From assembly GCA_951406725.2 (NCBI GenBank), contig OX597827.1, positions 76,074,001-76,138,000 of the forward strand: 64,000 nt of DNA, in the 5' to 3' direction. Below the pieces are notes generated by a model that had not been told where the DNA came from, did no database searches, and saw nothing but the letters and a program-made list of their open reading frames with translations. The position numbers were made by a program, and so were the translations under genes. Shown here piece after piece: positions 1-64,000 of this stretch (position 1 is its first letter; every line of letters starts with the position of its first letter). This stretch comes from Octopus vulgaris (Eukaryota).

Positions 1-1243
1 ATGAAAAGTTGGATTTGGTTAGCTTTAACATAAGAGGGATAGAATATTGGGGCCAGTTTAAATGCTAAAGGGTTAAATATTGATTTTATATGTCCTATTT
101 TTTTGCCAGCAAGCCTGTATATATATATATTTATTTATTTATTTTCAGATTTGTTTGCTGTCCTTACAGATGCTGCCCACCACCCAAAAATGGAGATCAA
201 CTTCTGAAGAATCCCTGAATAGCCTTTCTCACATTTGATACATTTTATATCTTCTGCTTCTTTTATAAAGGTTTTTGGCAACTGGGACACTTTACGCATG
301 GCATATTTGGTCCACCCAAAGGAAATTCCCACACCAACCTAACAATCAACCTTGCACGTGTTGTTCTGTCTCTCGGCTTTATAACAACACAACCGCACTT
401 TGAAAAATACTAAATACAACTGCATATGATAACTGTGGTGGATTTTCATTGCTGTGTGTATATATACAAAATCTCTGCCCATGTTGCTGTATACATTCAT
501 AACTGAAAACCTGTGTGTGTCTGTAAGAAATTTCCAACCGTATGTTGAATCTTAATCAATGAGATTAGCATCCACTTCTTTTCCTGAACACTTCTAGTTT
601 TCATATATATATATGTATATATATGTCTGTATACATACACGTATGTAGATATGTAATAGGGGTTGTTTGAGTTGGTATTTCTAACTCTTCAGATTCTTAT
701 TATGCAATATATGTATATATATATATATGTATGTATATTGATAACCTGATGTTCTGTGGATCAATTGACAAACGATGAAAATTTGTGTTCCGTTAAAAGA
801 TAATTTGGAGTCGTATTTTTGTTTTAGTTGACCCCTTATAGATATACCTTGACCCTTTTGTTTACTACCTGAGTACACGGCATTGTTTTGCTCCCCTTAA
901 TTTGTGTCACAAAGGTCGGAGATCACTTTGTCCGTTTGATGGTTAGTAGTTTGTGTGTTGTGTCTGTGATTTGAACTGCTGAACACTTTATCAGAAATGA
1001 TGATACTGTGAAAGTACAACATGTAGGAGTCGAGGATGTCAATTGTCCTCATCTATAGTCTTGCTGGTTTATGATGTAAACTGTTCCTTTTACATAGCTG
1101 TTGTCAACATCATCATCATCATTATCAACAACTACAGTACCACCATAACCATCATCATTACCATAACCATTTGTGTCACCACCATCTTCTCCCTATTGTA
1201 GCAAATCAAATGTAATTTGGAAGCACAGTGACATCTACCCAAT

Positions 1244-3961
1244 ATGTACCCTGTTCAGTCTAGCTACCCTATTGGAAGTCAGCAAGGCATTAACAGCCAA
1301 TCGTTGTACCAAAACCACCATCTGAAAGGCCACCCGAATGCTTCGTCTGGGGGCAAGGCATTTCGACCTTTGGATGGCTCTGGAGGCACAACAGGGACAG
1401 CCACTAGCGTTACGACGTCTAGTGGAGGCGGAAAGAGCTTTAGAAATGATACCATTGCCCGCAAAGATTTGTCTAATCAAAGACCTGCCTTGCCTAACCT
1501 CAATCAGGGTAGTTCCTCTACAAACAATAACACCACTACCAGCACATCCCTTATCCAAAAGACATATCCGTGTACGATTTGTAAGAAGATATTTTCTAGC
1601 CCATTTTTTCTCAAGAACCATGAGCAAACTCACCAGATACATTCAATGGGGTCCACCAAACCATTTGGATGTTCTGGTTGTCACAAGCAGTTCTCTTTAT
1701 TCGTGGACTTAAAGAATCATAATTGTATGCCTGTCCAATCCCAGGCAACACAGGAAATGACAGGCCAAAGAAATCTGATGGGCAACAACATGCATTCAAA
1801 GCCCTATCACTGCGACATATGCAACAGAGGCTTTTCTCACCACGCCAATTTAAAGTTGCACCTTCGCACCCATTCCGGTGATAAACCATTTTCTTGTGAG
1901 GTATGCGGCAAAAGTTTCTCTCAGAAGAACTGTCTAAATGATCACAAGCGGCTTCACAGTGGAGATTTATTTTACTGCAGTTACTGCAAGAAGCCATTCG
2001 CCAATGAATTCTTTCTGCGTAATCATCTAAGAACTCATACTGGCGAGAAGCCTTTTGAATGCAACTTTTGCGACAAGAAGTTTTCACAGCGTGGTAACTT
2101 GAAAACTCATATGCGCATACACACAGGGGAGCGACCGTTTCAATGTGATCTCTGCGACAAATCGTTTGCTCAAAAGAATTGCCTGACAGATCACAAACGC
2201 CTTCACTCTGGCGACATGTTTTTCTGTATTGTCTGCAAGAAAGCATTCACTAACCAATTTTTCTTGAAAATCCACGAACAGAGCCATACTGCTGTGAATA
2301 ATAGTGAAGGAGGTGAAAATATGTTCTATTGCACCTTCTGCAAAAAGGGTTTCTCAAATCAGTTTTTTCTACGTAATCACGAACGGACACACACAGGGGA
2401 AAAACCTTTCCACTGCCAGTTCTGTGGTAAATCATTTGCTCAAAGTGGAAACTACCGTACACACATGAGGATACATACTGGCGAGAAGCCGTTTGTCTGT
2501 GATGTCTGCGGAAAAGCATTTACTCAAAGGAACAGCCTTAGCGACCATAAGCGTTTCCACACTGGCGAACTCTACTATTGTAGTGTATGCAAGAAGGCCT
2601 TCTGCAATCAGTTTTTCTTGAAGATTCACGAACAGACACATTCAGGAGAAGTGTATTATTGTTCATACTGTAAGAAAGGTTACCCAAATCAGTTCTTCTT
2701 AAAAAATCACTTGAGGACTCACACAGGTGAGAAACCATTTGTGTGCCAATTTTGCAATAAAGCTTTTGCCCAACGAGGGAACTTGAAACTTCACGTGCGA
2801 ATACACACGGGGGAGAAACCCCACGTGTGTGACATCTGTGGCAAAGGTTTTGCACAGAAAAACTGTCTGATTGATCACAAGAGAATTCACAGCGGGGATT
2901 TGTTCTTCTGTATTGTTTGTAACAAAGCATTCACAAACCAGTTTTTCTTAAAAATCCACGAACAAGCTCACACTGGAGAGATGTTCTATTGCAGTTACTG
3001 CAAAAAGGGATTTTCTAACCAATTCTTTTTGAAAAATCACGAACGGACCCATACAGGAGAAAAGCCTTTCCAGTGTAATTTCTGTAAAAAGAGTTTTTCT
3101 CAACGAGGAAATCTAAAATTACATCTGCGAAGACATACTGGGGAGCGGCCATTTAATTGTGACGACTGCGGAAAATCTTTCAGTCAACGCAACAATCTGA
3201 TCGACCACAAGAGAGTCCACAACGGAGAATTGTTTTACTGTAACTTCTGCAAAAAGCCATTCTGTAACAAATTTTTCCTACAAAACCATGAACGAACTCA
3301 CACAGGTGAAAAGCCATTTGAGTGTGAGTACTGCAAGGAGAAGTTTTCACACCAGGGTAATTTAAAGACTCACCTTCGCAAACACACTGGAGAGAAACCA
3401 TTCTCGTGCGACCATTGTGGCAAATCCTTCACCCAACGACCCAACTTGACCAACCACAAGTGTCCTGCGGCAATAGCTGCTGCTGCCGCCGGGGACCGGA
3501 TGTTTCTGAAGGGAACCAATACCCTCTCATCGACAATCAACAGCCTTGGTAAGAAGTTCAACACCAGCACAGTCGGTGGTGATGGCGAACTGAAATCGCT
3601 GAACTACAGCTCTTCGAACAAAGAAGCCAACTCCCAAATGAAACCAAACATCAAAAACAGTGAGCTTGTACGTGATCAATCAAACCAACAGAGCAAAGAT
3701 TCCCAAGTGACCACCCCGATTAGGCCGCAGGCGTCTACTGCGTCCTCTTCACATTCCAATTCGACCTACATTCACGGAATGCCTCAGTCGTGGGAAAACA
3801 ACTATTTGTGGTCTCGGGGCTTTGCTGTTCCACCATTAATAGGCTCCGCGTGGCCCAGTGTCACCTGTGCATCCAAACAAAACAAGCAAAACGCTTGGGG
3901 CAACCTCCAAGGGATGCACTCTTCACGAAATACATCAGAAGATATCAGTAGTTCCAAGTGA
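1244..3961 (+). CDS. Multi-finger C2H2 zinc-finger protein (905 aa, 22 fingers, single coding exon)
   Basis: Uninterrupted ORF with 2 isolated N-terminal fingers and a 20-finger tandem array (1805-3463) with TGEKP linkers; fingers 2 and 22 end in C2HC-like HxC. An in-frame TGA lies just upstream of the ATG, a pyrimidine tract plus TAG acceptor sits at about 1200, and AATAAA signals occur at about 4042, 4377 and 4643. Confidence 0.95.
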   Translation: MYPVQSSYPIGSQQGINSQSLYQNHHLKGHPNASSGGKAFRPLDGSGGTTGTATSVTTSSGGGKSFRNDTIARKDLSNQRPALPNLNQGSSSTNNNTTTSTSLIQKTYPCTICKKIFSSPFFLKNHEQTHQIHSMGSTKPFGCSGCHKQFSLFVDLKNHNCMPVQSQATQEMTGQRNLMGNNMHSKPYHCDICNRGFSHHANLKLHLRTHSGDKPFSCEVCGKSFSQKNCLNDHKRLHSGDLFYCSYCKKPFANEFFLRNHLRTHTGEKPFECNFCDKKFSQRGNLKTHMRIHTGERPFQCDLCDKSFAQKNCLTDHKRLHSGDMFFCIVCKKAFTNQFFLKIHEQSHTAVNNSEGGENMFYCTFCKKGFSNQFFLRNHERTHTGEKPFHCQFCGKSFAQSGNYRTHMRIHTGEKPFVCDVCGKAFTQRNSLSDHKRFHTGELYYCSVCKKAFCNQFFLKIHEQTHSGEVYYCSYCKKGYPNQFFLKNHLRTHTGEKPFVCQFCNKAFAQRGNLKLHVRIHTGEKPHVCDICGKGFAQKNCLIDHKRIHSGDLFFCIVCNKAFTNQFFLKIHEQAHTGEMFYCSYCKKGFSNQFFLKNHERTHTGEKPFQCNFCKKSFSQRGNLKLHLRRHTGERPFNCDDCGKSFSQRNNLIDHKRVHNGELFYCNFCKKPFCNKFFLQNHERTHTGEKPFECEYCKEKFSHQGNLKTHLRKHTGEKPFSCDHCGKSFTQRPNLTNHKCPAAIAAAAAGDRMFLKGTNTLSSTINSLGKKFNTSTVGGDGELKSLNYSSSNKEANSQMKPNIKNSELVRDQSNQQSKDSQVTTPIRPQASTASSSHSNSTYIHGMPQSWENNYLWSRGFAVPPLIGSAWPSVTCASKQNKQNAWGNLQGMHSSRNTSEDISSSK

Positions 3962-5147
3962 AAATCGGTGGGGTAAATTACGATAATGATAATAATTATA
4001 ATTAAAATAACATTAATAATAATAGTTGATCTTTGTCTCTTAATAAACATTAATATTCTTTCCTCTGTCTCATTGCATTATTCAAAACATGACTTTGTTC
4101 TCTCACCTGACAAAAATGTAACTACTAGAGACATCTTGTGGTGAAAAACCAAAACCAAAGACCTAGTCAGGGTCAGTAACTCATCCACCACTGGGTGGTT
4201 TATATTTTTTTTCCAAATGACATTTTTGGTTACACCTCAAAAGTTAATGCAAGAGAGGAAAATGTATTTGTTATAAAAAAAAAAATTGACTTTGAGGTGT
4301 GTACAGGGCCTGGACATTAACACACCTCAGCACATCACAATTTGTTTACAAACACTCATATGTAACAACAACAACAAATAAAGGTTGTAACACATTTCCA
4401 CATTCAAAAGATAAACTTCATTTTCACACACATACACACACATAATATTTACAAACACATACATAATACTCATGCAGTCTTAACATAAGGCTTGCAAACA
4501 ATACACTCAAGCTATTATTACATATTGAAACGAGAAAAAAAATAATAATAATAATAATAAATTTTTTAAAAAATGAATTTTAAAAAAACAACAACAAACA
4601 AATGTAATATTTTGTATTTAATGAAAAAATTTTCAAAACCTAAATAAAAATGCAGTGTTGTGTAAAAAAAAAAAGATAATAACAATAACAATAATAATAA
4701 TAATAATAAAGTACTAGTCGAGTACTGAGGTCAGTGTTACTGACTGTCTTGAAAATTGTTGACCTTGTGCTTAAATTTGAAATCAAATAATAATAAAAAC
4801 AATCAATACAGTATAGGACTGAAAATGTGTAAATATAATATAAACTGGACCCTAATACTTTGTTGGTTATGACCCTTTAACTAGGGCTTGCTATGTATAT
4901 AATTCCTTCATATATCCTTTCTTTTTCCATACACATACACACACATATACACTATTCTCGCTTTGTCTGCTTGCTTAACCTGAGGATTGAACCAGTCTTG
5001 GCTACTGACCCCTGATGTATATGTGTGTGTGTATGAGTGTAGGTGGGTGTATTAGCAGAAAATAACGATGCAGATGGATAAGGGAGTTTGGGGAGGAAAA
5101 ACAAAAAGACAGCACCAATGGATGTAAGCAAGTCTGGTCCTTTTCTT

Positions 5148-5448
5148 GGAGGCACATGGTCTAGTGGTTAGAGTAGCGGACTCGCGGTCGAGGGATCGCG
5201 GGTTCGAAACTCAGATCGGGCGATGTGTGTGTTTACAAGCGAAACACCTAAATTCCACGCGGCTCCGGCTGATGGTAATGGCGAACTTCTGCTGACTATT
5301 TCGCCACAACTTTCTTTCACTCTTTCCTCCTGCATTTTGCAGCTCACCTGTGACGGATCAGCGTCCCGTCCAGGTGGGGCACCTATACGCCAAGGAAACG
5401 GGAAACCGGCCCTTATGAGCCAGCCATGGCTTCGAGAAGGAACAAACA
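5148..5448 (+). mobile_element. tRNA-headed SINE (family D variant)
   Basis: tRNA-like head (GGTCTAGTGGTTAGAG...GGTTCGAAAC with A/B-box character) followed by a SINE body and an AAC-rich tail. Confidence 0.7.
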
Positions 5449-5581
5449 ACTGGTCCTTTTCTCAGCTGTCCTTGGGAATTTTGTTCCCTGCATGTACCAA
5501 TTCTTCTTCTTCTCACTCAGGAATTTAAGAAACATCTCAAATTCCTGGTTCGTGGTCTGTTCGTATATTTACATACATCTT

Positions 5582-5930
5582 TCACTTGTTTCTGTCATCT
5601 GAGTGTGGCCATGCTCCATCGAAGAAATCAACCCCAGAACTTATTCTTTGTAAGCCAAGTACTGTTGGTCTCTTTTGCCAAACTGCTAAGTTACAGGGAC
5701 ATAAACACACCAGCATCGGTTATCAAGCAATGGTGGGGGAGACAAAGACACACACACACATGTAAATATATACACATATATATATATACATAACAGGCTT
5801 CTTTCAGTTTCCATCTACCAGATTCACCCACAAGACTTTGATCAGCCCAAGGCTATAGCAGAAGACACTTGCCCAAGGTGCCACACAGTAGGACTGAACC
5901 TGGAACCATGTGGTTGGAAAGCAACTTCTT
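5582..5930 (-). mobile_element. tRNA-derived SINE family A (internal microsatellite)
   Basis: Matches the many other copies in the window: GGTTCAGTCC...GGCACCTTGGGCAAGTGTCTTC...GAAACTGAAAGAAGCC-(TA/TG)n-...CAGCATGGCC...GAAACAAGT. Further partial copies lie at about 17478-17625, 37857-38000, 39450-39595 and 45145-45297. Confidence 0.8.
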
Positions 5931-6028
5931 ACATATGTATACATACATACACACATCTTCCCACCTGCACCACACATTAACTCATTTGGGAATTGAACTA
6001 AACTCAGTAAAAACTGATCTCTGATATG

Positions 6029-6073
<45 letters not shown>

Positions 6074-6639
6074 ATATGTGTGTATATCTGGGGATCGCAC
6101 CATATTCTCTTAGTATCTACTCATCTGGGAATTGAACCAACCTTGGAAACAACTTTTTTTTTTTTTCAAAGGAAATGATCCATGTCTACAGCAAAAGCAG
6201 ACTTTTTCTGTACCAAATCCTCTGGTCCTCTCCTCCATTCCCATGTAACTGCTCGACCCCCGCTCCCCCCGAATTTTTGTTATTAACCTTTGACTCTCTG
6301 CCAAACTAGAAGCAATACACAAGCCAAAATATATTGTTTGTTTTTGTTTTTTTTTATTATTATTCACGTGCCATCCCCTCTTCCTCTTCAAAAAAAACTA
6401 CTTCTTTAATCACATCGTTCCATCATCCTCATCATCATCACCATCATTCTTGCTAGCATCTGACCACACTTTCACTCATCATCACCATGCTCAATCATTG
6501 TAGATTATTTTTATTATTATTATTTGCCTTTCGTCCTTTTGGGGGTCAATAAAATGAGGACCGGTCAAGCAGTGGAGGTTGATGAAATCAAACAGCTTCT
6601 TGCCCAAAATTTCAGGCCTTGTATCTATATCTTCTATCT

Positions 6640-7278
6640 TCTACTTGTTTCAGTCATGAGGGCACGGCCATGCTTGGGCACTGCCTTGAAGAATTTTTAG
6701 TTGAATGAATCGACCCTTTTTTTTAAGCCTGGTACTTATTCTATCAATCTCTGTTGCTGAACTGCTAAGTTACAGGGATGTCAACACACCAGCACCAGTT
6801 GTCAAGCAGTGGTGGGAAACAAAGAGACATACTCATATATATATATATGTTGGGCTTCTTTCAGTTTCTGTCTACCAAATCCACTCACAAAGCTTTGGTT
6901 GGCCTGAGGCTATAATAGCAGACAACTGCCTAAGGTGCCACACAGTGGGACTGAACCCAGAACCATATTGTTGGAAAGAAAACTTCTTACCACACAGCCA
7001 CGCCTGTCCCTACAGTACAAAGAATTATTATTAGGTGAATTAGCAAAATCATTAGAATGTTGGAAAAATGCCTTATTCTTTCTTTTACTTGCTTTAGTCA
7101 TTTGAGTGCAGCCATGCTGGAGCACCACCTTTAGTCAAGCAAATCGACCCCAGGACTTATTCTTTGTAAGCCTAGTACTTATTCTGTCGGTCACTTTTGC
7201 CGAACCGCTAAGTTACGAGAACATAAACACACTAGCATCGGTTGTCAAGTGACATTGGGAGGACAAACACACACACAC

Positions 7279-7313
<35 letters not shown>

Positions 7314-7492
7314 ATATACGATGGGCTTCTTTCAGTTTCTGTCTACCAAATCCACTCACAAGGCTTTGGTCGACCCAAGGTTATATTAGAAGACACTTGC
7401 CCAAGGTGCCACACAGTGGGACTGAACCAGGAACCATGTGGTTGTGGTTGGTAAGCAAGCTCCTTAACCACACAGCTGCTCCTACGCCTTGT
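6640..7492 (-). mobile_element. Two adjacent SINE family A copies (about 6640-7010 and 7078-7492)
   Basis: Near full-length matches to the family A consensus. Confidence 0.8.
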
Positions 7493-7496
7493 ATAT

Positions 7497-8965
7497 GTTC
7501 TGAGTTCAAATTCTGCCATGGTGAACTTTGCCCTTTAGAGTTGAGAAAATACCAATTAAATCCTGAGATCGGTGTAGTTGACTGACCCCTTTTTCCTCCC
7601 AAATTTCAGGCCTTGTACATAGAGTCTTTATTAATGAAGGTGGTGAGCTAACCGAATCATTAGCACGCCAGCCAAAATGCTTAGCAGTATTTCGCCTGTC
7701 GCTACGTTCAGAGTTCAAATTCTGCCACGGTCGACTTTGCTTTTCATCCTTTCAGGGTCAATAAACTAAGTACCAGTGAAACACTGGGTCGATGTAATCA
7801 GCTAGTCCCCTCCGCCAAAATTTCAGGCCTTGTACCTATTATAGAAAGGATTATTATTACTAAAAAGGGGATGAGCTGGCAGAATCATTAGCATGCTGGA
7901 GAAAATGCTTAATGGCATTTTTGTCCTTTATGTTCTGAGTTCAAATTCTGATAAAGTTGATTTTGCCTTTCATCCTTTCTAAGTTGATCAAATAAGGACC
8001 AGTTACGCACTGGGCTCGATATAAACGACTTACCCCCTCCCCTGAAATTACTGGCTTTGTGCCAGAAATTTGAAACCATTATAATTATTATTGTTATTAT
8101 TAAGGAGTACTGAGCAGAAAGAATTGTTAACCATGTTGAACAAAATGCTTAGCAGCATTCAATCTTGACATTCTGAGTTCAAATTCCACCAAGGTCGACT
8201 TTGCTTTTCATTCTTCCAGGATTGATTAAATAAACACCGGTCAAGCACAGGGGTCAATGTAATTGATTTGCCTCCTCCCCTGAATTTCAGGTCTTGTACC
8301 TATAGCAGAAAGGATCATTATTATTAAGATGGATAGCTGGTAGAATGTTTGGAGTATCAGAAAAATGCCTTTTGGTGTTTCTTCCAGATTTTTACATATC
8401 TGAGTTCAAATCGCACTGAGAATCATCCTTTCAGGCTTGATAAAAATTAAGTACCACTCAAGCACTGGGGTCAATGTAATCAATTAACCCCCTTACCTTG
8501 AAACTGTTGGTCTTGCGCCAAAATTTAAAACAGTTGTTATTCTAAGGTGGCAAACTGCCAGAAAACATTTGAGAATTGGACAAAATCCTGGTGGTATTTC
8601 TTATGATTCATTACATTCTGGGTTCAAATTTCACTGAGGTTAACTCGTGGGATCAATAAAATAATTACCAGTTGAGCTCCGGGGTTGATGTAATCAACTA
8701 CCCCCTTTCCTCAAAATTTCAAGCCCTCTGCCTATAGCAGGAAGGATCATTATTATTTTATAAGTTAATGAAATGAGAGAAGCCGTGGAGCTACCAGGCC
8801 AAATATCTTGCAGTGGTAATTAGGCACAGTTCTCTACATGCTGTGTTCAAATCCTGCCAGAAGTAACCTCACCGTTTGACCTCATGAGATTTGATAAGAT
8901 AAAGCACTGAGGCCAATTCCAATCTTTCCTTTCCAATTTCTGGGCTTCGATTTATGTCATAAACC
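7497..8965 (+). mobile_element. Head-to-tail array of about 7 family B SINEs (Meta-domain-like core)
   Basis: Units of about 210 bp (GAGCTGGCAGAATC...GTTCTGAGTTCAAAT...GGTCGACTTTGCCTTTCATCCTTTC...AGTACCAG...GGCCTTGT) separated by (ATT)n tails. Dispersed copies lie at about 15420, 25053, 32425, 34760, 35280 and 45670. Confidence 0.75.
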
Positions 8966-9274
8966 ATTAACATCAGCAGCAGCATTATCATTTTTTATTT
9001 CTTTTCCTAATTTGCATTTTAATTAAAAACGTTTTTATTCTCTTTTCCTATTTTTCTAAGTTTAATTACTTCAGTATTTACGGGACTTCTTCCACCTTTG
9101 CCATTCCCTTTCGTTTTTCTCAGTCTCTCTTTCCATCTGTCTATCTATCCCTTTAACTGTTTATCTCTCTTTCTCCCTCTCTATCTATCTGTTTATCTCT
9201 CTTTCTCCCTCTCTATCTATCTGTTTATCTCTCTTTCTCCTTCTCTATCTATCTGTCTATTCTTATATCCATCT

Positions 9275-9306
<32 letters not shown>

Positions 9307-9953
9307 TACATACACACATATATAAATCTGTTAATTCACCTGAAGTGATAAAATTAAAGGACTCCATCCATCTATCTGCTGTTCTATCTTCTTGTCTATC
9401 TATCTACCTATCTGTCTATATTTAGCTGTCTATCTATCTATCTACCTAACCATTGTTCTCATTACATTAAATGCTAGTTAATAAGCAGGAAAGAGAGAAC
9501 AAATGGACAAGTTAAAGGACTTTTATAAAGATTACATATTCAGAGAAAACTATATCACTAACCTCACCACCGCCACCACATTACAGCTCTTAACACCACT
9601 ACCACCATTACCATCTCCATCAACTCTCCTACCATCATTACCATCCCTCCTGCCACCACTACTATCATTACCACCCCCAACACCACCATCACTATCATCA
9701 TTACCATAACCATCTCATCAAATTCAGTGTATTTTATTTTTCAGTGGACAATAAAATACACCAGGAATGCAGTTGAATGCAATTCTATAGACTTGCAAAA
9801 AGAAGAACCATTAAGATTGTGTGTGTGTATGTATATGTATGTATACATATATATGTGTGTGTATGTATGTATACATATATATATATATGTGTGTGTGTGT
9901 ATGTATGTATGTATACATATATATATGTGTGTGTGTATGTATATATATATATA

Positions 9954-11211
9954 TTGGGTCATCCACTAAATAATGTTTTTTTTTTATACTTCCTTTATTT
10001 TTCAAAATTAAGATGAAGTTCCTTTTTAATCTAAAATATACTCCCCTTCATTTTCCACAATGCTCTTCTATCTGTCTGATAGACTCGCAAGGACCCTCTT
10101 CCGAAATTCACTTGTCCATGATGAAAAAAAACACTCCTCCAGTACTGTTCTGACCTCTTCTACAGAATTCATATTTTTTTTCTGCCCAAATAATTTTGAA
10201 GGCTGCAGATTAAATGGTAATCAGATGGAGCAATGTCCAGGGAATATGGTTGGTGGGGCATCATTTCCCATTGAAACTGCTCCAATCTTTGGAATGCCAT
10301 CCTTACTGTATGTGGCTGGGCATTATCCTGATGGAAGAACACTTTTCGTCTTGAAAGCAAAAATGGTTGTTTTTCTTCTAGTGTTGGCTTAAGCTACTCA
10401 AGCTGCTCACAGTAGATCTCCTTAGTTTTCATTTGGTTTGGGTTTAAAAGTTCAAAGCTGACTAAATCTTTCATATCCCACCAAACAGATAACACTTTAT
10501 GTGGGTGAAAACCTTCTTTAGCCTAGGGTGCCGGTGTTTCTCCTTTCCCTGCCCACTGTCTTTGGCACTTGACATTTCTATAGAGAACCCATTTCTTGTC
10601 ACCAGTCACTATTCAGTTCCAGAAAGGTTCATTCATGAGACTGACAGCAAAGAAGAGCACACATTCACTCTCTGCATGTGATTAAACTCAGAAAGTTTGT
10701 GAGGAACCCATTGACCCAATTTGCTGACTTTTCCGATGGCACACAGATGTTGAATGGTTGAATGACCAAATCCAAGCTTCTCTGCTAGTTTCTGAACAGT
10801 TACAATGGGATTTTGTTCCACTTAGGTTTGCAGGATATCCCCATTGAGCTCTACAGATCTTCCAGGACAGGGCTCATCTTCTAGGCTGTAATTTCTGGAA
10901 CCACCATTGACACTGGCTTACACCTATTGTCTGATCCCCACATACTGCATTAATATTCCTTGTATTGTTGCCTTTATTGAACTCATAAAGCAAAATATGT
11001 GATATACGCTCCTTTGTCACTTCCATTATAGCTTTGAAAAAATAAGTATTAAAATCGAACTGCACTCTTCAAAATTTGCACTAAGAATAAGTACAAAGTA
11101 AAATAACTACCTGCTTTTATAGCAAGTTGATGCAGGTAGTTTATCCCATCCCCCTCCAACTTTTAGTTCATGCAACTGAAAAAAAACTGCATTATTTACG
11201 GGATGACCTAA
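9954..11211 (-). mobile_element. Full-length decayed mariner transposon (transposase pseudogene)
   Basis: About 1.26 kb with TIRs TTGGGTCATCC...GGATGACCTAA flanked by TA. Minus-strand fragments encode ILLYEFNKG, WVPHKL, FFHQDNAQPH and PHQPYSLDIAPSDYHL, which are mariner DD34D signature motifs; frameshifted. Confidence 0.9.
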
Positions 11212-11255
11212 TATATATATATATATATGCGTATGAATTGAAGATATAATTGGTA

Positions 11256-11556
11256 ATATCTAAGTATATTATTATGATTAAGTATGCTGGAGGGACAATG
11301 CTAATATGCTAGAAGTAGATGTCAAATGCCTACAAGCCACTCTAAATTTGTTCTCCTTTTTGCACAAGGTTGAATGCAAAGAAATGAACAAGAAAATCTG
11401 TAAAATTTCATAAATCTTCTTGTCTGTTTCCTCACATTCAGCCTTGTGCAAAAAAGGAGAACAAATTTAGAGTGGTTTGTAGACATTTGATATCTACTTC
11501 TACCGTATTAGTGTTGTCCCTCCACTGCCCTTAATTATAATTATATATTTAAATAT
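11256..11556. repeat. Long imperfect inverted repeat (arms of about 140 bp)
   Basis: GGAGGGACAATGCTAATATGCTAGAAGTAGATGTCAAATG...TGCACAAGG is mirrored by CCTTGTGCA...CATTTGATATCTACTTCTACCGTATTAGTGTTGTCCCTCC. Confidence 0.85.
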
Positions 11557-11734
11557 ATATACTATGCCATGCAGAAGTTTTCAGCCACTTTAAACTATTG
11601 TAAGTGGATGTTTTACATTGTGTTTTACAGACGAAACATTGGCCTTGTTGGAGTCGTTTCCATACTTAATTGTTATATTTTGTAGTAGGGATTCTGAATG
11701 AGAGGGGAAGATGCAAGACAACCACCAAAAATGG

Positions 11735-12945
11735 CCGAGCAAAAGTTTTTGGCCCCCTCACATAACTCAATCAAGATAGTGTTTTAAAACAGAAAAATGT
11801 CTCTAATGAAAATTACTTAATGTTCATTTCAAGAAGTTACTGTACATTGTTAATATTTCATGTGGCTTCTCTTAGCTTGAATAATTGCTTCAGTGCACCT
11901 GGGAAGAGATACATACACAACCTTCACAGGTATAAGGTGTGATTCTTTGTGGCTGAACACCTACAACTCTTCAAGATTGCATGAATTCTTCTGATGAACT
12001 TTTCTCCTTAGTTCTGTCCACATTTGCTTGATGATATTTAAGCCAGTGTGCTTAAATATCATGAGCTGGCCAATCTTTCAATACAGTAACACCATCATCA
12101 ACCAGACTTTGCATGTGATTTGTGGCATGGAGCTCCATCATCATCATCGTTTAACATCCACTTTCCATGCTGGCATGGGTTGGACGGTTCAACTGGGGTC
12201 TGGGAAGCCAGAAGGCTGCACCAGGCCCAGTCTGATCTGGCAGTGTTTCTACAGCTGGATGCCCTTCCTAACGCCAACCACTCCGTGAGTGTAGTGGGTG
12301 CTTTTTATGTGCCAGACGAGGCTGGCAGACAGCCACGATCGGATGGTGCTTTTTACGTGCCAGTCGGGTGGCGCTGGCTACGGCCACGTTCGGATGGTCC
12401 TCTTATGTGCCACCGGCACTGGTATCACAGCTACAAATTCCATTGATGTTGACAGATTACGATTTTGATTATTCACTTGCCTCAACAGGTCTTCACAAGT
12501 GGAGTTTTGTGTCCCAAGAAGGAAAGGAATGCATAAGTGGGCTGGCTACATCCCAGGTATAGGCCATGGGATTATGGCCTCACTTGTCCTGCTGTTGAAA
12601 AATTTCACCTTCACCCATGTCTCCTATCAAATTGTCCGTCAATTTTAACCAACTTTCTTGAACCATCACTTTTTATGTACCCCTAAAGCATCAGACTCTT
12701 ACCCCTAAACTTCACTGTTTTCGCTGTGTGACATGGGTCATTTCGCTTTCTAATAAGCGAGAATTTGTCAGAATGCCTCCAGGAAATCGAAACGACCTTT
12801 ATTACATAATGAAAACTGAAGTTTGGTGGGTAAGAGTCCGATACTTTAGGAATACATAAAAAGTGGTGGTTCAAGAAAGTTGGTTAAAGTTGACAGTCAC
12901 TTGAATAGTACCAAATACATCCAGTTGCTGAAGGACAATTTGATG
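11735..12945 (-). mobile_element. Tc1-like transposase remnant, split by a SINE and carrying a fold-back duplication
   Basis: The minus strand gives VKFRGKSLML..IDG..EIFQQ / DGAPCH..WPA..LNIIKQMWTELRRKV..SLPRCTEAIIQAKRSHMKY (Tc1 DDE C-terminus). A TIR-like CAAAAGTTTTTGGCCCCC lies at about 11740. Confidence 0.7.
12137..12592 (-). mobile_element. RTE-related SINE family C with (GAT)n tail and internal repeats of about 60 bp
   Basis: GTGGTTGGCGTTAGGAAGGGCATCCAGCTGTAGAAAC...CAACCCATGC.AGCATGGAAAG.GGA.GTTAAACGATGATG. Other copies lie at about 14542-14920, 15056-15350, 19670-19888 (+), 20372-21014, 32669-33190, 40310-40528 (+), 41701-41827, 42935-43325, 47980-48200 (+), 61150-61400 (+) and 61985-62135 (+). 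Confidence 0.8.
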
Positions 12946-12963
12946 TTCTTTTTAAATTATTAC

Positions 12964-13419
12964 TTAACCCTTTCAATACCAACCGGCTCTGGCTCTGTAG
13001 TTCAAATGTCTTGTTTTCATAAGTTTTGAATTACAATCTTCCACCAAACCTTAGTCACAATTTATGTTCCTAACACTAGCTGAATGATTACAAAGTTATT
13101 TGACTAAATTCTTTGTTATATTTAAAGTAATTGAAAGAAACACAGAGCATCTCAACAGAAATATGGTAATGAAAGGGTTAAAATATATAATAGAGAAACA
13201 ATTCTTAACCCTTTTGATACCAACCCAGCTGAAACCGGCTCTGGCTCTGAAGTACAAATGTCTTGTTTTCATAAGTTCTGAATTAAAATCTTCCACCAAA
13301 ACCTTAGTCACAGTTTATGTTCCTAACACTAGCTTAACGATAACTAAGTTATTTGACTAAATTCTTTGTTATATTTAGAGTAATTGAAAGAAACACAGAG
13401 CATCTCAAAATAAATACAG
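12964..13419. mobile_element. Two tandem piggyBac-type MITEs (12964-13181 complete; 13205-13419 truncated)
   Basis: TTAA-CCCTTT...AAAGGG-TTAA termini, about 215 bp, same family as the copies at 35930 and 42203. Confidence 0.8.
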
Positions 13420-14127
13420 GAGCATTTCAGTATTAATGTATTGAAGGAAACTCTACACGTGTTGAGTCCTGTCATTTGTCACTTCTGGTGATTCAACACA
13501 TTTACATATTTATGTATATGTGATGAGGAAGATGTTGGCTGTCCACTTGTGACAGCAATGCCCATGCATGAGGTTATTGCACCAACGGTCAGCTTTGCCT
13601 CTGCAGCTTCCATGCTCTCCGCAGTGCCCTTCTACTCAACCAGGCATCTCTGGTGATTGCATAGCCAAAACTTTTAGATCCAATGAGTTTTTTGCATGGA
13701 AAAGGTGGTATTCTTAATCCATGTTAACTAATCTGAACTTTGAGATCTTCTATTTCTCAGTCTGCTTGGATGTTCAATAGTGTTTAGCTGAAAATTTAAA
13801 TTATAATTTTTGTTTAATTTTCAAATTTGGTTTCTTTAAATTTTAGTGCAATGCTTCCCCCTTTTTTCTTTTTTGTTCTAAATAAGGCACTGAGGTGGTA
13901 GAATTCTTACCACACTGAAAAAAATACTCAGCAGCATTTCCTTTAGCTTTATGTTCAGAGTTCAAATGCTGCCAAGGTCAAATTTTTCTTCCATTTTCAA
14001 TTTTATGACAGGGATCTGTATGGAGCATAAGACTACAAAGGCTAAAGTGCCTTTCAAATTATGATACCTACTTTAATTGATGATGTTAGGCAATTAAATC
14101 AATTAATTGTATATACAGCATGCTGAA

Positions 14128-14430
14128 GGCGCATGGCTCAGTGGTTAGAGCATCGAGCTTATGATCGTGAGGTTGTGAGCTCGAATCCCGGACCGGGCTG
14201 CATGTTGTGTTCTTGAGCAAGACACTTTATTTCACGTTGCGACGTCACAGGTGCCAAGCTGTATCGGCCCCTTTGCCTTTTCCTTAGATAACATCAGTGG
14301 TGTGGAGAAGGGAGGCTGGTATGCATGGGCGACTGCTGGTCTTCCATAAACAACCTTGCCCAGACTTGCGCCTAGGAGGGTAACTTTCTAGGTGCAATCC
14401 CAAGGTCTGTGTCATGACCGAAGGGGGTCT
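14128..14430 (+). mobile_element. tRNA-headed SINE family D (CORE/V-like body)
   Basis: GGCGCATGGCTCAGTGGTTAGAGC head and TGTTGTGTTCTTGAGCAAGACACTT core. Related copies lie at about 17179-17478, 22270-22515 (-), 25760-26010 (-) and 43340-43560. Confidence 0.75.
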
Positions 14431-15699
14431 CAGCATGTTGAGATGATCTCTTGTCCCTTTAGGACACAATAATAATGAAGAGTAATAACATGGCCAGTGA
14501 GGTGCTGTTCCTTCGGATGCAATAGTAATGGATAGTAACAATCATCATCATCATTTAGCGTCCGCTTTCCAAGCTAGCATGGGTTGGACGGTTCAACTGG
14601 GGTCTGGGAAGCCAGAAGGCTGCGCCAGGCCCAGTCTGATCTGGCAGTATTTCTACGGCAGGATGCCCTTCCTAACGCCAACCACTCTGAGTATTTTCTT
14701 TCAGTGTGGTAAGAATTCTACCAGTGTAGTGGGTGCTTTTTACGTGCCAGACGGAGCTGACAAACGGCCATGGTCGGATGGTGCATTTTACGTGCCACCG
14801 GCACGGGGGCCAGGCGAGGCTGGCAACGGTCACGATCGGATGGTGCTTTTTACATGCCACCGGCACGGAGGCCAGTCGGGGCGGCGCTGGCAACGGCCAT
14901 GATTGGATGGTTCACTTATGTGGTTCTCATCCTGCCAAAAGAGATATAAAATTTTGCTTACAGTAAATTACAAGATTTGCAGAAATTATGATTAATTTGA
15001 TAATCGACTAGTAAATGAATAATTAAAGTTTGCTATTAAGTTATTATATGAATTCATCATCATCATCATCATCGTTTAACGTTTGCTTTCCATGCTAGCA
15101 TGGGTTGGATGGTCTGACTGAGGTCTGGCAAACCAGATGGCTGCACCAGACTCCAATCTTGATCTGGCAGAGTTTCTACAGCTGGATGACCTTCCTAATG
15201 CCAACCACTCCAAGAGTGTAGTGGGTGCTTTTTTACGTGCCACCGGCACGAGGGCCAGTCAGGCGGTACTGGCAACGGCTACGCTCAATATGGTGCTTTT
15301 TACGTGCCACCTGCACAGGAGCCAGTCCAGCGGCACTGGCAACGACCTCGCTATGGAATAATTATTAGTGACAGAAGCAGTATCAATACCAAAAGGTAAT
15401 ATTTATCCCTACTTAATCAAGTTCCGAGACTCGTTAGCACACCAGGCAAAAAGCCCAAGCGACATTTCTTCCATCTTTACATTCTGAATTCAAATTCTGC
15501 CGAGGTCTACTTTGCCTTTTGTCCTTTTGGGGGTCAATAAAATTAGTAGCAGTTAAGTACAGGGGTTGTGTAATCAACTCATTCCATCCCCCAAAATTGC
15601 TGGCCTTGTGCCAAAATTTGAAACAAATATTTATCCCTATTTAAAAGTGGATACACAGATTACTGTGAAAGTTACCATGGGAGAACCTCTCATATATAT

Positions 15700-16563
15700 A
15701 TATAAGTATGTATGTGTGTGTATATGTTTGTGTGTCTGTGTTTGTCCCACCAACATTGCTTGACAACCGATGGTGGTGTATTTACGTCCCCGTAACTTAG
15801 CAGTTCGGCAAAAGAGACTGATGGAATAAGTACTAGGCTTACAAAGAATACGTCCTGGGTTCAATCTGCTCGACTATAAAGGCGGTGCTCCACACACATA
15901 TGTATATTCTTTTATTTGTTTCAGTCATTTGACTGCAGCCATGCTGGATATATATATATATATATATATGACGGGCTTCTTTCAGTTTCTGTCTACCAAA
16001 TCCACTCACAAGGCTTTGGTCGGCCCGAGGCTATAGTAGAAGACACTTGTTCAAGGTACCACGCAGTAGGACTGAACCCGGAGCTATGTGGTTGGTAAAC
16101 AAGCTACTTACCACACAGCCACTCCTACACCTATGTACATATAATGTGTGTATACTCTTTTTACTCTTTTACTTGTTTCAGTCATTTGACTGCGGCCATG
16201 CTGGAGCACCACCTTTAGTCGTGCAACTAGACCCAAGGACTTATTCTTTGTAAGCCCAAGTACTTATTCTATCGGTCTCTTTTGCCGAACCGCTAAGTGA
16301 CGGGGACATAAACACGCCAGCATCGGTTGTCAAGCAATGCTAGGGGGACAAACACAAACACACAAACACACACACACACATATATATATACATATATACG
16401 ACGGGCTTCTTTCAGTTTCCGTCTACCAAATCCACTCACAAGGCTTTGGTCGGCCCGGGGCTATAGTAGAAGACACTTGCCCAAGGTACCATGCAGTGGG
16501 AGTGAACCCTGAACAATGTGGTTGGTTAGCAAGCTACTTACCACACTGCCACTTCTGCGCCTA
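15700..16563. mobile_element. Cluster of SINE family A copies in both orientations
   Basis: A plus-strand 3' half (about 15700-15890) abuts minus-strand copies (about 15908-16132 and 16155-16563). Confidence 0.75.
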
Positions 16564-18652
16564 TATGTGTATATATATATATGTGTGTGTGTGTGTATAC
16601 TCATACATACATATACACCTTCTCTTTGACTTACAACCGAATTCCTTTCCAGTTGACCAGTCGATCTGGTCCTATGTCAGGTATATATTTTACAATACTA
16701 TTTTTCCATTCAAACACAACTGATGCTTGAAAGTGACTGAGTGAGAGACAGTGGCAGGCAGTGGATGCTTGGGTCTGAGGGAGGCCTGCATTGCCAGATG
16801 CTGCCATTGTCATCCTATGTATTGCTGGCCAACGTCCAAAAATCGATTTATATATTCACTTTTTTATTTCCTTATTTTTTTTGGCCATAAGTGCAGATGG
16901 TTGTATGTTGCATAGATTATAAGTCGAGAAGGTGTGTGTGTGTATATATATATAGATATATATGTATATATATTGCAGTTGAGTATAGTTACCTTGCTGT
17001 TGAGTATTAACTGTAATAGTCAATATTCTTTGTATAGGCAACTAACAAGTACTTTCATAGGATTTTGCTCTCCCTGAATGAGGTTTGTAACCTTTATTTG
17101 TGCTTATATATATATATATGTATGTATATATATATATACATGCATACACACACACACATATACATATGTGTGTGTGAAGGCGCATGGCTCAGTGGTTAGA
17201 GCGTCAAGCTTACGAGCGTGAGGTAGTGAGTTTGATTCCTGGACCAGGCTTTGTGTTGTGTTCTTGAGCAAGACACTTTATTTCAAATTGCTCCAGTTCA
17301 CTCAGCTGTAGAAATGAGTTGTGACATCACTGGTGCCAAGCCATATCGGCCCCTTTGCCTTTCCCTTGGATAACATGTCAGTGGTGTGTATGTATGGGCG
17401 ACTGCTGGCCTTCCACAAACAACCTTACCCGGACTTGTGCCTCGGAGGGCAACTTTCTAGGTACTATCCTATGGTCCAGGCTTCTTTCAGTTTCTGTCTA
17501 TCAAATCCACTCTCACAGGGCTTTGGTTGACCCAATGCTATAGTAGAAGACGCTTGCCAAAGATGTCAGGAAGTCAAACTTAATTAGGAACCATGTGGTT
17601 ACCATTCAGCCACGCCTGCGTCTATCCTCAAAGCCACTGTTTGTACTTTCCTAACATGCCACACGGTAAGATCGAACCCAGAACCCTATGGTTGTGAAGT
17701 GAACTTCCTAATCCATAAATGGGTCCACAAGATGTGAACACAGTGTAATGTTATATTACAGAGGTAAAGATATATAAGGGACCATGTGAAAAGGGATATC
17801 AAACCAGGGAATGACTTAAGTCTACTGCTAAAGAACAAGAACAGCCCTCCCCCAAACGGGCTTCCGCATAGTTTCCTTCTACCAAATTCTATTCACAAGG
17901 CTTTGGTGAACGTGAGGTTATGGTAGATTTGCCAAAAGGGCTGTGCAGTGGGATTGAAACCGAGTTGAGAATCGAATCGAACTTCTTGACCATAATACCA
18001 ATACTTGCGTCCCAATTGGGAATGCATTTCTAACGCATCCTACAGCCCCTTTTTTCTTAATTGACAGGGTGTCAGTTGAGGGTATCCGACTGCACTTTCT
18101 AGTAAGATCGACAACCATGTAGAGGCTTGCTGATTGTTGGTGAAAGTAAATATATGAAGGGAGATAACTCCGGTGTGCACAATGGACGCGTTATAGCTCA
18201 TACCCCTGTTGCCCCTTTAAGGGTCCAGTGGTGAGAAAGTAACCCGTATTGGATGCCTTAATGGGAGTTTTGTGTTTATGTTAGCAACAACTACGACTCC
18301 AGCGTCTTCCCTAAGAGGAACGTCAGTCGCGTGCATGTGATTATACGCTTGGGTTACGATAATAAATTATAAGGCCACGGACACACACATATATACATAC
18401 ATATATACTAACATATTTATATATGTGTGTACACACACACACACACACATACATACACACACAAACATATACGTTCCGGCAATAACGAAAGGCCAAGACC
18501 TCTGGAGATATGCTGTGATTGAGAAGACCCGGCAAGAAAAGTGAAATCACAGCCGTAGCCTACACCAGTGTTGCATAACCAACCCCTTTAAAATGTACCT
18601 TTAAATGTACCGCAATATGGCGAGGGATTACTGTATATACACACACATACAT

Positions 18653-19012
18653 AGGCATGGCTGTGTGGCAGGAAGTTTGCATCCCAAATCCATGGTTCTG
18701 GTTTCAGTCCCACTGAGGGGCACTTTAGGCAAGTGTCTTTTACTATAGCCTTGGGTTGACCAAAGCCTTGTGAGTAGATTTGGTAGATGGAAACTGAAAG
18801 AAGCCCATCGTATATGTGTGTGTGTGTGTGTGTGTCTTTACCCACCCCCATCACTTGACAACTGGCGTTGGTGTGTTTACGTCCCCATAACTTAGCAGTT
18901 CAGCAAAAGAGACTGATAGAATAAGTACTGGGGTCGATTCGCTCAACTTAAAATTCAAGTACAATGCCCCAGCATGGCCACACTCTAACGACTGAAACAA
19001 GTAAAAGACAAA
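18653..19012 (+). mobile_element. SINE family A
   Basis: Full-length match to the family consensus. Confidence 0.8.
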
Positions 19013-19020
19013 ATATATAC

Positions 19021-19220
19021 ATGAGAGGGTGCTGAAAAGTTCCTGGCTTTAAGGGTATCACAAAGGGCCTGATTGGAGGCCCAACCTTCCAAGTTCTTTC
19101 ACAGGGCTTAGAAAACTGAAGGACCACTGCAATAAGGGCATGAATTTGAGAGAAGAATATGTTGAATAAAATCGTAATTATCTGATTCTCCTGTATTTTC
19201 CTTTACTAAAAGCCAGGAAA
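19021..19220 (+). mobile_element. Mariner-derived MITE
   Basis: TIR GAGGGTGCTGAAAAGTTCCTGGCTTT; same family as 38132-38349 in the opposite orientation. Confidence 0.7.
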
Positions 19221-19942
19221 TATATATCATCATTATTGTGTAGCATCTGCCTCCATGTATCAGATGTTTCTACACATCACTGGTCACATTGCGCTTCGCA
19301 TTGTTTTAGCCTTCAAATGATGCAACCCCACTGACTAAGTGAGCAGGCCAATATATATATATATATATATAAATAAAAGCAAGTAACAACAGATGGAATT
19401 CACTATGGACCATGAAATGACACATTCTTGGATTCGTGGAGTGTTTTTTTGCATATATTCACCTGATGAAAACGGTTTTTTTTTTCACATGATGTAATAA
19501 TTCTATTATTATTTGAGGGAATAAAATCCAAACTTACAAGGAAAAAAATACAATTTAGAAATATTAAATCAAATTTCACACAATATAATATATATATTTT
19601 TATTATATGTAATTATCTAGATGGTGTAATTTAATTGTTCATTTTGAATTGATAAAAGGTGTTTATATATGCCAGTGCCACCTCGACTGGCTTCCGTGCC
19701 GGTGGCACGTAAAAAGCACCCACTACACTCCTGGAGTGGTTGGCGTTAGGAAGGGCATCCAGCTGTAGAAACATTGCCAGATCAGACAAGAGCCTGGTGC
19801 AGCCTCCTGGCTTCCCAGATCCCCGGTCGAACCGTCCAACCCGTGCTAGCATGGAGAACGGACGTTAAACGATGATGATGATGATGATATATATACATAC
19901 ATACATACATACATACATACATACACACACACACATATATAT

Positions 19943-19976
<34 letters not shown>

Positions 19977-21082
19977 GGTTGTTATGGAGACAGTCAAAAT
20001 GCATATTGATGTAAGATAGGACATAGACAGAAAAGGAGACAATGTGGACATTGATATGATAGAGAAAGACGATGGTGGAGGACAAAATGAATATTGACAT
20101 AATGACAACAAACCAGATTGTCATTGACAAAATACACAGCGAGACAGAATAGCAAATATAATTTCATGTCCATCACATGACAGACTGACAGTCACATGTC
20201 ATACTAATAATAATAATAATAATAACAAAAAAAAAAGACGGGATTGACACAAAATTTATTTCTTTGGCTCTTTTGAGGGGAAGAATAAACCAGGGAGTGA
20301 TCCTGGCACCATACACACACATACATATATATATATATATACACATACATATATATATATATATATATACACATCATCATCATATCATCATCATTTAGCG
20401 TCCGTTTTCCATGCTAGCATGGGTTGGACGGTTCTGTTGGGGTCTGTGAAGCCAGAAGGCTTCATCAGGCCCAGTCAAATCTGGCAGTGTTTCTACGGCT
20501 GGATGCCCTTCCTAACGCCAACCACTCCGTGAGTGTAGTGGGTGCTTTTTACGTGCCACCCGCACTGGTGCCAGCCAGAGCTGGCAAACGGCCACGAACG
20601 GATGGTGTTTTTTATGTGCCACCGGCACGAGGGCCAGGCGAGGCTGGCAACGAACACGAAACGGGGCGGTGCTGGCAACGGTCGCGAAACGGAAGGTTCT
20701 CTTACATGCCACCGGCACTGGTAACACATCTGCAATTTCCATTGATCGATTTCCATTGATCGATTTCGATTCTGATCCTCACTTGCCTCAATGGGTCTTC
20801 ACAAGCAGAGTTTCGACATGCCACCGGCACTGGTAGCACATCCGCAATTTCCATTGATCGATTTCGATTCTGATCCTCACTTGCCTCAACACGTCTTCAC
20901 AAGTAGAGTTTTGTGTCCCAAGAAGGGAAGGTATGCATACGTAGGCTGGCTCCATCCCATGTAGAAGGCCACGGGTTGTGGACTCACTTGTCCTGCCGGG
21001 TCTTCTCGCGCACAATATATATATATATATATATATATACATACATACATATATATATACACATACATACATATATATATAC

Positions 21083-21141
<59 letters not shown>

Positions 21142-21281
21142 CATACATATATATATACACATACATACATATATATATATATATATACACACACACTCAC
21201 ACATATCAAATCAAAACAGAAAACAACTTCTTTGTTTCACATTTTTTTTGGCTTTTTTTTATTTTTCAATATATATTATAT

Positions 21282-21331
<50 letters not shown>

Positions 21332-21629
21332 CATACATATATTCATTTATTTATTAGTTTATTGCAGTTTCATATCAGAGCAACTGAATATCCATTTAAG
21401 GAAATGAAATTCGCATATATTTACATATAGTTCTTTTTTTTTTTTTTTGTTTTGTTTTGTAGTTTATGAAAAATAGTTTACAATAATTTCATTTATTAGA
21501 AATTGTAATCGGATTCTACATCAAATGCTTCTAACATCTATTATAATTATTATTATTATTATTGTATATTTAAACATTTTTTTACAAAACGACTATATTT
21601 TTATTGCACATACATACATGCTCATACTT

Positions 21630-21668
<39 letters not shown>

Positions 21669-24600
21669 GCACTCATATCCATACATACACATATATATAT
21701 ATACATATATTTTATATACAGCTTCAGAAATATGATGTATATATGTTAAAGCACTGATGCCACATTTATGTTAAGATATATATACAAACACAGAGAAGAC
21801 CAATACATGTATGTTAAAATATGTAGACCTCCACCACACACACACACAAGGGATATCTCTGTTCTAACTAATTGGTCGTACCATCCAGAGATCTTCTCAA
21901 TAAACTCCAAATTAGGCAACACATTCAGTTTCACACTAGAAATGCTGGGTTTCAACACAAACATGTGGTGGCTACACCAAACTTATCCATGCATTTTGGG
22001 CTGTTCCAAGAATTGTTACTGTTGTTGTCTAACCAGGGGGTTTTTTCTGATGCAGGAGGTGAAGATCAAAACCATTTCGGAAATGGCCATCCTGTCTATT
22101 TTACAGCCATAGTTTATCCAAGACTATATTATACAATGTCAGTGCTGGGATTGTTGTTAATCTCTGATGCAGAAGATTTATGATCAAAGACATTCCACCA
22201 TGACCATCCTGTCTTATCTTCAACCATATTATACAATATTGGGGTTGGAATAATCAAAAAAAAGGGTAAAGATCCTTCCCAAGCTATATGGGCTCATAAG
22301 GGCCGGTTTCCTGGTTTCTGTTGTGCACATATTCCCCACTGGACAGGAAGCTGACCCATTGCTGGATTATGTATTTTTGTCAGCTTAGTGGACTGGAGCA
22401 ACGTGAAATAAAGGGTTTTGCTGAAAAACATGACATACTGCCCAGCCCAGGAATCGAAACCACAATCTTATGATCATGAGTCCAACACCCTAACCACTAA
22501 GCCATGCACCCCCACACTGGAATAATTAACTCCAATAGGCCAGATCACTAATGAAATATATTCCATCCAAGACTATTCTAGGTTTCTTGTATATTTTTTA
22601 GTCATGGCATATCTTGGACTATACTATACCATGTTACTGCTGGGACAGTTGTTTAGCTCTGACAGGACAGACCTATAGTCAAAAGTATATTTGGCTGCTA
22701 TTTTTAGCAAGCTGAATGACCACATCAGGTTTGATGAGGTGTAGTCCAAATGTGTGCATGTCTGTTGTGTAGATTCTGTAGTTAAATTCCAAACCCAAAT
22801 TTCTGAACTGCAAAACTAAATACATCTAGGTAGACTTGGCTTCTTGGTTACTCAGAGTACATAAAAGTACATGCCCACAAACACATACAAATATACACAT
22901 ATATCCATGTAGTGTGTGTGTATAAAATGCAAAGCCCTTCATTTCACACACACATACATTATATATGTGTGTGTGTAAATGAAATTAGGGGGCCTATACA
23001 TGATTGCTTGCGCTCCTAGAAATAGCAACCAAACCTCCCTTAAATCATATCCTACCATCTTAGAAAAGGACACATTGGATAAAATTGTCCTAGGTGAACT
23101 GTGTCTGGGGTAAAAATGACACAGAGATTACAAGTGAATTATCAATGATCACAACTGTCCTCAAATACATCCAGCCTGGGGTTAAACAACAACTGAGTTG
23201 GTTGCGTAATGAAGAATATTTTACACACATTTAATTCTGATCACACACACAAGCAAAGAACAATTCAAAATTCGGAAAAAATCTGGAACCATCTTTAATC
23301 GGAAACAGAATGTAAGCACAATGCCAGTGAAAGATTTCAATCAGAATTTTGATGAAATATATTAACGATCTTGAGCCAGCAGGTGAGTGTTAACTGAGGA
23401 GGTCTAATAACACTAAACTCTGCCTGGAGTGGTCTCCCTTACTTGTAAAATTATCAAAATATTAGTCACTGACCCAGTATTGTCCTTTGCTTAGTTTATG
23501 ATTTTTGTAATGAAATTTTTGACCCTCAACACATTAAATATGATAACATTAACCTAATAACACACACAGATACATAGAGATTGAGGGGATAATATAAATC
23601 CTGGCTTTCACATATATAAGGTTCAAATGTACAGAAAACAAAAGACAGAGACAGGTGAGGGAATGACAAATAGGTGTGTTAATTGGATGCTCAGGGGAAA
23701 ATGGAAAAGTCTTTGACATATGAAGCCCACACACTTCAACAAGGGGATGAAAGAAAAAAAAGGGGACAGAGATAAAAAAAAAAGTTGGGATTAATGGTTC
23801 CACACTCACAGGCATGCATGTATGTAGACAGAGTGGTTCAAAAGTTCAGCTTGTAAGGATGAGGACCCAGGTTCGATCCCAAAGTGTGGCATCTTAGGCA
23901 AGTGTCTTTACCACATCCTCAGGTGGACCCAAACATTGATTGAAATTAGGTAGAAGGGGACTGCTTAGAAGCCCTCCAGATGGACTGTACCAGTAATTAA
24001 AAAGGTCGTCTTCGTCGCAGCGTCTCACTGATTCTACTTTAGGATGATGTTAAGGATACGTGTCTATGGAATACTCAGCCACATTACATGCTAAATCAAT
24101 GAGTAGGTCGTCCAGTTGATCAGACAACTGGACAGTCATACATTGGAATAGACAACAGAACCAAATAAACACTCATGTATACATACACTACGACAATTAC
24201 ATATAGATATACATATGCACACACACACTATATATATATATATATACTCATTTATCTGTATACATATATGAGTACACACACACATATATATATATACTCT
24301 GTGTGTATACTCATATATGAGTATACACACACACACACAGACATATACTCATTTATATGTATACATATATATGAGTATATATATATATATATATATATAT
24401 ATTACAGCTACATATATATAAACACATACACATGTACAAACAATCTACATGTGTGTGTGCAGAGAAACACATACTACTTAATACCAGATATTTAAAAAAT
24501 GTAGTTTACAAGATCCACAAAGCTACACAAAATGCTAATTATAGACACAAGAGCATGTGCACACACGCACACAGACAGAGAGGCCATAGCTGGTGACATA

Positions 24601-27423
24601 CATAGACACTCTGAAAGGGAAAAGAAGGTCAGTGTCCTTGTTTCCAGTGTCACAAGTGACAAAAGCCGCAGTCAGCAGAGTTTGGCAGGACAGGAAATAA
24701 ATAGTTTATTTATAGGGGAATTTATATAAACTGGAAGTGATTTATGCACACACACACACACCACAAGGTTAAATGAGTGTGTTTATATTTAGATGGCTTA
24801 GCCAGAGTGAGAAAGAGAGAAAGAAAGAAGGATAGCACCCTTGGACCTTTCATCAGCCTCCTGTGGCCTTGCGAGGCCTGACCCTGCTAAAAGGCACAGA
24901 AAGTGGTTGAGTGAAAATAAAGGGACCAGCTATTAAACCTGTGACCTGTGTCTGTATGTGAATATGTTGATGTGTGTATATGTCTGCGCTTACCCAATTA
25001 GCTTCTGGGTGTTTATGTGCACATGCATTTGCTAATATATATGTATTATAGGGTGGCAAGCTGGCAGAGTCATTAGTATGCCGGGTGAAATGCTTAGTGA
25101 TATTTTGTCTGCCGTTAGGTTCTGAGTTCAAATTCTGCTGAAGTCGGCTTTGCCTTTCATCCTTTAGGGGTCAATTAAATAAGTACATGTTAAGCACTGG
25201 GATTGATGTAATCAACTTAATCCCTTTGTCTGTCCTTGTTTGTCCCCTCTGTTTAACCCCCGTGTGGGCAATAAAGAAATAAGTATATATGCGTTTTATA
25301 TAGACACACACACATATATATATATATGTCCAACCCATGCTAGCATTGGAAAGTGGACGTTAAACGATGATGATGATATATATATGTATATATATATACT
25401 GTGTACATATATATATACCTGTTTGTGCATTGTTTAAACAAGCACACGTACACATATATATTCTTTCATTTTACATCCTTCATGCTAGCTAGCATGGGTT
25501 AGGTGAATACATATTGTTGAAACACTGTTTTACAGCCAGCTGCCCTCTCAGCTGCTAAGCCTTGCTTGCATTCCCAGCAAGGGTAACTTTCATTCACTCC
25601 CAGACACTGTGACAAGGAAATAACATCAGACAACACCAAGCCATAACACAGTCATTTTTTTTTCCAAGGGACTACACAATGTAAACATCCACACAGATGC
25701 AGATACATACACAAACACATGCGTTTATTTAATTATTCTCATTTTCCTGAGCCTTAGGATTCATAAGGCTGACACAGTTTCCATGGATAGCTCCATAGAC
25801 TCATAGTGTCGGTTTCCTTGGTTCTGTGGCGGAAATACTCCATTCGTGAATGGGAGGATGGTCCGTCACAAGATTTCTTATTTTCGCCAGCTGTGTGCAT
25901 GGGGGCAATGTGAAATGAAGGGTGTTGCTCAAGAACACGACACACCACACAGTCCAGGATCTGAAACCACAATCATACAATCACAAGTCCAACACCCTAA
26001 CCACTGAGCCACACCCCCTACCCCCACCCGGTTTCCATGGCATGTTGGGGACTGAGATTCCAACATTACCCCACTGAATGAGACACCAGTCTGTCAAAGG
26101 ATTAATCTCCCAACTATTGCTGGTGCAAATCTACAGCTGAGTAGACTGGAACAACAAGAAATTAAATATTTTGCTCATGAATCGAACACAATGCCCAGTC
26201 CAGGAATTGAAACCATTGACCCATAACCGCAAGTGCAACTCCCTAAGTACCTTCGCACACACATGGACTTGCAGATAGTTTTTTATCTCCTAAATATTAC
26301 TCACAAAAAATTGGGTAACCACAGCAGAACACTTTCCCAAGACACAGCACCCTGGGATTGAACACAGAACCTTGTACCCTGGTACAAGTGATGGTACCAG
26401 GTTACAGAACCTTGTAACCTGATACCATCACTTGCTAAGGTGAGCTGAGGTTATGTAAAGTAAAACATGTGAAATTAAGTGTAGTACCCAAGGAGACACA
26501 GCAAAATATTTGTAAAAGGTATGAACATGTTTAATGAAGTCAGCCTAAAAATTTTTTATTAATTAAAACTACAACCTTAAGGTGACAAAAATCATTTTCT
26601 TATTGAATAATTCTGATGAAAAAAAAATTAAACAGGAGGCGACAACACTGGTATTTTAATTAACTTTGGATATTAGAGCTTGAAAACCTGTGATGCATTT
26701 TAATATGTTCACCAATTTCACATTTATAGTATCTAAGACACTGTGGCAGGTAAAGACATCCACCTTATTAAGTCACTGCCAGGTGTGGATCATAAAGTGT
26801 GGGGCTACAAGTCAGGCTGGGCAGGGGGCAGGGATGAGGTTAGCCATAAGATTGACAACAACAACACATAAAAAAAATAAATAACAACTAATTACACCAA
26901 GATGACAAACTGACCGCAAGTGCACTCGCCATGGTGCAGCAATGATGCATCAGTGTGCACCATGTGCACAGTATTTACCAATAAAGTATTGTAAAGCTCA
27001 GCTGATAAGATTTACAGATGACATGACTGAGGGCCGGTGGGGAAGAAGGCTGAGGCATGGCATTGTGGTGGTAGGAGTATATATAAATAAGCAGTTTGGG
27101 GAGAGAAAAGGGGTTGGAAGTCTACAACATTATGTACAAGGAATAATAGACCCACTCTTCTCTCGTTACAAGGAAGCAGTGCACGCCCCTCTCCCCTCTC
27201 GTCCCATGTGCACGGACATGCACACACACACACAGGTACAAATTACCTCCGCAGACACAAATATCTTCTTGGTGCAGATGTTATACTTAATGGACAAAGT
27301 CAACACGATTAAAACTATTATTACTAGAGAGCTTTAACTTACAATCCAAATACATCCAAAAGGCATATGCATGCAGGAAGCAATATACATACATATATAT
27401 ATATATCTGTGTGTGTGTGTGTG

Positions 27424-27642
27424 TATAATCAAAATAAGCAACAAAGATATCCAAAGGTAGTGTAGTACAATTGTTTTATGCTACTTCAGTTTGTTAAACA
27501 TAAAACATAAAATGAAGCCCCGGTCGAACCGTCCAACCCATGCTAGCATGGAGAACGGACGTTAAACGATGATGATGATGAAGTAGCATGAAACGATTGT
27601 ACTACTCTACCTTGGATATCCTTGTTGCTTATTTTGATTATA
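27424..27642. repeat. Inverted repeat (arms of about 65 bp) with a SINE C 3' fragment in the loop
   Basis: TATAATCAAAATAAGCAACAAAGATATCCAAAGGTAG...CTACTTCA is mirrored by TGAAGTAG...CTACCTTGGATATCCTTGTTGCTTATTTTGATTATA. Confidence 0.8.
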
Positions 27643-28029
27643 ATCACCCCCATTTGATTTATATGGATAATATCATACTAAATTCTGGTGCCTTTAACTT
27701 AAGTACCATATTCATCTGAATCTAAATTTTGCTGAACTTATATATATATATGTATATATATGTATCACTCTGCTCCAAAGTAGTCTTGTCTGACTCATGC
27801 AAGCACTGAAAGGTAGACATAAAACCAATGATGGTAGGTGTGTGTGTGTGTGTTCGTTCATTGGGTGAGGCTGGTGTTGTCCAACATTTGAGTGTTGCAT
27901 TTCATCATAAGTTCTCAAGATATGAATACTGCGTCTGTCAGAGCATGTGTGTGTTTGTGTGTGTGAGAGAGAGCGTTTTATTCAGTGATCATCACTATAT
28001 TTTAAAGCAATATATATATTACATATATA

Positions 28030-28071
<42 letters not shown>

Positions 28072-28112
28072 ATATATATGTGTCTATGTCTATATATATA
28101 TATCTGTATATA

Positions 28113-28148
<36 letters not shown>

Positions 28149-28929
28149 CAAAGTATTTATATGTGTGTGTGTGTATGCATATATAGAGGGGGGGATTATA
28201 TGGTAGCATAAATGTCAAGGGGGAGTGATCCAGTGCTTTCTGATATTTGAACTGCTAAGGGATATTTTAATAGTAGTAACAATAATAATCATCATCATCA
28301 TTGTCATAATGATTTCTCAGATTGAGAAAAGCCAGAGATTTATAGTTGGTGGTGGTGGGGGGGGGTGCATTCAATTAAAACTGGCCCCAGCATATGACTG
28401 GTACTTTTGTTTTGTTTTTGTTTTAATATCAATCCCTGAAAGACGATGACACAGGCAAAGTGGATTCCGGTGAAATTTGAACACTCGACGTACAAGGATC
28501 CAGAAATAAATTCTTAGGAAGAGGATCCCTGAAAAGTTTTCAATGTCAAATTTTACAATGTGACTGACTATTGTTTTCCTTTGTTTGCACCATCACAATC
28601 CAGTTCTTTTGGGTTATTTTCTTCTTGTTTTGTTCTTGATTTTTTTCTTCTTTTAAATACAAAAATGAATTTTTGCCAATTGACCTGAAAAATTCCACAG
28701 AAACCTGACAAACAGATCGTAAAGAGCCTGACATGTTTGAGGAAGTTGGTTGAACAGCCGTTGGTAAGTTCTGTCAGCTTGGAGATGACATGTGGCTAAC
28801 GATTAATAAGACAACTTAAGACATGTCTTAAGAAATGTTACAAGTCCTCGTGTGTCACATGTATCGGTTTGGATGCAAGAGATTCCCAACGGAATCCGTA
28901 GAGAGTCCGAACAGAGTCTGCAGGCTGGC

Positions 28930-29279
28930 TCACGAGTTCTGTTTACCATGTTTGCCGCTAGAGTAAGATGTAGGCATGTTTGGCCAGCTGGAGCCAAGCA
29001 GTGTGGGCATAGGGTAGCCTCTGGGCCAGAGGTAGTTGGTCTCCCAGTTCTGCGACATCTCATGCAGATATGCAGCGGAATTAAACCGAGACAGGTTTGA
29101 AGGGTGCAGTCGCATTCCACCCTGGGTATCTTGTTGGTTTGGATGAAGGTGTTGCTCTGACCGTCCCATGTGGGAATTTGGTGGTAAATGCTCTTGATGG
29201 TGTTTGTTGGTTTTCATGTTGTGCTTGTTGGAATTTGATGATAACATGGCAGACTGATGAGCTTGCTGTTGTTGTTGGT

Positions 29280-29310
<31 letters not shown>

Positions 29311-31389
29311 TTGTTGCTGCTGCTGCTGTTGCTGCTGCTGAGGTTTCGATGCACTCGTATCACAGTTATACGTGGATGTCTGAGAAGTTGAGGACAAACT
29401 GCTCTTTTCGTGGTGCTGATGGTTGTCACCATCATTCTTGTCTTCGGAGGGCATCATCATGGACGACCCCATCACGGGGAGAGGGTCCGAACCTGGCATC
29501 GGAGGCGAGAGGTTGGAGTCCTTGGGGTACATCATGCAGCCATGAGAAGCGGATGACGAAGCAGTGGAGGCCAACGGCGGCTGCTTGGTGAAGAGCTCAC
29601 AGCCCGTCCGAGTCCTTTTGTGGTTGTTCAGGTTGGCTCGCTGCGAGAACGACTTGTTGCAGGTGTCACACTTGAACGGCTTCTCGCCCGTGTGTGTCCT
29701 CATGTGTAACTTCAAGTTTCCAGCTTGAGAAAAAGCCTTCGAACAAATCTGACATTGGAATGGTTTTTCCCCCGTGTGGGTCCGCTCGTGGTTACGCCAT
29801 TCGGTTCGCTGTGAGAAGAGCTTGTTACAATAGCTGCAATGGAAAGGTTTCTCTCCAGTGTGGACCCGGATGTGGTTTTTCAGGCTAATTTGCAAAGTAA
29901 ACTCTTTGGTGCAATAGTCACATTTAAACAATTGTCCAGTGTGGACACGCTGGTGATTTTCAAGATTAGTTTTTTGGGAGAAGCACTTGTCACAGAGGTC
30001 ACACTTGAACGGTTTTTCCCCCGTGTGAGTCCTCATGTGTAACTTAAGATTTCCTTGCTGACTAAAAGACTTTGAACACATACTGCAATGGAATGGTTTC
30101 TCCCCCGTATGGGTCCTCAGGTGGTTCTTCAGGTTGATCAAAAGGGTGAAATCTTTCGGACAAAATGTACATTTGTAAAGTTCGCCCGTGTGCGTCCGCT
30201 CATGAATCTTCAGAAAAAATTGATTGCAAAACGGTTTCTTGCAGTAACTGCAATAGAACAGGTCTCCAGTGTGAAGCCTTTTGTGGTCGCTTAGATTTAC
30301 TTTCTGGGAAAAGGCTTTACCGCATACATCACAGGCAAATGGTTTCTCACCTGTATGAGTTCTAAGATGGAGCTTTAGATTACCTCTCTGGCTAAAAGCC
30401 TTCGAACAAACACTACAGGAAAATGGTCGTTCGCCAGTGTGAGTTCGCAGATGATTCTTCAAGTTTGTCTCTTGTGAGAAACACTTGTTGCAGAAATGGC
30501 AATGAAAAGGTTTCTCGCCCGTATGTATACGTTCGTGTATTTTGAGGAAGAACTCGTTAGAAAATGGTTTCTTGCAGAACTGACAATAGAGAAGGTCTCC
30601 AGTGTGAATACGGTTGTGGTAAGTCAAATTGATTTTTTGGGAGAAACTTTTACCGCAGACTTCACAAGAATATGGTTTCTCTCCCGTATGAGTTCTGAGA
30701 TGGAGTTTGAGATTACCTTGTTGACTGAAGGCCTTTGGACAAAGGGAACACTGAAAAGGTTTCTCCCCTGAATGGGTCCTTAAATGGTTTTTGAGATTGA
30801 TTTTCTGCGTAAAGGCTTTGTCACAAGAATTGCAGTCAAATGGTCGAACGCCTGTGTGTGTGAGTTCGTGGTTCTTCAGGAAGAACTGGTTGGTGAATCC
30901 TTTCTTACAAAATGTACAAAAGAAAGATTTCTCGTTTCCACCTTGACTGTTTCGCATGCTGTCTCCATCTTGTTGGTTGTTGTCGTTGGTGCTGCCACCA
31001 CTACTACCATCACCACCACTATTACCACCACCACCACCACCACCACCAGCCCCACCACCAGCGCCGCCACCACCACCACCACCACCACCACCACCACCAC
31101 CAGCATTGTTGCCAGGGCTGCTGCACGTTGAAGCGGCACCACTGTTATTCATGCACATGTTGTTATTTCCACTGTTGTTGTCCACACCGTGGCTCCCACT
31201 GGTGGCATCGTTGGCACCGTTTGCTGGACTGAAGTCTTTCCACAACAAGTCGTTGTTCTTGTCGAGGATGTTCATAATCTGTGACTTATCAGGGACTTTT
31301 AAATGGCAGCCAGGGTTGTAGATCGGCTGACCATAGAAGCCAGAAGGGGTGTTGAAGTTCATCGGAAAAACTGGTTGTATCGGATACAT
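28930..31389 (-). CDS. Multi-finger C2H2 zinc-finger protein (819 aa, 16 fingers, polyGly and polyGln tracts), paralog of 1244-3961
   Basis: Uninterrupted ORF with a 16-finger array (29599-30924; last finger degenerate). It has the same finger types and terminal motifs as the + strand gene, a TTACAG acceptor at about 31449, and AATAAA on the minus strand at about 27977. Confidence 0.95.
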
Positions 31390-31746
31390 AATTGGACAGT
31401 TCTTGGAACGGCCAACTCAACACTAGTGGTGGAGTGAAAGTGCTACGACTGTAAGTTAATTGTCCCAGAATATTCCTTAGGGAATATATATATATATGTG
31501 CGTGTGTATGTGTGTATAAATGTATATACAAGTCTTTGTTTAGTCTGAGTCACCTTGACATGATTTCCACTCATAAACCCTCAAATACAGACCTTAATGA
31601 AACAAGAAAAACTAAAAGTGAGGAAGGAAAATATGATACAAAAAAAAACAAAGTATCTTTCTGTTTAAAGGGAAAAGCTTCTGGTGAAGCTGAGAGAAAA
31701 TGAACAAGCAATCCCTCGATGAGTATACAAATATATATATATATAC

Positions 31747-31782
<36 letters not shown>

Positions 31783-31852
31783 ATCTGTATGTATCTATAT
31801 CAGATGATCAGGTGTTTCAAATGACAATATGGATTAAAAAGCTTTAAGTTAC

Positions 31853-32036
31853 AGGATGACAACAATTGGAAGGAGAATGAGATTTTAAATTCATTCTTGC
31901 AAACAAAGAAGGTTGCTGTTGTTGTTCCTGTTGTCGATGCCGTTGTTTTTGTTCTTTTTTTTTTCTTTTCTGAGACTTTTAGAGAAGAGAGGAACGTGGA
32001 GGACGTCTACAGAAGTAACACTCGGAGCCAGGGAAT
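31853..32036 (-). other. Probable 5' UTR exon of the minus-strand ZNF gene
   Basis: Unique sequence bounded by a pyrimidine-rich TTTCAG acceptor (32037-32060) and a possible GTAACT donor (31847-31852). Confidence 0.4.
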
Positions 32037-32079
32037 CTGAAACATAACAACAAAGGAAAGATATTAGAGAGTGAAGTAA

Positions 32080-32246
<167 letters not shown>

Positions 32247-33537
32247 TTAGAATTATTTGTTCACGGAAATCAAAGTCTGTTGACAAAGGCATAAAGAAAT
32301 CACACAATTACACCTTAGAAAGAAATAAAACCATTAGTGATCTAACATGGCACATGTCGGCCAAAAGTTGGCCAATGAAGTTTCTAAAGAATCAGAAAGA
32401 AAAACATAGAATTTAAACCTTAAAAATATTGGTTTCAAATTTTGGCACAAGGCCAGCAATTCTGGAGGAAGGAGCAAGTTGATTACATCAACCCCAGTGC
32501 TCAACTGGTACTTATTTTATCAACCTTTTTATCAAGGATGAAAGACAAAGTTGAGCTCAGCAGAATTTGAACTCATGACCATTAACACAGAAGAAATGCT
32601 GTTAACCATTTTTCCCAAAATGCCAACAAGTTTTTCAGCCGGCTGCCTTAAAAATATTGAAGTACATACATCATCATCATCGTTTAACGTCCGCTTTCCA
32701 TGCTAGCATGGGTTGGACGGTTCGACTGGGGTCTGGGAAGCCAGAAGGCTGCACTAGGCCCAGTCTGATCTGGCAGTGTTTCTACAGCTGGATGCCCTTC
32801 CTAACGCCAACCACTCCATGAGTGTAGTGGGTGCTTTTTATGTGCTACCTGCACAGGTGCCAGACAAGGCTGGCAAACGGCCACGATCAGATGGTGCTTT
32901 TTACGTGCCACCGGCACAGGGGCCAGATAAGGCTGGCAACGGCCACAATCGGATGGTGCTTTTTCCGTGCCACCGGCACGGAGGCCGGTCGGGGCGGCAC
33001 TGGCAACAGCCATGTTCGGATGGTTCTCTTACGTGCCACCGGCACTGGTATCACAGCTACAATTTCCATTGATGTTGATCGATTTCAATTTTGATTTTCA
33101 CTTGCCTCAACAGGTCTTCACAAGTAGGGTTTGTGTCACAAGAAGTGAAGGTACGCATAAGTGGGCTGGCTACGTCCCAGGTAGAGGCCACATACATACT
33201 TAATAAATTAATGTAATTAGGGATTTCTTATTTTCTCTTATCACAGACGCCCTGCCCCGCCCCAAATTCTTATACACTGGCAGTTGGTCCTTAAAACTAA
33301 AACAGATCCCCATCCACCCCAACTTTATGCAGTCAACTGACCTGCTAAAAGTTGAAACCAAATCTCTCTTAAGAGGTTGGCAAGCAAGCTACTTACCACA
33401 CAGCCACTCCTGTGTCTACATACACACACATATATACATTTATAAATACATACATATATGGATATACATATTACACCAATACATATACATAGAATATATA
33501 CATACACACATACATATACACACACGTATACACATAC

Positions 33538-33730
33538 ATAACGTCTGAAAAATTTTTCGAGACGACAGCAGTTATCTCCCTTCCACCTGTTATGTATTCC
33601 AAGAGAATCGACATTTTTCACCTTTTACCCTCACACGAACACGTGTCAAGAGCTTACATATTTCCTCAGGGCAAAGTCAGAAAACGTATATATATCTATC
33701 ATTAAATGGCATTCGGTTCAATACGGAATC
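33538..33730 (-). promoter_or_regulatory. Probable promoter / first exon of the minus-strand ZNF gene
   Basis: CpG-retaining unique sequence containing AAGGGAGATAACT (33570-33582) and ending at a GTATGT donor (33532-33537). Confidence 0.35.
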
Positions 33731-34204
33731 TTTATTGAAACAGCTTCTAGAATTTTTTTTTTAGTAACTATTTTTCAGCTGCTTTTTGACACATTTTCCA
33801 GAAGGTCGATGAGCAGACGACATCGTCAGCTGTCATTTGCTCTGTGAACCATACATTGACGGTCGTCTGTGTCATTGACAATACACAATATGCAAAAAAT
33901 AGTTGACTTTCTGTAATGTTAAGTCTAGTTTCTATAATAATATAATTTTTTTTCAAGTTTGTTTCTGTCACAGGATAATTGTAGTACTGGGACACCGTCA
34001 CGAAATCGACGCCAGTACATATTGTAGAACATATTCTATTACTCTCTCCTAGCCGAACCGCTGGGTTAGAGATGTGAACCAACATTGGCTGCCGAGTGTT
34101 GAAACACAGACACACACACACACGTATACAAACACACACGTATACAAACACACAGAGGTAGAGATCATAATAAGCAGATGTATATGTGTGTGTCTAAGTG
34201 CTAG

Positions 34205-34550
34205 CTGGGCCGTGTGGGTAGAGAACTCTCTTTGTAACCATGTGGCTTCAGGTTCTATTCCACTCGAACTCTCTTTGGCAAATGTTTTCTACTAAAGCCT
34301 CAAGAATGGAATTCATAGATGGAGACAGAGTGGAAAACCATTGTGCATGTGTGTGTTTGTGTCCCCCACCCGGTGTTGGTACGTTTACGTCCCTGTACCT
34401 TATCAGTTCGGCCCAAAAAACTTATACAATAAGTACCAGGCTTTAAAAAAAAAATAGTACAGAGGTCGATTCTTTCGACAGATTCTTCAAGTTTATGCCC
34501 TCCAGCATGGCCAGAGTCTAATGAATGCAACAAGTAAAAAACAAACAGTA
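34205..34550 (+). mobile_element. SINE family A (diverged)
   Basis: Head, microsatellite and CAGCATGGCC tail are all recognisable. Confidence 0.65.
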
Positions 34551-34970
34551 AAAATAATATCAGAAACCAAAATGACAAAGCAATAAGAAATTTTCTCATG
34601 AACTTCAGGACATAACTTCTTGTTCCTTTGCCATTAATATTGCTCTTAACTTGACTGAGGCTTTGATCTGAAGCCTATTCAATACATTGGGTTCTAAACC
34701 ACGGTTACTAGTATTGCTATGCCTAAGCAAAACAATAATAATAATAATAATAATAATAATCCGTTCTACTGAGGGCACAAGGCCTTGAAATTTTGTGGGA
34801 GGGGACAAGTTGATAACATTGAACCCAGTGTTCCACTGGTACTTAATTTATCAACCCCGAAAATTTGAAAGGCAAAGTCAACCTCGGTGAAATTTGAACT
34901 TAGAACGTAGCGGCAGACGAAATACTGCTAAGCATTTTGAATAATAATAATACTAATAATAATAATAATT

Positions 34971-35278
34971 AGAGATATGACAGGTTAGCTTGGGAGGTTA
35001 AGCAGTTGTGGTTGATGAAAAAGGTGGGTAGTAGTACCAATAATTGTTGGAGCCCTGGAAACAGTGAGCAAAAATCTTGAGAAGTATGTGGAACAAATAA
35101 GGGCTGCAATAAGGGTGGAGCACTTGCAGAAAACAGCACTGCTTGGACCCACTCAAATACGCCGGAAGGTGCTCGAAAAATAAGAGGTGTTATCTTAGTT
35201 CACTGGTAGTGAACAGCTGACACCGTAGAACATCTCCAGCGTTAGAAGCTGTGCAAAGGCAATAATAATAATAATAAA
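34971..35278 (+). mobile_element. 3' end of an R4/Dong-like (restriction-like endonuclease) non-LTR retrotransposon
   Basis: Translates with one frameshift to RYDRLAWEVKQLW..VVPIIVGALETVSKNLEKY..LQKTALLG..RKVLEK*, followed by a short 3' UTR and a (TAA)n tail; flanked by (TAA)n. Confidence 0.75.
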
Positions 35279-35929
35279 ATTCCTTTCTACTAAAGGCACA
35301 AGGCCTAAAATCTGGTGGGAGGAGATTACATCAAGCCGCAATGTTCCACTGGTACTTAATTTATCAATCCCAAAAGGATGAAAGGCAGTCGACCACAGTG
35401 GAACTTGGACTAAGAACATAGAGGCAGGTAAAGTACCACTAAGTGTGTTGCTCCGGCATGCTAATGATTCTGCCAGCTGGCTGCCTTTGATAATAATAAT
35501 GCGTTTGTGTGTGTATATATATATATATGCTTATATATACAGGTATATACGCGTGTGAAAAATAAATACATATGCATAGGTACAGGCATGGCTGTGTGGC
35601 AAGAAGTTTGAAGTTTGTTTCCCAACCACATAGTTCTGGGTTCAGTCCCACTGCATGGCACCTTGGGCAAGTGTCTTCTACTATGGCCCTGAGTCAACCA
35701 AAGCTTCGTGTGAGGATTTGATAGAGGGAAATAGAAAGAAGCCCATTGTATGTATAAATATATATATATATTAAATTGATAAGAATATACATATGTATAT
35801 AATTATATCAAGGGAGCAAGTGCGAAAGCGACCTTTCTTCAGCATGCTTGAGATACCGAGACCTTCAAAAAACTACCAAAACCCCCAGATAAATATACAC
35901 AAGGCTGAAAGCAGGCTAGTGAAAGAATA

Positions 35930-36157
35930 TTAACCCTTTCGTTACCAACCCGGCTGAAACCGGCTCAAACTCCGAGTACAAATGTCTTGTTTTCATAAGT
36001 TTTGAAATAAAATCTTCCACCAAACCTTAGTCACAATTTATGTTCCTATCACTAGCTTAATGACAACTAAGTTATTTTGTTAAATTCTTTGTTATATTTA
36101 AAGTAACTGAAAGAAACACAGAGCATCTCAAAATAAATACAGTAACGAAAGGGTTAA
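35930..36157. mobile_element. piggyBac-type MITE, complete
   Basis: TTAA CCCTTTCGTTAC ... GTAACGAAAGGG TTAA: perfect 12-bp TIR and TTAA target duplication. Confidence 0.85.
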
Positions 36158-36258
36158 AAAAGACCTCATGTTAATTATAAAATAAGAGGAATTAACAAAA
36201 AATAGATCGTTAGCCACTACACATTCTTTATTTTCTCTCCTTGTTTCTTTCTGTGTTC

Positions 36259-36294
36259 CTTTCTGTGGAAGAGCATAGGCTCGAAATGTTAAAG
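36259..36294 (+). ncRNA. Degenerate minimal type I hammerhead-ribozyme-like motif in a Penelope-like repeat
   Basis: CTTT-CTGTGGA-A-GAGC-ATAG-GCTC-GAAA-TGTT-AAAG: stems I and II and GAAA are intact, but the CUGANGA core is mutated. Confidence 0.45.
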
Positions 36295-37299
36295 ACATTT
36301 TCACTTGCCGAGCGTTAACCTAATACATCCGTTTGTTGTCTACACCACCTGTCTTTGTCTTTTGTTTTTTTTGTGAATTCTCCCTAATATATATAATGTG
36401 TATCTTTGTTTGTCTCCCTACCACTACTGCTTGACAACCGGTGTTGGTGTGTTTACATCCCACATAACTTAGCAGTTATGCAAAATAGACTGATAGGCTT
36501 TAAACAAAAAAAAAACAAAGCACTTGGTTAGATTCAGTTGACTATAAGTTCTTCAATGAAATGCTCCATCATGGCCACAGTCAAATGATTGAAAACAAAA
36601 AAAAAAAGATACAATGTAAAAATGTATGTATACACAGTTATACACAGGATACATTCCTGTTTAAGGCATGGGGCCCCTGAATTTTGAACAAGTGTAGAAG
36701 AGGAGAGAGAGAGAGAGAGAGAGGCATATATGGAGAAGTAGTGCAATCCCTTCATACATCCTTGTCTCCCCTGACAAAGGGACTCCACCCATCTATTAAT
36801 ATCGCCCCAGCACCAGCAGCAGCTGAAGCAGTAGCACAGATTCCAAACTTCCCCATAGCCCCCTTATCTTCCCTTACTTCAATACCATCCCTTCGCTTTC
36901 TTCCTTTGCCTCTTGCCTTCCCCCCTATCTCTTGTGCCCTACTTCACTAACAATCTGAAAAACTGGACATTTTAAATCCCTTCTCAGAATTGAAGTCTTT
37001 AAAACAAGGAATGCCATTCTTTGTGTATGCATGTATGCATGTATGTATGTGTGTGTGTGTGTGTGTGTGAGCTGTAATGAGGCTGTGTGTTCGTGTGTCT
37101 GTGTAAGATGTGGTGTTGTTCCAGTTATATGTAGAATTCTATCATAGTTACAACTGCATTGATTTCGTTTACATGTGAATTTAATATAAATTAATATTTA
37201 GCATCCAAAGGTCTTTTTGTGTGTTTCTTTGTTTTGTGTGGGTGTGTGTGTGTGTGTGTGTGTGTGTACATGTGGTTTTAAACATACACACACACACAT

Positions 37300-37333
37300 A
37301 TAGAAAGATAGATAGACAGATAGATAGATAGAC

Positions 37334-37379
<46 letters not shown>

Positions 37380-37441
37380 GTAGAAGGACAGATAGATAGA
37401 AATATAGATAGACAGACAGATAGATATGCAGAAGGATAGAC

Positions 37442-37479
<38 letters not shown>

Positions 37480-37511
37480 GACAGATAGATAGACAGATAG
37501 ATAGGCAGAAG

Positions 37512-37544
<33 letters not shown>

Positions 37545-37637
37545 GTAGGACAGATAGATAGACAGATAGATAGATAGATAGAGATATAGATAGACAGATA
37601 CATAGATAGATAGATAGATACATAGATAGATAGATAC

Positions 37638-37705
<68 letters not shown>

Positions 37706-37747
37706 GCAGATAGATAGATACATAGATATAGATAGATAGAAATATAA

Positions 37748-37802
<55 letters not shown>
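37300..37802. repeat. (GATA)n/(GACA)n microsatellite, about 500 bp
   Basis: Long tetranucleotide run with interruptions. Confidence 0.95.
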
Positions 37803-38052
37803 TGTGCATATAATGTATATTTATATACAACACATACAGATTTCTATGTAACACACAGACTGTGGCCATGCTGGGGCAGCACCTAGAAGAATTTTAGTTG
37901 AATGAATCAACGCAAGTCTTCTTTTTTTTCTTTTAAAGCTTGGCATTTATTTTATTGGTTTCTTTTGTTGAACTGCTAAGTAATGGGATGTAAACACATC
38001 AAGCTACAACAAGCATAGATGTATGTGTTTGTGTGTGCTTATATATGTATAT

Positions 38053-38111
<59 letters not shown>

Positions 38112-38131
38112 CATATCCACACACACGCACA

Positions 38132-38349
38132 CAAGGTGGTGCTGAAAAGTTCCTGGCTTTGGTTAAAAGAAAATACAGGAGGATCAGTTAATTATGATTT
38201 TATTTAACATATTCTCCTCTCAGGTTCACACACTTATTGTAGCGGTCCTTCAGTTTTTCTAAGCCCCGTAAAAGAACTCAAGAGGTCGGGCTTCCAACCT
38301 GGCCTTTCATGAAACCTTTAAAGCCAGGAACTTTACAGCACCCCCTTGT
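38132..38349 (-). mobile_element. Mariner-derived MITE with transposase C-terminal remnant
   Basis: TIRs CAAGGTGGTGCTGAAAAGTTCCTGGCTTT / AAAGCCAGGAACTTTACAGCACCCCCTTG-TA; the minus strand encodes KLKDRYNKCVNLRGEYVK*. Confidence 0.75.
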
Positions 38350-38556
38350 ACTCTCTTTTACTTGTTTCAGTCATTTCACTGCGGCCATGCTGGAGCACCG
38401 CCTTTAGTCGAGCAAATCGACCCCAGGACTTATTCTCTGTAAGCCTAGTACTTATTCTATCAGTCTCTTTTGCTGAACCGCTAAGTGACGGGGACGTAAA
38501 CACACCACCATCAGTTGTCAAGCGATGTTGGGGGGACAAACACACACACGTAAACC

Positions 38557-38587
<31 letters not shown>

Positions 38588-38748
38588 GGCTTCTTTCAGT
38601 TTCCGTCTACCGAATCCACTCACAAGACTTTGGTCAGCTCGAGGCTATAGTAGAAGACACTGGCCCAAGGTACCACACAGTGGGAATGAACTTGGAACCA
38701 TGTGGTTCGTAAAAAAACAAACTTACCACACAGCCACTCCAGCACCTA
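38350..38748 (-). mobile_element. SINE family A
   Basis: Full-length match to the family consensus. Confidence 0.8.
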
Positions 38749-38754
38749 TTACAT

Positions 38755-39067
38755 GCAAAATTTAGGCTAGAGTTAAAATATGTCTGAACACCTTTTTGAT
38801 CTCCATGTGTCTAACACACGTGGACATGCCTACAAAGTCAGAAAACAACACAGCTCCCATGACTTTCGGAAACATTTTTTCACGCTCAGAGTTGCTGAAG
38901 CATGGAATAAACTGCCTGCGTCAGTTGTTGACTGCCATGACACTGCATCTTTTAAGGCCCTCATGCTTTCCGAAATCCGCCGAAACTACACCTGATTATA
39001 TATACACTTTAGATGAGTTGTAGTGCACCTGAGCACTGTACACAATTATTATTATTATTATTATTAT
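38755..39067 (+). mobile_element. CR1/L2-clade LINE 3' fragment
   Basis: NTRGHAYKVRKQHSSHDFRKHFFTLRVAEAWNKLPASVV..SFK is the typical CR1-clade ORF2 C-terminus, followed by an (ATT)n tail. Confidence 0.85.
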
Positions 39068-39915
39068 GAGACACATTTCAACTTCTAAAGGCAGTAATGT
39101 ACAGATATGGTGTTTTCACACCTCTTTACCATAAAAGAGAATATTTTTCTCCATGGGAACTGCTGTGGATTTGCCTTTACAGGTTGAAATATGTCACTAA
39201 CATGTTTTAAATAACCTCAAGTTCGCTTAAGCCTAAAGACAGTTTGGCGTTGATACTGCTGTAATATATGTGTGTGTGAGTGTGTGTGTGTGTATATAGA
39301 TACATGCGTGTGTGTATATTTATATATATATGTATAGATACATGCATGTGTGTATATGTATATATATACGTATATGTATGTGAGTGTATATACATATGTG
39401 TGCATGTATACATACATAGAATTTATGCATATATAATCTACACGCACACAACAGGCTTCTTTCAGTTTCTGTCAACCAAATCCACACCCCAAGGCTTTGT
39501 TCAGCCCACAGGCCAACATGCCATGCAGTGGGACTGAACCCAGAACCATGTGGATCAGAAACAAACTTCTTACCATTTAGCAATGCCAGCACCTGTATAA
39601 ATATTTCTATATAACATACATATAATACACATGAATGTGTGTGTGTAGCTATGGTTGAATGGTTAAGAACTTCAGTTCACAACCACAAAGACCAAAGTTC
39701 AATTTCTCTAGAGCTGGTGTCACAATAAAATATATTTAGTCCACACCGTTAAGTATCAGTGACAAGAAGTGTGGCATCCAGATGGGAAAACTGTGCTGTA
39801 TATGAAAGAAATGGCACAAATGTGTCTTCCCGAAGCCACAGCAAAGGCAACTCATTTAGGTGAGCAGATACTGAATAAAACTGGATACAAAGTAGAGGGA
39901 TTCTTTTAGAATTAA

Positions 39916-40309
39916 ACTAGCAGTATCGCCCGGCGTTGCTCGAGTTTGTTTCGACCCTTTGGAATTGGAATTTTTGAAAAGTAAAAGTTTTGCATTATGT
40001 AGCTTGTTATTTTCTTTAAGTGAACATTTTTCTGGTCAAAATACACCGAAAAATGGCGAAACAGCAGTCACAAAATCGTAAAAAATAGAGATTTTCATAG
40101 AAAAAAAAGCACCTTTTTGATGTAAATAATTTTTGGTGTTAACATGGTCCGATTTGAATTTTTTCTTCTACGGAAGGAAGAGCAAGCCTTCTTCTATCAT
40201 ACTCTCAATTTTGGTCAACTTGCACCACAGGGTCTCGGAGGAGATAGTGTTAGTTGAAGGCTACCAAACCTGCCATACACAGACAACTTCAGCTTTATAT
40301 ACAGAGAGA
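39916..40309 (+). mobile_element. Helentron/DINE-like non-autonomous element
   Basis: Starts ACTAGCAGTATCGCCCGGCGTTGCTCG, contains AATTTTGGT...GGAGAT, and ends CTTTATATACAGAG, an architecture typical of HINE/DINE-1 elements. Confidence 0.55.
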
Positions 40310-41101
40310 TGTGGGCACCACGTAAAAAGCACTGGTGCTGGTGTCATGTAAAAAGCACCAAGTACACTCTGTAAAGTGGTTGGTGTTAGGAAGGGCTTCC
40401 AGCTGTAGAAACCAAGCCAACACAGACTGTGGGCCCTGGTGCGGCTCCTGGCCTTAACAGGCTCCAGCCAGCATGGAAAACATATGTTGAATGACAATGA
40501 TGATGATGGTGATGATGATGATGATGACGACTGCAGACAATCTCAGTAGAGCTTGTGGCATGAAAGAATGTGAAGTGGTTGGTGACCGGAAGCACATTCA
40601 TCCATGGAAAGCAGGCAAAAATGTGTGTCATACAAGAACACCATACAAAGACTGGTTATTCATCTCTGTTGCTATGTGTATCAGATGACAGAGAACCAGG
40701 ACAAGTAGGACGGCTTAAGTAACCCATCCCATCCTCACATGAAATTGGAAGACAGACGTTATGTGATGATCATGATGATGAGTATGTGTGTGGGAGGGAG
40801 GGGGGTTGTCTCCATATCTTGACATTGCACGAGAGTTGTAAATGAGTGTCACTGTCATACAAGCAGTGTCGTTCATTTCCAATATTCTGTGAAAATATAT
40901 CTGGCCATGGGGAAAATAGGTGAGGGTTGGCAACAGGAAGAGCATTTGGCCACAAAAAATCTGCTTCAATAAAACTGAGTGACCCTTGCAAGCAAGGCAG
41001 AACTGGCATTAAAAATAGGATTACACACACACACACATATATATATATCATCATCATCATCATCATCATCATTTAGCGTCCGTTTTCCATGCTAGCATGG
41101 G

Positions 41102-41192
41102 TTAGAGGCCTTTTGTCACCAGCAGAGGTAAGAGCTCTCTGAACTTTGCCCAAGCTATTCTTACTCTAGCAGTTACACTTTCAGCACACCCG

Positions 41193-41194
<2 letters not shown>
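41102..41194 (-). mobile_element. RTE LINE reverse-transcriptase fragment
   Basis: GGCAESVTARVRIAWAKFRELLPLLVTKGL. Confidence 0.7.
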
Positions 41195-41237
<43 letters not shown>

Positions 41238-41289
41238 GTTTGGTGATGCAAAAAAGGAAAATACAATTTTTTAAAAATATACATATCCT

Positions 41290-41672
41290 TTTATTCTTTT
41301 ATTTGTTTCAGTCGTTTGACTGCGGCCATGCTGGAGCACCGCCTTTTGTTCATAGAAATTGACCCCAGGACTTATTCTCTGTAAGCATGGTAATTATTCT
41401 ATCGGCCTCTTTTGCCAACCGCTAAGTTACGGAGACATAAACATACTAACATCAGTTGTCAAGCAATGGCAGGGGGAGGGGGAGACAAACACAGACACAC
41501 ATAAATATATACATATACATGGGCTTCTTTCAGTTTCCTTCCACCAAATACACTCACAAGGCTGTGGTTGCCCGAGGTTATAGCAGAAGACACTTGCCCA
41601 AGTTGCCACGCAGTGGGACTGAACCCAGAACCATGTGGTTGGGAAGCAAGCTACTTACCACACAGCCATGCT
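41290..41672 (-). mobile_element. SINE family A
   Basis: Full-length match to the family consensus. Confidence 0.8.
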
Positions 41673-42202
41673 TATATATATATATATATATATATGTGTG
41701 TCATCATCATCATCATTTAACGTCCGCTTTCCATGCTAGCATGGGTTGGACGGTTCAACTGGTGTCTGGGGAGCCCGAAGGCTGCACCAGGCCAGTCAGA
41801 TCTGGCAGTGTTTCTACAGCTGGATGCTCATTAATAACCAGCAGATGTGACAGAGTGCCTCAAGTCCCAACACACAAAACTCTCAGCCGTTGAATCACTT
41901 GATTGTGTGTGTGTAAAACATAGCAGATATGCAGATTTGTAAGGAGCTTATGATGTTTTTTATGATGATATTAGCACAAGAACCAGAAATGAAATCCAAA
42001 AGCATGAGCATCAAGCACTAGTTGTTGCAGGTGTTGTTCACAAAGGATTTTCAACGAAAGAACATAAGGATCAGCATTTCCTTCAAACCTTCATTTCCTA
42101 TTTTAAAACATATTCAGACAGGGATATTCAAAAGCAAACCGGGCTTGGTTTACCAGCCGATGAACAGAAACAAGCAACTCAGAGCCTTTCATTTATAATG
42201 TA

Positions 42203-42416
42203 TTAACCCTTTTGATACCAACCTGGCTGGAACCAGCTCTGGCTCTGAGTACAAACGTCTTGTTTTCATAAGTTTTGAATTAAAATCTTCCACCAAACCT
42301 TAGTCACAATTTATGTTCCTAACACTAGCTTAATGATAACTAAGTTATTTTACTAATTTCTTAATTGAAAGAAACACAGAGCATCTCAACAGAAATACAG
42401 TAACGAAATGTTTTAA
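42203..42416. mobile_element. piggyBac-type MITE
   Basis: TTAACCCTTT left end, same body as the 35930 copy, decayed right TIR ending in TTAA. Confidence 0.75.
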
Positions 42417-43586
42417 GAACACTCTACACTTGTATTGAGTCCTTCAATTTATTGCTTCTGGTGAATCAACAGATATATACATATACATATATGCACACAT
42501 ATCTGTTGCCTGAGGACGCTGTGTGACCACAGACAAACTTCAGAGTAAAAACAGACTGATTCAACCAAAATGAAAATACACACACACACACACAAAATAA
42601 AATGCCTGTGACAATCAGCTTGTTCACCAGAGGCAAACACACATGCATACACTTCACAGTTTTGTAATGACACTAAACGTAAGTAGATATTATTCTGTTT
42701 CCATGACACTATGTTGTACGCCTTATGAAACTGAACTCCTTGCAAATGAGATTAATAGCTTTTACATCTCACATATACAGGCTGAAAGGCGGCTGATATT
42801 GTGCCCGTCTAACATGTCTGAAATATCAGCCATTTACTGCATTATAATGAGTTGGAAATTACTTATTCTTATATTTGGTGAGTAATATTCATTGATTTAA
42901 TTAGGATAAGCACTGTGCAGCTTGCTAATTATTATTTAATGTCTGCTTTCCATGCTGGCATGGTTGGACAATTTCACATGGAGCAGGCTAGCAGGGAGCT
43001 GTCCAGGCTCCAACTGTCTGTTGTGGCATGGTTTCTATGGCTGGATGCCCTTCCTCATGTCCACCACTTAACAAAATGTGTTGGGTGCTGCTTACGTGCC
43101 ACTGGCACGGGTGCCTTTGATGTGGCACCAGCACCTGAAAGGACAACCCTGTTTGTGCAGAAGCCAGTGATTTTATTTAGCTCGACGCTTCTTATTCAGG
43201 TACAGCAAATCCCCACATCTCCCGGTCCCTTGTCGTTTCCTCAGTAAGGCCCAGCATCCATAGATCCCTTCTCACCACAACATCCCATGGCTTCCTGGGT
43301 ATACCCCTTCCACAGGTACCCTCCACAATGTGTGTGTGTGAAGCCATCTGGCCTAGTGGCTAGGATCTTACAGTGATGATCATCATTTCATGGGTTCAAT
43401 TCCTGGACTGAGCAGCATGTTGTGTTCTTGAGCAAGACACTTCATTTCTCGTTGCTCCAGTCCACTCAGCTGTAAATGGAGAACCCTGCAAAGGATTGGC
43501 TTTCTGATCAGGAAGAACATTGACCTGCTTGCTAAAATGATGCAAAACGCATTGTGATCAGTGATCATATGATATATGTAGGGCTA

Positions 43587-44153
43587 TACCCATATCAATA
43601 GAGATGGTGACTGCACTCCAGAAATAAGACAGCGGATAGTACTAGGCAGAGAGGTAATGGTCAGCATGATCAGGGTCTGGAAGAGTAGAGACATCAGACT
43701 CGCTACCAAATGCAGATTGGTGAATGCAATTGTCTTCCCAATAGCAACATATGGATGCGAGACCTGGACACTAAAGAAAGCTGACCAGAAGAGAATTAAT
43801 GCATTCGAGCTTTGGTTTTGGAGAAGACTTTTGCGGATTCCATGGACAGCGAGGCTCACCAATGGAGAAGTTCTTAAGCAGATAAGGCTGAGAATGTCGC
43901 TAGAAGCTGGGATCACCAAGCATAGATTGGCATATTTCGGTCATATTATGCGGAGAGAATTCCTGGAGAAGGACACCATGCTCGGAATGGTCAGTGGGAA
44001 GAGGCCGGCCAAGAACCCGCTGGCTTGACACCATCAGGAGTGATACCGGAATGGACATGGCCAATCTGAAGGAAGTGGCCCAGGATAGAACTGACTGGAG
44101 GACACTGATCCAACGAGTGACCGAGAGTCGACTTCGACTGAGCGGATAGAGAG
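43587..44153 (+). mobile_element. 5'-truncated RTE/BovB-like LINE, little decayed
   Basis: DGDCTPEIRQRI..TKCRLVNAIVFPIATYGCETWTLKKADQKRINAFELWFWRRLLRIPWTARLTN..LAYFGHIMRR..LEK..LG, then a frameshift and RWLD..DRTDWR..VTESRLRLSG*, with a short AG tail. Confidence 0.9.
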
Positions 44154-44257
44154 ATACCCATATCAGGACCATGCAACATTGGCAACGCCCATCATGGCTC
44201 CTCAGACAACATGCCCCTCTGATATACCACATGGCAAGGATATGCAAAAGCAGAAGT

Positions 44258-44660
44258 GCCAGATGTGGCCGTGTCGCTAAGAAGCTTGCTTTCCAGCCAT
44301 GTGGTCATGGGTTCAGTGCCACTGTGTGGCACTTTGGTCAAGTGTCTTCTACCATAGCCTTGGGTCAACCAAACCCATTGTGAGTGGATTTAGAAGACAG
44401 AAATTCAAAGAAGCCCATCATATAAATATATATGTATGTCTATCTGTGTATCTTTGTATTTGTCCCTCGCCACTGCTTGATAACTGGAGTTGGTTTGTTT
44501 ACATCCGTGTAACTTACCAGTTGGCCATAAATGACTGATAGAATAAATATTAGTCTTTGAAATAAAGTAGTGGGGTCATTTAGTTCAACTAAACCTTTCA
44601 AAGCCATGCCCCAGCATGGCCACAGTCAAATGACTAAAAAAAGTAAAAGATAAAAGAGAA
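44258..44660 (+). mobile_element. SINE family A (diverged)
   Basis: Head, middle and tail recognisable. Confidence 0.7.
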
Positions 44661-46599
44661 AATATTAATATAATTGGCAGTATATCTCTTTCTGTTTTTC
44701 TGTCCCCCAAGGAAAGATAACTCTGATCTTAGATTTATCTCCCTTGATTATCATATTCTAACTAAAATGTTATACATCATATGACACGTAATGTATTAGG
44801 AACATAACTTTTGCCACTGTTTGATAGCATCGCGTATTTCTACATCTGTAATTAATATATAATTAAACACCATCATCATTGTTCATAAGGGTGAGGGTTA
44901 GGGCTAGTGACAGGATGTTGTCTCAGTTTTAGACGCAGCAAATGATTTTAGCTCACTAGAGGCGATTCATTGGTTAAAATTCAAAAAATTAAACTACGTT
45001 AAACTAACAAATTACAATTTTCTCAAGAAAGCCAAGAGAAAAAATGTTTTATTTTGACACATTCTACCAGTATACGAAGTTTTAAAATGTTTAGTTAACT
45101 AGAAATTGTGTTGACGTGTGCCGTTCAAAAGGAAAAGATCCATGATGAGCTTCTTTCAGTTTCCATCTACCAAATCCACTCACAAGACTTTGGTTGGCCC
45201 GAGGTTATAGCAGGAGATACTTGCCCAAGGCGGGACAGATCACGGAACCATGTGGTTGGTAATCAAGCTGCTTCCCACACAGCCACTCCTGTGCCTATAA
45301 TGACAATTATTTTACAAAATTCTTCACCAATTTCAAAATTAACTGAAACTAAAGCAGTATATTTCAACCAAAATATGGGAACATCCGAGTGAAATAAAAT
45401 GAAAAGTAAATGATTTTCAAATATCATTCAAATATAAATCAATGGTTACAGTAAAAAAAAACTTGTCCAAGGTTATGCGGTCTGATTGAACCAGGAACCC
45501 AGATTTTGCAAAGCAACTTTCTTAATCGCAAAACTACATTTGCATCTCTCTCTCTTTTTTTTTTTCTTTGATGGAGTCATAGGAGTGGTGTTGTGATATA
45601 AATTCCCTTGTTTTAAATCTGGTGGGTCTTGTCTCTCTCCAAGTCTGAATAGAGCCAATTTCTTTCCAGAAAGATGGAAGAAATCAACCCCAGCATTTTA
45701 TTTATCAACCCCAAAATGATGAAAGACAAAGATGTCCTTGATAGAATCTGAGTTCAGATCACAAATAGCTAGGATGAACACCACAAAGTATTCTAGCTGA
45801 CCCTTTAACGACTCTCCTGACTCACAAACTATGTGCAAAGGGATCTGCATGAGGAAGGGCATCCAGTCACAGAATCGATGCCAAAGTAGACATTGGGGCA
45901 CGTCACAGTTCCCCGACACATCGGATCCTGTCAAATCCTCAAATGCACGGTAGTATAGGAGATGGAGGTTAAAAGATGATGGTGATGATGATGATGATAT
46001 AGGACAGCAAAGCTTTGTGGAGTAAATAATAATAAAATGCAGACACATGTTTCTCTGCTTTGGCCACTGATTCTCAACTGCGGCCCTCAAGCATCCTTGA
46101 AGCAGCCCTTCACTGTCTTCCCTCTATAAGCACAACGAATTCCTCTTTAATTGGCTTGTGTTTTACTTTTTTTGGTGTGACTCCCTAAAGAGATCCAGGT
46201 TTTGAATCTGGCCTGGATATTAAAAAGGCTGAGTGGCACTGCTCTAGACACAGTCCCAGAATGTCAACAGCCTTCAGGAAGCTCAGTGGTTGAACATTAA
46301 GAATATTTATGAGAGACATAACAGTGATGGTGACACTCAAAAAATTACTTGTGTGCGTTTTATACACGTCTGTTTCATGGTTGGCTTTAGGAAGGACAAA
46401 CTCAAAGAAACCAAACAATCTAGAGAATGGAGACAGGGAAACTAAAAGACACCTCAACCAAAGGAGGATGGGAGCTAAGTATGACAGAATAGCAGAGATA
46501 GACTTGCAATATAGAAAGCAACTGGGAGTTTCTATGAGGCAGACAACACAGTGTGGACAGCAGAGTAGATCTGTGGATAGAATCAGAATATGATATGGT

Positions 46600-47610
46600 A
46601 GAAGAATAGTAGAGTAGACAGACACAAAAATTAAGAGACAAGCCTGGAAAGATTGAAAGAAAGGGAAGGCCAAAGGAGCGGTACCAGTTAGTGAGAAGAG
46701 AGGAGGCTGGATGTCAGGTGTGGTTGGCAAGGAGACAAGGTGTGATGAGAGTATCAGAGGTGAGAGATGTTCTGGATTGCATAGCAGTGGTGTGTCAATG
46801 TGGATGATGTGTGTTGTTGGTGAAAGAATATGTGTGGAATGACATGAGTGTGGCTTGCCTTCATTGACAGCAGGAAGAAAATAGCTACACAAGAGGTCAT
46901 TGAATAAGGAGAATGATATGGGAAAAGGTGGATTATCACAAGTAGACCCAACAGGAAGTCAAGCTATTGAAGTCAACAGCTTAACAGTCAAAAAGGTGAT
47001 TAAAGATACAAAGGAGGGTAAAGTGAGTGACAATCAAGGATAGTCAGTGAAATAGTGAAAGTATTTGGCAAAGTAGGACACATTATAAATCCCTTACATA
47101 ATCAGTCTGGTAGTGTGAATGGTAATGGTGGGGCAGTATCAATCATCATCATCATCATCATATCTTGCTATAAGGGCCAAAGAGATACTCTAGAAAGAAG
47201 AGACATCAACCGTGTGAAACTCATGAGACAAGTTATGGAGGTAATGGAAGGAAATGGTGTACTGTTGATTAGGAAGAGAATCAACTTAGACAAGACACAT
47301 GTTTGAGCCAGAATGGAATAAAACCCATGCTCACTTCTTGGTGACACAACAAGAGGAAAAGTTACGAGCTAAAGTGAGTTTACTGTATCTAGCATTCACT
47401 TGAGCTGGAGAAGGCCTTTGGAAGGGTGTCATGAGCTGTAGTGGTTACAAAAATTAGGTATAAAATAATGACCCAGGAGAACCATGCAAACAACAAACAG
47501 GGATACTGTCAGCAAGATGAGAGAGAGAGTGATGAGTTCTACAATGAATTTGGAGAACAGGGGTGTCCATCAGGGCATTGTGCTTAGACCCTTCCTCATG
47601 ATCACAAATA
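46600..47610 (+). mobile_element. Highly decayed RTE LINE ORF2 (pre-RT/RT region)
   Basis: IISCYKGQRDTLERRDINRVKLMRQVMEVME..LIRKRINLD resembles the RTE 'YKGKGD..NYRGIKL..MK..ER' motif; a GVHQG motif lies at about 47560. Confidence 0.6.
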
Positions 47611-47663
47611 TATTATTATCAAACACTACACAGTCAATGTTTGTTGTTTTTATGTATGCTATC

Positions 47664-47696
<33 letters not shown>

Positions 47697-47810
47697 TACA
47701 TATATATACATATATAAATAAGAATAAGAGCGTTAATTTAAAAATAAAATAACGATTTTATCAAGTGGTCAGCATGGAAAAAATAACCTTCAAAGGTAAT
47801 AATTATTAAA

Positions 47811-47947
47811 ATTATAAATTAGGGTAGCTACGAGATACCATCATGCTGAAAATAGCAGCTATGATCTGACTCTAAAAACCATGGTGGTTTTAGAGTCAGA
47901 TCATGGCTGCTATTTTCAGCATGGTGGTATCTCATAGATACCCTAAT

Positions 47948-47954
<7 letters not shown>
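47811..47954. repeat. Near-perfect hairpin (arms of about 70 bp, loop of about 5 nt)
   Basis: ATTATAAATTAGGGTAGCTACGAGATACCATCATGCTGAAAATAGCAGCTATGATCTGACTCTAAAAACC is mirrored immediately downstream. Confidence 0.9.
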
Positions 47955-47984
<30 letters not shown>

Positions 47985-49274
47985 TTTGCCAGCTCCGTCT
48001 GGCACCTGTGCGGGTGGCACGTAAAAAGCACCCACTACACTCACGGAGTGGTTGGTGTTAGGAAGGGCATCCAGCCGTAGAAACACTGCCAGATCTGACT
48101 GGGCCTGATGCAGCCTTCTGGCTTCCCAGACCCCAGTTGAACCATCCAACCCATGCTAGCATGGAAAGTGGACGCTAAATGATGATGATGATGATGATGA
48201 TACCCCATGCCAGCATGGAAGGCGGACATTAAACGGTCATCATCATCATCATCATATCAATGTTCTAATTCTCACCTGTTTCCAGGTAAGGTAATATTCA
48301 TCCCATGACATGTTTTCACAGAAGATTGGAAACAAAATACACACAGCCTGCATGACAATGGCACTTGTTTTATAATTATCACACAAAAAAGTCAAGGCAA
48401 GAAGACACCAACACACACACACACACATTGCGATCTCTCTCTCTTGTTGTAGACGACAGATAAGGACTCCACTATTTCTTGCTAAACAACCTGCACACAC
48501 GATTCGTTTATTGTGATCAAATATTTGTGTTGCACATTAGCTCGCCCTCTCCACCAAGCTGACATTGCCTGTACAGAGGCACAGTGTGCCACACACTTGG
48601 TGCCAAAGTGATTGCAGAGTGAACACAAGGCATCATTCAATCTGGGAATCAAAACCATGATCTTGCGATAATGAGTGCAACACCATTAAACATAGGCCAC
48701 ACACCTTCATGCATGCATGTAGGCTGAGGTATAAAAGACAGGCTTCGGTCAGTTTGCATGTACCAAATGCATTCACAAGGTTTTAGGTGGCTCAGGACTA
48801 CAGCGAAAAACACACCCTCCATAAATACTGAATTTTGTTTTAGAATTTATGGCAACAACTGTCTTTGAAGATTCATGTTGTCATTGAATGCTCGAAATGA
48901 GGAGTAGACAGACAGCCAACAACTGATGAAGGGTCATTTCTCTGTGTTTATTTGTCCTGTTTTTCATTTTTTTTTTCTCGTTTATGTATTTCATGTTGTT
49001 TGCACAGTTGGTGATGTCCTATACCCATATATGCATATTATATATATAAATACATAAATATATAGATATATATATAGACAGAAAATGGAGAAATTTGATT
49101 CCTGATAAACTCATGTTTATCTTTGTCATTGCCTGTAATCTATGGGCATAATATGCTTGCATATGTATGCTCATGGTTAACATAGGTAATTATACAGGTA
49201 GTAAAACAGATACTTTTATCCCTTAGATGGTTATTCCAACCTCTAACTCTACTAACCTAATATATATATATAAT

Positions 49275-49870
49275 TAATCTAAAAAAAATGAGAAAAAAAA
49301 ACAAGAAGAAAAAATAACAACAGGAGGATGTGGTACATGCAAAGTATTAACAGAAAGTATTAATAGGCACTCAGGGAAGGAAAGAAAGCTCTTCTTCAGA
49401 AACAGGAGATAGAGGAAAGTCCAAGAGAAAAGGAAGACGGAGGAAAACAAAAATTGCCAACAATCCACATGTAGTTATATATATATAGGTGTTAGGAAGG
49501 GCATCCATCCATAGAAACCATGCCAATTCAGACTGGAATCTGGTGTAGCTCTATGGCTTACCAGTTCCAATCAAACTGTCTAATCCATGCCAGTATGGAA
49601 ACTGGATGTTAAATGATGATGACAATGATGATGATGATGATATATAATTAATAGAAAAAAAAAGGGAAAAAAGACAAGAATAAAAACAACAACGCAAGGA
49701 CATGGTACATGCAAAGTATTAATAAGATGTTCAGAGAAGGAAAGAAAGAGTGGCTGTTTTACATTTTGAGCAAAGCTCTTCTTCAGAAACAGGAGACAGA
49801 GGAAAGTTCAACAGAAGAGGAAGACGGAGGAAAAAAAAGTTGCCAACAGTCTACGTGTAGTTACATTTTG
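49275..49870 (-). mobile_element. Two direct copies (about 49275-49480 and 49650-49870) of a Penelope-like terminal repeat, separated by a SINE C fragment
   Basis: Shared GGTACATGCAAAGTATTAA...GCTCTTCTTCAGAAACAGGAGA.AGAGGAAAGT...GGAAGACGGAGGAAAA...TTGCCAACA; the second copy carries a hammerhead motif. Confidence 0.55.
49754..49792 (-). ncRNA. Minimal type I hammerhead ribozyme, probably inactivated by CpG decay
   Basis: CTGTTT-CTGAAGA-A-GAGC-TTT-GCTC-aAAA-tGTA-AAACAG: perfect 6-bp stem I, CUGAAGA core, 4-bp stem II and GUA cleavage triplet. Confidence 0.6.
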
Positions 49871-50269
49871 GAATGTATATATATAAATGAACAGATCTAA
49901 TAGTGAGGGATTATCAGTCCAGGCAAAATACTTCATAAGTTCTCTGTTGGCACACCAGGCTAACAATATCGTTCAGATTAGTGAGAAACTCCAAGGGTTC
50001 CTGTAGCAGGGTCCAAGGGTTAGGGATCATCACAATTCTAAATACTGTAAATCCATGGTTGGGCTCCAGTCAAATTGGTTTTTATACAGAGTGATATATA
50101 TATAAGACAAGGTATGAATAATGGTCATTTCCAAGCTAAATTTACTCTAAGAAAGGAAAAATATGAATGAACATTATTTATACATTGTGTTATGTATACA
50201 CACACACACATCTGTGTATATTATGTATGTATAAATATATATGTGTATTTATAAGTTAGTACATATTGT

Positions 50270-50652
50270 CTTTTACCCTTTTATTTGTTTCAGTCATTTG
50301 ATTTGATGGTGGCCATGCTGGAGCACAGCCTTAAGTTGAAGAACTCGACCCCAGAACTTTTTCTTTGTAAACCCAATGCTTATTCTATCGGTCTCTTTTG
50401 CCAATCTGCTAAGTTACAGGGACGTAGACACACCAACATTGGTTGTCAAGCGATTGTTCGGGAACAAACATAGACACACACACATATATATATATTTATG
50501 ACAGGCTTCTTTCAGTTTCTGTCAACCAAATCCACTCACAAGGCTTTGGTCAGCCCGAGGTGACACGAGAAGACACTTGCCCAAGGTTCCATGCAGTGGG
50601 ACTGAACCCAGAACCATGTGGTTGGTAAGCAAGCTACTTACCAGACAGCCAC
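50270..50652 (-). mobile_element. SINE family A
   Basis: Full-length match to the family consensus. Confidence 0.8.
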
Positions 50653-50984
50653 ATATGTATACACTAATTACATATTCATTACATAACTATTTATTATACA
50701 TACATTTTAAACACATGCACAGATACACACACATACATTGATATAATCTTATTTATTTATATAGAAATTCATTTCTAAATAAATAAGTAAATGAGTGGAA
50801 ATTTTACCGGTGAGTGTGTTAAATTATAAGGCACAAAAACAGAATGACTCCCCAGACACAACAGAATACATTTCTAAATCATTTGTAATTATCTATAGAT
50901 GAGCAGAGTTTAAACAAAGAGAAAGGACAGTACTCAATAAGGGAAACATTAAGTTTCCATCTACCTATATATAACTTAAAGAAT

Positions 50985-51716
<732 letters not shown>

Positions 51717-52093
51717 CACCGTGACCGACCAGGCTATCAAATGTTGTTACACATCGCTGGTCACAATGCGCTTCGCATTGTTTTAGCCTTCAAATGACGC
51801 CACCCCGCTGGCTAAGCGAGCAGGCCAATATGTATATATATATATACATATATATATATACATACATGCACATATGTGAGTGAAGATATAGACTATGAAA
51901 TGGTGTCAGTGTAAATGAGATTCGTCTGGAGAAACAGATTCCGTGAGTAATTTAAATGACCCAACATATGAGAGAGAAGTCAAACTGACCAGCTGTGAAG
52001 GCCAACCGCTCTCTCTTTATCTCTAAATTAAGAGTGATTCAATCATATATTAACCTCGTCTGGCAGCCCCACCACCACAACCACAACCACCAC

Positions 52094-52126
<33 letters not shown>

Positions 52127-53133
52127 GAATGCAATCCTGTCTGTATGTGTATGTCTCTGTACTATAACGGATGCATGTGTGTACGTGCGTGTTATAACGA
52201 CAGATGTATATCTCGGTGTATGCCCAGGCCAGCTTAAATAAATTGGACGTGTCTGGGTACATTGAGTGCTTAAGAAACTCTCTTCACAAATCATTGAGGT
52301 CCAAGGATTTGATCCCACGGTATGGCCATTTTAAGCAAGTGTTGACCCAAGCGTTTTGAGCGAAATTCGCTAGACAAGAGATCGTAGAAGTCTATCCGAT
52401 GGACCTATACCCGTAACTGAAAGGGTCGGCCTTATTACACCCGTCACGCTGATTCTGCCGGAGAATTATTTTAAGGGTACATGTATGTGGGTGAGGAGTA
52501 CGCACCCAATTATTCTATAAATGAAAGACAATACGCTCCGTCGAAACCGACCGAGATCCATTAACTCATGGATTTGTGCATCAATAAAAATGCGTGATCA
52601 CATCATATATTCTTCTTATATATATATATATATACGAAAGAAGGTTTGAAAATGCGGTACCTTACAACTCCACTTTGTTATATACATATATATATATACA
52701 CACACACTTCTGTAACAATGCGAGTGTGTGTGTGTGTGTAGAACGAAGCGAAAAGGAAACCAGGGCGCACACAGTGGCATTAATTACCGTGTCATTTAAA
52801 AGAGGAAGCTGGCACCTTGCAAATAAATGAAATGATTAAATGATGGCAACGACGACAATAATAATAATAATAAATATAATATCATCATCATCATCTTCGG
52901 ACGTCGAGTTAATAGAAAAATGAATAAAAGAGAATGATTGGTTTCAAGTGGATAAGAAACGAAATTATATTTCGATATATCTTGTGCAGTCTTTTAGGTT
53001 TAAAATTAAGGGAAAGGCTGGAGAGGATGGAAGCAATGACTGCAAGTCGAAATGTAATTACAGAGATTAGCTTCAATTAAGCATGACTTGGCGAGTAGAC
53101 ACCTTGGAATGCATGGATGTAGTGTGATGTGTC

Positions 53134-53170
<37 letters not shown>

Positions 53171-53224
53171 AGGGTTAAATGGATACACACACACAAATAT
53201 ATGTGTATATATATATATATATAT

Positions 53225-53244
53225 ATACACATACATATTCATAA

Positions 53245-53282
<38 letters not shown>

Positions 53283-53746
53283 TCATACATATTCATAAGT
53301 GTATATATATATGTATATATATATATATACATATTCATAAGTGTATATATATATATATATATACATACATATTCATAAGTGTATATATATATATATACAC
53401 ATACATATTCATAAGTGTGTATATATATATATATATACATACATATTCATAAGTGTATATATATATATATATACATACATATTCATAAGTGTATATATAT
53501 ATATATACACATACATATTCATAAGTGTATATATATATACACATACATATTCATAAGTGTATATATATATATACATATATATATATATACATACATATTC
53601 ATAAGTGTATATATATATATATACATATATATATATACACATACATATTCATAATTGTATATCTATATATACATATATATATATACACATACATATTCAT
53701 AAGTGTATATATATACATATATATATATACACATACATATTCATAA

Positions 53747-53781
<35 letters not shown>

Positions 53782-53801
53782 CACATACATATTCATAAGT
53801 G

Positions 53802-53834
<33 letters not shown>

Positions 53835-53918
53835 ATATTCATAAGTGTATATATATATATATATATACACATACATATTCATAAGTGTATATATATATAT
53901 ACACATACATATTCATAA

Positions 53919-53957
<39 letters not shown>

Positions 53958-53968
53958 CATATTCATAA

Positions 53969-54003
<35 letters not shown>
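53225..54003. repeat. Minisatellite: about 18 copies of CACATACATATTCATAAGTG separated by variable (TA)n
   Basis: Core visible every 32-60 bp. Confidence 0.9.
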
Positions 54004-54005
<2 letters not shown>

Positions 54006-54394
54006 CACAATTGAAATGATTCCCAATAAATATGGGTATCATGAGGGCACTTCTGTGGGTCTCATAAGCTGCTCGACATAGCACTCAATACCTCCCTCAA
54101 ATTACACCCTACTACCTGAAAACAACAAAAGATAAGAGGAATAATACAGTAGTAGAGGTCCGGAGTGGGGAAAAAAAAGGAAGGGATAGTCGTGGCTGGA
54201 TTGTCTCTGATCAGAAGTCCACTGGAATAAGTTTTGCAGTTCATCCAGGGACTAATGAACCGGTTTCGCTTTCTGGTCGGAGCAGCTTCATTTAAGTCGT
54301 TAATTTCCATGGGAACAGCATTTCAGCTCAAAAATTCCACATTTCCCTCATCTATAAATAAAACACTTCATGTGTGTATATATATAACACACAC

Positions 54395-54439
<45 letters not shown>

Positions 54440-54466
54440 GAATAATAAAAAAGAAATGGAGAAATT

Positions 54467-54525
<59 letters not shown>

Positions 54526-55175
54526 GTGGAAGCATATAAATACATATACATACATCATATATGCCTTTATCTTGTGTGTGATTGCGTGTACATACTGTTA
54601 TATGCATACATTTCTCTTTATACATACAGGTCTATATAAATATTCGTATATATCCACATAGCATCGACATACATGCTTACAAATATATAGTTCTAATATA
54701 CTTTGAGTATACACACACGCACATAATACACACACACACATAGCTTAGTATGCATGGATTTTCTTATATCCACATATATATACCCACATATGCATATATA
54801 AATATTCATAGGTATATATAAGACAATGTATATACATGTTTCAATGTACATTTACAACACAAGCAATATATAAATATATATATATAAACATACATACATA
54901 TATATATATATCACATACACATGCGGTTTCCTTATTGACTTTTGATTGTTTTCGGAGTCATTAAGTCAAAAAGTATTGAGAAGCTGACCACAAAAGAATT
55001 TAATGGGGTTGACTGCCTGGTTCACATGCTTTGATGTAATTACTCAACCTGGTACAAATTAGCTGCATATAATTAACTCATTTACCACGTCTTCCACTCC
55101 TCTTTTCCACCAAATCCACGCCAGCAAACCTCAAAAGATAAGGATAATGAGTCGATACTCTTATACATTCTAAAT

Positions 55176-55211
<36 letters not shown>

Positions 55212-56923
55212 ATGCAAATTACAAATGCTAGGTAGGTGGTTGTTTTGAAATAGCAGCTAGATCTCTCTCAAATCATCCCCTACCATTTTAAATAAAGATG
55301 TAACATTGGACAATGTAGATTCTGGTACACAGAGACGGAGTGGTCACGACTGGAACCACTTTGATCAATGGGTTTACTCTGGGCTAAACAACAATGCGTA
55401 TGTGTATATAAATAAAATCTCTGGTTTGTCCTGACTGAATACCGTTGATAGAAAGGCTTTAAACTGGTGATCATTCCGTATTTGTGTTCGAAACTACATC
55501 ATCCAATGTGTCTTCCCATTTTTAAGACTTGGATGTGAATAACAGCCACATCTCCCTCAAATCACATGCTATTGTCTTAAAATGGAGAGACACAAGGGAT
55601 AAAGCAGCCTAGCTCTATATAAACACGGTTGACCTGGCGATAAATAACTCCATATAATATAGATATATATATACATATGTATGTGATTGTATACATAAAC
55701 ACAACGAAATTTACAGGAGACCACGTAAGAAGAAAGAGAAAAATTATTATAATGAATAATCGCAAAAGAAGTAATTATTAAATTGAAAAGAAAAGGAAAA
55801 AAATATTCTAAAAAACGTAGTAAATGTTTTTTCTCTTTCGTATTTGATTGTCTGTGGTTTTCCCTGCCATTTTAAAATTCAGCTTCCCGAAAGTTTAAAG
55901 AGAGCGGGAAGAGTTTGAGCGAAGAAAAGTCTAGTGACCAGTTCAAGCAAAGTTGGCTGGAATGGTTTGAACTGGACTTCGGGGGGAGGGGGAGAAAGAA
56001 AGGGTGTGAAGGAGAAAGATGTGGTGAAGAGAGGAGGAGGGAGTAAGAGAGAGATATATAGGAGACTTGAGAGAGGGACAAGAGAGGGATAGAGGATGGA
56101 TGAAACGGTAATACCAACCTGGGCAGCAGCAGTGGTGAGAGTGGTTTTAGACAGCAACACAGTCAGACAAGGAGAGAGAGAGAGAAGGAAAGAGTGAGAG
56201 AGTATATATAGGACAGACAAGGAGAGAGAAAGAAAGTGAGAGAGAGAGAGAGTATAGAAGGAAAGAAGAAAAAGTGACAGAGAGAGAGAAAGTGTAGAAG
56301 GAAGGAAGAAATAGAGAGAGAGAGAGAGAAGGAAGGAAGGAAGAAAGAAGAAAAAGAAAAAGCAGGCAGATTAAGAGTAGTTTAGATGTGGATGAAGACG
56401 ATGTCAGTTGGTCGGTCGATCGAACGTGGTGGGAGAGAGAAAGTAGAGTGCGCGCTATTATGTAGGTACAGGCCGATCTAGAAAGAAAGGCAGACAGATA
56501 GAAAGAGACTGAGAAAGAGAAAGAGAGTGAGAATGAAGGAGGAAGGGGGAGATAAGGAGCGAAAGAACTACGTGACACACAGACAGAGCCGAAGCTAAGG
56601 TTTTTATTTACTCAATTTTTTTACTAGAAACTTTTTAAAGGAGTCGATTACAAAGCTTGGGAAATGTAAACAAAAGGGAGATAATCCGGCGTATTAATTT
56701 CCAGACGGACTTAATTTCGGTAGGGACTGCTTTTTTTTATGTGACAAATAAGTCCCTCACTTTTTAGTAATGTAATAATATTGTCTTTTAATTAAAATAA
56801 TTTTTGAAAGTCGACTAAATTGGATTGATAAGATTTGATTACGTGTATGAAGAAAGAAATTAATAAATGCGCATATTTTTCATTGGTAATAAAAATGCTA
56901 CATCTGGACTGTTGATGTGTGTG

Positions 56924-56962
<39 letters not shown>

Positions 56963-57211
56963 ATCCATATATACATACATACATGTATGTATGAGTGTAT
57001 GTATACACAATGAAAGAAGAGGACCAAATGCATTAAATAGATTTTATAATTTAACATATAAATTTCTTCCTCTGTCTCTCTTTATATATATATGCACTAT
57101 AATAAAGAATATATGTGTGTTTGTATGTATGTATATTTTGATTTATGTGAACTTTGTTTAGTATTTCGGTAACTATTTTTCATCGTTATTTTCTCCTGAA
57201 GTTTGTCCTTG

Positions 57212-57271
<60 letters not shown>

Positions 57272-57659
57272 GCACACTCTCTCTTACTCACACACAAATG
57301 CGAATCATTGTCGAGTTCCACAACGTACGGATATAATGTCATACGTGTCAAACGTGACATAGCACCGGTTTCATTGTTCTTGAGTTGTATGTATGTGTGA
57401 GTGTATGTAGTATTAATTAAATACATCATATATATATATACATATATATATACGTATATATATAAATACATATATATTTATATATATATATATATACACG
57501 TGCGCTTGTATAGAAATGTATTAATGCACTATTTACTGTGTGTACAGCAGATAGGCCTGTGTATGTGTGTCTGTGTTGGTAACTAAATGTGTATATATTT
57601 ACATATATATATACGTGCGTGTGTGTGTGTGTATATGTGAGTATGTTTGAAGTAGTTTA

Positions 57660-58135
57660 GTGCTCAACTGTGTCAGAAGAGGTGCTCGAAAGAGGGACAA
57701 TCTCCTTTCTGAAGACATCCACTGAAGGTAAGGACTCCCCACACCAACACCTCGCCTCTTGCCTCACTTTCTCGTCCCATTCCCACCCCGTTTCTCTGCC
57801 ACTATATGCCCCCCTCCCGCACCATTTTATTTTGCACCTGACCACTAACCGCCCCCCACTTGTGTCTTCCGTCGCTACATCACAAGAAAGAAAGCCACCC
57901 TCGGCTCTCACAACTATTTTTCTCTTCTACTATAAACGTTAAGAAGGGAACAACACTTGTTCTTCTCGAGAGAAACATGTTCGATCGCGCACTTAACCAT
58001 CTCTCTTCTATTTATTTCTCTATCATATCCCGACTTTCATTCTTCACATTTTTAGACAGGTTGTCTTCTAATACAGCCATCACTATTCCACGTTCTGTTT
58101 GCTCACAACATTCAGACGAGCTGAACAAGAGAACC
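57660..58135 (+). mobile_element. Possible Penelope-like 3' remnant
   Basis: LERGTISFLKTSTEG weakly resembles the C-terminal 'E..LI..L.T..P.GLN' of PLE GIY-YIG domains and is followed by a pyrimidine-rich UTR-like tract. Confidence 0.3.
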
Positions 58136-58489
58136 TGTCTCTCTATTTCTCTCTCTCTACGTGATCGGTCAGCCTATTTAGAAATAGTAACCAAATCTCC
58201 CTCAAATCACACCCTGGATAATAGAATCTGACAACGTGATGGTCATGACTGGAATACCTTCGATCATAGATCTACACGATCGGGGTGGGTTGACCAGGGG
58301 CTAGACAACTTACCAGTTTAGGGAGCCTTTGCAAACCTGTTTTGCTAAATCTATACTTTCCACCTGACAGACGTGGGTCTATGACTAAATATACATACAT
58401 CGACGTATACAAGTTCACACATACACTTTACATATACACTTTAACTCTAGTTTCAGCTCAAGAGATGCGGCCATGCTGGGGCACCGCCG

Positions 58490-58544
<55 letters not shown>

Positions 58545-58863
58545 TATACCTTGTGCTTTACTCAGAAATGTTCCCAGCGGTTCCATGCCCCCAAAGCCAT
58601 TCGACTATTTTCTATATTCTTCACTCCCCTCCATTTTTGCCCATTTCAAATATTGTTTATCCGATCTATTTATTTAAAGATCAGAAATGGCGCAGTACTT
58701 TGTTTTTGCGATAATTATAACCATAACATATTTTTATTTATTAATAACATTATTGTTACGTGTACCATTTCTGGCTGACGGAGAATTTTCGTGGATCAAA
58801 ATTACAGATATATATATATATATATATATTTGTGTGTCTGTACACACACACAAATATACATAC

Positions 58864-58899
<36 letters not shown>

Positions 58900-59364
58900 T
58901 AAGTAATTAAGGGTTTAGCAACGATTTGCCTCACCACACACCGAATTTAGAAATAGCAGTCAAAGAGTTATGGCTATTCTTTCTACTTAAAAGGGAGATC
59001 CCAGTAAAACCACATATATATACATACATACATACACACACACATATATGTATGTATACCTTTTCATATACTCGCCCGAGAAGACGCTTGTAGTAACAAT
59101 CTGTCTATTGAGGGGGATGGGGTGAATCATCAGTTGTTACATGTATTGAGTACTTTATCTCCCGTTCTAGTGAGTGTACTACAAACATACACACATATAT
59201 AGACATACGCATACAAATATATACATATATATATATACACACATACACGCAAGCATATACGCATATATATTATACACACACGCACGTGACCCTGATTTCT
59301 TGTAAAACATAAATGCAACATTTTCGGTATCAGTTTACTGCTCCACTAGTTTAGGCATACATAC

Positions 59365-59431
<67 letters not shown>

Positions 59432-60061
59432 TATATACTAAGAAAGATTGTTGTATTTTGTATTCAGAAGAATGGCGAGTGTATAGGATGGTCCTCTACG
59501 TTCTGGGTTCAAACTCCACCGAGGTCAACATTGCCTTTCGTTTTTCTGCTGGTCGATAAATTAAATTGCTGGTGGCTTACTGATGTTCGATCTATATATC
59601 TATATATTCCTATGGATGCATCCTAGACATGAATGGATTTTGCTACGAGAAAAGACGATTTCACTGAAGCAGATCCAATGTTTTATCTGTGACAATTGTA
59701 GTTTTTCCTAAACGTAGGGCAGCAACCTGCCTCGGAATCCGGTCACAACTATATATATAATATATATATATATATATAATTGTGTGTATATATTTATATG
59801 TATGCATAAATGCGTGTACACATACACGTATACATGCATACATATATACAAATACACACACACACACATATGCTATTGTGGTGCATTTAGTAGCAGTCTT
59901 CAAGTCTTCAGTTTGTATCCTTTGGGTTTAGCAATGAATGCCCCTACTTTCCATCCGATCTTTCGTTCTTTATTCCGCTACATATCTCAATATATATCAA
60001 CATCTATATTTAATTGATATTTCTATTCATCTTAAATAGTGTCGATGGCATAAAGAGATGT

Positions 60062-60093
<32 letters not shown>

Positions 60094-61406
60094 TATGTAT
60101 AATGACAATTGTTCAGCCTTTTTTTCGCCATTTTCACGATCCTAACGAGGGTGCCTCTACTTAGTTGCTCGATATGCTAGAAATAACAGTCAAAATCTTC
60201 ATAAAATCTCTCTATATGGCGGTGCCCCAGCATGGCCAGAGCTTGTGAGCTGAAACTAAATAAAATAAAAAATAAAATATCCTCTTAAAAACGATATCTT
60301 TGACTTCATTGAATACGTGGCGCTTCTGGAAAGAAAATGTGGTGGTCATAAGTGGAACGACAAGCAGCTTAGGAATGTCATTTTTCAATATCCTGGGATA
60401 CTTTGTCGACTTATTCGTTAATACTCGTCTTCGCACTTGTTTTGTCCCGTCTTCGTATAACCTCCGCTGTTATACCGTGCTTGCATTACCCCCAAGTCAG
60501 CCTCATCGAAGAGATTTATCATCCAACACGTTCCATATGTGACCATCTCGTCTGTTCCCTAACATATGCTATCTAATCTGGCCTTCAATGTTTTAGACGA
60601 TAAGATGATTTCGTTGCTGCGTCTAGCAGGTCAAGCGACCGCGAAATACGTGTGTGTATACATATATGCGTGCGTGCGTGCGTGTGTGTGTGTGTATTAT
60701 ATATATTATGCATATATATTTATGCATATGTATGAAATTAGAAATCTTTTCTCTCTGAAGAATTTCTGATAGAAGATATATTACATGTTTTCTACCGTAT
60801 GTACAATTTTGTAACTCCTATTTGTAAATGGAACATGTGTAATGGTGAATAGATAATACCAAAATATTTAAATATTTTTCAATCTCCTGTTTCTTTATAC
60901 ATATATATACATACAAGCAAAAACTGGAAAGTTTGGTGTAGTTTTAGTTCCATGTTACGCATGTTTCATATGCAGTATAGGAAATACTTTATGAATATAA
61001 CAATTAATATTAATGATAAATAATATAAGTATAATAAATTCATATATGTATATACATTTAGGAAACGTGTATAGGATATCCTTTATGCAATTATTCAAAG
61101 ATTACTGGAATGCACAGGTGTTCCTCACGGGAACATTAGCCTGGGTTTTAATCCTTTCCTTACGTTATATTTTGTCTTGCAAGGTACTTGGTAACCCTCT
61201 TGATGTTGGTGCCACGTAAAAAGCACCCAGTACACTCTGTAAAGGCCGTTGGCATGAAGACAGGCATCCAGCTGTAGAAAATCTGCCAAAACAGACAATG
61301 GGTCCTAGTATGGCTCTTGGCTTTGCCTGCCCCTGTCAAACCATCCAACCCATGCCAGCATGGAAAATGAATGTTAAATGAGGATGATGATGATGATGAT
61401 ATATAT

Positions 61407-61562
61407 ATACAAGATAAGAAAATGGAGAAATACATCTAAATCAAATATCAATTACCAGATAATACTCAATCACATGTGGTGGTTTAATAAAGTATGTGAT
61501 TGAGTATTATCTGGTAATTGATGTTTGATTTAGATGTATTTCTCCATTTTCTTATCTTGTAT
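61407..61562. repeat. Near-perfect hairpin (arms of about 68 bp, loop of about 18 nt)
   Basis: ATACAAGATAAGAAAATGGAGAAATACATCTAAATCAAATATCAATTACCAGATAATACTCAATCACAT is mirrored downstream with about 1 mismatch. Confidence 0.9.
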
Positions 61563-62898
61563 TAGTAATTTGTGGTAAATCATTTTACCTTTGCCCATAT
61601 AATACAGTAAATGAATTGATTGCATCGCAATCATTAACATTTATGTATTAACTTTGTTGGGTACTTCACTAGCAGTATATTGGATATATGTTATCCCATG
61701 GAGGGTTGCATTTACAACCCCTATCTCAATTTGTATATATATATATATACTTTTATCAAAGCTGCAAAAACATTACAAAAAAGCTGTTGTGATGAAGTTT
61801 TGGTCACAACTTGCCAACGAAAGGAAACGTAAAACTGAGTAACAGTTTTTTTTTCTGGAGTTTTTGCAGTTTTAATTTTAAAAAATATACTACTCTACAT
61901 CTGGTACTCGAGTACTATTTTTTTCCACCTTGTTTTGCATTTATATACTTACTTGTGTATGTATATATATATATATATGGAACTGTGTGGTTGGCGTTAG
62001 GAAGGGCATCCAGCTGTAGAAACATTGCCAGATCAGACTGGGCCTGATGCAGCCTTCTGGCTTCCCAGACCCCAGCTGAACCGTCCAACCCATGCTAGCA
62101 TGGAAAGCAGACGCTAAATGATGATGATGATGATATATATATATACAAGCTGAAGATCACATCGTTGCTGGGTAATTTTCCCAATAGAATGCCTTGGTGG
62201 ACTTTTCGAATAGCACGTCCTTATAAGTTGCGTTCTCTCCGTTTTGACGTGAAATTTTCAAATTTTTTTCTCACTACACCCTTGCAAATGATAGAAGGAA
62301 GGTTTTTGTATAAAAAAATGTTTGAAATTTTACGAAACCTCACTTCCCCTCCTTCTGGACTGATTTTTTTTTTCGTTTTTTTTTTCCACTACATTCTTAA
62401 AACCAATGAGAAATGCCTTTTTCGATTTTTTAAAAAACTTGTTTCAACCCCCCCCCCCCCACCCCCCCCCACACACACACACACACATACTCAGTACTGA
62501 GTTGGGGCCTTTTTTTTTTTTTGGCATTACACAATGGGAGAAACCATGAAGGTTAAAAAAAAAACAAAGTTTTTTGAAATTGGTAATCACCATTAAAATT
62601 CCCACTTCCTTTATTTTCGAATTGAAAATGAAATGTAATTTCAAAACAACAGAAAGATCTTTTTCATTTTTTCATTAACCCTGATCCTCCATAAGTCGTA
62701 AAACTTCAGCTTTTTTTAAAATTCTTTTTAATCATAGTTTTAAAATTCAGACATTACAAATCGGCAATTTGTTTCTGTGTATAATATCAAAATGGTTTTC
62801 AGGCAGAAAGGTGTGTGATTTAAGGTAGGTTTAGCTGTTGTTTCTAGCACATCCCACGACCACCTGGTACCTTCTTCGTTTCTTTGTTATTCTGACAT

Positions 62899-63284
62899 GT
62901 ACTCTTTCACTTGCTTCAGTCATTTCATTGTGGCCATGCTGGAGCACCACCTTTAGTTGAGCAAATTGACCCCAGGACTTATTCTTTGTAAGCCTAGTAC
63001 TTATTCTATCGGTCTTCTTTTGCCGAACGGCTAAGCTACGGGGACGTAAACACACCAGCATCGGTTGTCAAGCTATGTTGGGGGGATGAACAAACACAGA
63101 CACACAGACATATATACGACGGGCTTTTTTTAGTTTCCATCTACCAAATCCACTCACAAGGTTTTGGTCAGCCCAAGGCTATAGTAGAAGACACAGTTGC
63201 CCAAGGTGCTATGCTGTGGGACTGAACCTGGAACCATGTGGTTGGTAAGCAAGCTACTTACCACACAGCCACTCCTACACCTAT
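62899..63284 (-). mobile_element. SINE family A
   Basis: Full-length match to the family consensus. Confidence 0.8.
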
Positions 63285-63297
63285 AAAAAGTGTGAAA

Positions 63298-63415
63298 CGC
63301 TTACAGAACCTAGGTTTCCCAAGCGGTCACCCATCTAAGTACTCACTAGGTTTGATGTTGCTTAACTTCAGTGATCGGATGAGAACCGGTGCTTTCAACG
63401 TGATATGGCCATATT
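63298..63415 (-). pseudogene. 5S rRNA pseudogene (dispersed, diverged)
   Basis: The minus strand reads TATGGCCATATCACGTTGAAAGCACCGGTTCTCATCCGATCACTGAAGTTAAGCAACATCAAACCTAGTGAGTACTTAGATGGGTGACCGCTTGGGAAACCTAGGTTCTGTAAGC. This is collinear with metazoan 5S but carries many substitutions, several of them CpG transitions. Confidence 0.85.
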
Positions 63416-64000
63416 AATGGTTTTCAATATTTTTCTCCCGACTAACACGTTTTATGGAATAATGATGTGGTGGTCCGTTGCTGGGATTTAAACAACAAAA
63501 ATTTGTAATATGAATTTTTAACCCCTTCTCTGCATCAGCCAAGTCCAAGTGTGTGTAAGATATAACCTATATACTAACAGAAAAGTATACTATTAAAACA
63601 AATTATCTTTTACATACCTTTTTTAAATCACTTTGTCGCTGTAATGTAATTCCTTACACACACACACACACACTTACCATGAGAAATATACTTTTATAGA
63701 GAGTGAGAGAGAGTGTGGTAAAAATGTATGGAGACGGGGAAAGTTTACCATGAAAAAAGGCGAAAAATGAAAGAGATAGACATGTTTTCTGTTGCCGTCA
63801 CAGATTTTGAAATTTTACTACTAAATGAAAATGTTCAAATTTGGTATGTTGATGTACTTTTTCACACCACATATGAGTTTCTGATTCCAGGAAAATTTTA
63901 GGAAAATGCTACAGAGGTTTAATGTTTCATCATTTTTACCCAGTCAGAAAACAGGATTTGTGTGTCATAGCAATCATAAAATGAAAGTAAACGTTAGAAG

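Follow-up and report, generated by a model that had tools for sequence, protein, structure and literature searches.

A conserved tryptophan-patterned C-terminal motif marks one clade of C2H2 zinc-finger genes in octopus

Two zinc-finger (ZNF) proteins of Octopus vulgaris share a tryptophan-patterned motif near their C-termini that apparently is an undescribed accessory motif of the lineage-specific ZNF kind, outside the named families. At least 34 members of a clade that comprises 46 or more genes carry it, and it is no general effector of the cephalopod C2H2 expansion as a whole. Both proteins are encoded in the window, i.e. the whole stretch of 64,000 nucleotides that was analysed, which lies on contig C14 of the 2.8-Gb genome. 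The two genes, A and B, are convergent, and each consists of one ORF with the motif at its C-terminal end (Table 1). Both encode C2H2 tandem zinc-finger proteins with C-x2-C-x12-H-x3-H fingers and TGEKP-type linkers.

Table 1. Positions of the two zinc-finger genes and their parts in the 64,000-nucleotide window
Feature	Position	Strand	Description
Gene A, coding region	1244..3961	+	single-ORF C2H2 protein, 905 aa
Gene A, N-terminal family motif	1244..1345	+	MYP start, then decayed zinc finger (assigned by sequence)
Gene A, finger array	1571..3385	+	20 fingers (regex count), repeating units, short linkers (27-residue period)
Gene A, extended C-terminal Trp motif	3716..3889	+	~58 aa; leave-one-out profile 69.6 bits
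Gene A, 32-aa core of Trp motif	3767-3862	+	in frame with long C2H2 ORF
Gene B, coding region	28930..31389	-	single-ORF C2H2 protein, 819 aa
Gene B, N-terminal family motif	31288..31389	-	family alignment
Gene B, finger array	29692..30918	-	15 fingers (regex count)
Gene B, extended C-terminal Trp motif	28939..29118	-	60 aa; leave-one-out profile 67.1 bits
Gene B, 32-aa core of Trp motif	28975-29070	-	in frame with long C2H2 ORF

According to the sequence-only reading, the two paralogs share a gap-free block of 32 residues with three Trp, and this holds down to the exact coordinates: 18 of the 32 residues are identical and all three Trp are retained. The C-terminal regions of the two proteins gave a local score of 150, which was reached by none of 2000 shuffles (shuffle maximum 79). 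With the motif excised, the score was 55 and was matched by 443 of 2000 shuffles. The claim that the proteins cannot be aligned outside the fingers is thus correct for the remainder of the C-termini, which is at chance level, but not for the N-termini, which share the motif described below. Likewise, the 32-residue block is a real core, but the conserved unit comprises about 60 residues, with an RLQP/SSWM part upstream of the core and a CG/KQ part downstream. The identity of the window pair is 44% over the extended motif versus 35% in the flank.

In the 30 family members collected from the genome, the conserved columns are W (27), Y (29), W (30), R (29), F (25), and W (26), and non-aromatic positions are fixed as well (E in 23, N in 24, and R in 29 of the 30). 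The motif contains 111 of the 130 Trp residues of the 30 ORFs; its W content is 5.8%, compared to 0.07% in the flank. W, F, and Y together make up 11.6% of a chain rich in S, N, Q, H, G, and P (12% Pro, 1.3% Cys). With 3.0% D+E and 6.8% K+R, the motif is net basic and not acid-rich.

Gene A is covered without a break by one contig each of the runs X10 (positions 745-4400) and X4 (747-4212), whose RNA origin is the tool's guess only. In the run contigs over gene A, matching starts at position 150, adjoining an AG at 147-148, and positions 60-149 were skipped by the tool. In the three runs covering the motif of gene A, no letter differences were listed inside it. A>G differences were found at positions 1699, 2228, and 2965 in contigs of one or two runs; they may be alleles or the result of RNA editing, which are indistinguishable here.

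The genome was searched with three single-protein queries, each a single motif copy, and 33 places were fetched; two weak matches interrupted by a stop codon (E-values of 2.27 and 3.89) were left out of the family set. Thirty of the 33 places are located on C14, and 29 of these are single ORFs with 4-26 fingers, in which N-terminus, fingers, low-complexity linker, and motif follow each other. In all 29 intact genes, the motif lies in the finger ORF behind the linker, 33-236 residues past the last finger and 0-27 residues before the stop. The 30 places on C14 form five groups near 0.3 (2 places), 15 (3), 34 (4), 51 (4), and 75-79 Mb (17). In the one that is not an intact gene, L098 (G000:C14:78513303-78515223), eight fingers and the motif are in different frames across a CAA/CAG-rich repeat, and it is either a broken gene or an assembly error.

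The loci L096 and L100 (both on C4) and L101 (C6) are copies of the 3' half of L097 that lack fingers and are truncated at the 5' end. The sequence upstream of these copies is common to all three and was not found in L097. They probably derive from a fragment that was captured or retroposed and underwent duplication afterwards. A role as functional decoys was considered and rejected, as the copies differ from each other by 4 synonymous versus 7-12 non-synonymous changes, which is close to neutral.

In order to delimit the family, further ZNF loci were compared. The motif was found in none of 20 ZNF loci off C14, which were picked from the best finger matches and are not a random sample; the best score was 9.3 bits, compared to 75 bits for the window genes. 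Most of these control ORFs end just after the fingers. The fingers themselves also differ: a leave-one-gene-out profile at the finger level was positive for 29 of 29 family members and negative for 25 of 25 control ORFs, and a 27-residue finger period occurs in 61 of 315 spacings in the family versus 1 of 361 in the controls. Among 19 further ZNF loci on C14, 16 possess the finger type of the clade. Four of these 16 contain a degenerate motif with more than 20 bits and one scores 13 bits. In the remaining 11, the motif was undetected within the 8-10 kb fetched per locus, where some loci appear split over several frames or exons and a more distant motif may have been missed. The motif therefore seems to be dispensable for part of the clade. 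The motif-bearing genes amount to about 2% of the C2H2 set, if the 1,453 C2H2 sequences of O. bimaculoides (PMC12513265, excerpts) are used for a cross-species estimate. On the sampled loci, the motif thus appears confined to one clade and is not a badge of the bulk C2H2 expansion. The earlier proposal that it marks a ZNF subfamily is borne out by at least 34 genes on C14 and by its presence in both octopods and cuttlefish. Its proposed role as a functional KRAB/ZAD analogue of the coleoid expansion is not supported, given its absence from 20 of 20 loci off C14 and the 11 of 16 further clade genes in which it was undetected.

Among the Cadherin_2 matches listed, 24 of 25 are on C14. This fits the protocadherin- and C2H2-rich chromosome of O. 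bimaculoides, which holds 165 C2H2 genes, 9% of the total (PMC9068888, excerpts). Protocadherin-type matches lie at 6-15 Mb and 80-83 Mb of G000:C14, close to the clade clusters at 15 and 75-79 Mb.

The substitution pattern indicates that selection acts on the motif at the protein level. For the 32-codon core, pS/pN was 0.96/0.26 in the window pair, 0.85/0.25 in 136 pairs, and 0.85/0.33 in all 30 members. Synonymous sites of the core are therefore saturated and replacement sites are not, and the conserved residues are encoded by mixed synonymous codons. In six of seven paralog pairs, the motif had pS values of 0.75-0.91 and pN values of 0.17-0.33, compared to pN values of 0.43-0.56 in the flank. 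L081 and L082, paralogs 440 kb apart, had a pS of 0.13 over the motif versus 0.44-0.83 elsewhere, which suggests local gene conversion.

The motif was also more conserved than its C-terminal flank in nine of nine pairs with proteins from Sepia, Argonauta, or unnamed sources, and clearly so in eight. The identities of motif and flank in these eight pairs were 78/34, 79/30, 66/29, 65/27, 54/21, 47/9, 84/64, and 57/38%, where partial proteins depress the identity of the flank, the assignment of the 47/9 pair is uncertain, and two pairs share one octopus gene. For L081/P0008, the motif is barely above the flank (57 versus 54%). The comparison is biased in favour of the motif because the foreign proteins were found through it. 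The selective retention that the sequence-only reading had postulated is thus supported by pS of 0.85-0.96 versus pN of 0.25-0.33 and by most ortholog pairs.

When 1.84 billion representatives were searched with a profile of 18 copies, 11 proteins matched; with a profile of 30 copies, 8 of 3540 candidates did. The protein of the paralog L082 is identical to a record named Octopus vulgaris / O. sinensis. All matches that have a species name come from Octopus vulgaris/sinensis, O. bimaculoides, Argonauta hians, or Sepia pharaonis, and further matches are nameless; the profile search that had been suggested thus reached a second octopus, an argonaut, and a cuttlefish. One of the 11 matches, the tandem-repeat protein P0014, scored 10.4 bits with the 30-member profile and was dismissed as a false positive. 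No match outside the coleoids was seen among the 1.84 billion representatives, which may lack Nautilus. Since the lowest listed match had 43 bits and four of the 30 true members scored below this value when left out, the library search can miss weak members. In a search for an outgroup, the atypical first finger of L091 retrieved only generic ZNFs (28 matches), none of which exceeded -0.7 bits when scored against the motif profile. A word-seeded search with residues 825-895 of gene A yielded four candidates, none of which scored, and a feature-based query of the ESM Atlas gave no usable match.

A tree was calculated from 42 motif rows, which did not include the three finger-less copies, one batch of further C14 loci, P0014, P0022, and records identical to the octopus genes; 13 of its 38 inner branches were starred. 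Sepia proteins pair with single octopus genes, and the pairs L084/P0006 (100/99), L095/P0009 (100/99), and L097/P0011 (98/96) are starred. L103 pairs with an unnamed record (99/95). The octopod-decapod split dates back about 270 million years. Given these well-supported octopus-Sepia ortholog pairs, several motif lineages are older than this split. The Sepia pharaonis records P0006 and P0009, which fall in the motif clade, are named 'KRAB'. P0006 has no KRAB match in Pfam, and its name looks like a transferred label.

The members of the clade possess a second, N-terminal motif, with an M[YF][PSTQ] start in 26 of 29 family members. Pairwise, the N-termini of genes A and B are borderline (101 of 2000 shuffles). 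The second half of the N-terminal motif aligns with the family fingers (hhalign E 1.2e-5; 0 of 100 column shuffles) and, judged by this similarity, is a decayed zinc finger. Apart from the window genes, N-terminal motif loci are found among L081-L113 and L134-L152. With 22-50 bits, the N-terminal motif is retained in P0007 and in proteins of O. bimaculoides and Argonauta; in P0006 and P0011, two models from Sepia, it is weak (11 and 5 bits). Because several genes lacking the C-terminal motif retain it, the two motifs are separable. Homology between them is not supported. Nor is the C-terminal motif likely to descend from a decayed C2H2 finger, as scores of this height were reached by 42 of 100 column shuffles.

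The base-contacting residues of the fingers change little between orthologs. Contact sets are identical in 12 of 14 fingers between L084 and P0007, which comes from an unnamed record and groups with P0006 of Sepia, in 6 of 7 fingers of L102/P0013, and in all fingers of four O. bimaculoides pairs. The 12 of 14 unchanged sets in L084/P0007 fit fixed targets better than an arms race. Together with the tree, these comparisons point to an old clade whose fingers are stable and do not evolve rapidly. Contact sets are reused within the clade (123 kinds in 388 fingers, compared to 293 in 408 in the controls). The finger arrays of both window genes consist of repeating units with 27-residue periods before Phe-bearing fingers, which contain Phe at two contact positions (NFFN, NFFI), an arrangement unusual for base reading.

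The ZNFs of the bulk expansion (L114-L133 on C28, C29, C21, C24, C7, and others) begin with short charged N-terminal stubs of 17-35 residues. Stub types recur: MEKSEK-like stubs occur in six loci, MExELCE-like stubs in three, and MDF-like stubs in two. As they are closer to FiNZ in position and charge, these stubs may be better candidates for a KRAB/FiNZ analogue than the C-terminal motif.

The motif matches no known domain, in agreement with the earlier statement that it is unrecognised. Pfam contained no match for the two cores; the best match of the 30 copies (E 0.031) was an unrelated peptidase family, and no family fits. PDB sequences gave no match at E 10. The KRAB-A box (PF01352) is absent from the N- and C-terminal regions of both window genes and from the 30 motif copies, and neither a Pfam match nor a predicted fold relates the motif to ZAD, SCAN, or BTB. 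AlphaFold2 returned a mean pLDDT of 57.3 and a pTM of 0.14 for the motif, and a model that contains no strand and no helix of four or more residues. The predicted complex of two copies scored 0.02, compared to a mark of 0.32; the alignment was not used for this prediction, which speaks neither for nor against self-association. The 30 copies were further scanned with sixteen cofactor and modification patterns. WRPW, eh1, PxDLS, the PBX hexapeptide, the CSL and HCF motifs, LxxLL, and the Nanos NIM occur in 0 of 30 copies each; the only patterns present in more than two copies are GW/WG (16) and a PPPLI-like stretch (6). Nor does the motif resemble an acidic activation domain, being net basic with fixed positions. 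The sequence-only reading had named a known domain, or restriction to two genes with conservation no better than that of the flanks among orthologs, as findings that would speak against it; neither was observed.

Our preferred reading, to which we give somewhat better than even chances, is that the motif serves as a disordered docking site for one specific nuclear cofactor, which it would recruit to the DNA sites that the fingers recognise. The motif would then be a Trp-patterned C-terminal segment of an old coleoid C2H2 clade, predicted to be disordered alone, that may fold upon binding of its partner. Contact would presumably be made by the W-E-N-x-Y-x-W-x-R-x-F core and the last Trp, and the bound cofactor would be brought to DNA sites chosen by the fingers. 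Tail-less members of the clade might act without this partner or compete with their tailed paralogs. Judged from composition alone, there is a slight lean towards a co-activator over a co-repressor. With its fixed positions and low acidity, the motif fits a defined interface better than an acidic activation domain. Acidic activation domains share no motifs (PMC8137143, excerpts) and lose sequence while keeping function (PMC13004512, excerpts).

A rather unlikely alternative is a non-acidic activation or condensate segment rich in Pro, Ser, Asn, and aromatic residues, which would make loose coactivator contacts and have no single partner. The content of aromatic residues in a low-complexity chain and the lack of a predicted fold agree with this explanation, and aromatic low-complexity activation regions at the C-terminus are common in animal factors. 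However, the spacing and the E, N, and R positions are fixed in spite of saturated synonymous sites, and fuzzy domains share no motif (PMC8137143, excerpts). It is improbable that the motif is a homo- or hetero-oligomerisation module that, like ZAD or SCAN, pairs clade members on DNA. Its presence in many clustered paralogs would suit such a module, and the aromatic residues could form an interface, but 12% Pro and the absence of predicted secondary structure argue against it. Moreover, ZAD and SCAN are folded N-terminal dimerisation domains and not cofactor recruiters, so that the analogy to KRAB and ZAD mixes two mechanisms. Improbable to a similar degree is that the tail is no effector but regulates the protein of which it is part, as a degron or as a site for localisation or autoinhibition. 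The tail is short, disordered, Ser/Pro-rich, located near the C-terminus, and lost in part of the clade; on the other hand, about 60 residues with three to five Trp would be long for a degron.

It is very improbable that the motif serves the cephalopod C2H2 expansion as its equivalent of KRAB, a silencing domain directed against transposons. In favour of this, the accessory motif is restricted to one lineage and occurs on clustered genes with many fingers, and binding to transposable elements is predicted for the octopus ZNFs taken together (PMC10547256, excerpts). Yet no sampled ZNF locus off C14 contains it and the fingers of these loci are of another class, the contact sets of L084/P0007 and L102/P0013 are mostly identical, and the motif is neither acidic nor N-terminal nor on an exon of its own. 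As a marker of the expansion, a KRAB-like silencer is largely refuted. Least probable is retention at the nucleotide level, by gene conversion, an RNA element, or recent duplication, with no function of the protein segment. Signs of conversion over the motif in L081/L082 are in line with it. In contrast, six other paralog pairs have high motif pS, conserved residues use mixed codons, and orthologs across orders keep the motif; for the family, this explanation is refuted by the saturated synonymous sites.

Among known systems, FiNZ of the cyprinid ZNFs is comparable in that a short, lineage-restricted accessory sequence lacking similarity to known domains defines a ZNF subfamily; cofactor recruitment is unproven in both cases. 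FiNZ comprises 28 residues, is N-terminal, Glu-rich, and encoded on its own exon, and occurs in about 700 fast-evolving genes (PMC10547256, excerpts). The octopus motif, in contrast, is C-terminal, Trp-rich, not acidic, located in the finger ORF, and present on about 35 old genes. With KRAB (PF01352), which recruits a TIF1-family corepressor and H3K9me3, it has in common that an accessory module, for which cofactor recruitment is proposed, sits on clustered tandem C2H2 genes; unlike KRAB, it is at the opposite end of the protein, has no sequence match or predicted helix, and does not mark the bulk of an expansion. The contact-set counts also set the clade apart from KRAB-ZNFs and FiNZ-ZNFs, since rapid change at base-contacting positions is not seen. 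ZAD (PF07776) and SCAN (PF02023) likewise are lineage-associated companions of C2H2 arrays, whereas the octopus motif has no Pfam match, little Cys, and no predicted fold. WRPW, the PBX hexapeptide, and the CSL-binding motif use a conserved Trp in a disordered region for docking, and by analogy the octopus motif most likely works like such Trp-containing cofactor motifs, although it is far longer, contains several Trp, and matches none of these patterns.

In the papers examined, the cephalopod C2H2 expansion is treated by means of counts, trees, and expression, and the passages covered name no accessory module. Four small cephalopod-wide C2H2 clusters of 39-163 sequences have the highest expression (PMC12513265, excerpts), and the main text of that paper does not contain the words 'motif', 'terminal', or 'effector'. 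Like these 'cephalopod-specific' clusters, the motif clade is common to octopods and decapods, and like the C2H2 genes on the protocadherin chromosome (PMC9068888, excerpts), it resides on this chromosome type; it probably belongs to these described groups. Dozens of ZNF families remain uncharacterised (PMC10547256, excerpts), and no description of the motif was found in the openly accessible literature searched.

A more far-reaching reading, which we regard as speculative and rather doubtful, is that coleoids invented the motif as an effector with an undescribed interface to a conserved cofactor. At least 46 stable factors, interspersed with protocadherin clusters, would then constitute a combinatorial code of neuron types, in which tailed and tail-less paralogs oppose each other. 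The motif leaves the bulk expansion unexplained. It sets an old conserved clade of about 46 genes apart from a far larger set of finger-only genes, can serve as a marker for the assignment of orthologs between octopus and cuttlefish, and, as a tail of 60 residues, offers a handle for studying these factors by tethering and pull-down.
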